In this document: positions 1 through 64,000 of the stretch, one piece after another
How positions within the stretch are numbered: the stretch's first letter is position 1
How the letters are laid out: each line of letters starts with the position of its first letter
NCBI GenBank assembly: GCA_965649765.1
Contig: OZ287759.1
Coordinates: 30,256,001 to 30,320,000, forward strand
DNA from: Bispira polyomma
Lineage: Eukaryota
Length of the DNA: 64,000 nt
Direction of reading: 5' to 3'
Program-made: the position numbers and the translations under genes
The notes under the pieces: generated by a model
Database searches by the model: none
What the model was told of the DNA's origin: nothing
The model's input: the letters and a program-made list of their open reading frames with translations, nothing else

Positions 1-401
1 AAGTGTTGGGAGTGCTAGCGTCGGGGAGCAGCAGTGGCGTTGTTGGTGGCAATCCTCCTAGTGGTAGTGGCAATCCTCCTGGTGGCGGCAACAGGAAGTT
101 GGGATTACGAGATGGACCAAAGTACTTTGTACTCGACGACGATGCTAAAGCCGCAGATGCGGCCGCGGCAGCTGCACGCAGGACGGCCCGGGCAGCAAAC
201 GCGCGCGCAACGGCGGCCATTGTGGAGCAACAGGAAGATCCCGAGAAGTCGCCGGAAGAAGAAAATGAAGAGAATGACAGCAAGGAGTTCAGTCGGAACA
301 ACTCGTGGCATGAGATCACGCTAAGACCAACGCGTGTGTCAGCGGCCAATGTGAATAATACCAGTACTGAGAATACGACTGGCAAAACCAGCTGGCCTTA
401 A
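1..401 (+). other. GC/CpG-rich low-complexity open frame, cut by the window edge (3' end of an unknown exon or transposon ORF)
   Basis: Abrupt GC-rich island in AT-rich DNA; 132-codon frame with Gly/Pro, poly-Ala and acidic runs; no recognisable domain. Confidence 0.3.
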
Positions 402-486
402 TATTATTATATGTGTGTATAATATCAGATACTGTACACACGTTAACATTTTATAGAGATACATGTGAATATATATTATATATATA

Positions 487-679
487 TTGTGACAGAAATT
501 CTAATCCGACAAGATTTGAAGAAATTCTGTCGACAGAGACTCCAATTGGAGTTAAAGACTTTAAATTTCTGTCAGCAAAAATGCCAATAGTGGGATTTAT
601 GTCGAATGTACCTGAAAAGATTTAAAATTCTGTTGACAGAAATTCTATAAATGTTGTCAGATTGGAATTTCTGTCACAA
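487..679. mobile_element. MITE with about 31-bp terminal inverted repeats
   Basis: ttgtgacagaaattctaatccgacaagattt (487-517) matches the reverse complement of 649-679 with 3 mismatches; internal gacagaaatt sub-repeats. Confidence 0.7.
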
Positions 680-2839
680 CACATATATATGTATACATCT
701 GGGTATAAGAATATAAGATATGGAGGTATTTTGTGAAGTGGATTGTTGTAAGCAAAAAAAAAGCTTAAAAGATTATTAAGTTTCCAACTTTATGGAGGTG
801 ATGTGTACGCTGTCAAATCCAGTTAAGGGTAGAGAACTATCTTAAGTCAACTGTGTCCCTTTATGTGGATTAAAAAACCCAAACAATTTAACTGTAAGTC
901 TTTGCAGGCACAATATCTTAGTGCGCTCGAACAAAAAACTGTGAAGCAAAAATCAAGGGACACAATAATTGTCAGTAATCCAGGAATGAGCAAAGTGTAT
1001 TGCTAGGCTAGGCTAATGCTAATGGGTAATTTTTTCAGATGCTTTCTGGAGTAGGTAATAGAGCACTGGATCTAATATGTATAAAAGGTGAAAAGAATTT
1101 CCAAATATACAGGGAGCATAAAGTAAATAAAACTGAGAAAGACAGTAAAACAAACAAAAAACCATTGTAAATTAATTTTGTTGCAATTGTGTTATATTAA
1201 CCCTGTAGTATATTGGTAGCTGCTTTTTCCTCCCAAAGCATTTCTGTTTTTTTGATGCTTCATTTAATATTGTATGCTAATGTATATGTTAAATTTGTTT
1301 TCATTATATTTATGTAATTGTCATAAAGTTAACTGTATACACAAAGAAGTGTTGAATGATATTATTTTATCTTGTTATTCTTATGCTTTATATTATATAC
1401 AGCTGTAGCTATTTTTTCCTCCCGAGTCAACAGTCAAAAATAGAACTTGTCACATATGTCATTGTTATCTTAACAAACAGCAGAATGGGACATTGAGAGT
1501 AAGGAATCGAAAAAATTCGGCACTGTATCTGCAATTTGCGACCTAGAAAATGATGCGTTTGTGGTATAATTGTGGGTAATATTTGCTGATGTTCAGATGT
1601 TTGTGATTATATTTTGCCTTGATACTTACCTAAATTCCAGTTATTTTTGGCCACTGTTTATTAATTTGGCTTAAATTTTTAAAGGGATGGTGAATTTTAG
1701 ATAAAGTGGACAATTTTAGATTCCTTACTCTTTAGTAATTTGGGTATAGAATTCCAACATGACAAGTTATACTGAAGTCCCAATTTTTGTTCATGCAGGT
1801 ATACTACACATCTATCTAAAGCGACAATGCATACCAGCTGTTTACCATGACTTCCGATCTGTAAACAAACATTACCATGTTTGTGTAAATGTGCAGTCAT
1901 GTTAGAATTGAGGTAAGCTATTCCTAGTCGTGTAATGTGATGACAACATAAATGCATTGCACTTCTGGTAATAATTGCACTCAAAGATTTAAGACTTTGC
2001 ACTCCTGGTCAAAGCTTATCCCTCTACAATAAAATGTAAACCAAAAATAAGCGGAACCATATGTATATTGGATTTGTTTTGAATTTGAACCTCTTATTTA
2101 GAATCTCCATTTTACTATAACAGTAAGAGAAAAGTTCAAATTCATTTCTTAACAGCACTAAACTAAATTCAAAGGATGAAAATTGTGCCATTACGTTCAA
2201 GTTAATTAGTACCGGCTGCTCTAAATATAACTAGATTGAACCGGTTTTAATTGGCTACAACAAGGCATGGCATTTGGCTGGTCACTGGACAATGGATTTG
2301 AAAACATTCAAGTGCATTTGGAAGAAGCTATGGTAACATTGACAGGAACCAATTGTCCTCACTCAGTATCTACTTTGAATGAAATGTCCTTGTATAATGT
2401 AAATATTTATACCATAATGTACTCTTTTATGTGTGCAAGATGATGTCTTGTGATTAACTTCAGATAGAAGAATTAACTGGTCTTGTTTTGATAATGCAAG
2501 GGTTTTTCAAAGAAAATTGTGGAATGTGTGAAATATTAACAAAACTATTAAACCCCTTGATGACCTTGTTGGTATATAATATTGTTGTATAACTCCATTA
2601 GCACACAGGAATAAAATGTATTTGGTACAGGCCTTTTAACATAATGATAAATATATTTTTTAATTTGTGAAGTAATAAATTGTTGCAAAAACATCATTTG
2701 TGGCAAAGGGGTTAAATACATTCTGGTAATGTGCCTGGTATTCTAGTATTCGTTCACTACATTAGACAATCTTTATCATATTCAGTCAAGTATATAAAAC
2801 CAAGAAGGTTGTTGTAGTATTTTAGTACCATATAATATA

Positions 2840-3226
2840 CAGTAGAACCTCTATTTATATAAACTTTTATTAGCCGAATATGCGATTTTATTTACTCATT
2901 TTTATTCGTTTTGGCTATTGTTTTTATATACAAAGAAACCTATTTTATTAATGTTCCATCCAAACAAATTTGTTTTCTTTTTTCACAGGTCTGTGTTATG
3001 GCAACATATTTATAATAATATAAGAACACTGAGCTGATTTGCGCACAACGTGTATTAATTATTAGCACTGTAACAATTAAATATGATAGGTTCCCACTTG
3101 TTCCATATATTACTAAACCTTACAATTGAACTATTTAATTTAGCTAAATTGTCTTAATAATAATAATGCACTTACCAAACAAAATGTTGCTCTCTTAACA
3201 TGTTCAGATAATAGAGGTTCTACTGT
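2840..3226. mobile_element. Tc1/mariner-pogo-type MITE (CAGTAGAACCTCT family)
   Basis: ta|cagtagaacctct ... agaggttctactg|ta. Related ends occur near 5738, 6683-6851, 6871-7300, 21593-21691 and 31563. Confidence 0.7.
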
Positions 3227-3717
3227 ACTTCTTGCAGTCTGATCTAATAATCTGTCAGACGTCGTCTTAAGATTACCAGTATGTTTTGTCATTATATACA
3301 GCCTGACTTCTAAAAACTATTTGTAACTCAACACACAAGTCCTTTCAAATCAAAAGTTGTACTTAAAATGAATGTAGGATTTGCACGGAATCTGTGACAA
3401 AGACTATTTCAGAGCTGTATGCTTTCTGAGTCATCAAAAAAATGTTTGTTTTATGTTTTAAAAGGTTTTGATAAGCACTGTAATATCTATAATTTATTAA
3501 AAACCATGGACCATTTTTAGAATTGACTAGACAGGTTGCGGCCATCTTGGATTTTGGCGGATGAATACATGACACTAAACCTTATGGATAACACTAAACC
3601 TTATGGATAACACGAAACCCTGTAATGCTGTGATAGTAAGAAGAACTACTTTTAATATGGCTACACCTTGTGAAAGTGAATTCTTGAATTTTAGCCAAAA
3701 CAATACATTTTTATGTA

Positions 3718-3885
3718 CCCTAAACTCTCTCTGAATAACCCATGGACTTTTAAGGTGAATTTAAGGAAATGTAAGAGATGGGCTCTAAAGAGAATGTGGT
3801 TTTTCCATTCAAATTTCAACAATATTTATAGAAAACTAGGGGTGGGCTATTATGAAAGCATGGGCTATTCAGAGGGAGTTTAGGG
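3718..3885. mobile_element. TA-flanked MITE
   Basis: ta|ccctaaactctctctgaataacccatg ... catgggctattcagagggagtttaggg|ta inverted ends with 2 mismatches. Confidence 0.7.
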
Positions 3886-4313
3886 TATATATATGTCATG
3901 TGCAAGTTGAGATTTTGTACAAGTTGCAACTTAGATTTCTGTACAACTTGTATATAACATACGTATAATATATATTTAGGATTTCCGAAGTGAATCTAAT
4001 GATTCTTATGGTAGTTTTGTAAAATATTTATTACAAAGCCCAAAATTAGTATGTAATATCTAGGAGGTACACCATCTTTACTTCATGAAAATGCAAGGGC
4101 ACTACTACATAAGTGGAAATTTAAACCAGGAAAATAAATTTTAGTTATTTTAGCTGATAAGTTGGGATGTATGTAAAAATTATTTTCCAAGGCAAATTTG
4201 AACTTTATATTTTAATATTTTGACTAAACATTAGCCAATATTGACCAAAAATAATCCTACTGAACTTTGCAAACATTTTAAATTAGTGAAAATTTCTTCT
4301 TTTGAGGAATGAT

Positions 4314-4535
4314 ATATCCATTAAATCCAGGTAGAAGGGCAAGCTATGTGCTCTACTGGGTAACTTGGTAAAGGTATGGGCTATTGGCCACAATTATCTA
4401 TCCATTAATTCCGGGTAGAAGGGGGAGCTATGTGCTCTACTGAGTACCTTGGTAAAGGTATGGGATATTGGCCACGGAAAGATCTATCCGTTAAATCTGG
4501 GTAGAAGGGGGAGGTATGTGCTCTACTGAGTGCCC
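4314..4535. repeat. Tandem repeat, about 85-bp unit, about 2.6 copies
   Basis: ggtagaaggg...tatgtgctctactg recurs at about 4330, 4414 and 4500. Confidence 0.8.
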
Positions 4536-5181
4536 TTTTAGTTTTATCACATTGAAGGTACACTTGCGTGTACAAGTATGTCCTCTGTAAATATGATGTC
4601 TAATAAATTGTCACATTGACTGCCTAAGTAACAGCCAACCAGCACCAGTAACTGTCATTCCCCAAGCTGAAGACAGAGGCTTAAGGATGACATAATTTAT
4701 CAACATCCCTGAAGTTTCTTGAGCCTGCTACTGGGGACTAGGACCCATATAGCAGAGAACCATCCTATTATGTATGTGGGAATTCCAGGCTGGGATTGAA
4801 ACCTAGGACCGTTGTGTTTCTGAGTGAGTGTGTTACCCACAAGGCCACAATGTCATAGGCTATCAGTATGTACAAACAACAAGGTTATTAAAGATGTAAG
4901 TCATGTCAGGGCTGTTAATAATGTATCTGTATGATTTTTGTACAGAAATCATTGCATCTTGTTTTGTGATAAAAAATCAATTTGAAACCCGGTCATTAAA
5001 CTGCTTCAGTTATTTGTTGTTAAAATAATCAGTCAGGTGCTTATTGAAGAGGGTTTTAATCAATAACAATACAAGTTTGTGATTATGTTTTTGGCAAAGA
5101 TTCTTTATATTTTCAAAAATATAATAGTACATGGTAATTTAAAGCTCAAGGTTCTGTACAATACAATATGATTAATTAGTC

Positions 5182-5408
5182 AAATTTAAATTTAGTTTGG
5201 TTTATGTAGTTGTCAACAGCGTAGGTCATATCATGAAGGCCACATTCAATGGTGGAATAAAATGATAGTCATGGTGCTGTAAAGCACCGACCTACGGCAA
5301 GTAATTGACATACTTTCCCCACATGAAGGAACTAACGGGATTCCCTAACCCAGATTGGTGAGAGGCCAATGATTGTGAAGCAGGCGCTTCCAACCACTGG
5401 GCCACCCT
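5182..5408 (-). mobile_element. tRNA-derived SINE (main family in this window)
   Basis: Reverse copy of the family seen at 11009, 29249, 33302 and 59623. Confidence 0.65.
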
Positions 5409-5952
5409 GATTTATTAGTTGATTACTTATTTATATTCTGAGGCTGTTTTTAGTGCATTTTTTTACCATAACAAGAATAAGTGAGCTTCAAAGAGATATT
5501 TATTATTATAAATCAATTAAATGCCAGCAGTTAATTACTTCACTGTATCTGTAGTATCGCTATATACAGCGGAAAGGTTCAAATACCGATTTGAATAATG
5601 TAGCAAAATGTTATATTTCACGGGCTTTACTGATTGTTACTTCTCAGTGTGTTTTGTACACACATTATGTATTGTCTTTGCTTGTATATGTAACTCTCTT
5701 AGTTCTGTGATCCTGTATGAAATGTGTTGATAAAATACAGTAGAACCTCTATTATCCAAACATGTTGAGAAAAAGAAGATTTTGTTCAAATAGTAAAGAA
5801 AGCTCATCAAATAGAAGATGTATTGTAGTAGAAGACAATGGGAAAATACAAACTTGGGGAAAAAGGAAATGAGTACAGAAAACCAACCTATGTCTTTTGG
5901 CAAGCAGTCAACACACCTAAAATATAAATTGATTATTCTTCAATTCCTTACA

Positions 5953-6131
5953 GAGGGCCACGGTGGCCTAGTGGTTAGAAGTGCTTGCTAATACTCACTG
6001 GTCTCTCACCAATGTGGGTTCGAGTCCTGATGGTCCCTTCATGTGGAAAAGTTTGTCAGGTACTTGCTGTAGGTCGGTGGTTTATAGCTTTAGCACTGAT
6101 TTCTTCCAGTGGTATGACCAAATTCAAATTC
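5953..6131 (+). mobile_element. tRNA-derived SINE, internally deleted
   Basis: A box tggcctagtgg, B box ggttcgagtcc, body tgtggaaaagtttgtcaggtacttgctgtaggtcggtggttt. Confidence 0.7.
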
Positions 6132-6681
6132 GTTCCTCGCAATAAGAATTTCCCATTTAAAAAATTATACATAAGGCCGTTATTGAACGCCAGAAGTAGT
6201 CTGTGGTGTGCGTTTTGGTGACTCCAGCTATCTGTCACCTATTACCCAAAAAGTTTCCTTTAGTTTCCGGCAATCGTTTTCTCTTTGGGGTCAAAAGGGT
6301 TGAATCAAATTTTTAAAGGACCAGTTGAAAAATACATCTACTTAATAAGTAGGATTCCCACCTAACAGGGTAGATTTAAAAAAGAAAAGGCCTATCTGGG
6401 ACTACAGATTTGATGTTACATGCAGAAGGTAGGTTGACTTACAAGGGGGATTGACTGTATTTGGAACGTAGAAGTTTGGTTAATTGAGGTTCTACTGTTT
6501 TAGTAGTCTATAAAAGATGTGGCCATATGGAAACGCTGTAGTAAGTGTTTCTGTATACAGTTTTGAATAATTATCTGACATATAACATATACAAGTTTAG
6601 TTTGGTGATCAGACTTGGGAGAATAGTTATTATACCAGGGGATGATATTGCTTGAACTGTTGGTGTGATTTGATATATATA

Positions 6682-6853
6682 TAGTAGAACCTCTATTATC
6701 CGACTATTCGATTTTACCAATCAATTTCATTATTCCAACCTTATGTTTTAATATTGTTTTGTACTAAAATGCCCCTTCCATTTTATGTACCTTCTATTAT
6801 CCAAACAAATTCTCACTCTCCCAATTTTGTCAGATAATAGAGGTTCTACTGTA
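6682..6853. mobile_element. Tc1/mariner-pogo-type MITE
   Basis: agtagaacctctattatccgac ... gtcagataatagaggttctactgta inverted ends. Confidence 0.7.
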
Positions 6854-8159
6854 CATGTATAAATACAAATAGAAGAACCTCTATAATATCCAAACATGTT
6901 GGGGAGAGCAAGATATTGTTTAACCTCTGGACGACCTTGACCCAGAAGGTCAAAAGCCATTTCTATTCACCAGTGGTGCCGTGTTCATCGGCCAGCAGTC
7001 GACGGTATATAATATTATTATATAGCTCCCTTAGCACACAGGAATATATGTGGTACAGTGCTTTAAACATAAAATTAAATATATGTTCTAATTTGTGAGG
7101 TAATATAAGTGGTAGAAAAACATCATATGTGACATCATAAAGTTGACGAAGGAGTTAAAGTAACGAGGGAAGGTTAATAAAATAACCAGAAGTATTTCTG
7201 TAATAAAAAATAGGGCAAACATCCATCTAGGAGATTGGCGGAAATTAATTTCATCGAATGGAAAATTCAGATAATAGGAACGTTTGGATAATAGAGGTTC
7301 TGGGGCCGTATTCTCGAGGGAAACTCAAGCTGAACTCAAATGAAGTCTATGTGGAAGTCATTGTATATATGGAGATAACATGTACTTGTGACCATCCATT
7401 TTAATAGAGCTTTCAGTGCTGAATTCAAATATGCAGACAGTTTGTATTTAATTTCACTCTAGCCAGAGATATATGTGGACTTTTTAAATTTGAGCTGGAA
7501 TCTGAGTTTTAGCTTGAGATCTTTCGAGACTTTGGCCCGCTGTTGTATATATAGACATTATTGTTCTGTTCTTCTTGTTTTTGTTGTTTTATAATATATA
7601 ATACATGATGGTAGAGAGTTTTGTATATATACAAAATGTTCTTACATAGGCTGACTCTTTCATTATTCTAAACATAAGCTAAATAACCAAACAGAGAAGA
7701 ATACACACACAAAAAAAAACACTAGCTATCTGTTATAGAAAGGTTATTTTTGAGAAAATAAAATTTTCTCAAATTTACTCTTTATTTTCTTATTTTACGT
7801 TACATCCTGTGTTTTATTATTAAAACCTTACTATTTAGAATAGACAAAAATATACAATCATTGTAAAATATACAAGGAAACATGACAACATGAATATACA
7901 TTGAACAATACCTGTAATATATTAGTTATTGATTTAACCCTTTCAGTCCCTAGGTTGTCGGCTGGCCGACCGATGACATGTCTTACTCCCAGTACCTATG
8001 TCTGTTGGCAGGCAGCTGATATACCCCTAAAATATGATCTTATTTTCCTTCCGTTCCTCGCAATAGGTAATGGTTAGTACAGCAGCATCTCTGGTTGTGT
8101 CGTCAGAGGTGCACAAAATGTTAGTTCTTAGGGGGAACATAGAAATCAATAGTGGGTTT

Positions 8160-8426
8160 TTAAAACAGTTTAAAAGTAGCCAATATTATTGTAACACCTT
8201 GACCCTTACAGGCTTTGAAAACATTCTTAAACGTGGCCAATACCATTGTAACACCTTGACCCTTACAGGCTTTCAAAACATTCTTAAACGTAGCCAATAC
8301 CGTTGTAACACCTTGACCGTAACAGGCTTTCAAAACATTTTAAACGTGGCCAATACCATTGTAACACCTTGACCATAACAGGCTTTCAAAACATTTTAAA
8401 CGTGGCCAATACAATTGGAACACCTG
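8160..8426. repeat. Minisatellite, 56-57-bp unit, about 5 copies
   Basis: aacacct recurs near 8193, 8250, 8307, 8363 and 8419; the unit resumes at about 8746 after a MITE. This explains ORF 8070..8372. Confidence 0.85.
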
Positions 8427-8736
8427 GGGCCTTATTCACTAACAAGTGAAATTCTATTCCTAACTTAGATTTTAAGTATTGTGGCCATTTTGTATTAACT
8501 TAGAACCAAGTGGTATTCACGAAGGAAAACTTACTTACTTTAGAGAAAAAACTTAGATTTCAAGTAAGCAGATGAGGTACCTTAGATTTCTTTCCTAACT
8601 TGGATTCTAAGAAAAAGGTAAGTAAGTGGAATTTTTCACTTGTTTGTGAATACCACTTCCAAGGAAATCTTTAGAAAAATTTACTTACTTTGGAAAGTAA
8701 GTGAAAAAATATTTCACTTGTTAGTGAATACGGCCC
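8427..8736. mobile_element. PIF/Harbinger-like MITE with CTG target duplication
   Basis: ctg|gggccttattcactaacaagtgaaa ... tttcacttgttagtgaatacggccc|ctg. A related GGGCC-ended element lies at about 7301-7538. Confidence 0.75.
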
Positions 8737-9339
8737 CTGGACTAGAACAGGCTTTCAAAACGTTCATATTATATCACAATCGGCATTTCACTGGTGGAGA
8801 ACACCAATACAGGGTACAGTTGGTTGACATTTTTGTACTAAAAACAACTAGCCTTCGCCAAGTTTACTGTCAGTCAGGGCCAAGAATTACAACTTCTGGA
8901 AGTAGGAGGCAACAGCATCCAACTTATAACACGTAACACATCTTAATAATGCATTTTGAGTGATGAAGGTCACATATTGAATGTTTTTACAAAACCATCT
9001 TTACTCCATTATGACGACTATGCTGCATAGTTTGACATTATTTTAATCAAATCTCTACTATGGGAAGATTCAACATCCTATATACTAAATATACTAATGT
9101 TAATCAAATCTCAATTGGGGGAAGATTCAACATCCTATGTACTAAATATACTAATGTACTGAGTCACATTTTTACACTAACTTGACGTATGATAATTTTG
9201 TTGTCCAAACTTCTAATATCCAAATATTTTTTATAACGTTACTTTGTGCTTAATGTAACAAAATCTAGTTGGATCTCTAAATATGTCTTTTGCAAACTGT
9301 GGCAATAGATGAACAAACCTACAACTGTATTTTTGAATG

Positions 9340-9660
9340 ATTTGCCAGATAATGTCAAAACATGCTAAGACCTTCTTAGGGTCCTCCAAGTCTTAACTAA
9401 AAACACATCTTTCTAAAACAGCTTATTAAATATATTAAAATGTCAAAATAACTTTGGAATAACAAATTTTAGCTTGGTGAAACCCCTAGCTTTGAGCAGG
9501 GTCATTAAATTTTAATTAAAAGTACAGTTTTATTAAATAGTGTATATATTTATTATACACTGCATTTTATAATTATATTTACTCAATGTTTTATTGTAAA
9601 AAAGTGCTTGAGAGCATTTTCTAGGAATGGATCGTGCGATATAAATCTGGTATATAATTA
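9340..9660 (+). mobile_element. Old L2-type LINE 3' end lying antisense in the receptor 3' UTR
   Basis: Degenerate LPDNVK...LKTHLF coding remnant and gcgatataaat tail; reverse-complement homologue at about 35730-35992. Confidence 0.55.
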
Positions 9661-9681
9661 TCTATCTCATTACCCATACAC

Positions 9682-10247
9682 TCATGGGTATATACTATTT
9701 TTTGAATACCAGGGACTTAGTAATATAAAAGACGCAGATGTAAACATGATGATGAACACTAGACAGAAGAATATCCTGTCCACAACCTTCGCCAGAAGCT
9801 GCCACTCCTTTGCAATGATAGACTCGTCCTTCCTGGTTATCAGAGGAGGTGCCTCCTGACGCCTGGCGTGCCGCTTTCTGGGCTGTTTCTGCACGTTGTG
9901 GTAGTGCATGGCTTCTTGGAGAATCGCTTCTGTCATGAGGTTGCTTTCAGACAGGGTCATGTGTCGCGGGGGATCATAGAGTCTTTCAATTTCGTTGATA
10001 TCGTTCACGTCATTGCCACAGGTCATATCGTAGTGCCTTACATTGTTCGGTCTCAGTCTGGGCTGCTTCAGATAGGGTGAGTCGTAGACCTCCGGTATGC
10101 ATAAAAGGCGCGAAATTTTGATGAGGAAAAGTGACCTGGCCCAGTTTGGTATTGCTGTGTGACTCCCCCTGTGGTGTAAGTGGAGAACTACCACAGTCAG
10201 GCAAACAGAGGCCGTCCCCAGAGCCATTGTAGAAGCAAGATATATTA
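9682..10247 (-). CDS. nAChR-like subunit, last coding exon (M3, intracellular loop, M4, stop)
   Basis: ttttcag|TA ATA TAT CTT, phase 1. Encodes IYLASTMALGTASVCLTVVVLHLHHR...PNWAR...EWQLLAKVVDRIFF, the classic nAChR M3/MX/MA/M4 motifs. Confidence 0.95.
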
Positions 10248-11008
10248 CTGAAAATGCAGGGATATTTACTGATGTATTAATCTGTGCACCCACATACCAA
10301 AAGAAAGAGAGAGGTACAGGTTTTAACATTTTTGTAACAAATTTCATAACAGTACACTAATAAAAAATTGCCTATTTCTACAATTAGGGGAATAACAGTT
10401 CCTTGGTGCTCGTTAGCTGCATTGGTGAATTTGGAACTGTACAAGGATCTACTACATGCCCCTTTCCTGTAACAAATTTTACGACAGTACCTTGGGGGAC
10501 ATTAATAAAAGGTCATCCCCAAGCTTTTGTCTATAATTAGGCGAATGACAGTTCCCTGGTGCTGGTTGGCTGCACTGATGAAATTAGAACCATAAACAGA
10601 TCTACTATTAGCCTTTATCTGGCCTTGATATCTAACCTATCAGGCTAGGATAATGTAAAAACTTGTCATCAGGTGAATAGTTGCAAAAATTGTAAACTCA
10701 ACTTTCAGAATCTACCATCAAATGTGTATCACTGTGTTCTATTTCAAAAGATCTTGCTTTATCCCAAAAGTGAACTCTGGTCTCATTGTGATGAGAAAAT
10801 GGTAACCTTAGTGATTTTCTTAAAACAATATTTTTACTTTATGAACAGCTTAATTCTGATGATAAGAACAGTAGAATTCCATTTTTGGATATATCAGTGG
10901 ATACAATTACATATATTAAGACATACTTATCCGACATTCTTGTCGAGATATACTTCAGTAAACCATGAACTGTCTATCACAGAACCCCTAGTCTCTATAC
11001 ATCCTAAT

Positions 11009-11252
11009 GGGGCCCATGGTGATCTACTTGTTAGAAGCACCTGCTTCACAATCACTGGCCTCCCACCAATGTGAGTTTGAATCCTGTTCGTTCCTTCATG
11101 TAGGAAAGTTTGTCAGGTACTTGCCGTAGGTCGGTGGTGTACAGTGCTTCGACACTAGTTTTTTCCACTATTAAATCTGGTTGGTTAGGCTATAGTTGCG
11201 ATATAACCTAAGCTGTTTAAAGCGACGTTAACCCGCTAAGTAAATTCAAATC
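11009..11252 (+). mobile_element. tRNA-derived SINE (MetaSINE-like central domain)
   Basis: tRNA-like head, ggtcggtggt...ttttccacta body, gatataacctaagctgtttaaagcgacgttaaccc tail, ttcaaa end. Confidence 0.7.
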
Positions 11253-11976
11253 TATATCATAATGTACACATTCACGCAATTAACAAAAATGGAAGGATCC
11301 AGTTCTTTAAATAATTTATTTCAAATAATAAAGTGGTCTACATTTTACTGTTCTAACACACTCAACTTATATTCTTTAGATAAACAAACAACATTTTATA
11401 AAGTATTTTCATATATTGAAACACCTTTGTTTATTCACAGAATTCCAAGTAGCCTTTTTGAGGGTTTGTTTGACCTGCAAAAATAAGGGCAACTTGAGGA
11501 TGAACAAACACTCACAGATACCGCTTTGAATTCTCTAGTATAAATAAGGCAGTTCAAAATTAATATTATTCAAACTATAGTTTCTTATTTATCCCTAGAA
11601 TAAATTATCTGAGAAACTGTTCTAATGCTAACCTAGACTGAGTTTTATGTCATCGAAACAACTGTGTTTTATTTTAACAACTTCCCAAATCTAATATGGC
11701 AGTTTACTACGTTCTATACAATAGGAAATATACAGATATATTATCAAATAATGATATTAAGGTAAATTTCTAATTTTAGGTTGACCATAAATTTAATATT
11801 GTGTACAGCTATTGGATTAATCAGTATAAACTCAATTAATTAAATAGAAAGATGTTTATTTTTGTGTGTTATAAGTTCCGTGTCAGATTTGTTAAGCTTT
11901 GCTTATGGCAACCGCTCTGTTGTCCACGCAAAAATCCAAGCATTGTCGAGGACAGAAAACTAGGTCTAGTGCTTAC

Positions 11977-12199
11977 CTAGAATTGGAGTGTTGAGTGAAG
12001 TCCTTGGTACATTGTCAGCCAACATAAGGAGAAACACAGTGAAGGCCAGCAAGACAGATATCCCTGCGCTGATCTTCTCGCCGGCATCAGGAGGGACACA
12101 GAACACAATAAGTATGAGCACAGAAAGTAGTGCACACGGCAGAATGATGTTTACCACATAAAAGGTGTACCGTCTGTTCATGTAAATGGTGAACACAAC
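11977..12199 (-). CDS. nAChR-like subunit exon (pre-M1, M1, M2, M2-M3 loop)
   Basis: cttcag|GTT ... CTA G|gtaagc; 223 nt, phase 0 to 1. Encodes VVFTIYMNRRYTFYVVNIILPC...PPDAGEKISAGISVLLAFTVFLL...VPRTS. Confidence 0.95.
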
Positions 12200-12809
12200 C
12201 TGAAGAAGGAAAAGACATGTTGGAAAGTTATGTCCCAATTAGCCCCAACTAAACTAAACTCTCTATGCAAATAGAGAACAGTGACAAGGACCCTAACCTA
12301 TTCCAATTACATACCAACAGCTTTATTGTTCTATAAGAGAAGTGCCTCTTCTATTTTTGACCTTCTATAATCTGAACAAAATGTGCTCTTTCAACATGTT
12401 AAGTCAATATAGGTTGAAAATATACACCAAAGATGCCACAATTAGCAGACTGTCCGCCACCATGTAGTGGCTTCGGTGCACACTTGTCTTCCACATCTGA
12501 GATTGGTGTTGGCAGTAGACTTGCTGAAGGCTATTGGTTTGCAGAGCAGAAAAACTTGACTAACTACCCTATTCTTATTTGCTCCATCAGTGAATTGCCT
12601 TGTCATGATAAGATACAAAATGTATTGTAAGCGAAGTTATTACATCCAAAACTAAAAATTCATAGATTTGGTTTATGTTTTGTTATTAACACCAGAGCCT
12701 CATGTCGGTTGTTTAATATTCCTCAACATTAGACCACAGAGACCAAAAACAGTATCAAGAAACACATTTTATACTAGATTAATAGAGTAGTAATCAGTAG
12801 AGCACACAC

Positions 12810-14995
12810 CGATGCCAAGATACCTAGAAAGACAGATAAAGAAGGCACCTGAGTGGATCACCAGTAATTATCGTGAAATGAAGATGCTGCGCAGACAAGC
12901 CGAACGAACATGGCGCCGAAACAAAACTACTACAAATAGATCTAGACTACGCCAATGGATCACCCGGTGCAACAACACTATAAATGACTCAAAAGGTGCC
13001 TACTATGCTAACATGATATCACAAAGCGAGAGTGACCCGAAGAAACTTTAGCAAAAACTAAATAATACCCTCCACCGTAAAAAACAGACTATACTACCCG
13101 AAAATTCCAATAGCAAATCACTGGCAAACATTTTTAGTACTTTTTTCACTGATAAAATTACCAGAATCCGTGATGGTTTTACATTAGCTGCCCCAAATGC
13201 CCCTTTACCAACAGCTCCACCAACCGTCTTCAACTGTTTCTCCACAGTAACTGTTGATGAAGTCAGGAAAATTATACTGGCATCACCCGTAAAATCTTGC
13301 TTGCTAGATCCGTGGCCCACATTCCTTGTGAAAGAATGTATTGACATTTTTTTTATTGCCCTCAATCACAAAATTTATCAACCTCTCATTGATAAATAGC
13401 GTCTTTCCAGATGATTTTAAAAAGGCTATTGTCACTCCTTTAATAAAAAAACCTTCTCTTCCAAAGGCTGACTTGAAAAATTACCGTCCTGTCTCAGGCC
13501 TTTGCTATATCTCTAAGTTGGTAGAACGCGCGGTTGCCTTACAGATCAAACAACATGTTGACGTCAGCAATCTGTCCAATAAATATCAGTCAGCGTACAA
13601 AAGTGGTCATTCTACTGAGACTGCACTTCTCTGTATCAAAAATGATGTTCATACATCTTTATCCAAAGGTATGCCTACTGCCTTAGTACTGCTGGATCTG
13701 TCAGCAGCCTTTGATACTATTGATCACAAAGTTCTTCTTGAGTGCTTATCGTCTTGGTTCAGTATCAGCGGTATGGCGCTTAAGTGGTTCACGGCATATT
13801 TATCTGATAGATTCCAATCAGTCAAAATTGGCAATATCTTATCCGACCCAACATGGTTAAAATTTGGTGTTCCCCAAGGTTCCGTCCTGGGTCCCATTTT
13901 GTTTTCCATGTACACCACTCCACTCAGCAAGATTATTGCTGCATACAAAAACATAAACTTTCACTTCTATGCTGATGATACCCAACTGTACATCCACCTT
14001 ACACCTGACTCTGCCCAGGTAGCTTTCACTTCCTTACAGAACTGCCTTGTTGATGTACAACACTGGATGGCAGCAAATAAACTCAAGCTGAACCCTGAGA
14101 AGACTGAGTTTATTTTGTTTGGCTCCAAGTCGCAACGGGAAAAATTGTCCAGCTGTTTTCCACTTGACATTCTTGGCAGCAGGTTTTTTCCAGCTGACAA
14201 AGTACGAAACCTGGGTGTGGTGTTCGACTCTTAATTCTCCTTCTCGAACCATGTCACATCGGTGTGTAGATTACGTTTTGTTGGCCTCCGTGATTTCAGG
14301 CGGATTCGACGCTATCTTTCCAAATCCACTGCAATCACTGTTGCCAATGCTTTGGTCAGCAGCAGGCTTGATTACTGCAACTCTCTGTTTCGTTCCTTAT
14401 CTCGTAGTGATCTCAGACGCCTTCAGAATATCCAACACTCATTGGCACGTATTGTGACCAAAACATCTCAATTTTCCCACATTACTCCTGTACTCAAGTC
14501 ACTGCACTGGCTCCCAATATAATATTGTGTTGCTTTCAAAACAGCAACAATAATATATAAATTTCTAAATTCTGGATTACCCACTTATTTTAGCCCCCAT
14601 CTATCCAAATATACATGCTCAGTCAGGACAAGGCGCAGTAACCCTGATAAATTATACCTTAACATTCCCACTTTTGACCCTCGCATCCACAAATCCAAAG
14701 TTCAGTTCAATCACTGCCTAGCTCATGATGGCCCCCTCATTTGGAACAGCCTACCTGATCATGTTCGCCTGGCTCAAACTTTCTCCTCTTTCAGGAGTAA
14801 GCTGAAGGCCTATCTTTTTGAACAGGCTTTTCCACCTTAGCCGTCGCAACCATTTACGGTAGTCTCCCTGGTTACGACTTCCATCCGCCCACTATTTTTG
14901 ATTTTCGATTAACGTTTTGGGTTTGTTGCGCCTTAGAATTTGTTGTACAAAGATTAAGCGCTATAAAAGTACGACTAGATTAGATTAGATTAGAT
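12810..14995 (+). mobile_element. 5'-truncated L2/CR1-group LINE with a disrupted reverse transcriptase ORF, antisense in an intron
   Basis: NYRPVS, HSTETAL, LDLSAAFD, GVPQGSVLGP, YADD, SRLDYCNSL and LHWLP motifs; stops and frameshifts; gcgctataaaagt plus (tagat)n tail. Confidence 0.95.
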
Positions 14996-15516
14996 GATAT
15001 AAACTTTAATAGTATGAGTACATTGTATATAATATGTTAGCTCAAGGGGTGCATAATGGAACATGGAAAGAATAATGGTTCAATATCTAGCAGGTCGCAT
15101 TCAAACACCATGCTAGTAAGTCAGACCTATTAGTTGATGTGGGTATAACCACATCTACTTTAGTGTGAAAAAATAAACCAGCTGAACTATCTGGACCATT
15201 CCAAACTGTGTTTGATAGATTAACCCCAAAATAAAACTAAAGTACTAACTATGAGAAAGGGTTCACCAGCAGTTGTATAACTTGCGTTAGTCAATTTAGC
15301 AAGTGTCTACATAAGATTACCTGAGTTCGATAAAATTATTTTCTTTATTACTTTTGACCTGAAAATGTTTAACTTGAAAAGTTTGAGATTCCATAAAAAT
15401 ATATGACCATCCGTTATCGGTAACCAAACCCAGCCATATAGAGACCATCATCTCAAGAACCAATTCAAATAATTAACAAAATGGTATAGTTAACCCTATC
15501 CTCCCCTCTCTCAGGT

Positions 15517-15771
15517 AGGGGCCGCGATGGCCTAGTGGTCAGCAAGTATTGCACTTCACAATCACTGGTCTCTCACCTCTGGGCGGCATGAGTTCGAATC
15601 CCGTCGATGCCTATGTGGGAAAGGTGGTAGTTCCTTACTGTAGGCCGCTGGTTTCAGTGCAGAACCTTGATCAACTGTATGCAGTGTTTCCTCCAGTGTT
15701 TCTAACTACCCGTCCCAATATAACCTAAACAGGTACTAGAGTTGACGTTAAATATCCCACTTAAAAAAAAA
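15517..15771 (+). mobile_element. tRNA-derived SINE with a 13-bp target-site duplication
   Basis: A and B boxes, A-tail; ccctctctcaggt at 15504-15516 and 15772-15784. Confidence 0.9.
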
Positions 15772-15835
15772 CCCTCTCTCAGGTTTCTGGTGAAACTGAT
15801 TACTACTTGATGACAAAACGGGTGTATGTTAAAAC

Positions 15836-16730
15836 TCAAGTCTGACTTGGAGTAGGAGATATCTGGGTAATTGGGTAATTTAGTATCAAGTTCGACCTTG
15901 GAGTGGGATATATCTGGGAAATTGGGTAGTACAATATCAAGTCCAACCTTGGAGTGGGAGATAATAATAATAATTTATGCATTTGATATACCGCATTATC
16001 AACATCACTGTGATCTAATGCGCTTATGACATTATTACCCCAGCCTGGGTTCATCAACTTGTCAACCATTGTACAGTCTCAGCCCTCTCAGGGAGCATAC
16101 TAGCCCAGCTGCCACATACAGCGCTTCAGATCAACACCCATTTATACACCTGGGTAGTGAGGGACAATGTTGTGTAAAGCACCTTGTCCTAGGGTACAAT
16201 CTCCAAGCCTGCAGCGAGGATTGAGACCACCATATCTGGGTTATTGGGTAGTAAAATATCAAGTCCAACCTTGGAGTAGGATATATCTGGGTAATTGTAC
16301 AGTATAATACCAAGTCCAACCATGGAGTAGGATATATCTGGGTAATTGTACAGTATAATACCAAGTCCAACCATGGAGTAGGAGATATCAGGGTAATTGC
16401 GTAGTACAATATCAAGTCCAACCTTAGAGTAGGATCTGTCTGGGTAATTGGGTAGTAAAATATCAAGTTCAACCATGGAGTAGGAGATATCAGGGTAATT
16501 GAGTAGTACAATTTCAAATCTAACCTTGGAGTAGGATTTATCTGGGAAATTGGGTAGTAAAATATCAAGTCCAACCATGGAGTAGGAGATATCCGGGTAA
16601 TTGAGTAGTACAATATCAAGTCTAACCTAGGAGTATGATATATATATATATGGGTAATTGAATAGTAAAATATCAAGTCCAACCTTGGAGTAGGATATGT
16701 CTGGGTAATTGGGTAGTATAATGTCGTCCC
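15836..16730 (-). repeat. 51-bp minisatellite derived from the loop-C exon end plus splice donor (11 intronic units and the exonic original)
   Basis: aacc junction at 16267, 16318, 16369, 16420, 16471, 16522, 16573, 16624 and 16681, with further units at 15846-15962. Units translate as VGLDILLPNYPDISYSK variants. Confidence 0.95.
15963..16230 (-). mobile_element. 5'-truncated SINE with a Deu/Nin-like domain, inserted in the minisatellite
   Basis: Minus strand tgtccctcactacccaggtgtataaatgggt motif and an L2-like tail ending (tta)n; relatives at about 31330-31490 and 60060-60215. Confidence 0.65.
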
Positions 16731-16863
16731 AAATAGCTGTGGTGTTGATGATGTCCCACTCTCCATTCATACTGAACTGGTCTTGTTCTATAGTGTCACC
16801 GGTGTTAGATAGATTCATCCGGCTGCTCTTGTAAGCCCAGGCTCCTATTTCGATCTTACAGGC
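16684..16863 (-). CDS. nAChR-like subunit exon (second Cys of the Cys-loop, loops B, F and C)
   Basis: aacag|GCC TGT ... TCC AAG|gttgga; 180 nt, phase 0/0. Encodes ACKIEIGAWAY...NGEWDI...LPNYPDISYSK; no vicinal Cys-Cys. Confidence 0.93.
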
Positions 16864-18531
16864 CTGTTATTGTGAGCACAAAACAAATATACACTATATT
16901 AACTGTTGTGCAGTTATATATCACTGAAACTCACTTATTTACTGGCAATTAATTAATCTTCATCTTGTTTTCTTTCCTAAACAATATTTTATATGAACAA
17001 AAAAATCTTTCTCGCAAATTACAATTCATCTTGTTCTCGCAAATTATAATTCATCTTGTTCTTGTTATATGTATATAATTGTTATATTTGTATGTAACTT
17101 TTATATCCAGAGCGATTGTACACAGCTATATTGTATTGTTGGACAAGAGCGTAAAACATACCTCTGTGTAGGAGAATAACCAAGAATCAGGTGTTTCTTT
17201 AACATTAATGGTCCGAGCCGAAGGTGACGGTAACAATTTTTTTGGGGGGAATGTTTAAAGTCATTTCGAATTTCTAAATACACATAAAACCCATTATAAT
17301 TATAAATAAAGTTAAGGCAATGCAATTTTATGTTAATATAATTTTATATCATAATTTTAATGACTAAATGTAATATGTATTAAAACGTTACTGAATATGA
17401 TGTACCAGTGTAAACTTGAACTGAGTAATTTATTAAACAAGGTCATTCAATAATGTGGCCCAGAAAGCAGACAGGACATTCTTTAAAAAGAAGCACCTGA
17501 TTTTAACAATAGGTATCACCCAAACAGGTGTTTAAAAAAACAAAGGCCAAAAAGAACCCTCTATCTCTAAATATTTGGGTATGTGGAGGTGTGAAGTTAT
17601 TGCCTCTCAGTATTTAATTTCAAAACTGATTTGTGAAGCCGTGTGTGGCTCCTTTTATAGACTACCCAGTCTGGGCCAAACCAGACACTTTGCACCAAAC
17701 AGCTCAGAGAGGAACACCTGTAACTGGTCCATTTCTCAACCCAGTTCTGCAACTCTAGTTGAACATCAGTTCAATACTAGTGAACTTTGAAATTTCCAAG
17801 GCCAAGCTTATTTAATTTAGAATTTAGAATTCCTTTGAGACTGAACAAGTGTGCTACTCTGTCCGCATCACTATTCAATAGTCACAGTAAAAAGATTTTT
17901 TGCCATTAATATATTGTAGGGAAAACTGAACAACATAACCATGTAGGTTTTTAACGTAAAGTTACTGAATGGTATGCTTTCATGCTTGGCACAGATATTG
18001 TGATTTTTTTCGATCTCGTTTTAAATGTGTCTAATGTTTGCAGTTTGAAACTCAGTTGATATTTGTGAAAATTAAAGAACTGGTACTAGTCTAAAAACCT
18101 CAGACTGCTAGAAACTCTGATTGTTTCCAGGTCTTACAAGAATGAAGCACTAATCTGTACTAAACATATCACGTTATGGTTTCAAAGCATAGAATTAAAA
18201 CATTTGTGTAAATAAAATCCGAAAAAATGCTACTGAAAAATTAAAACAATGTTGATAAACTATGAAATAGGTTTATACAAATAATAATTCCTAGAATGAA
18301 GCAAAAATCTTTGCTGAACACATCATCCAGCTATGGCTCCAAAGCAAAGAACTAAAACATTTGTGTTTAAATCAAATTTCCAAATTTAATCTAAACTTAA
18401 CAACTTCACTGGTTGTTGGTGATAATCAAGACACCAAACAACTGGTTAAAAGATTCTCCAACTTTAACATAAAGCATTGAGTATAGATGTGGCCAATATG
18501 GAGTATATGGACAGGTGTAAACCCTCCTTAC

Positions 18532-18667
18532 CTGTGTGTCAAAGGGAAAGAATGTAATGTCAATATCACAGGTAGTGACAAACACGCCCCCAGGTTCCCA
18601 GTGGACGGAGCCATTGGCTCGAATCAACACCCGGATACGCTCAAAATCCTGGATCATGTCATTGGCT
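18532..18667 (-). CDS. nAChR-like subunit exon (loop E, most of the Cys-loop)
   Basis: ctccag|A GCC AAT ... CAG|gtaagg; 136 nt, phase 2 to 0. Encodes GSVHWEPGGVFVTTCDIDITFFPFDTQ, giving C-x13-C with the next exon. Confidence 0.95.
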
Positions 18668-19218
18668 CTGGAGCAATAAAAACGACTAGAATATGTTTTT
18701 TTTTTGTAAATAAAAACAAAGTGTCCCAAGCAGACATATGTACAAAATATGTAAGATTGAAAAAAAATCAGTAAAAAAGTGGACATTCCCCTGATAAAAA
18801 TATTGAATGTCTAATAGTTCCTGCGGTGATATACTATTTTATGACAGCCCTTTTTTAATATTTTGTTGAAGTTGTTCATTCTTTATCAAAATTAAAGTGT
18901 TTCTGGTTTAATGAAATAAAGACAGATTTCAAGTATCTGTGCAATTTGCACAGGGAAAGTGTTTATTCACATATAATTTAATCACTATAAAAGAGTAAGA
19001 GTAATGACCGGATGTGTCACCATTGTTACCGCACAGCCTATCGGTTATTGTTTCCACGTGCATCATGCAGATGGCCAGATTGTCAGGGATAGTTCTTATT
19101 TAGTACTAATAATCCTTAGGAAGTGTAGGTGTACAAAGCATTAGTGTTATAGTTTGATTTCACCCAAAAGATTGTGGGTTTTTTTTTTTGCATCTCCCAG
19201 ATGTTATTTCAGACATAC

Positions 19219-19328
19219 CCATTGATGACTGCTAACTCTGGGGTCCAGATCCGCTCAGCTCTCACTACCACATCTGTGATGTTGTTGTGATCTTCAGGCT
19301 CCCATGTTAACCTCTCATCTGTCCAGTC
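19219..19328 (-). CDS. nAChR-like subunit 110-nt exon (loop A region)
   Basis: tctcag|GAC TGG ... AAT GG|gtatgt. Encodes DWTDERLTWEPEDHNNITDVVVRAERIWTPELAVING; 110 nt is the size conserved in nAChR genes. Too short for the ORF track. Confidence 0.95.
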
Positions 19329-19639
19329 CTGAGACAGTGTGTATAGAACAGGCTATATTGTAATGTAATTAGTAATGTAGTATATTATTTTTTGGTGTTC
19401 TGTGGTCTCAAGGCTAGGGAGTTGGTTTGATGAAGGTCCCTGGTTCGACTACTTTTAATGTCGCTAGGTTCATTGGTGGGATAACATCCTTGGACAAGAT
19501 GTGAACAAGCCATTAGCTACTGATGGCAAAACAGACGATGTTATAGGACACATGATTGGTTGAGTGATTCACTTATTGCACTTTAGAAGATGCCTCACAT
19601 CAAAAATCGTGTTAAAAATGTATAATACAACTATGTGTA

Positions 19640-19790
19640 GAGGCCTGTATCTAGAGCTTTCTCTCTCGCTGCCCAAATTTTTGGAATAGTCTCCCAATTG
19701 ACCTTAGATCATTAGAAACACTTTCTGCGTTTTAGAGAAACTTAAAACCTATCTTGTCTAACTCACTTAGCCCCTCTTAGCTTACTCTCT
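19640..19790 (+). mobile_element. Degenerate L2 LINE 3' fragment
   Basis: Reads roughly FSLAAQIFWNSLPIDLRSLETLSAF..KLKTYL, like the end of the 12.8-15 kb element. Confidence 0.55.
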
Positions 19791-19993
19791 GTAGACCCTC
19801 TACAGAGCATTATACTAATGTTTGTTTAAAATCTGAATTTAAACTCTTACCATTATTAAGATGAAGGTTTTATAATCTAGGATAAATATTACACTTTCAA
19901 AAATACAGGTTTGGGAAGTAGAAATAAGTTCTTTTCGGTTTTGGATAACAGCTATTCACAAGATGTGTATATAGTAGAATTATAGCTTCTTAC

Positions 19994-20038
19994 TGTTAAA
20001 ATGAGGCCAGTCGTCATGAAGATTTGACTCTTTTCATC
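19994..20038 (-). CDS. nAChR-like subunit 45-nt exon (loop D)
   Basis: tttttag|GAT GAA AAG ... TTA ACA|gtaaga. Encodes DEKSQIFMTTGLILT; 45 nt is the size conserved in nAChR genes. Confidence 0.92.
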
Positions 20039-20958
20039 CTAAAAATGACAGAAAAATAGAGTTTGAACCTCTATATTTGTTCAGTTAATGTTAAACAGTG
20101 ATATTATTGCAGGGCGCATTTGTGGTAAATTGCTGAATGCCAAATTTGTCAATAAAAAAATAATGTGTGTTAAAAAGGTCACTGTTAATAAAGGGTTTTA
20201 TGACTCAGATCTGCTTCAAATAACTGAAACTTCTAACGACAAGTTTAATCTTTTTCCAGCCAAACTACTATTAAAGTTTAAAATTAATAGCCTTCAAATT
20301 AATTATAGAAAATATGGTTTGAGTTATCTTACAGGAAAAATTTAGCACCTAAAAAGTACTAGATTAGATTAGACATAGCAAAGTTAAACATCACCACAAA
20401 ATTCAATGACAATATGTCCCTTGATTTTTTTTTTCAATTTCTATGAGAACCCGTACATACAAGTATACAGTACCATATTAATTTAATCCTTTTGACCCCT
20501 ATGTTGTGTATTAGCAGCCGACGGAAATTGTTACTTCCACAATCTATGTCTGTCGTCAAGTAGTCGACAGCTCAAATATATTTTAGGAATAACCAATGAC
20601 AAAGCTCGGTATACTGTAATTTTTACTATGATTGGAGGCGTAGTAACACAAAGGCGAAGTCTCTATGTCTATGTCTCTATGTCTGTCGGCAAGCAGTCGA
20701 CTGCTCAAATATATTATTATTTTACTTTCCTTTAGTTCCTCCTCTCAACAGCAAATTGTTAGTACAGCAGATTTCCCCATTTAAAACAAAAGCAAGCATG
20801 ACTATATTGCTTAAGACTTAAGACTTCAGAGACTGAGGAGAGGAAATTGTGCATTTTCATAAGTTTAATTAGGGATAAAAGGTAATTATTTAGTAATTAT
20901 ATATACATATCGGGCTCACTCTTTTTGCTGATGACAACATCTATTGTTTTTCTCTCAC

Positions 20959-21119
20959 CAAGCTTTGTATCCGTAGTAACAAGAACTGCACTTGTACAGT
21001 GACTGTCGCTGACGTGTTGTGTACACTTCGGGCATCAGTGTCATAGTCACAAAACAGCTCTTTGATAAGCATCTCCTCAGCTGTCCTCCGTGACTTACCA
21101 CTGTCATTCCTACAGCCAG
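20959..21119 (-). CDS. nAChR-like subunit exon (N-terminal helix, beta-1)
   Basis: Encodes ...TAEEMLIKELFCDYDTDARSVHNTSATVTVQVQFLLLRIQSL|gtgaga. The acceptor is either ttacag|21119 (phase 1) or tgtag|21109 (phase 2). Confidence 0.88.
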
Positions 21120-21515
21120 CTGTAATGTAAATAAAGAAACACATTCCTACAGCCTGTTGTAATGTAAATAGACACATTCCTACAGCCAGCTGTAATGTAA
21201 ACAAGTAAACACATTCCTACAGCCTGCTGAAATGTAAATACAGAAACCCATTCCTACAACCAGCTGTAATGTAAATAACTAAAAAAATTCCTACAGCCTG
21301 CTGTAATGTAAATAACTAAAAACATTCCTACAGCCTGCTGTAATGTAAATAAATAAAAAAATTTCTACAGCCTGCTGTAATGTAAATAAATAAACACATT
21401 CCTACAATCTGCTATTATGTAAACAGCTAAAAACATTCCTACAGTCTACTGTAGTGTAAATAAATAAAACACATTCCTACAGCGTGCTGTAATGCATATA
21501 AATAGACACATTCTT
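21105..21515 (-). repeat. About 37-bp minisatellite (about 11 units) built from the splice acceptor of the 20959-21119 exon
   Basis: The unit cattcctacagcctgctgtaatgtaaataaataaaca reads tgtttatttatttacattacagcaggctgtaggaatg on the minus strand; the last unit runs into the exon. Confidence 0.92.
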
Positions 21516-23059
21516 CTTTGAAAAAAACCACCTCCATGGCATACTACTCTCATTCCTGCATTAGGCTGTATAGGTAAATAAATAAACATGTGCAGTAGAA
21601 ACTCCATTATCCGAACAAACCACAAACAGCCCTATCCTTAGCTGTGCTCCTTGTCTTAAAATTCGATATTCGGATAATAGAGGTTTTACTATATCACTAC
21701 GACATAGGTCAATGTAAATTAACTAAAAAAATAAATCTTATTGCATTTATTTGACTTAAAAACATTTTTTATTTGCCACTTATTGTTTTACTAACTATTA
21801 TACAATTTTTTTTTGTTCTTAAGTGGACACAGCAAGTATATTGGCAATGACATGTTCAACTTTTAGACTGTCAGTGTATTAAAAAGGCTGAAAAATGTGG
21901 AATCACATAAGTTGCAAGTTGCTGCATACAAGACATAGTGTGCTTCAGGCATTGGATGAAGCCTTATAAAAAGGCTGTGACATTTCATTTGAAGTTATTC
22001 ACATGACTCAGACATACTATTAAATAATGTTAAAAATAGCACCCCCATAGCACCCCCACAGCATTTGGGTGAAAACAGATAATTATGTAGTACATCTACC
22101 CCAGGAATATGTTGCACCAAGTATGAAAACTTCTTAAATACTCGGATAAATTTTGGTAGTTGGAATCTGGATGCCTGCCTGCTAAAAAACTGGTTCAAGA
22201 GTAAAAGATTCCAGTCAATTTCTACCAAAAACGTTTTCTCCATTATAGTTTTTGTTGTTGAATTTTAAAAATTAAGTTGGGGGTTACGGCACTTCAAACA
22301 GCTTAGGTCACATTGCGACGGCTAGATTTTGAGGATGGAAGAAACCAGTGCCTGAAGCACCGTAAGTCACCACACTACAGCAAGTACCTGACAAACTTTC
22401 CCACATGAAAGAACGAATAAATTTGAAACCGACTTTGGTTAGATGTTATAAAACTAAAACTTCTGTCCACTTGGTCACGGCGGTACCCGCAACCATTGCA
22501 ACATAGGTCGTATTCACAAAAGGGCTTAGTCGTAACTTTGTCTTAAGCTTAACATTTATGTCTAAAATATTTAAGACATGCCTACTACCTACTAATAGTG
22601 TTAAGTTAAAACACACACAAAAATAATCTTTTTTTGGGACTAAATCTTAACATTTTTGGCAAAAAATCAAACAAGCCAAGCTTAAGACTTATTAAGGCAA
22701 TGAGCCTTTTGTGAATAAGGCCACAGTGAATTTAAAAGGATAGGAGAACACAGGCAATCATCTGTCTCTTGTCTCAGACCAATGGATTCTCAGTGTTCAA
22801 TAGCACATTACAGGCTGATCTATGGGGGTCTATGTGTCTAAAGAAGTGTCTGTGTATGGATATTTTTTATCAGGCCCAGCCTGATATTGTTTTTACTCTG
22901 AAAAAGGTGTGGCCATGTTAGAAAAAAAATGCTTAAGGCCTTCATGGATTGGTTGGAAGCATTTCAATTTGAATTGACTTCAACTGACCTGGACAATCTG
23001 AGTGATGTCAGCCTAATATTGTCAGGCGCTGCTTGCTATTGCCATCATGTTGGAAACAC

Positions 23060-23550
23060 TATGTAATAATAATAATATCGCGCAAAATCCACATGAGTGA
23101 TCAGGACGCTGTGGTTGCAGAATTTACTCACAGGTTTCTATAAAAAATGTGTGTTTTTAGTTCTTTAAAAAAAAGTCTGTTGATGAATTGAATTGAATTT
23201 GGATATTTAACGTCCACTCTAGTACCTGTTTAGGTTATATTGGGACGGGTAGCTGGAAACGCTGGAGGAAACACTGCATACATTTGATCAAGATTCTGCA
23301 CTAAAACAAGCGGTCCACAGTAAGAAACTACCACCTTTCCCACATAGGCATTGATGGGATTCGGACTCACGCCGCCCAAAGGTGAGAGACCAGTAATTGT
23401 GAAGCGCAATGCATGCTAACCACTAGACCAATGCGGCCCTGTCTGTTGATGAATCACGTTGTAACTTTGAAGGTAGATTGTTCCTTAACTTAGGGGCAGC
23501 CACACTGAATGCCCGGTCCCCAGCAGATGTAAGGTCTCCATGGAGTGGTT
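23060..23550 (-). mobile_element. L2 3' fragment interrupted by a SINE (23189-23440)
   Basis: Minus strand GDRAFSVAAPKL.NNLP...LKTH remnant. The SINE is of the 15517 subfamily, has a (ttcaa)n tail and is flanked by gtctgttgatgaat at 23175-23188 and 23441-23454. Confidence 0.8.
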
Positions 23551-26500
23551 TAAATGTACATGGGAAAACTGAGGGGTATCAGATTAATATTTCTTACACT
23601 GTGTGCCTGTGTCTATTTTAAAAGACAACTATTGTTACATTTATTGTTTAGTATGGCTACAAATGTTTTTCTTTTACAAATGAGGTTATATGATTGATTT
23701 TAGATTTATGGCAACTGACCTGTCTTTGTTTCCGGTTGCACAATTTTTTTTATTTGACCAGAATTCTAACTATGTTATTAAGATTAACATATATATTAAG
23801 TTATATCAATATATTCTTTTTCATTTTCAGTTAAAGAAGGGCATCAAAATAATGCATTATAAGTGCATTATAGATTCAGGGTGTTATGTCTGAGATGTGA
23901 ATTCTTATATAACACACATTAGCATTATCTTTGTACCCTTCTTCTACCTGTTGTTGTGTGAAGTTCTTATATATTTTAGATATCTGGTTAAGTGTACATT
24001 CTGTACTCCAAAGAATACAGATTAAAAGGTATAGGAGAAGTAATACAATAGTAAAAATCATTTAATGGAAAATAGGGGCAGGACAATATCTGGTAGTAAA
24101 ATGCTGATTGGAATTATGATCAAAATCAAATATGACATTTGTTCTTTTATTTTATGCCATCAGATCAGCTCATATATGTGAGTGATGTATATGATGCTAT
24201 ATCTAAATCAAAAAGAATCAATTAATGCTTTTTATACTACATGGAATAAAAATTTAAGTGTACACTTATTCATGTTACAAAAGAACCATAAAATTAAATT
24301 GAATACAATACATTGTTAAAGTGTGATTTTAATTATTCAGTGTTTTAATCACACGCAGCCTTATGTTGTTTTTACTCTGACAAGGCCATCACCATTGAAA
24401 AGGGCACCGCCATCTTGCAAATAATATGTAAAGCCTTCATGGATTGAGTTGAGTTTACCAGCCCCCCCCCCCCCCCCCCCCCCTGTATAGAGTCAATGGG
24501 AATAAAAATAAGACCATAGAGAAGTTTTGAGAAGAAGTGATTAGAACTGAGGTTTTTACAATATATCACTGCACTGTTGCAAGTGTCCTATTGGCTCATA
24601 CTAAAATACCTTTTCCTATATATTATTTCCAAACTATAATGCCAACCCATCTCACGAAATATATTCAGGTAATAATAATTCTACTACAATTGAAATTGTT
24701 CTACATATACAGATTTAAAATCTGCCTAGGCGAAATTAAAATTTCAATCGCAGCCAGGCAGATTTTAAATTTGCCTTGGCAAGATTAAAATTTTACTAGA
24801 CAAACTTGCCAAGGCAAAATCAAAATTGTAATTTGGTCTAGGAGAAAGCAAAGCAAGATAAAAAGCAAGATAAAATTTTAATTCTGCCTTGGCGGATTCT
24901 AATTTCGCCTGTGACATATACATAGATGCCAATAGCTGCAAACACCAGTAACCATTTGCAAGCCTTTAAAGATGTTTTCTACCCACAATTTCCCTGGCAC
25001 TACCTTTTCATGTATATTATGTCCAGTCTATAATGCCAATCAACCCCCGAAAAATATTATAGGTAATAAAAGTTCTACTACGATTTAAGTGGTTCACCAG
25101 TAACCATCTGGATGCATTTAAAGATGATTTTTGTTACCCACAATTCCCTTGGCACTATCTGTCTGTATTTTATTGGCTGTTAAAATCAGCCTCTTCTCTG
25201 TTTTGTACTCACTTCTAGATTAACCCTGGGACTGCATTGATCAAAGGTCTTAAACCCTTAACCTAATGCTTAAACTCATCAAACTAAAATAAACCCCAAC
25301 ATACATATATATATATACACATGTGTACATGAATATATAAATAGATTCCTTAAAAGGTGGGAATAAAACATACACAAGTTACCATTTTGTTTCAACAGAG
25401 CTTTTAGATAGGGAATTCAAAAATATTTGTAGTCAGATTTGAGACACATTTCTTTATTGTTCATAAACATACAGATGGTATTTTAGTGAGATTAAGGTCT
25501 ATATCCTTTTTGATATAAATATGGACTACTAGAATTATCTTCTTCTATAGGCCCCATAAAGTCTAGCGGAATGTTAGTGAGAATATTACATTGAGTATCT
25601 AATATCCAATACAAGAGAAGACCCTTTAAACACATTTGCTGAAGTGTTGATATAAAATTGAGAGAGTTATGTATTTTTTTTCACAACCATAGTTTGGGTA
25701 TAGTGAAATGCAATTTGCAAGTTTGGTAAACAAAAACAATATTATAAGGTCCATGTAATTATAGAATTTGAATTTAAATGGGTTTTATGTCGCTTTTTAA
25801 CAGCTAAGGTCATATCACAATGGCCAGATATTAGGGTGGAGGAAGTCAGTGCTGAAGCCAGTTTTTAAACCATTGGCCTATGGCAAGTATGTGACAAACT
25901 CTTTTACATGAAGGAACAAATAGGATTCGAACTGTCCTTAGGGAGAGATTATAAAACTAATGCTTTTAACCACAAGGGTAATACAGCCCCTCCTATTATT
26001 TAGAGAAATATCTATAGTCCCACAAAATCTCTTATAAGTGGACGTCCTGCTTAAGTATTTCAAACACTATTTATAAGTATGTATGTCTATTTGCAGGTTG
26101 AATCACATTTAAAGGGTTTATATTTTACATGCTAATTTATTTTTACATGCCTTGTTAAAACATCATGTTTCTCCATTCCTTAAGTTGTGTTCAGGACATC
26201 ATCTTGAGCGCCCAACATGGAACTTTAAAAAAGTGAGCATGACATGATTTTGTGATCAGAAGATAAACTGGTGATTACAATATCAACTTGTGCTCAGCAA
26301 ATAATTTACCTGCTACTGTGGCCTACTTGTTTAAACAGGTGTCCCATATAGATGATAAAAGCATAACAGTGTTGCAATAAATTTGTTGGTGATTGTAACC
26401 ATTGTTCGTGTGCAATTGCCAGGAAAAAACAATAACAAAAGGGACCTTCCAACGCCATTGTTAAGATGACCCAGGAGATACAGATTGGACAGCCATTGGA

Positions 26501-27039
26501 CAGTGAGATAGTAGTGAGACAAGGACAGGAGAACGGTACAACAAATGGCCACAGATGGAGATGTCTGATTTGCACATGACAGTAATAAGACCACTGTGAG
26601 ACATTATTGCGATTTTTGTACAACATTGTTCCATTAGAGGATCCCGCTTGTCACTTACTGTTGCCTTACTGTTGCCTACTTTAATTGATTTGGCATCAAT
26701 AAGAGACAATGAGGACAATGACACACGACAGGTTGGCGACTTCCAAGACAAAGATAAAACATAAAGCCGATTGTCTCCACATTGTCTCCTCAAATGGTTG
26801 TAGTGGCACGGAATTTAAACATTTTAAAATTCCGTCCCACACTAATGAAGCGGATGCAAATACTTGAGACAATGAAGAGACAACAGAGAGACACCAAAAG
26901 AAATTGAGGAGACATCAAGGAAACAATAGGGAAAACTTTTTACAATTACACACCCTTTAATGTTGATGTTTGTCATCCATGTTAATGTTAATGTTTTTAC
27001 TTCTATAGTGCCACAATCGATGACCAGGCATCCTCTGTG

Positions 27040-28325
27040 GCGCATATCCTAGTAATTGTGCAAGAGCATAGTCAGGTAGATGGAAAAAAGTTCGTGATCA
27101 GAGATTCAGTCGTGACCATCAAATGCATGCTAGGGTGGGAAAGCGAGCTGATACAAACGTGTTTTGAGCCTTTTTCTGAAACCTATGATGCTTGTCTCAG
27201 TCCAAAGACTGGTAGGGAGGCTATTCCATTCAGCAGGTGCTGCAACTAAGAATAATTTTGAACCAGCTTGTTTTTTTGGTAGGAAACCAGAGGTGGAGAG
27301 ACGATTACCTCTGGTGAGATTGCTAAGAGACAGCATAGAAGATAAATAAGCAGGTTGATGTACATGAACTGTCTTAAAAATGAGGACAATTACCTTAAAT
27401 TTAATACGAAACTCAATAGGTAACCAATGTAATTGTTTCAGCAGGGGAGTAGTGTGAGTGTGAGGGCCAATATGGCTTACTATTCTGCACAGGTTATTTT
27501 GTATTTTCTGTAGTTTGTTTATTTGGCCCTTTCCAATTCCATATAGTAGTGAGTTACAGTAATCTAGTCGACTAGATACCATGGCATTTGCCACTGCAAT
27601 GGCATTTTCTTGGGTAAAATGTCGTCGAATCCTGCGAAAGTCATGGATGTTGCCGTAGCAGGAATGACAAATGTTCGAGACATGTTTTTTGAAGGAGAAG
27701 TCAGAGTCAAAAGTAACTCCTAGGTTCTTCGCACTGTCAGCAGGAACAGTGCTGTTACCAAGTAGGGTAGCAGGGAAGAAGTCAAGAACCTTTTCCCTTT
27801 GATGTTTTGAGCAATAAGTAGGAATTCTGTTTTGTCACGATTGAGTTTCAATTTTGAATTACTCATCCAAGATTCAATCAAAGACAGGCGGCTAGCAAGC
27901 TGTTCCAGGATCTGAGAACAATTTTTGGGAGTGAGGGAACAGTAGATCTATGTGTCATCTGCATAGAAGTGATAGCTCATATTGTGGTGTGAGGATATAA
28001 TACTTGCGAGGGGAGTAGTGTACAGTGAAAACAGAAGAAGCCCTAGGACAGAACCTTGAGGGACACCAAAAGGGAGATCAGAGGGAAATGACTTAGTTCC
28101 GTTGATCCTGATAATTTGTTCACGGCATTCGAGATAGGATTCAATCCATTGAAGAATCAAGTCAGATAGCCCAAACCAAGAATTAAGGCATTCAGAAAGT
28201 ATCTTGTGGTCAATTGTGTCAAATGCAGCAGACAAATTGAGGAGGGTGAGGGCAGCCACACCAACCCTATCTGAGATCATATTGATGTCACTGTTAATTT
28301 TTAGAAGTGCTGTTTCAGTTGAATG
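27040..28325 (-). mobile_element. 5'-truncated, degraded L2/CR1-group LINE
   Basis: HSTETALL, LSAAFD, GVPQGSVLG, YADD, SRLDYCNSLL, LHWLP and LAFPP motifs; absent from duplication copy 2. Confidence 0.92.
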
Positions 28326-29248
28326 GAAATACAACCAATATACCTATCTGGGATGGGACCATAAGGAACACAGAAGACCTGTGTTCAATCACAGTTTGGG
28401 GTAACCAGGCTCAGGTAAATACGTAGTAGATCGAATGACAATTTAAATGGCGGTCCTTTGTCATTGATAGGATTTATACACAATAGCAGGCTAAAAATCC
28501 TTAGGGAAATTGATCAATTGTCGACTCCAACCGTCTTTCTCTCTTCAGTTAGGAGAATGATAGTAAACTGTTGCTGGATGGCTGCTGTCAGTCACCAAAA
28601 AGCTCAATTAGCACTTAATAATTAGATGAAATAATTTAATGTCCCAACAGTAGCTCTATATTTCTTTGCAAATTCACAAATATAATTTCTGAAAAGAAGT
28701 GACCTAATTGCAGGAAACTGCTCTTTGAACCCTTGAGAGGAAAAGAAGAATTTTTTTCTTAAAAATAAGCTTACTTTACAAAGTGATGCATCATTTGCGA
28801 TAAACGCGCGTGACATTAACAAATTGGCAGCCAGTTAATAAACTGTAGTTTTAAAAGCTCAGAAGAAGCTTTGCCACTAGAGGCCACTGTCTATCCAGGG
28901 AGGATGGGATCAGGGGTGGTGTGATAAATACCCCTTCCTAGACATTATTTATTGTTTTTTAAACTCACAGTCCTAACCTCCTATCCTTAAAATCCTCCCA
29001 CAAAGGGGGGAAATAGCCATAAATTATCAATGGCTGCTAAAGACAGTACCACAAAAGAGGGGTTGGAAAAGAATTTCTTTGTGTTATTGTGGTTTTATTA
29101 GCTGAATAACCTTGTTACTAGAGTGTGTTTAATAGATTGTATATTTTTATGTTGTCAGTTTTGAACTGCTTCTATTACGTCAAATATTGAAAATAATTGC
29201 AAGAGTATATAAACATTTAAAAAAATACATTTGGCATGTAAGCACTAT

Positions 29249-29472
29249 GGGGGCTGCGGTGGCATAGTGGTTATAAGCGTCTGCTTTAAAATTACTGGCC
29301 TCTCACCTCTGGGGATCAAATCCAACAGATTCCTTCTTCATGTGAGAAAGTTTGTCAGGTACTTAGGTCAGTGGTTTACAGTGCTTCAGCACTGGTTTCC
29401 CCTCATAACTAAACTTGGCTGTCGCAATATGACCTAAGCTGCTGAAAGCGACGTAAAACCCAAATAAATTCT
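29249..29472 (+). mobile_element. tRNA-derived SINE
   Basis: Full head, body and tail of the main family. Confidence 0.8.
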
Positions 29473-29854
29473 TAATTACTAACAACTATACCTCTTGAAA
29501 AAGTATGTAATACATTTGTGAGCAAACAAAATCATATTTAACCATTTGTGTTGGTTGATTTCTTGATTAAAACCAACAACCAGTTTAAATATTCAAAATT
29601 GGTTGTTGCTTTCAGACTCAATCTTTCATATATATTACACAACACTTTCAATTAGTTTTATTGACTTTAAGGCCCTTAACAACTGGTTAAGGAAAATCCA
29701 AAATTAAAACCAAGGGTAGCTGTAGTATATATTGTATAAAATACATAGGTATTTATACTTGTTGCTTATCTATTTTGGAAAGTTTATTTAATATTAACCT
29801 AACACACAAAAATGAAATCCTCTTATATTCTTTCCCCCCCCCCCCGCCGCCCCC

Positions 29855-30073
29855 CCCCCCAGTCAGGAGCTCACAATACAATTCATACACAATATTATTA
29901 TTATATACATTTTTAACCTACTTTATTGATGCTAGGCATCGTCTCAAGCGCAACAGCAGAATCTCCCCCCAGTCAGGAGCTCACAATACAATTCATACAC
30001 AATATTATTATTATATACATTTTACACCCACTTTATTGATGCTAGGCATCGTCTCAAGTGCAACAGCAGAATC
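29855..30073. repeat. Direct tandem duplication, about 108 bp x2
   Basis: ccccagtcaggagctcacaatac...gcaacagcagaatc occurs twice in succession. Confidence 0.85.
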
Positions 30074-32077
30074 AGTGATCCAGTCATGTAGTTCATGGGC
30101 ATAGCAAGGTTATAAGGAAAGATGTAAGGCAAGTATTCCATGTATAACAGTTGCAATATCTATCTAATCAGTCAAAAAGCGCCTATATTTGTAAATAAAA
30201 CCAAAAAAACACAAAACAATTTAGTTCTCAGTATAAATATATGCCAAGTGTGTTATAAGTAAGAAACCTATTTGTATTTTCAAGACTGTTAAGGCTACAG
30301 ATAGATTGTAATACTATTTTAAGAGCTGTGTTGTAAAACATGTACTGAATCTAGTGTTTTTACAGTAATAGAATTTTCATTTTTAACAGAAAATATGGCC
30401 TATGAATAAACACTTGGCTTACAGCTATAAAGTTTGGGTTTTGTGAATTTCAAGTGCTTGATTTATTGGGTCTTTGTGCAAAGCAGCACACCATAAAAAG
30501 GCATCTACACCACATAACATGGGACATTTATGGGACACTAACTCCTTTACTAAAAATTGAAAAAAAAAAACAACAGAAAGTGTTTTTGTCTGTTGTTGGT
30601 TTCTATTAACAATGTCAAGGTTAAAGCCTGTGTGTGATTTTTATTATCCAAGAGCAATAAAAACTTTGAAATCTCCCAAAAATGAAAGCAACAGTTTTTT
30701 CTTCATGATTACGGATAGAATTGAGAAAAAGAAACAAACTTGCTGATGAGCAAATGAAATGACATGACACAGTTAAATTAATAATTATTAGCTTGACATT
30801 AGGTGTTATAATTAAATTTGTGGTAAACTAGGTCAAAATGTAAAATTAATCATGCTCTACATTACTTGTAACCGTTTAAGTCCTATCACAATACCCAGAT
30901 TTAACACTAGGAAAATTTAGTGCTGAAGCACGGTAAACCACCGACCTCCGGTACGAGTATCTGACAAACTACCCCACATGGGATTCAAACCCCAATTGGT
31001 CGGAAAGTCAATGATTGTGAAGCGAAAACTTCTAACTACAAGGCCATTATGCCCCCTATTGTAAATAGGGATTAAATGTATGTTATGTTAAATGTAATCT
31101 CATTGATAAAGTCCTTGATCGACTTGACCTTTACCCCTCAAACCCTTTTAACCCTTTTGGCCTTCATGCAGTCAACTGGCAACTTTCCCACATACAAATG
31201 AAGGCCGATATTCAAACCACTGATAACAGAGTTTGGAAGTAAGTGTGTTATCACTACACCACCAAGGTCCCTCACACATATTGTAATGTGAAAAATGTAT
31301 GTGTAGGTTTATATTGTGATATAATCCCCAGTGATGCTGCCACACACAGGACAAAGCCTTACATCCATTAACCGTCAGGTACCCATTTATACGCATTGGT
31401 AAAGAGGGACAGTTTTTGTGTGAAGTACTTTGTTCAGGGGCACAATCTCTGCTCCAAATCAAACACCCTAACCACAAGGCCACAGGGACCACATGTAACC
31501 AATGTATATGGTACACACCACTAATACCAAGTTTACCACCTTACCATACATTGCAAAAATATACAATGGAACTTTTATTATCCGAACATGCTGGTAGAGA
31601 GTAGCATTTGTTGGGATAATAGAAGGTCAACTAAACAGAGTAAGACTTTTTAGTACAAAACAACAGGAAATCATCAATTTTGGAGAATGAAAAAAGATCA
31701 TACATATGATTCCAACATGATGAGCTGCACATGAATGCAATTTTTGTCTGTGCACACACATTTAGCTGAAGCAATAATGTCCTCCGTCTGGCATATGATA
31801 TGATAGATGTGCCTAATTGATGCCAGGTATCTTTTAAAGCGCATAATCATTGACAAAGTTGTTAAAATCGTAGTCTGTTTCCAATGCAAATTCATTCCAA
31901 TGTATTACACTCTTAGATCACAGCTTATGTCTACAATTTTTGGATAACAGAAAGTTGGGTTAGTAGGGGTTCTTCTGTATTTTAGTATGTGTCCCAAACT
32001 AATTTCTACTGTCTAGAAGTTCAGAAACCCTATTATCTACTACCAGCCACATCCGTCAATGAACATTACAGGCTTAC

Positions 32078-32139
32078 CCAACCACCAGAACAACTGTCAG
32101 CATGTAATAAAGGACAGTATAATGGCCTCGAGGTCCAGG
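32078..32139 (-). other. Candidate upstream exon of the receptor gene (possible signal-peptide core)
   Basis: ttgtttttctcag|CCT...GTT GG|gtaagc; 62 nt encoding PGPRGHYTVLYYMLTVVLVVG, whose phase-2 end fits the 21109 acceptor. The paralogous copy (60825-60887) is 63 nt, which weakens the call. Confidence 0.35.
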
Positions 32140-33301
32140 CTGAGAAAAACAACCACAAAAACTCAAGAACCAGCTTGGTGTGTTGTAAGGGTTGGGGGGG
32201 GGGGGTTAGGGCTGTGATTGTTGCCGTATTTGCTCTGTGAAGACCATTATTTTTTATACTATTCTATTCTAGAAAAGTGCTCTTCAACTTAATCTAACTC
32301 TGCTATAACTTAATCTGTGTGTTTGGGTATTTCATGTAAGTGAAGCACGCAGAACATTGTCATTTAAACAAATTTTACTTTCTTTTTTTTAAGAAGGAAA
32401 TAGACAATTGGTTATATATATATAACCCCCCCCCCCCCCCTCCATAAAAATGTAAAATATGGTGCACACAATAAGGTTTGAGTTAGTATGTACTGCACAC
32501 TGGCTAAAAACACTAAACAACAACATCTGAGGGTGCCCAACCCAAGAGCTCAAACATCAATTACTGGGAGTCTGAAACAATCACACATCATGCTTCCTTT
32601 GATGGGGAAGAATTAGATTTAGCCCCATCTAGATGTATGGTGTGTGTGTGTGTGTAGTAAATATGGCAGATTGAGGGAACAGAGGGGTGGTGGGGGTGAA
32701 TTGGGGGGAGTGAGAAGGAGGGTTGGGTTATATCTGAGGGGTGGGTTATATCTAGGAAAAACTTTGGTAGGGTTTTTGTGAATAGCAATACTGGATAGGG
32801 AAAGCAGAGGAGATTTAAAGGAACCCCTGATATCAGTTTGCAAATATATATTGTTGTAAAATCTGTTATCATATCTTAGCAATAGAAATGAGCTTTCAAT
32901 TGCTAAATGATACATATCAGGGTAGTCTTATGCATGTTGAAACTTCATTTGATTATTTCTAAAACACATTAGTTTTCAGTATTTTATATATAAAAATATT
33001 TTATGTGACAAATCTACTGATGTAACTTTCATTTGTATGTATAACCCCAATTAAACAACAAAATGATCGCTCAAAATGGACACAAATTTATGGCTTGCAT
33101 CAATAAAAATCAAAGCATTGTCGAGGTGAGAAGCTCGGTCTATATCAAACTCATAACGAATCAACGAATCTAACGAATCTATTTGCAAAGCAATACTTGA
33201 GTTATTACATTATATATAGTAAACTTCTGTAATCACAAAGGTCCTATAAGTCCCTCTCATTACATTTCCTGATCGTCAGTAAATTCCTATAAACCCATAT
33301 A

Positions 33302-33530
33302 AGGGACCATTGTGGATTAGTGGTTAGAAGTGTTAGCTCCACAATCGCTTGCTTTTCACCAATGTCAGTTTGAATCGCGTATGTTCCGTGATGTGGCAAA
33401 GTTTGTCATGTACTTGCCGTAGGCTAGTGGTTTACAGTACTCCGGTAGTGACTTTTTCCACCATTGAATCTGGCTTTTGGGATATGAAATAAGCTGTTGA
33501 AAGTGACGTTAGACCCAACTAAATTCAAAT
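33302..33530 (+). mobile_element. tRNA-derived SINE
   Basis: Same head, body and tail as the 11009 and 29249 copies. Confidence 0.75.
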
Positions 33531-36500
33531 ACAAGCCCATAAAGAACAAAACTATTAAATGTTTTTGTAATTAAAGCAAAGTTTCTTTTAAAAAAATGAC
33601 TTACAGTTTTGTTGTATTGTATGAACAATGTTTTACCTTGTAATGCCTTAGTATAGAATGAATCCAGTTTAAGCGACTTGTAATAACTCAAGCCATAGAC
33701 CATAGTAACATATATCAATGTCTCAAATTTCTTTAGCCTGCCACTGGGGACAGGACTCAATGGCAGAAGACCACAATTGTAAGTGGTTACCCTGGCAACT
33801 ATGTGTCTGACTATAGCTGGTCGTCTCAGACTGGGATCAAACCCAGGTAGTCTGCTTTCCTGAGCGAGTGTCTTACCTACTGCGCTACCGTGGCAGATAA
33901 TAGGAAACATAAGGGATCGATTACTCTCCACTTTAGATGTATATGTTGCATATGTCAGAAGATACAGACTGGGAGATATATTTTTATATCCTCTGGCTCC
34001 TGTGAATATGTATTACCAATTGCAGTATTTATAGACATTTCCAAGATGTTAGTGTTCAGATATTTGTCACTTTTGTTAACAAAATAAAGTTAACATAACA
34101 ATCTTAGAGACATTTAGGAGACCAAATATTACATCCTCGTCCTATGGACCTAGCTTGGTCTTCACCCGTAATAAACTTAAAAATAATATGTGTCACTCGA
34201 GTAGCTTCTCTGTGGCACTTCAAATTTGATATGCTAAACCACTATACCTCGTCCAATAAAGCTCCCCTCTACCTTTTAGCACAATAAGAACAGTGTAAGA
34301 GATATGATGTTTCTCTGTTTTTTGGCTAGAGGTGGGAGAGCTGGTATTGAGTGGGGAGAAGAAAAAAGATACTCCATTATCCCTCACTAGAAGGCTGATA
34401 ATTTACCCTGATAGATAAATGGAATGTGTCCTGTGTGTTAGATTCTAACAAGGGAACAGAGACAGCACTTCATTCATTGTCACTATTTCTCCTCCCCCCC
34501 CCCCCCCTTTTGCCATTCCCGTGAAGTATCTCTGAGTCTCTGATGAAATATATCTTGTAAATGTCTGATTGAACGAACAACTCTTGACTGTATTCTCTTC
34601 CATAAAAATCCTTAACAAAAAATTTCACGCTTAACTCTAAGGTTTCCATATCTTTGATGGAAGAAACTATACATAAAATTTTTACCTAAAAAGGAAATAC
34701 AGCCTTGTGTATAGACTTTTACATAGCTTTTATTTGAGTTGAGTTTAAAGTTTTTTTAGGAACTCTGGCACTGTATTATAAATGAAAAACATATTTAAAT
34801 TCAGCGCTTAAAGCTTCAATCAATGCCACAGGTACAGGTTATTTTTACCAAAAAGAGGAAAGTCTTCATATGAGTTAAGTTGAAACTTGAGTTTGTCTTG
34901 GGACTCTGGAACTGTATGTTGAGACTTAACTCGTATGAAGGTTATGTGGAAGTCTATAGCCAAAAATAACCTGTAATTGCAACCATTCCCTTTAAGAGCT
35001 TTGAACGCTGAGTTCAAATATGGTATTGCATTTTACGTTTTTAACAGGCCTTATTGATGCAACGTATCTTCTGAAGTGCAACACCAGAATCAATGAACCA
35101 ATCAAGAGGTCCAGACATATAGCCAGGTTGTAGGGAAGGATGTGGGCTTGTACAGGGAGGGAACTAAGGGAGGGCAACTGAGCTTGAAAAGATAGGTTTT
35201 AAGTTTTCTTCCTAAACCTGGAAAGTGTTTCTAGGCATCTAAGCTCAATTGGGATACTATTCCATGACATCAAGGGGCAGAAAGAAACCAGAAAGTCTAT
35301 ATATAAATATACAATCACAGTGTCAGATATATTTAGACTTTAGGCATGAGTTTGAGCCTGGGCTGAGCTTGAAAATTCTAGTGAAAACGGCCACAGGTGT
35401 TTAGATCCTCACCCCCCAAAAAAACTACAGAATGACAGTGGACTGATGGTGTCATACCATTACCTAAAAAACATTACACTGCGGTAACCTGCTTACGTTG
35501 GTTATATCTCTTCATCCAAATGCCATCTGCCATAAGCAATTGCATGAACAATCCAGAACTTTGAATTTTTCACACTGCACTTCCAGTTCAACTATAAAGT
35601 CTCCCTAAATGTGGTTGGAGTGAAGTGAAATAAATTATGACTGCATCTTTGAATTCAGTGTTCAAAGTTGCTATTAAAATTGCTGGTGATAAGTACAGGT
35701 AATTTTCACATAGAAGAATTCCAGAAAGCCTATACCTGATTTATATAGCGCCGTATCCATTCAAAGAAATGCTCTAGTGCAATAAATATATACTGTTTGA
35801 TAAAACAGTACTTGATTAAAATGTAATGACGCTGCTTACAGCTAGGGGTTTCACTAAGAATAAGTTACAATTTGTTATTCCAAAGCTATTTTAATAGTTT
35901 AATATATTTTATAAGCTGTTTTAAAAGGTGTGTTTTTTGTTGAGACTTGAAGGACCCTACGGTCTTAGCATGTTTGACATTATCTGTCAAATTAATCCAT
36001 AATGATGTAAGGCAAACGTGGATGTTACCAAAACTCTTATGTCATTAAAGGGCCTAATATGGATCATTATCTAAGGTGATAGTTTTTATCAATTTTGTCT
36101 ATTTGCCTCCCAGTTTCAATGTATATAATAAAACAGACAAATTGATGAGGTTTGGGGGTTGTGTCATTTGACTCTGACTGAACACAAACCTAGTTTCAAC
36201 AATTTCTTTGTGCTGGTAATATATTTGTTTTCACATTTGGCCCCAAATCTGATCAAGCAATCTGTAATTTGTCAAGTCATTTAAAAGAACAAAAACAAAT
36301 TTCTGAAGGAGCCATGGATATCATCTTTCCATTTTGAATTGGATAACACCAAATCTCCCGCATTGCATTGATCTAGGCAAACGCCAATTCTAAATTTAAT
36401 GATCCTATCTTCAATCACAATTTAAAGATCCTATCTTAAATAGTTTAAAAAAACAATATACACTCCATCTCTAATAGTCTGTGTCCCATTGTGAAGCCCA

Positions 36501-39500
36501 GTGCAATCACCAACCCGAGGAAGACTATGTTACAACAGGTACTCTATTTCAAACCAAAGGGTTGACCTTCAACAAGAAGAATTGAAAATTCTTGTCTCTT
36601 CTCCAATGTCTCAAACAAAGAACTAGATGAAGCAGCATCAGTTGATTTTTACAGACAGAGTAATTCAAAATCAGACAGCTATTGGGATCAAATTAGTATC
36701 TCACTGACCTACTTCTCTCATGTAGCTTCTATCATTCCCACTACTTTGCCTCTATTTTTTCTTTGAAACTCTAGTTTGGCTTTGGCATTTAAAAATTTTT
36801 AATCTTTAAAAATTCCATGTGTTGATGTAAATAGAGGCAGTAAATTTATATTTTTTTAAATCTCAAACAGCATCAATATGGTAACAAGAGTTTCAATATT
36901 ATTATAATTTTTTAGGGGTGGGGGGAGGGTGTTAAATCTAATGTGTTTAAATATTTACATTTCAAGATAACCTTAAATAATATACACTGTCCTATGGATA
37001 AGTTTAAATAGTTACTTGCATGCAATCTCATCAACAGAGGCTATCAACATACTAGTAATTGGTGTAAGGAGTTTGTTAGTGTATTTCAAAGACTTAGCAA
37101 TTGAAAATATATATATTGTCTTTTTTGACTACTTCTAAGTATAATTTTCGGTTATCTAGTTCTAAAAAGGCATTCATGAAGATGGTTTACAGCCTAAGAT
37201 TTAACCTGCACTTGACAAGATTGATGCTGTGTTAAGTGTTGGAGAGAAACAAAAACCCCAGATGAAATAGAAGTTCAGAATTCATCTGAAAAGATGGAAA
37301 TTGTTGTGAGACATAATGGATCTGAAAAGGATCTCGGTTGGTATTTATAAAAGGTCTTCAACTTACGTTTAAACTCAGATAACACATATGTTTTCTCATC
37401 AATAGGAACAACCTAGACATATTACCATTCGTTTTCATAGAGCTTTAAACAAGGAAATCAAATATGTAGTCATATTTTAAATATTTAAAATGTGCAGACA
37501 CAATGGAAAATATTTTAAGATTATTGTGGCTTTAACATTAAGACCTATGGTGAATAACTGACCTATGTGTAATGCTATCAACAGTAAAAACACTGAGTCT
37601 GTAATATCTTAACAGTTGTATTCAAACTTATCTTCTTTTTTATAAGTCATCAGTTTATATAAGATACATTAATACAATATAATGTCAATTGTACTATTAA
37701 AGTCCCTGGGAGTGTCACATTGTAAGTAAAATGACATATCTTTCTTGTTTTTTATCGTTTCAGATATTAACGTTCTTTAAGTTCATTATATGTTTCTTAA
37801 ATTTTGTAGTTTGAGTTTAAGGCAATCTTAAATCAATCCTGTTGAAGAACACAGTCAATCTGAATACCTGGGAGAAGCTTATTTGTGTGATGTCCCTAAA
37901 GAACCATTATCTGCCATTCCACAAGAAAAGGGCTTTTTTACAACTGTTTTTTCTTTATCAGGCATATTTAGAGACTCTAAGCTCTTGAGTTGCTGCAAAT
38001 GTAATAAGCTTGAACAGTAATTAATTAAGGGAAAGTTCTTGCCGCTGTAAGCTTTTTAATTTCTTTTAAAAGTGAAGAGTAGAATTTCTACTTGTAAAAA
38101 TTATAAACATTTCTATTGATTAATTTTTAAGGTTCTATTTAGACACATTTGTTATTAAAAACTTACACATACAGCACACACATTTGGGAACACAACACAA
38201 CTATGAAGAAGATTGTTTAAAGGCGAGACTGAAAACAAAATACAGATCATTAGCTGTAAAATCTCATGATGTTGTCAAACCCATGTTGATATAAAGCATG
38301 TGACATAAGTCAATTCTCTGGAGGTCGCCTAATAATCTCACTCGTAAAATGCTATGTTGTTCAGGAGATTTTAAAGATGAGCTGCATTGATCACTGACTT
38401 AACATTATTGTAATTTCTTTGTTATTAAAAATATCGTAATAATAAATGTGTTTAATGATTCCAACCAAAATGAAACCATAGTGTCGCACATCTACATCCC
38501 CTAATGAATATTTGTTCCAAATATAAACTTCCTGGGCATCAATGTTTCTGAGAATTAGCCCACAAAGCTATGGCAGTCTCTTTCTGCCCGTCCTCTGTCC
38601 CCTATATATATAGGCTGTGTGGGAAGACACTATTAAGTGGAACAACATTCAGCAATTTATTCTTCTTAGCCAAGTCTTAGGCTTAGATCTGGCACAAAAG
38701 TATACTAGATATTAGCCTAAGACTTGGCTAAGTCCATTAGTAAATATGGGCCCAGAGAAATAAAGAGCATTTTGAAATGTAAAAGGTTTACCAGAGACAT
38801 ATGTATTAGGTAATGTTTAGTTTCCATAAAAATGTACATTAAACTGATGACCCATATCAAACTATAAGTCCAAAGTAATCTTAGAAGAGCTGCAGCCCCT
38901 GAGAAATCCATTTCTTTATTCTGTGTCCAGTTCATTTTAAAGGCTGCTAGCAGTCTAATGGGAGAAAAAAAGAAATCCAAGGCCCCGGGAACTCTGACAT
39001 CTGAGGCAATTTTGTGCAATCTAGTTATTTTGAGGGTTATTATGGTGGCAATAGATTGTAAATAGCCAAAATATTGTTTGTCTTGTCAGCTTAGTTTTGG
39101 TGGGATAATAATATGTGATTGGAATAAGGTTTTTTGTTATGTTTTCATTCACATGGAGTGTAATAACTTCTTAGCCACAAACTCCACAGCTAAAAAAATT
39201 TGTAAAATAATCAGTTAATACAAGTTCTTTGTTGATGTTTTTTGGCCAATAAAGCTTCCACTATTCCCAATTACAAGTTGTCAAGATAGCCCTTTTTCCA
39301 CAAAGCATTAACTCTTCCAACTTAAGAAGTGGACAAATAAACCGATGTTTACTCTCATAGTGATAATAATGAAGGACCTTGACATCATGACTCCTGTACA
39401 TTATGTAGAACTTGTCCTACTGCAAAAAATCTTGCGTGATTCTTAATTATCAACATTAGTGGTTTCCTACATCTATGAATTACAATAAGGGTGCATTAGA

Positions 39501-41126
39501 AGTTAAATAAATAAAAGTGGATTAAAAAAACATTTATTATAGTTGAATCTTTAGGTGAAAATTTCATAAATATATTTTAACCAATCCTTTCAGTAGCAGT
39601 TTATCCATTACAGTTAAATATGATATTGATGCACAAACGAAACTGCCTTATAAACCTGTGAAAGTTGCAAAACTTTTACAAATATCATTGCAAGCTGGTC
39701 AATGTGACACAATGCACATACCGTTTGATTGGGATTATATCCTTATTTATTGAAAACTAGACGTCAATGGCTATACAACCAGCATTTAGATTTCTCAACA
39801 CAATGACTGGGGTGTCACTGTGTCATTATAAAATGGGACTCTTACCCAGATTGTACTCCCAGCAAAGAGCTTTTTATAAAAAGAAGGGGAGAAAAGCCTC
39901 TTCTCAATTGAAACTTTACATTGGTGTTACTACTAATTTGTACATAATAGTCAGGACAAAAGCTGTGACAGCCCTTTCAGATTGTGTGACAACAATTCAA
40001 GATTGATGAAAATTTAAGGTGAATAATAAGGACATGGACTTTTACATAAAAAAGAAGTCTTAACTTATGGTTTGATTGAATCAAATTATAATAGAAAAAA
40101 ATACTGACCTTAAGTGAAGAATAAAGCAGAGTTAATGTCACAGGGAAAGAATGGAGAGGGAAATATAGGACAAAAACCCGACACACATGTTCACTTAGGA
40201 TAAAAGCTGGGATAAATTGCATCTACAACGGGAGAGAGAAAGAGATTGAATATATGTTATTTTTATTATGGTTAAAACAAGATTCATCCTCAGCTATTCA
40301 CACAGAGGAAACCACAGAAACTCTTTGCTCATAACTTTTTGGACATCAGAGAGAGTACCTTTTTAACATAGACTAACATAAGTTTTAGTATTTTAGCTAG
40401 GGGTCTATGGTTTAATAACATTGGGGGTATAACATACAACGATGCATATCTATATACGAATGTTTTCTATATTTATATTAACTTACATGTCTTGCAAATA
40501 CTTTGATATGATCTAACAATGTTAATTATACATATATACATACATTTACATAGTTATATACATAACTGAAAAAATACTGGAATGGCATAGTAAAATATAG
40601 TTAATACTCTAATCCATGGACTTTCATATAGTTGCCTTGTCGGACACCGGTTTACCTTAACCACTAATAATAAATTAAAAGCAAACCTTAAGCTGCATAA
40701 TTCTAAAAAACTATATATATCTGGTTAACGTAAACTCAAGTTAAAATGACCCGGGTATCATAAGGTAACCTTACCTGTAAAATAATGTTGACTTAATTTA
40801 AAGTATACTTATATTAACTTGTAGTCAAACCTTATTAATGGTAGCCTTAAACTGTTCACTTAGATATGTAGTATACCGAAACTATAAAATAAAATATATA
40901 TACCCTCTATCTGCCTGTCACTGTCTTCAAGGTCAGCTGTAGGCACTGTGGTGCATATTTATCCCAACCCTATTGGAGAGAAAGGTATTGTCATGGGTAA
41001 CAATTTGTCCCTTGATGAGTACAATCATTTCAGGTAATTGCTGTAACCACTAGTCATTTCAAAAATTACTAAAACATCCAATGATTATATAATGAGAGCA
41101 ATTTCAGTCTAAACATTACATGAAAT

Positions 41127-41285
41127 CAGTTCCTAGGTGAGTGTAGGGTGACCTTGAGGTAAGTAGTAGGTCAAGTGTGAACACTATTCTTGTTTGGAGA
41201 AATTTTATTCTATACAGGTTAGTTCTATGTACAGGAGGTAAAAGAGTAGTTTAAAATTTAACTAGTAAAATTTTAAAATATACCC
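41127..41285 (-). repeat. Split direct repeat B2
   Basis: 159 bp, one mismatch to 41987-42145. Confidence 0.95.
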
Positions 41286-41760
41286 GTACGTGACTAGCAT
41301 GTAAACAAGGATGTGGGTAGGACTAGCCTATGTCACATGTACAGAAACACTATACTAAACCTCTATAACTAGCACTAATATCAACTATGATTAGGACTAG
41401 CCTAACCGACATATACAAAACTATATGTAAATTCTATCAGCAAATCCCTGTCATGTCAACTGGGAATAGTAGAGTGGCTTTCGCCACGTCAGGTAGAGAA
41501 GGTATTAACTTACCAGCTCGTGAAACCACTGGCTAGCTCGGAACCCGGGTCCTACGGCACCTAATCGCCTAGCAGTGAAGGTCCCCGGCTGCAGAGCTTT
41601 AATCCCTGGTTGCCCACACCAGGGGGTAGATGCAGCGGGGGACACAGCACCACACGGATCCGGGTTCAAGCCAACGACAGTGATAAGGAAGTTATATAAG
41701 TAGTACTTTGCAATAGTAAAATAAAGTAGCGTTAATGAAGGTAATAGGAGAGGAAGGTGG

Positions 41761-42145
41761 GAATTTAAAATTTTTTAATGTTTACTGTTGCACACTTCAA
41801 TTCAATATGGTGGAATAAGCAGGGGAGCAAATAAGTAAAATAAGGGGGGACCCCTAATTGGTAACCACAAAGGGGATAGAGAGAGGAAAGGAGAGTATAC
41901 CTATGCTAATTAAGGTAGGAATAAAAATTAGGAGAAAGGGGTTTTAGGAACTGAGCTATCAGACCCCTGTAGGGTCGTGATGTTCACAGTTCCTAGGTGA
42001 GTGTAGGGTGACCTTGAGGTAAGTAGTAGGTCAAGTGTGAACACTATTCTTGTTTGGAGAAATTTTATTCTATACAGGTTAGTTCTATGTACAGGAGGTA
42101 AAAGAGTAGTTTAAAATTTAACTGGTAAAATTTTAAAATATACCC
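41761..42145 (-). repeat. Adjacent split repeats B1 and A2 (internal copy of the circle junction)
   Basis: 41761-41986 matches 46841-47067 (2 substitutions, 1 indel); 41987-42145 matches 41127-41285. Confidence 0.95.
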
Positions 42146-43130
42146 AAACCCAAGCTAAGGGGAGAGGGGATGATGGAGGCGAAAGTAAGTGGAACTACAG
42201 CAGCCTGAGAAGAAGAATGCTGGAGATAGGCCCAGATCGCAGAACTACGCCACAGGCCGTGGGACATTATATGCTGTAGGGGAACATTGTTGTTAAATGC
42301 CAGGGATGCCCCCGACCTACAAAAAGTGTGGAAGCCATGGTAACTATGGTCTATCCCTATGTGCTGCAACACAGTTCTTAATGCAGTTCTAATATGGGAG
42401 TCAATGACTGGTAAGTAAGGAGGGGAAGAAGCTACAAAAAGTGGGTGAGTGGGGGAAAGTTCCCTAGACTGAATAAGATGAGTAAGGGCCAGAACAGGAC
42501 AAAGTGATTTATCTTTTAGGACAGGAAGTTGTACTACGTGTGTGTCAGTTCTGTTCTGCAAGTTTTTGGCCCACTTGAGTATTAGATGAGCCCCAGGGTG
42601 GCCAAAAATAATGTCCTGTCTTAACAGGTGCCTGGTAGAGTCAAATTTGCTTCTTGAGTGGGGGGCAATGTTTGACATCCTTAAAAATCCAAAGAATGCT
42701 ACAAGAAATATGGCCCTGTATAATGTAGGGTCGTTTAGAATAGAGCAAGTTCTTGATATGTTCTGAAGTAATTGGATGTCAAAGATTCCCTTTTTGTGTG
42801 GTTTAAAGTCAGATGAAAGTGCCACGCTTTTGAGAAACAGGGACACCGAGTTGTGTGCTAACGCCTGAGTGTTTAAGTTGTACTTAGAAAACATAAACTT
42901 TAGAGCAGCCACGTAGTTGTTGACCACTCGAGGAGAGATGTTGTTTTGGGTGAAGTATTCTAGGAATGCCAGAATAGAGTGGACTGAAACCTGTTGAAGG
43001 CCAGAGTAATGTAGAAACGCTAAGTAAGTCTTGAACTGTGAGTTGTATGCACTGGTAGTTGATGGCCTGAGAGCTGAATCCAGTCGCTGTACAGCTGCCA
43101 GTACCAGAGGTATAGTAGATGGTGCTGCAC
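42133..43130 (-). CDS. Tyrosine recombinase of the Ngaro-like element (no ATG of its own before the N-terminal domain; HxxR Arg changed to Cys)
   Basis: The frame is open upstream of the listed ORF (LRPSTTSAY...LAFLEY). Motifs FFGFLRMSN, CPV, HTFCR and HGLWRSSAIWAY. Confidence 0.88.
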
Positions 43131-43136
43131 CTGTAA

Positions 43137-45101
43137 TTATATGACATAATTTAAATTAAAGAAGTCTACCGGAATATGTTTCCAGTGATACTTGTTCAGT
43201 TCTTTCATTATGCCTGTGTTGGGAGGATTATCAGAATATATGCGTGATAAAGCGTCAGCCTCGACATTGTTCTTGCCCCTAATGTGTTTGATATTTAAAG
43301 TTATGTCGTAAGTGGAGGCTATTAGCCATATGTTTCTAATGCATGTGGCAAGAAAAGAGTCTTTGGTCTTACTAGTGTCAACGACTAACACCACAGCCAG
43401 ATTGTCACACCAAACAGTGACTCTCTGGTGGGCCCAGTCCCTACACCATAACTTCAGAGCTATAATAATGTTTAACATTTCGAGTTGAGTGATTGCTAAG
43501 GTTCTATTATATATGTTATGTATTGGGGTGGCGTATACTTCCTTATTCCAAATGCCGCCGAAGCCCGTCAGGCATGCATCTAGGTGGAATTCTTGCATAT
43601 GTTTAATGTCCTTAGGTGCAATATATGTAATGCCATTGTACAGAGGGAGAAAAGATATGAACCAAGCAATATCTTGCTTTATGTTGTGTGTGATTTTAAA
43701 TCTCTTAGCCTGTGGGTTATCTCTAAAGACAGCAAGAAGTCTATGTACAAATATTCTGGCAGGACGAACACATTTGTGGATGTAGAGAAGTTTGCCTAAC
43801 ATTGATTGGTAGTTAGTTCTTGAGAGCCAGGATTTTTCCCTAATTGTGTGAAGTTCTTTGTAAATATGGTTGATTTTTTCTTGGTTAATACTAATAGTAC
43901 CCTCCTTAATGTCAATATCTATGCCTAAAAAAGTTGTAAAGGTATCAGGAGGAATAGACTTATCGTTATTAATGGGTAAACCAAGCTTCAGAAGTATGTC
44001 ATGAAGGAGGTTATAACCTTTGTTTGCCCTGTCTTTAGTACAGACACAGGCGTAATCATCAATGTAACAGAATAGAGTATAACCTTGTGAATTCATGTAA
44101 TCAGCTATAATGTCTGAACAACGCTGAAACGCCGCACTGCCGTGGGCCCAGCTGAACGCCATGGCAGCGTCAACGTAGGAAGTATCACCCCAGTTAATGC
44201 CTAGTTTGACTGCGTCAGCAGGATCAACTCTGAGATTCCTAAACGCGCGGGAAACGTCTGTCTTAAATATAACTGGTTCCCTAGTGTTCTTTATAGCCTC
44301 AGTGATGTGGTCTATGGAAGGAAATTTGAGAGCAAATTTAGTTTTGTCAAACGTGTCTCTGTGTATCTGACTGTTAACTGAGAGGTCCTGAGGAAATGAC
44401 AGATTAAGGATGATCCTGCGTTTATCAATGTCTTTAGGCCTAGTTAGCAGTGGTGAAGCATGGAAGTGTGTGTCTCTGATTTTAGGAACTGGGCCCAATA
44501 TGGCACCCTTAGACTTTTCCTTTTCAAGATATTTGTTCACCTCCTGAGGGTATTGTAACGCAGAGTGGTGATTTTTTGCATTGTTGTTATGTAGTAATTG
44601 TGGGTTTTCTAGTGAGAGAGGAAAACCGAACTTAAGGTATTGCAACAGAATCTTATCATGATGCCCCTTTAGAAGGTCTTCCCAAGCCTTAATATTGAGA
44701 CCATAACTAAGAGGAATTCTGGCTTCCCTATAATTGGGAACACCTGTATCTCTGATTATACTGGCTATGTTTAACATGTCCTCAACAGTTGTAATGTTAA
44801 TCGGTTCCCTATCCGGGCCAACAAATTCAAAGTCTGTTCTTGATAATTTGATAAACCCTATGTCTTTGGTGTTATCACAAATGTCAATTGCTTTGCTTTT
44901 GTTAGAGTAGTCATGACTCTTGTTGTTGTCAGTTAAACTCATAAAGTATTCATTGTTATGGTCGACCGACCAAACAGCCTGTTTGTGAGAAGAACGAATG
45001 GACGTGATATTTGCATTGTCTTTGCTAGCAGTGGCGTCCGACATGGGTACATTATTGCTGTCTCCAGTGGAATCGCCACTATTAATAATGGCATCAATCA
45101 A
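43137..45101 (-). CDS. Reverse transcriptase / RNase H of the Ngaro-like element
   Basis: KTDVSRAFR, YIDDY, FLGI, DACLTGFG, LEMLN, CDN and NVEADALSR. Probably once continuous with ORF 45098-45547 through a 1-nt shift in an A run. Confidence 0.92.
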   Translation of the reverse strand: MIDAIINSGDSTGDSNNVPMSDATASKDNANITSIRSSHKQAVWSVDHNNEYFMSLTDNNKSHDYSNKSKAIDICDNTKDIGFIKLSRTDFEFVGPDREPINITTVEDMLNIASIIRDTGVPNYREARIPLSYGLNIKAWEDLLKGHHDKILLQYLKFGFPLSLENPQLLHNNNAKNHHSALQYPQEVNKYLEKEKSKGAILGPVPKIRDTHFHASPLLTRPKDIDKRRIILNLSFPQDLSVNSQIHRDTFDKTKFALKFPSIDHITEAIKNTREPVIFKTDVSRAFRNLRVDPADAVKLGINWGDTSYVDAAMAFSWAHGSAAFQRCSDIIADYMNSQGYTLFCYIDDYACVCTKDRANKGYNLLHDILLKLGLPINNDKSIPPDTFTTFLGIDIDIKEGTISINQEKINHIYKELHTIREKSWLSRTNYQSMLGKLLYIHKCVRPARIFVHRLLAVFRDNPQAKRFKITHNIKQDIAWFISFLPLYNGITYIAPKDIKHMQEFHLDACLTGFGGIWNKEVYATPIHNIYNRTLAITQLEMLNIIIALKLWCRDWAHQRVTVWCDNLAVVLVVDTSKTKDSFLATCIRNIWLIASTYDITLNIKHIRGKNNVEADALSRIYSDNPPNTGIMKELNKYHWKHIPVDFFNLNYVI

Positions 45102-45600
45102 ATTTTTTTGTCAGCCACATTAATGTGTTGATAACAGAAACCTGAAGCCATAGGCATATTATGCACATTTAAGTAAACCACATTGTCTACACTATGAATA
45201 ACATCACTTAGCCAATTACAAGTCGAAATGGTAGCTGAGTATGCTATACTATTAAGACCTGTATGGTTATTAGTGTCATTGTCGTTGTAGGTATCATTGT
45301 AGTACATGGCCACTTCATTACAGTTCTGAGTATTTAACTCATTATGACCCAAATGTTGCACTTTTGTGTCATTATGTTCTATTACATTACAGTCAATAAT
45401 GTCCTCATCCATTGGCTTAACTTTTTGGTCCACCTGAATACTAGCTAATTTTCTACTTTTATTTTTAGAAATATTACTTTCTATATCAGCCATTACAGAT
45501 TTATCGACTTTCTGCTGGTTATAAACTGAATTACTACAATAACACAAGTTACTATCTACACTATTGTTACAAGATCCGCACTTTCTAATTGTTCGTTTGG

Positions 45601-46788
45601 TTAGTCGTTGACAACACCCCTATATCTTATTAGGATGAGATTGGTTGGATTTTGATGCAATGCTCTTCTCACACTTTGCAGCCGAGTGAGCACTCTATGA
45701 CAGTACGAACATATGTGCCTGTACTGTCCGTGGTCACCTTCCTGGTGGCACTTGCCTAGGTTGTAGTACTTGCATAATAATCTCCCCTTCTGTGAATATC
45801 CGGAACCGCCTGTGACTGCCCCGGTGTTAGTATGCTGACTGTTAAGCACTGTCAACTGGGATATACTCATGCGGGTTAGGGCCCATTGTGTGGCGTCCCT
45901 CCAATGAAGGCGCCCCTCCTCAATCTCCTGCATATTAGCAGCCCACGCAGCCCTAACTGCAGGCCATGAGAGAGAAACCGCGTCTTTAAGTGAGTGTATA
46001 ACTTGGTCTAACATCTGTCTGAATAATGTCTGGTCCTGGACTTGCGACACGTTGAAGAGTTGGCCTGCTGCCCACTGGGGCAGGGTTAGGTCATCGAATG
46101 TTGGCCTTTTCTTACCGGCTACTCCGCTGCAGCCCTCGTTTGGCCATCTCAGTTGGGGATCGGCATTAGCAATGTCAGTGGTATTGTAACGACTCGATTT
46201 TTGTCTCAAAAGGGGCTTACCTTGCGTCAACTCAGTTCTCAGCTGGGCGTCATAGCTAGCCAGGCGGTGGTTGACGGCCGCGGTCACTTCTGGCAGTGAT
46301 CTCAACACGTCCACTTTGGGTATGATTCCATCCCTCTGGTAATCATGATGTGACGCGATTCTAGGTAAACCGAGTGATCCCTGAGGGTAAGTAGGGTCAC
46401 GAGTGTGTTCCCTGACAGGCGCCGGCAAAGCGAATTCCCCCGTCTGTCTCTGGTCACCAAGGGTACCGTTTCTAGAAGCAGATGGAGATCCGAGAGGGGT
46501 GGAACTATATGATCCTCGCGATTCGACTCTGTCCAGCCGTTTATGGATCTGCGAATTGGCCGTTTCCAGCTTCTGTAACAGTGCCATGACATCACCGAGT
46601 CCGGCTTGATTAGGGACAACTGGCTCCGGTTGGGCGATTGCTGTATCAGCGAGCAGCCCTTGTAAATTGAGAGCTAAGGGGTCCGACACGTTAGCAGAAG
46701 TACCTGTCTTTTTAGTAGGCTTCCTTGTAGAGGCACGTTTTTTCCCCTTCATTGGCACACTAAGAGGTGTCTTAGTTGACTTGCCCAT
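45601..46788 (-). CDS. Gag-like ORF1 of the Ngaro-like element
   Basis: Basic N-terminus, coiled-coil-like segment, CKYYNLGKC...HICSYC zinc-finger region. The expected final H...C (HSAAKC) lies in another frame. Confidence 0.82.
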   Translation of the reverse strand: MGKSTKTPLSVPMKGKKRASTRKPTKKTGTSANVSDPLALNLQGLLADTAIAQPEPVVPNQAGLGDVMALLQKLETANSQIHKRLDRVESRGSYSSTPLGSPSASRNGTLGDQRQTGEFALPAPVREHTRDPTYPQGSLGLPRIASHHDYQRDGIIPKVDVLRSLPEVTAAVNHRLASYDAQLRTELTQGKPLLRQKSSRYNTTDIANADPQLRWPNEGCSGVAGKKRPTFDDLTLPQWAAGQLFNVSQVQDQTLFRQMLDQVIHSLKDAVSLSWPAVRAAWAANMQEIEEGRLHWRDATQWALTRMSISQLTVLNSQHTNTGAVTGGSGYSQKGRLLCKYYNLGKCHQEGDHGQYRHICSYCHRVLTRLQSVRRALHQNPTNLILIRYRGVVND

Positions 46789-46840
46789 GTTTATAACTAA
46801 AATATTTGCAGTAAAAGCACACTATAACACTTTGTATTTC

Positions 46841-47067
46841 GAATTTAAAATTTTTCAATGTTTACTGTTGCACACTTCAATCCAATATGGTGGAATAAGC
46901 AGGGGAGCAAATAAGTAAAATAAGGGGGGACCCCTAATTGGTAACCACAAAGGGGATAGAGAGAGGAAAGGAGAGTATACCTATGCTAATTAAGGTAGGA
47001 ATAAAAATTAGGAGAAAGGGGTTTTTAGGAACTGAGCTATCAGACCCCTGTAGGGTCGTGATGTTCA
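46841..47067 (-). repeat. Split direct repeat A1 (element 5' end)
   Basis: Near-identical to 41761-41986. Confidence 0.95.
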
Positions 47068-47642
47068 AACTAAGTCAATGGAACAAAATGATTACATATT
47101 TATACATATAGGGTTATAACCTGCTTCATTTCTAAAGCACTGGTCATATTTCATCTTCAACATTAAGTAAAAATCATTGCTGGACCTTTTCCCTATCCCT
47201 GCCATTCTCCAAGTATTAAATACACTTTGGGTTATAAAACGTTTTCCTGACAGGTTTCCGAATTTGTAATACTTTAATATTGAACACATTTTAAAGGAAT
47301 AGAGGGTCCACTAAAACCACCTCTATTGTTCCATTTCTGTGTGTCAAATCATTGAATTTCTATTAATGAAATTAATTAATCACCTGGTTAATATATTAGA
47401 CAGTTAGGTTTATATTGGTACTACATCAAATTCAGCAACTTTTAACATATATTACATTTATTCAACAAAATCATAAAATAAGATAAAATAACATAGCTTC
47501 ATAATTAATAGGAATGACCTAGATATGTTACCATTCGTTTTCATGGAGGAATTTAAATATAATAGTCAGATTTTAAATATTTTATTGTGCACAAAGATAT
47601 TGTTGGATATATTTAAAGATTATTGTGGGTTTACGTTAAAGA

Positions 47643-48190
47643 CCTGCTGTAATGTAAATAAATAAACATATTCCTACAGCCTGATGTAATATAAATAAAT
47701 AAACACATTCCTACAGCCTGCTGTAATGTAAATAAACAAACACATTCCTACAGTCTGATGTAATGTAAATAAAATAAACACATTCCTACAGCGTGCTGTA
47801 ATGTAAATAAACAAACACATTCCTACAGTCTGATGTAATGTAAATAAAATAAACACATTCCTACAGCCTGATGTAATGTAAATAAACAAACACATTCCTA
47901 CAGCCTGCTGTAATGTAAATAAAATAAACACATTCCTACAGACTGCTGTAATGTAAATAAATAAACCCATTCCTACAGCCTGCTGTAATGTAAATAAATA
48001 AACACATTCCTACAGCCTGCTGTAATGTAAATAAATAAACACATTCCTACAGCCTGCTGTAATGTAAATAAACAAACACATTCCTACAGCCTGCTGTTAT
48101 GTAAATAAATAAACACATTCCTACAGCCTGCTGTTATGTAAATAAATAAACACATTCTTACGGTCTGCTGTAATGTAAATAAAATAAACA
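47643..48190 (-). repeat. Orphan copy of the 37-38-bp acceptor minisatellite (about 15 units), not followed by the receptor exon
   Basis: Same unit as 21105-21515. Confidence 0.92.
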
Positions 48191-48546
48191 TGTACAGTAA
48201 AACTTCCTTCTAACTATAGTGAGTTTATTGGCAATAAAAATGTTCTTTTTATAGAGGCTGTTAGTGTATTAAAAAGCCTGAAAGATGTGAAATCACATAA
48301 AATGGTAGTTAGTAGTTGCTGCTTACAAGGACATTGTCAACATAACATTGTGTGGTACAGTCATGAAGGATGAAGCCTTGGAAAAAAGGTTGTGACATTT
48401 AGTTTAAGGTTATTTATATCACCCATACATACTATTAAATAATGTTAAAAATAGCACCAGAGATGTCAAAAGATCAACTGCCTTTGGGTTAAAACAGATA
48501 ATTATGTTTTACATGTATACCAGGAATATGTTGCACCAAATATGAT

Positions 48547-48890
48547 AAAAGATAAAATGTAATGATCATATGTAGACAAAAGGTAAAATGTAATGATCAT
48601 ACTTAGACAAAAGGTAAAATGTATTGATCATATGCAGACAAAAGGTAAAATGTAATGATCATACGTAGACAAAAGGTAAAAGGTAATGATCATAAGTAGA
48701 CAAAAGGTAAAATGTAATGATTATATGTAGACAAAAGGTAAAGTGTAATGATCATACGTAGGTGTAATGTTATAATTATACTTAGACAAAAGGTAAAATG
48801 CAATGATCATATGCAGACAAAAGGTAAAGTGTAATGATCATATGCAGACAAAAGGTAAAATATAATGATCATATGTAGACAAAAGGTAAT
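48547..48890. repeat. 31-bp minisatellite, about 11 copies
   Basis: Unit aaaaggtaaaatgtaatgatcatatgtagac. Confidence 0.9.
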
Positions 48891-49789
48891 TAAAATGTAT
48901 ATAGTAATTAATAAATACAGAAGTAATGTGTTCAATAATGCTTCATGTCTGATAATGATGATGTGTAGTTTCCTGAAGCATTAGCACTAAGTCAAATTTT
49001 AAAAGTTGACAATAATGCCTGATATAATGATGCAAGGATGCATAATGATGATGTGTATTTTCCTGATGTGTTAACAATAAGTAAAAAAAAAAAAAAATTG
49101 TCAAAAGGTAAAATGTATTAGCATCAAGAAGTATATAATGATAAACAGTCTTATTCACAGTACTACTGATTGGGTATGACTCCATTGAAATTAGAGAAAA
49201 TTAATTAACATTGAATTCAATAGATGTGCTGATGTATGTATACCCTTTGAAACATTACATACAACATGTGACAAAGACTTCCAAGATCTAAGTTTTATTT
49301 TTTCAAAATTTAGATTCATGAAGGCTCAGAAGCGATTTACTTGTAAAAAAAATCATTGAATCAACTATTTTCAGTGTGTCAATATTCTAAAAAGCATTTG
49401 TGAGAATTATTCTACCAAAATTTAAATTTAGTACTTAAAAATGTCTTTTTATTGACATTATGCAGCTACAGTTGTTGTACTGTTTCCCAGTGAGAAACTT
49501 CTCTGTACACGAATATTTAAAATAGAATTGTATTATGTAATTATCATGAACTATGTAAATAATCAAATTGAGATTTGTGAGAATTATTGAACCGAAATTT
49601 TATGTCGTTGTTTTTCGTAATAGACAATAGAATTAAATTGTTTCAGGTGTCTTTATTCAAAATGTGTTCATATAGTTAATTGAATAGTTGGGCATTTGAG
49701 TAGTATATATTTTTTTAAGTACATAACTTCAAGCAGTATTCTTCAGAACCTAATTTAAAAGCTGTTAATTATTGTTATTATTAATTATT

Positions 49790-51793
49790 GTTGCAAATAG
49801 TATTAACAAAGACGAGGAGTGCTTAATCTTATTCCAAAAGGTAAAAAAGATCTACGATACCTGTCCAATACATATAAGATGTAGCAATAAAATAAAAGGG
49901 ATATCTACAAATGGAACTGAGTTCAAAATCAAAATGCTGGCTGATGATACTACCCTTACTTTGAACAGTATGAGAGCTATTGAACTGGTCATTAGGGAAT
50001 TTGATTGTTTTTTGGAATGTTCAGGCTTAAAACTTAACCTAGGGAAGACAGAAATAATTCCTATTGGTCTAAACATGTTCACTGATCCAAAGAAGCCATG
50101 TGCACTCAGTAAAATAAATATAAGAAAAGGGCCTTTTAAAACATTAGGTATTTGGTTCTGCAATAACATAAATGAAATGGTAATCTAATTTTCAAATACA
50201 GGCTAGCCAATATAATGAAAATACTTTTCATTTTGAACTCAACAAATTTATCACTTAAAGGGAGAATAACTATAATAAGGTCATTAATATTACCTCAGAT
50301 TTTATTTCTGTTTGGTTTAATTTACGTACCTAGTGATATTCTTCACCAAATTAAAAATTTGTTTTTCATTTTTTTTTGTGGAGGAACAAGCCTCCTAAAA
50401 TAAAGAGAGATACTATTGTTGCACCGATTGAGATGAGGGGATTATAAATGATTGATGTATACTAAATGCATACAGTGGCTAAGTGTAATTGGACAAAAAA
50501 AATTAATACTAACAAAAACGCAGACTGGAAATCACTGTTTCTTAAAATGCTGTCTATAAATGAAAATATGTTAAATAAAAAACTAAACTTAACTTACCTA
50601 AAAGACATGGCTGCACCATTTCATAGACAAGTATTAGAAAGCTGGTGTAAGATATTTTGCACTGAACTAATTGATAATGAGGAAGTATTGAATGAATATA
50701 TCCTTTATAACAGAAATATAACTATAGCAAAGAAACATATTTCCTTAAATCAGTTTCCGAACAAACTTGGGCACCATATCAAAATCATAGATATTATAGA
50801 TGGCAACGGTGAAATTTTAAAGAGAAATGACCTAAATCTAACATTAAATGCAAAGATGAGTCAAATGACTTACAATTCCGTTATTAGGTTGATTCCCAAA
50901 CAGTGGAAACAAAAACTAAAACAAACGGCTACTATACCTGTAAACCGGTGGACAGATGAAATTCAAGTTAAGCTTAATAACAAACTAGTGCCCCTTTGTA
51001 ATCTCACATCAAAGATAATATATAATGAGCTAATAAGATTACAGTCTAAGCCACCAACCTCAATAGAAACTTGGATAAACCTATACCCCTTTTTAGAAAG
51101 ACATAACTGGAATGACACTTTTATGCTTCCATTTAAAGTGATAAAAGAAACATACATACAGAGCTTTCAGTATAAAGTATTGCACAAAATTATTAACTGT
51201 AATTATAATCTTTTTAAGTGGGGAATTAAGGACTCTCCAGAATGTATCTTGTGTGGAAGTGTTGATACTGTCTCACACCACCTGTTTGAATGCCATGAAT
51301 GTATTGACTTCTGGAAAAAAATTAGAACAGTGGTTGTACAAAATTTTGAATGTTAAATTTAAATTTACAGTGTGTGAAATAATTTTTGGTTTACCTGTAT
51401 CAAGCGATAAAATAATTCAAATAATAAATTTTGTCTTTATTTTAGCAAAAAATTTCATTAACAAAGAAGCAAAAATAAAAAACCTGTCATTTCAAAACTT
51501 AAAAGAAAATGTGAAGGTATATCTTGGCTTGGAAAGAATGGCACATAATGAGGAATTAGATTTACCTATATTAAATTATTATAAATTATTAATCACTGAG
51601 TAACATAGTTTCTGCATTACTTTAATACTTTTTGATCAGCTAAGACTGATATATCTGTATCTTTGTTTATTTGCTCTGTGTGTAAAACTGTGAATGTAAG
51701 ATTGTGAAAATTGTACTACTTGTGATGTATGTATTATTAAAACATTTTTATGTCTTGTTTTGCCAAAAAAAAAATATTAAAAATAAAAAAAAA
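49790..51793 (+). mobile_element. 5'-truncated L1/Tx1-clade LINE (RT C-terminal half, CCHC finger, A-rich tail)
   Basis: LADDTTL, SGLKLNLGKTE, KTLGIWF, LSLKGRITII and CILCGSVDTVSHHLFEC; several stops and frameshifts. Confidence 0.88.
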
Positions 51794-54348
51794 TATGGAA
51801 ACTTCTTGGACATCATGGTTTCCGAGAACTACCTCGACCTCAGATAAACTTTTGCAGTTGGAGTCCGGACATCTGCCTGCTAAAAAATGGTTCAAGAGTA
51901 AAAGATTCCAGTGAATTTCTCGCCTAAGATTTTCTACATTGTATTTTTTGTTGTTGAATTTTGAAAATTTAGTTGGGCTTTACGCTACAGGGGTCACATT
52001 GTGACGGACAGATTTTAAGGGTGGAAGAAACCAGTGCTTGAAGCACTGTAAGCCACTAGTCGGCGGCAAGTAACTGACAAACTTTACAGCACTTTCAACA
52101 GCTTAGGCTATATTGCAATGGCCAGATTCAATGGTGGAAGAAACCAGTGCTGAAGCATTGTAAACCACCTGCCTATGGTAAGTACCTGAACAACTTTCTT
52201 ACATGAACAAACAGGATTCAAACCCACATTAGTGAAAGCCCAGTGAATGTGAAGCAGACGCTTCTAACTCACTAGGCCATCATGACCCCCACAACCATTG
52301 CAACACAGTCCGTATTTACAAAAAGTCTTAGTGTTAACTTAGTCTTAAATATTTAAGACTGCCTACTAACTACTTATAGTGTTAAGTTAACACAAAAGCA
52401 AAAATCTTTCCTTGGGACTCAGACCAACAGCTTAACATTTTCAGCAAAAATGAAAGATCAAAATGTCAAGCTTAACACTAATTTAAGACGAACACTTTTT
52501 CGTGCCCCTGAGGTTGAAAGGGTAGGAGAACAGAGGCAATCATCTGTCTCTTGTCTCAGACCAATGGATTCTTAGTGTTCAATAGCACATTACAGGCTGA
52601 TCTATGGAGGTTGGTGCGTCTGAAGATGTGTGTCTGTGTGTATGGATATTTATTTTTATGAGGCACAGCCTGACATTGTTTTTACTCTGAAAAGGGTGAG
52701 ACCTTATTAGAAATAATATGTAAGGCCTTCATGGATTAGTTGGAAGCAAATATTATATAAAATATTATCACATGCTGCCTGATATTGCCATCATGTAGGA
52801 AATACTATGCAAGGCATTCATGGACTGGATTGAATCTACATGGGAAAACTGAGGGACTGTCGGATTAATATATCTCACACTGTATACCTGTATCTATTTT
52901 AAAAGACAACTGTTGTTATATTTTTGTTTAGTATGGCCACAAATGTTTTCCTTTTCCTGATGAGGTCATGTGATTGATTCCAGATTTATGTCAACTGACC
53001 TATGTTTTTTTCCAGTTGCACAATTATAATATTTGGCCAGAATTCCAACTATGTTATTAATATAAAAATGCTTAAGTTATATATTAAGTTATATCAATAT
53101 ATTCTTTTTGATTTTCAGTAAAAGAAGGGCATCAAAATAATGCATTATAAGTGTATTATAGATTTAGGGCGTTAAGTTGTTGAGGTGTGAGGTTATGATA
53201 ACTCACATTTGGCATTATCTTTATACCCTTCTTTTAGCTGTTGCTATGTCAAGTTCTTTTTTATTATAGAGATATCTGGTAAAGTGTAGATCCTGTACTC
53301 TCCAAAGACTACTGAATTAAAGGAATGGGAGAAGAAAATACTATAGTAAATCGTTTACAATAGGAAGAAGTAGGGACAGGACTATATCTGGCAGAATAAC
53401 ACTGATTGTCATTATGATCAAATCAAGTATGACATTTGTTGTTTAATTTGATGTCCAACACAAAGATCATCTTATGTATTAGTGATTTAATACTCAAGGA
53501 AAGTAGTATTCTCCGAAAGATGATTATGATGCTATATCTAAATCATAAATAATAAATAAATGTATTTTATACTACAAAAAGTCAACTTTGTCATTGAAAA
53601 AAGTAAATGGGATACTGGACAGTGCTGGGGTGTGATTTAAAATAATTAGGGTAATTTTTTTAATGTTTTTTTTAATGTCTTGTTTTTAACAAGAGCACCA
53701 CCATTGAAAAGGGCATCACCATCTTTGAAATAATATTTAAGGCCTTCATGGATGGGTTGGAAGCAATCGACCCGTCCAAACTGAGGGGGTGTCAGATTTA
53801 TATTATTAGTCGATTATGAGGCACAACCACCATGTTGAAAATAATATGTAAGGCCTTCATGGATTGCTTTAAAGCAATTGACCCAGCCAAACTGAAGGAG
53901 TGTTAGTGCATACTGTGTGCCAAAGTCTTTTTTTAAAAGAAAAAACTCTTGTCTCTTTATAGATCACAGTCTCTTCATGACTTCGATAACTTTACCTCTA
54001 CCTTCAAAAAGAGAACACTTAGGTGGTCCCTAACCTATACACAAGCCCCCACCCCCCACCCCACCCGGAGTCAATAGGAATAAAATAAGAGCATCAAGAA
54101 GTGTCCACAACTAAGAAGTCTTCACTGTCAGAGTTTTTTTTACAATACACCCTTGCACTGTTACAAGTGTCCTATTGGCTCATACTAAAATACCTTTTCC
54201 TATCTATTATGTCTAAAAAGAATTTAAAAGACCTAACATATAATAGGTAATACAGGTTGACTTAAGTTGTTCTACAAATGCGTGGATGGCACCAATGACC
54301 TCAAGCACCAGTAACCATTTGGAAGCCTTTAAAGATTTTTTTACTCAC

Positions 54349-54536
54349 NNNNNNNNNNNNNNNNNNNNNNNNNNNNNNNNNNNNNNNNNNNNNNNNNNNN
54401 NNNNNNNNNNNNNNNNNNNNNNNNNNNNNNNNNNNNNNNNNNNNNNNNNNNNNNNNNNNNNNNNNNNNNNNNNNNNNNNNNNNNNNNNNNNNNNNNNNNN
54501 NNNNNNNNNNNNNNNNNNNNNNNNNNNNNNNNNNNN
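54349..54536. other. Assembly gap (188 N)
   Basis: Run of N. Confidence 0.99.
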
Positions 54537-57280
54537 CAACCCGCCCCAAAAGATATTCAGGTAATAAAAGTTCTACTCCAAGATAATATGTTCTACTACA
54601 ATTTAAGTTGCTCTACATATCCATGGATACCAATAGCACCAAGCTCCAGTAACCATCTGGAAGCCTTTAAAGATGTTTTTTGTTACCCACAATTCCCTTG
54701 GCACTATCTGTCTGTATTTTATTGGCTGTTAAAATCAGCCTCTTCTCTGTTTTGTACTCACTTCTAGATTAACCCTGGGACTGCATTGATCAAAGGTCTT
54801 AAACCCTAAAACTAATGCTTAAACTCATCAAACTAAAATAAACCCCAAGATACATATATATATACACATGTGTACATGAATATATAAATAGATTCCATTA
54901 TAGGTGGGAATAAAATATACACAAGTTACCATTTCAATTTTAACAGAGCTTTTAGATAGGGTATTCAAAAATATCTGTAGTCAGATTTGAGACACATTTC
55001 TTTATTGTTCATAAACATACAGCTGGTATTTCAATGAGTTTAAGGTCCATATCCGTTTTTATATAAATATGGACTACCAGAATTTTCTTCTTCTATAGGC
55101 CCCATAAAGTCCAGGGGGAATGTTAGTGAGAAAATTACATTGAGTATCTAATATCCAATACAAGAGAAGACCCTTTAAACACATTTGCTAAAGTGTTGAT
55201 GTGAAAGTAGGAAAGTCATGTATTTTTTTCACTACCGTAGTTTCTTATAGTGAGATAGAATTTCCAAATTTAATAAACAAATACAATATTATAAAACAAT
55301 TGCCAAGCCCCAAGTGGGCTTATATAGGTCTTTGTAATTGTAGAATTTGAATTTAGATGGATTTCACGTCGATTTTCTAACAGCTTAGACCATATCTCGA
55401 TGGCCAGGTGGAGGAAGTCAGTTGCTGAAGCCACTGTAAACCATCGGTCTATGGCAAGTAGCTGACAAACTTTCCAACATGAAGGAACGAATAGGATTCG
55501 AACCCACATTGGCTAGAGGGTGCTTAAAATGATTTTAATCACTACAATCCCTCTTTTATTTAGAAAAATATCTGGTCCCACAAAATCACTAAAAAATGTA
55601 CCCTGATAAGTGGGCATTCTGCTTAAGTAGATGTTTCAATCTTAGTATCTTCAGGTTTGACATAATTGTATAACTTTTTTTACAGCTGTCATTATTATTC
55701 CGGGTTTCAACATTGAAGAATATTTTCTATTTTTGAACTCGTAAAACTACAAATCCACAAAAATGTGAAAGTTAATTAAATTGTAAAAAGCATAAATATG
55801 AATTGGGGCATTAAGTTAAAACTTTTTGTCATTGATAAGACCTATGTACTTTTTTAAAATTTTTTTTATTGCTTTTTTTTTTGACAAATAACATTACAAA
55901 TACAGTTACACAAAACAGTAAGACAATGTACAATACAAAAATATACAATTGCAAGTTACATACAAATAGTGACTATTTCTATATTAGTAACTTTCACTAA
56001 TAGATACATTATTAATTTTCAAATTACAAATACAATTCCACAAAACATTAAGGCAATTTACAATACAATAATATACAAATTACATACGAAAAGTGTCTAT
56101 TTCTATCTTACTTTACTAATAGATACATGTACATTAATAATTTTTTAAATTTAAAAGTACAATCAAATAATTATTTGATTTCAATCGTCTCTCTTTTTAC
56201 TTAGGAGAATGATAGTAAACTGATGCTGGATGGCTGTTGTCTGTCACCAAAAAAGCTCAATTAGTACTTAATAATTAGATGAACTAATTTAGTGTCCTAA
56301 CAGAGGGTCCATATTTCTTTGTAACTGCACAAACTAATTTTTTCAAGAAGTGACCTAATTGCAGACAACTGCTCTTTGAATCTCTGAGAGGAAAAGAAGA
56401 ATTTCTTTCCTTAAAAACAAGCTTCCTTTACAAAGTGATGCATCATTTGCGATAAACGCGCATGACATTAACAAATGGGCAGACAGTTAATAAACTCTAG
56501 TTTTAAAAGCTCAGAAGAAGCTTTGCCCAAATAGAGGCCACTGTCTATCCAGGGAAGAGGTATATCAGCGGTGGTGTGATAAGTAACCATTCCTAGGCTA
56601 TATTTATTATCGTTTAAACTCACAGTCCTAACCTTCTATCCTTAAAATCCTCCCACAGAGGGGAGAAATAGCCATAAATTACCAATGGCTGCTAAAGACA
56701 GTACCAAAAAAGAGGGGGCGGAGGGGGAAGAGTTTCTTGTTGTGTTATTATTGTTTTATTTGCAGAATAACCTCGTTACTATTGCGTGCTTATTAGATTT
56801 TACATTTTTATTTTGTCAGTTTTGAACTGCTTCTGGTACAGTAAATATAGGATGTGGTTGCAAGAGTACATAGACATTTAAAAGCATTTATTTGGCGATT
56901 GACAGTCGATTTCAAGAGCTTAGAACATATTGCAATGGTCCCATTTAATAAAGGAAGAAACCAGTTCCGCAGCACTGTAAACTACTGACCTACAGCAAGT
57001 ACCTGACAATCTTTCCCACATCAAGGAACAAACAGGATTGTAACCCAAATTGTGATCGTGAAGCAGGTGCTCATAACCACTATGGAGGCTGACGAAAGTG
57101 ACATGAAACCCAAATAAATTATAAATACCTAACCACTATGCCACTGTGGCCCCTGCAGGAGTATGTATTAAATTTGTGAGTAAAAAATCATATTGAACAA
57201 GTTGAACCAGTTGTGATAGTTGGTTTCTTGATTAAAACTGTTTAAATCTTTAAAGTTGGTTGTTCCTTTCAGACTCAATC

Positions 57281-58564
57281 ATACACACTAAGAATTTTGA
57301 ATTCAATGGAGAACACTATCTCCAAATTGGGGGTACAGCTATAGGTACAGCTCTGGCTCCAAATTATGCCAATATATTTATTGACAAATTTGAGTCCCAG
57401 GCCTTAAAAGGTTTCCATCTCAAACCACTAGTATGAAAAATATTTATTGATGATATATTCATGATATCGACACATGGAGAAGATTCACTCATGCAATTCT
57501 TTGAGTATTTAAACTCCATCCATCCTATCAATATCAAGTTTTGTGCTCACTTGGTAACGATCTTTGCTTTGATAATGGACAATCCCCTTTTGAAATTCAG
57601 CGCATTAGAGGATTTTTAGCAATTTTGCGCTATATAAATGTTTCTATTATTATTATTATTATTATCATCATCATTAAATTTACTTATGAATACAGTCAAT
57701 CCAGCATTAATTTTTTCGACACAACAATCAAATTCAGCTCACATAGAGAACTGATCACCACTTTATATACTAAACCAACTGATACCCATCTGTATCTACA
57801 CCATAGCTCAGCCCACCCCAAGAGGACCCTCATCAAAGGGCCTTTTGGGCAATATCTTAGATAAGGATGTATTTGCACCTTGGATATAGATTTTGAACAT
57901 CACTCTCAAAATTTTACCAACTACTACTTGAATCTCATTCAACATTACAAACAAGCATCTAAGTTCACACAAGATGAACTTTTGACGAACAAACAAAAAC
58001 AAACAAAAAACAGTCACAGAAAACCCTGTAAAGTACAATCCATGTAACCCTGACATCAAAATGTTTATCTTTCAGAATTGGAATATTATCTAAAACACTG
58101 AAGTACTTAGCAAAATCTTTGACCAAACACTAATTCTACACAGTTCTACAATTCGCTACCCACCTGTCACCACACAGGTCAAACCTAAGTTCATACCCAC
58201 ATTAGTATGCACCAGATTAGATCATAAAAAGAGTGGACAGCATCACTAGTCACCACACCAACCAGCAATTTAAGTGTGTTTCTCTTCCACAAAAACCTAG
58301 ATTTACTTGTAACATCAAGGATGTCATTTATGTAAACTCATTGCAGTTTCTAGACTGAAAATCATACTGTAAAAGACTTGGAGATTAGTTACTGCAGTTG
58401 GTAGGACAAAATGAGGATTAACTTAATACAGGTGCAAACGCCAAGAAATGTATTTTATTTGGGCCTTCCCTACTGTTGCACCTACAGGCATCAACCTTCA
58501 TGTATAGTGTTAAGCCCTCTACTGTATTAGTTGATACCCCTAATACCCCCTCATATACTTTTCT
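57281..58564 (+). mobile_element. Degraded Penelope-like retroelement fragment with a nested L2-type tail (about 57535-57675)
   Basis: FEFNGEHYLQIGGTAIGTALAPNYANIF, FIDDIF, LYTKPTDTHLYLHHSSAHP and FTC..KDVIY; absent from copy 1 at about 29620. Confidence 0.8.
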
Positions 58565-59622
58565 ATCTTTCATATACATTACACAGCACTTTCAATTAGT
58601 TTGATTGCCTTTAAGGCCCTCAAAGACTGGTTAAGGAAAATCTAAAACCCAAGAAAGGTGTAGTTTCAGTATATATTATTTAAAATACACAGTTACACCT
58701 GTTGCTTATGTATTTGATAAAGATTATTAATATTAATCAAACTAGAAAAATGCAATCGCCTTATTTTTTCCAGCATTTCAGTAAATATATTTGCAAAGTT
58801 GGTTGCAAATAAGAACAACTTTACCTTATTAAAGATCGTTTAGGATAACAGGCGGATTGCAAAACTATTTCAAGAGCTTTGTTGTAAAACATGCACTGAA
58901 TCTATTTTTTTTTCAATGATCGAATTTTTCTTTTTAAAATAAAATATGGCCTATGGATAAACTTGGATTTAGAGCTATAAAGTTTCGGTTTTGAGAATTA
59001 CAAGTGCTTGATTTAGTGGGAGATTGTGCAAAGCAGCAAACCATAAAAAGGCATCAACACCACATAACGTTGGACATTTATGAGACACTAACTCCATTAC
59101 TGAAAATTTAAAAAAAGAAAGTGTTTTTGTCTGTTTCCATCAACAAAGCCAGGGTTAAAGCCTGCGTGTGATTTTTATTACAATAAAAGATGTGCATTTC
59201 TCTCATAAATCAAAGCAACAGTTTTTCTTCATCATTACAGACGATGCTTATGATCAAATAAAGTGACATGACACAGTTAAATTGATAATTATGAGCATGA
59301 CAGGTTTTATAATTGAATTTGTTGTAAACTAGGTTGAATTTTGTATTTAAATATGTTGTAAATCACTTTTAACAGTTTAGATCATATTTTTAATAGTAGA
59401 GGAAATCAGTGCTGAAGCACTGTAATCCACCAACCTACGGCACAAGTATCTGACAAACTACTCCACATGGGATTCAAACTCCAATTGGTGAGAGGCCAGT
59501 GATTTTAAAGCGAACACTTCTAACCATAAGGCCACCACGGCCCCTATTGTAAATTCGGTATCCCATATGTTTAATGTACTCTCACTGATGAAGTCTGTGA
59601 CCACTTTAACTTGACCCTGTAA

Positions 59623-59852
59623 AGGGGCTGCGATAGCCTAGTGGTTATAAGCGTCTGCTCAAAAATCACTGGTCTCTCACCTGCGGGTATCGAATCCCAC
59701 AGATTCCTTTTTCATGTAAGAAAGCTTGTCACATACTTGCCATAGGTCGATGGTTTATAGTGCATCAGCACTGGTTTCCCCCACCACTAATCCTGGCCGT
59801 CACAATATGACCATAGCTGTGGAAAGCGATGTAACCCAAATATATTCAAATT
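59623..59852 (+). mobile_element. tRNA-derived SINE
   Basis: Full-length family member, absent from the matching site in copy 1 (about 31135). Other copies lie near 22270-22490, 25764-25990, 52085-52290 and 59400-59545 (minus). Confidence 0.8.
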
Positions 59853-62800
59853 TAACCCATCAATCCTTTTAAACCCTGGCCATCAGCCAGTCTACCGACA
59901 ACTTTTTTATATACACATGAGGGCCGATATTCAAATCAATGATGCAGAGTTTGGAAGTGTAGTGTGTTACACCACCAAGGTCCCTCAAGGGTTTTTTCAC
60001 TTGTCAATCAATTGTTCACTTTCGGCTTCCTCATGCTGGCCAAATATGCCTAAGATCCATTAGCCATCAAGTACCCATTTATACACATTGGTAGAGAGGG
60101 ACAACTTTTGCGTGAAGTACCATGTCCAAGGTTACAATCTCCAGGCCTTCCGTGAGGATGGAACCTGGGGTCCTTCTAATCTAAAGTCAAATACTCTAGC
60201 CACTAGACCACAGGTAACACATGTATATGGTACCAACACTAATACCAAGTTCACCACCTTACCACACATTGCAAAAATATACAATGGAATCTCCATTATC
60301 CCACATACTAGGAGAAAGTAGCATTTGTTTGGATGATAGCAGGTTAATTATATAGAGCAAGCCTTTTTTTCACAAAACAACAGGAAAACAAAAATTTGGG
60401 AGAATGAAAAGCAGTTCAAAAGCAATAATGTCCTCCGGCTGGCATATGATATGATAGATTGTTAATGGGCCTAATTGATGCCAGGCATCTTCTAAAGCGT
60501 AGTTCGTTTTCCCTGCCAATTCGTAATCGGATTTATTATTTGTAGTATTAAAAATTTGAATCATCATAAAATGAATTAATGCAGCCATGTCAGAATTGAA
60601 ATTAGAGCTACTCTGAGCTGTGCAATTTTTATAAAACTAATGTATTACACTTTTAGACAGCTTCTGTCTGCAATATTTGAAAAACAGTTGTGTCAAAGGT
60701 TCTTTATTTGAGTATATGTCCCAAACTAATTTCTACTGTCTAAAAGTCTAGAGACCTAATTATTTTGGCAAGTAATGGTGACTGTACTTCTAGCCAGAGC
60801 CTTCAATGAACATTACAGGCTTACCCACCCCACCAGAACAACTGTCAGCATGTAATAAAGGACAGTATAATGGCCTGAGGGTCCAGGCTGAGAAAACAAC
60901 CACAAAAACTCAGGAACCAGCTTGGTTTTTTTTGAGGGGGGCAGGTTAGGGCTGTGGTTGTTGCCGTATTTGCTCTGTGAAGAGCATTAGTTTTTATACA
61001 ATGCTATTCCAGTAAAGTGCTCCGCAACTCGAACTCATTCTGGTTATAACTTAATATGTTTACTTGCCTATTTCATGTTAGTAAAGTAAGCAGAAAATTG
61101 TCATTGTTATAAAATATATATATTTTTTGTATTGGCTTTCTCTTTCTAAGAAGTGAATACTCAATTTGTTGTATATGTGAAACAATCACCCATTAAAATG
61201 TAAAATATGTTGCACACAATAAGGTTTGAGTTAGTATGTACTGCACACTGGCTAAAAACACTAAACAACAACATCTGAGGGTGCCCAACCCAAGAGCTCA
61301 AACATCAATTACTGGGACTCTGAAACAATCACACATCATGCTTCCTTTGATGGGCAAGAATTAGATTTAGCCCATCTAGATGTATGGTGTGTGTGTGTGT
61401 AGTAAATATATGAGATTAAAGGTGGGGGGAAGAGGGGTGGTGGGGTGGGTGGAGTTGGATTGAGAAGGGTGGGTTATATCTGAGAAAAACCTTTTGTAGG
61501 GTTTTTGTGAAAAGCAATACTGGTTACTGGGAAAGCAGAGGTGATTTAAAGGAATCCCTAATATCAGTTTGCAAGTATATATTGTTGTAAAGTCTCTTAT
61601 GATATATCACCAATAGAAAGGAGCTTTAAATTATTACTAAAAGACACATATCAAGGTAGTCTCATGTATGTTGAAACTTGATTTTTTTTGGTTCAGAAAC
61701 ATATTAGTTATCAGTATTTTATATAAGATAATATTATATGTGACAAATCTACTGATGTAATTTTCTTTTGTTTGTATAGCTCCAATCAAACAAGAAATGA
61801 GTGCTCAAAGTGGACACAAATTTAGGATAAATAGAGTTAAATTACACCTGAAGATTTTCCCATGAAAAGAAAGATAAATATATTTGTGTGGGTGTAATGT
61901 AAGTATGTTTGGGACCTTGGTAACTGTACCAAACCTTCACATATATCTAAGGAATATATTCACGAGGCCATACTTGAGTTATTGCATAGAATATGGTAAA
62001 ATTATCTCAAAGGACATATGAGGTCCTTTCATTAGATCCCATGACCTTCAGTAAATTCCCAGCAACTATGTATCTAACTATAGCTGGTCGTCTCAGGTTG
62101 GGATTAAACCCAGGTCATTTGCTTTTTGAGTTTGTGTCTTAGCTACTGCACCACCGTGGCAGATAATATGGAACATAAGATCATTTACTATCCACTTAAA
62201 GATGTATATGTTGCATATGACGAAGGATACAGACCGGGTGATATTTTTTCATATAGTCTGGCTCCTGTGCATATGTATACAATAATTGCAGTCTTTATAG
62301 AAATTTTCAAGGCATTAATGTTCAGATATTTGTCACTTTTGTATACAAAATAAAAGTTAAAATAATCATGCTATAGACACTCAGGAGACCATGTATTCCA
62401 TCCTCGTAGCTTGGTTTTCTCTTGTGATAAAATTAAAAAATGTGCACTTAAAATGTGATATCTTAAATCAAATATACATGTTGTAAAAAAGCTCCCAGCT
62501 ACCTTTGATTTAAGCACAACAAGAACAGTGTAAGAGCTAGGATGTTTCTCTGTTATTTTGTTTTGGGCTAGAGGTGGGAGAGCCTTATTGTGTAGGGAGG
62601 AGGAAAAATATTCCATTATCCCTCACTAGAAGGCTGCTAATTTACCCTGATGGATAAATGGAATGTGTCCTGTTTGTTACCTTCTAACAAGAGAACAGAG
62701 GTGTCAGATAAGATATATCTTGTAAATGTCTGATGGAATGAACAACTCTGACTGTATTCTCTTCACTAAAATTACCCCCAAAAATCTCAACAAACTCAAC

Positions 62801-64000
62801 TCAAATGTTTCAATATCTTATATGGAAGGAACACATAAAATATGACAGAATATTTGAATTCAACGCTGAAAGCTCCATTAAAATAAATGGTCACAAGTAC
62901 AGGTTTTTTTACCATAACGATGAAGTACATACAGTCTTGAGTTGCTTGCAAATGTCACAAGCTTGAACAGTAGTTAATTAAGTAAGAACTTTGCCCCTGC
63001 GAGTAAAGTTTAAGTTCTAGCACTGTATCTAAAAAATCCAACTCAAACTCAGACCCATATGAAGACTATGTGGAAGTTTGTATGCAAAATAACCTGTATT
63101 TGCAAACATTCATTTTGGAAGAGCTGTCAATGCTGAATTTAAATTTTGTATTTTGCATTTATAATGCGCCTTATTGATGTCAGGTATTTTTAAAAGTGTA
63201 ACAACAGAATCAATTAACCATTAGAGAAGTCCCAAAAATATAGCCAGACCGTAAGGTCGGATGTCGGGGTGTACATGGAGTAACTAAGGGAAGTAAGCGA
63301 GTTTGAAGAGATAGGTTTTAAGTTTCTTCCTAAACCCAGAAAGTGTTTCTAGTGATCTGACCTCATATGGGCACAGCCTGAGCAAGCTCCAGATCCAGTC
63401 CTCTTGGTGGGTTAAACAAAGGAAACCAGAATGTATATAGATAAATATACAGTCAGATGGTATTGAGCTTTACCTTAGTCAGGTATATTTGGACTTCAGG
63501 CATAAGTTTGAGTCTAATCTCAGCTTGAAAATTTTGGTGAATACGGCCAGAGGTGTTTGCTGAGTGTTCACATTCATACCCCCCCTCCCCCCCCCAAAAA
63601 AAAAAAAAAAAGGGAAAACAAAAGAGAAAAAGAAGCAAAGAATGACAGTGGCCTGATGGTGTCATGCCATTACCTAAAGAAATTACAACTCTGTCACCTG
63701 GTTACATTAGTGATGTATATCAGTCTGAATCCAAGATTTATTACTTATTTGTGATGCTGCTAACACTGACCCCAGCAAGACAGTATTGCAGATCACAAAC
63801 ACATTGGTAAAGCTTGCCCAGAGGTTACCACTCAAGTGTGTTACAGAGTGAACAGATGTATTCATCCACAGGACATCTGCCAGAAACACTTGCATGAACA
63901 ATCCAGGCCTCTAATTCGACACAAAAGTAAGTACATAAGTCATAAACATTTTACTTTGTAATTTTCACACTGCACTTTCAGCTCAACTATAAAGTATCTA

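Follow-up and report, generated by a model that had tools for sequence, protein, structure and literature searches.

How is a retrotransposon recombinase made when its reading frame has no start codon? This question is raised by an element in a 64,000-nt stretch of the Bispira polyomma genome (contig OZ287759.1; hereafter the window). Its tyrosine recombinase (YR) frame follows a stop at 43158-43156, and no methionine occurs in this 340-aa frame before residue 88, where the Phage_int_SAM_1 match (residues 26-89) comes to its end. A first-pass annotation of the window had correctly noted a stop near 43156 and no ATG ahead of the N-terminal domain of YR, and had proposed that a spliced mRNA joins the recombinase to the N-terminal part of Gag. 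Comparison of the signals across families supports this proposal, and we consider it very probable that YR is made from a spliced transcript, with Gag residues 1-189 fused to the whole recombinase.

The element is encoded on the minus strand, to which all coordinates refer unless indicated otherwise, with its 5' end at 47067 and its 3' end at 41127; the host genome comprises 1.04 Gb. Repeat comparison delimits split direct repeats arranged as A1-ORFs-B1-A2-B2: A1 (46841..47067), B1 (41987..42145), A2 (41761..41986) and B2 (41127..41285), which ends at the element's 3' end. The A repeats (226 nt) are 96-99% and the B repeats (159 nt) 99% identical, and full-length sister copies display the same repeat order. 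The ORFs for gag, RT/RNase H and YR follow each other on one strand. In all four families checked, pol stops 40 aa past the ADxLS motif and no methyltransferase domain is present. Catalytic YR residues (R150, H267, H290/W293 and Y301) are retained. By its repeats, ORF order, lack of methyltransferase and YR residues the element is a Ngaro retrotransposon. A DIRS1-like element is ruled out, since only direct repeats occur as opposed to inverted terminal repeats and an ICR; a PAT-like element is ruled out by the lack of a methyltransferase domain after RNase H. According to the available part of PMC4157794, PAT-like elements share split direct repeats, YR and the Gag zinc finger with the window element but possess a methyltransferase domain, whereas the window RT/RH ends 40 aa past the last RNase H motif. 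Published Ngaro elements of the order DIRS (Xenopus DIRS-53_XT, PMC9210276; Cafeteria Ngaro, PMC8547959; fungal Ngaro, PMC3783388) have, in the accessible sections of these sources, the same gag, RT/RH, YR order, the A1-ORFs-B1-A2-B2 arrangement and the lack of methyltransferase in common with it. Unlike this set, as far as those sections describe it, the window element has no SGNH hydrolase ORF and carries a 475-nt spacer between A2 and B2.

The window element is damaged and belongs to an ordinary Ngaro family. It contains a gag-like ORF (45601..46788, ATG at 46788), a 5' piece of pol (45098..45619) and an RT/RNase H frame without methyltransferase (43137..45110, stop TAA at 43139-43137). Relative to a sister copy, 16 nt are missing near 45691 in the zinc-finger region, which shifts the gag frame near its end, and about 211 nt are missing from pol at 45107-45110. 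In undeleted sisters a 394-aa Gag ends in TAG (TAG-G) and is followed in the same frame by a pol of 895-897 aa that unites both pieces. The HxxR motif of YR reads HxxC in the window copy (42321-42319) and is intact in 33 of 34 related loci with the motif located; the window YR also extends 7 residues beyond the stop of its sisters. No PDB sequence match was obtained for YR and no Pfam match for Gag, which is named by its position and C-terminal Cys/His motif. In fold searches, no structure matched Gag clearly (best E 1.5, best Z 5.1). In a model of Gag from a sister copy (19 sequences, mean pLDDT 63), helices 62-91 and 159-188 are followed by a low-confidence linker (189-195) and then by a helical domain modelled with confidence and the zinc finger.

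The predicted donor falls into this linker. The coding part of predicted exon 1 (46221..46788) comprises Gag 1-189, with its basic tail, the long helix 62-91 and helices 159-188, plus one base. It ends within a conserved phase-1 donor AAG/GTAAGC (46215..46223; the slash marks the exon boundary), the last exon base being 46221. This donor is one of two on the element strand that match the consensus at 8 of 9 positions, and the sole one within a coding region. The candidate acceptor, ...cataTAAttacag/GTGCA, reads TAAttacag/GT at its end; its T-rich, G-poor tract with CAG (43131..43155) overlaps the end of RT, and the first exon base is 43130. The predicted intron (43131..46220) would contain the complete RT/RNase H as well as the helical domain and zinc finger of Gag, and predicted exon 2 (42133..43130) encodes the recombinase without start codon. 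The joined frame is open over 521 aa with the junction ...ELTQ-G-AAPST..., and 18 stops appear in it if the donor is moved by one base. In these respects the first-pass annotation proved accurate: its donor after 46221, in phase 1 and 568 nt from the ATG, stands to the base, as do the matching phases, the Gly junction and the length of the fusion. Its acceptor before 43130 also stands, but the AG ends 6 nt past the RT stop and not five. Its intron length of 3090 nt holds for the window copy. In most undeleted sisters the intron measures 3295-3321 nt (range 2841-3361 nt over 32 loci), i.e. about 3.3 kb, because the window copy lacks the 16 nt and about 211 nt mentioned above. In 7 of the 39 related loci the joined frame is open throughout, with fusions of 514 aa in five and 507 aa in two.

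We wondered if the donor is preserved in other copies and families. The related loci represent 39 of 40 other scored matches and comprise two families, one near-identical and the other at about 70-80% identity. To these, Pfam searches of the genome added 60 loci picked for long open frames (40 of 70 and 20 of 150 matches listed). Every GT in each Gag ORF was scored with donor weights that reflect metazoan frequencies in general and were not fitted to this genome. The donor is kept in 33 of 36 related loci covering the site. Across families, a phase-1 donor occurs at a single homologous Gag site in 14 of 14, at a median Gag identity of 27% there. In 13 of these it is the best-scoring donor of the Gag ORF, at alignment columns 380-384 and in phase 1; in the fourteenth, L066, CAG/GTACTG is found at the homologous place with a score below the cut-off. 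Families fetched afterwards served as a held-out set: the donor was present in 10/10, ranking best in eight and second in two. Among single copies, the site was unlisted in L101 and L107, and L112 is devoid of that part of Gag.

Conserved signals could arise without any splicing, as a by-product of protein constraint (Gly-Lys in Gag, the C-terminus of RT) acting on AT-rich sequence. Simple acceptor-like sites are indeed numerous along the element. At the donor, however, it is synonymous positions that are maintained. All 14 families use GGT for this Gly, as compared with 100 of 281 among Gly codons in total. In other columns with conserved Gly, GGT accounts for 3/8, 2/6, 1/6, 1/6, 4/13, 2/11 and 8/11 codons, the last column being GGT-rich too, which favours the by-product explanation. 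The residue past the donor Gly varies (K, T, M or N), yet A at +3 is constant.

The acceptor bears on the same issue, since its AG lies outside the RT coding sequence. It is kept in 38 of 39 related loci, and L040 has lost it. For comparison between families, one representative of each was taken (26 in total, with 34% median identity across the end of RT and the start of YR). Further copies of represented families were omitted, together with L056 (no RT), L066, L069, L072 and L077 (junction broken or not located) and L093 (RT stop lost). In 23 of the 26 representatives the first AG past the RT stop is a phase-1 YAG, at a spacing of 6 to 28 nt. It is out of phase in L042, L045 and L058; a phase-1 YAG follows downstream of it in L045 and L058, and L042 is decayed at the site. 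According to the available part of PMC3783388, YR of Ngaro elements either shares the frame of RT or is shifted from it, and the elements studied here agree with it: 17 representatives have YR in the -1 frame, seven in the same frame and two in +1, with at least six changes of this label on their tree. Phase 1 is kept because the distance from RT stop to acceptor shifts along with the RT/YR frame. Sisters L099 (same frame, +7) and L109 (-1 frame, +6), for instance, differ by a compensating single base. Families share ancestry, and their counts are not independent trials. Among distinct frame/spacing combinations, the first AG is in phase in 9 of 11 (p about 0.001 at one third). Such maintenance of phase under changing spacing speaks against the by-product explanation, which is the least probable of the alternatives.

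A corresponding trace is found outside this genome. Translation of a T-rich tract followed by phase-1 YAG/G gives a hydrophobic residue, then S/T/A/P/L/I/V, then G/D. Of 268 YR homologues from other genomes, 62 extend N-terminally of the point where the profile begins, and this pattern is matched there by 53 of these 62; in 33 control windows the mean fraction is 0.09 and the highest 0.51.

The mechanism proposed in print is a different one. Poulter and Butler 2015, as quoted in the accessible portion of PMC13003380, place YR in the -1 frame with an overlap to RT/RH and consider programmed frameshifts its probable route of translation, which would yield a Gag-Pol-YR or Pol-YR fusion. Besides the 17 representatives with YR in -1, such a signal can be recognized in the window itself: the 16-nt RT/YR overlap contains a slippery-type heptamer, T TTA AAT (43149..43155). 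A slip there would reach YR, as the heptamer is in the RT frame directly past the last YR-frame stop. Heptamers occur also in L041 and L047, and in the decayed locus L093 RT and YR form one open frame. Nevertheless, heptamers are confined to three of the 17 minus-one families, window family included, and among the 39 related loci 20 have the heptamer and 18 an altered form of it. RNA downstream folds no better than shuffled sequences (z -0.66). YR is outside the -1 frame in nine representatives, and in six of the 17 minus-one families the open overlap is only 4 nt, so that frameshifting is unworkable in 15 of 26. It would also leave the conserved gag donor unexplained. We therefore regard it as very unlikely. 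The first-pass annotation had named a frameshift signal before YR as evidence against splicing and had missed this heptamer; such a slippery-type sequence does exist in the window family, but it is neither conserved nor accompanied by a predicted stimulator. The splice sites whose conservation it proposed to test keep their position and phase across families, and they do so while the RT/YR frame relation and spacing vary.

Alternatively, YR could have its own start, used by stop-start reinitiation at an A-UGA overlap or served by an internal promoter. An in-frame ATG precedes the acceptor in seven representatives, four times as A-TGA on the RT stop, and M-I-x-G/D stands at the beginning of 15 of the 62 extended homologues. 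In the remaining 19 of 26, window family included, there is no such ATG. Where it does occur, it arises from an Ile ATA codon meeting a TGA stop and lies within the predicted intron; database proteins, moreover, are selected for a start codon. An own start appears even less likely than frameshifting.

Splicing should produce junctions, and these were searched for in several ways. Eight exact patterns from about 10 families detected no intron-less genomic copy; the four matches were all unspliced variants, L080 matching within the 10-nt deletion of L023, and L081, L113 and L114 being point variants. Nor was an intron-less copy found among 11 more loci with exon 1, which are truncated or internally deleted elsewhere. 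L056 was rejected as a fragment without RT, and the 450-aa open frame of L093 is RT-YR in a decayed copy, not Gag-YR. No Gag-YR fusion was present among the 268 proteins (120 of 153 matches listed and the best 150 of 15,883) or in three Gag homologues, but it is rarely expected in those proteins because they are apparently gene calls on genomic contigs. Genome-scale contigs of three runs contained no donor-acceptor joint on the window element, nor one on L109 among the joints listed, which weighs neither for nor against splicing. Both B repeats contain AATAAA (42069 and 41209). If the B1 signal were used, the mRNA would end before A2 and the spliced RNA would perhaps escape copying, a possible reason why intron-less copies are rare. 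L084-L087 and L089 form a subfamily of 91% identity whose members have an internal deletion and a 3' truncation in common. They are found on five contigs, less than 0.7 Mb from the start of each, and probably spread with subtelomeric duplications.

How would the remaining proteins be expressed? In the proposed scheme the host spliceosome would join the mid-gag donor to the acceptor just behind the RT stop, and unspliced RNA would serve as copying template and as mRNA for Gag and Gag-Pol. Gag ends with TAG-G in all eight families of the window clade checked (L011, L044, L055, L065, L100, L103, L108 and L109; near 45620 in the window), and in three loci it is followed by an in-frame pol of 897-1013 aa, which suggests stop-codon readthrough. 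In other families gag and pol overlap in -1 with A AAA AAC or G GAA AAC, suggesting -1 slippage. Gag-Pol would thus probably be made by readthrough in the window clade and by slippage elsewhere. Recoding signals are accordingly visible at the gag-pol boundary and not generally at RT-YR. Locus L073 has a single gag-pol frame of 1221 aa.

Spliced subgenomic RNAs are made by retroviruses (env; pol of foamy viruses) and by Ty1/copia elements (gag). There, as in the scheme proposed for Ngaro, the unspliced transcript is the genome and the spliced form yields a further protein; gag-pol expression apparently by recoding is another likeness. In contrast to both groups, the Ngaro intron would span RT completely, and splicing would yield the integrating enzyme fused to half of Gag, with no protease encoded to release it. 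The retained Gag helices could let YR co-assemble with Gag in the replication particle, a role to which we assign roughly equal chances of being right or wrong. Exon 1 may instead contribute no more than a start codon plus a tail that is basic and possibly nuclear-targeting. Control of recombinase dose by the splice is plausible. It is an evenly balanced question whether, in animal Ngaro elements generally, a conserved splice removes RT and tethers YR to the N-terminal helices of Gag as a particle-loading or cDNA-targeting handle, with a retrovirus-like set of Gag, recoded Gag-Pol and spliced Gag-YR replacing the frameshift model.

No description of such a splice was found in the literature searched, which did not extend to Goodwin and Poulter 2004 or to Poulter and Butler 2015; Repbase annotations or supplements could mention spliced ORFs. 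The string "splic" is absent from the available text of PMC9210276, PMC8547959 and PMC3783388. Likewise, this splice is not described in the accessible parts of PMC9341512, PMC7192593, PMC3266345, PMC6681497, PMC5633606, PMC13003380 and PMC4157794, and those of PMC5009743 mention neither DIRS nor Ngaro. In the portions available of these sources, frameshifting is the sole mechanism of YR expression found in print. The spliced Gag-YR scheme is well supported and apparently unpublished. A conserved splice would have an exact junction, accessible to RT-PCR. If it is true, current YR ORF annotations are truncated, the actual protein for recombinase biochemistry is Gag-YR and not YR alone, and splicing becomes a possible point of host control over mobility of the element.

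Further features were observed in and around the element. Between A2 and B2, a 146-nt stretch (41535..41680) is predicted to fold strongly (z -3.6). It is common to some other families, where its copies are 81-89% identical, and has approximately ten times the contig depth of the remaining element. No Rfam match was obtained at gathering level; the stretch is possibly a replication signal or ribozyme. Upstream of the element, two minisatellites are located at 47622-48256 (units of 37-38 nt) and 48488-48951 (units of 31 nt). On the plus strand, a short frame at 49769-50188 resembles, by eye, a decayed piece of a non-LTR reverse transcriptase.
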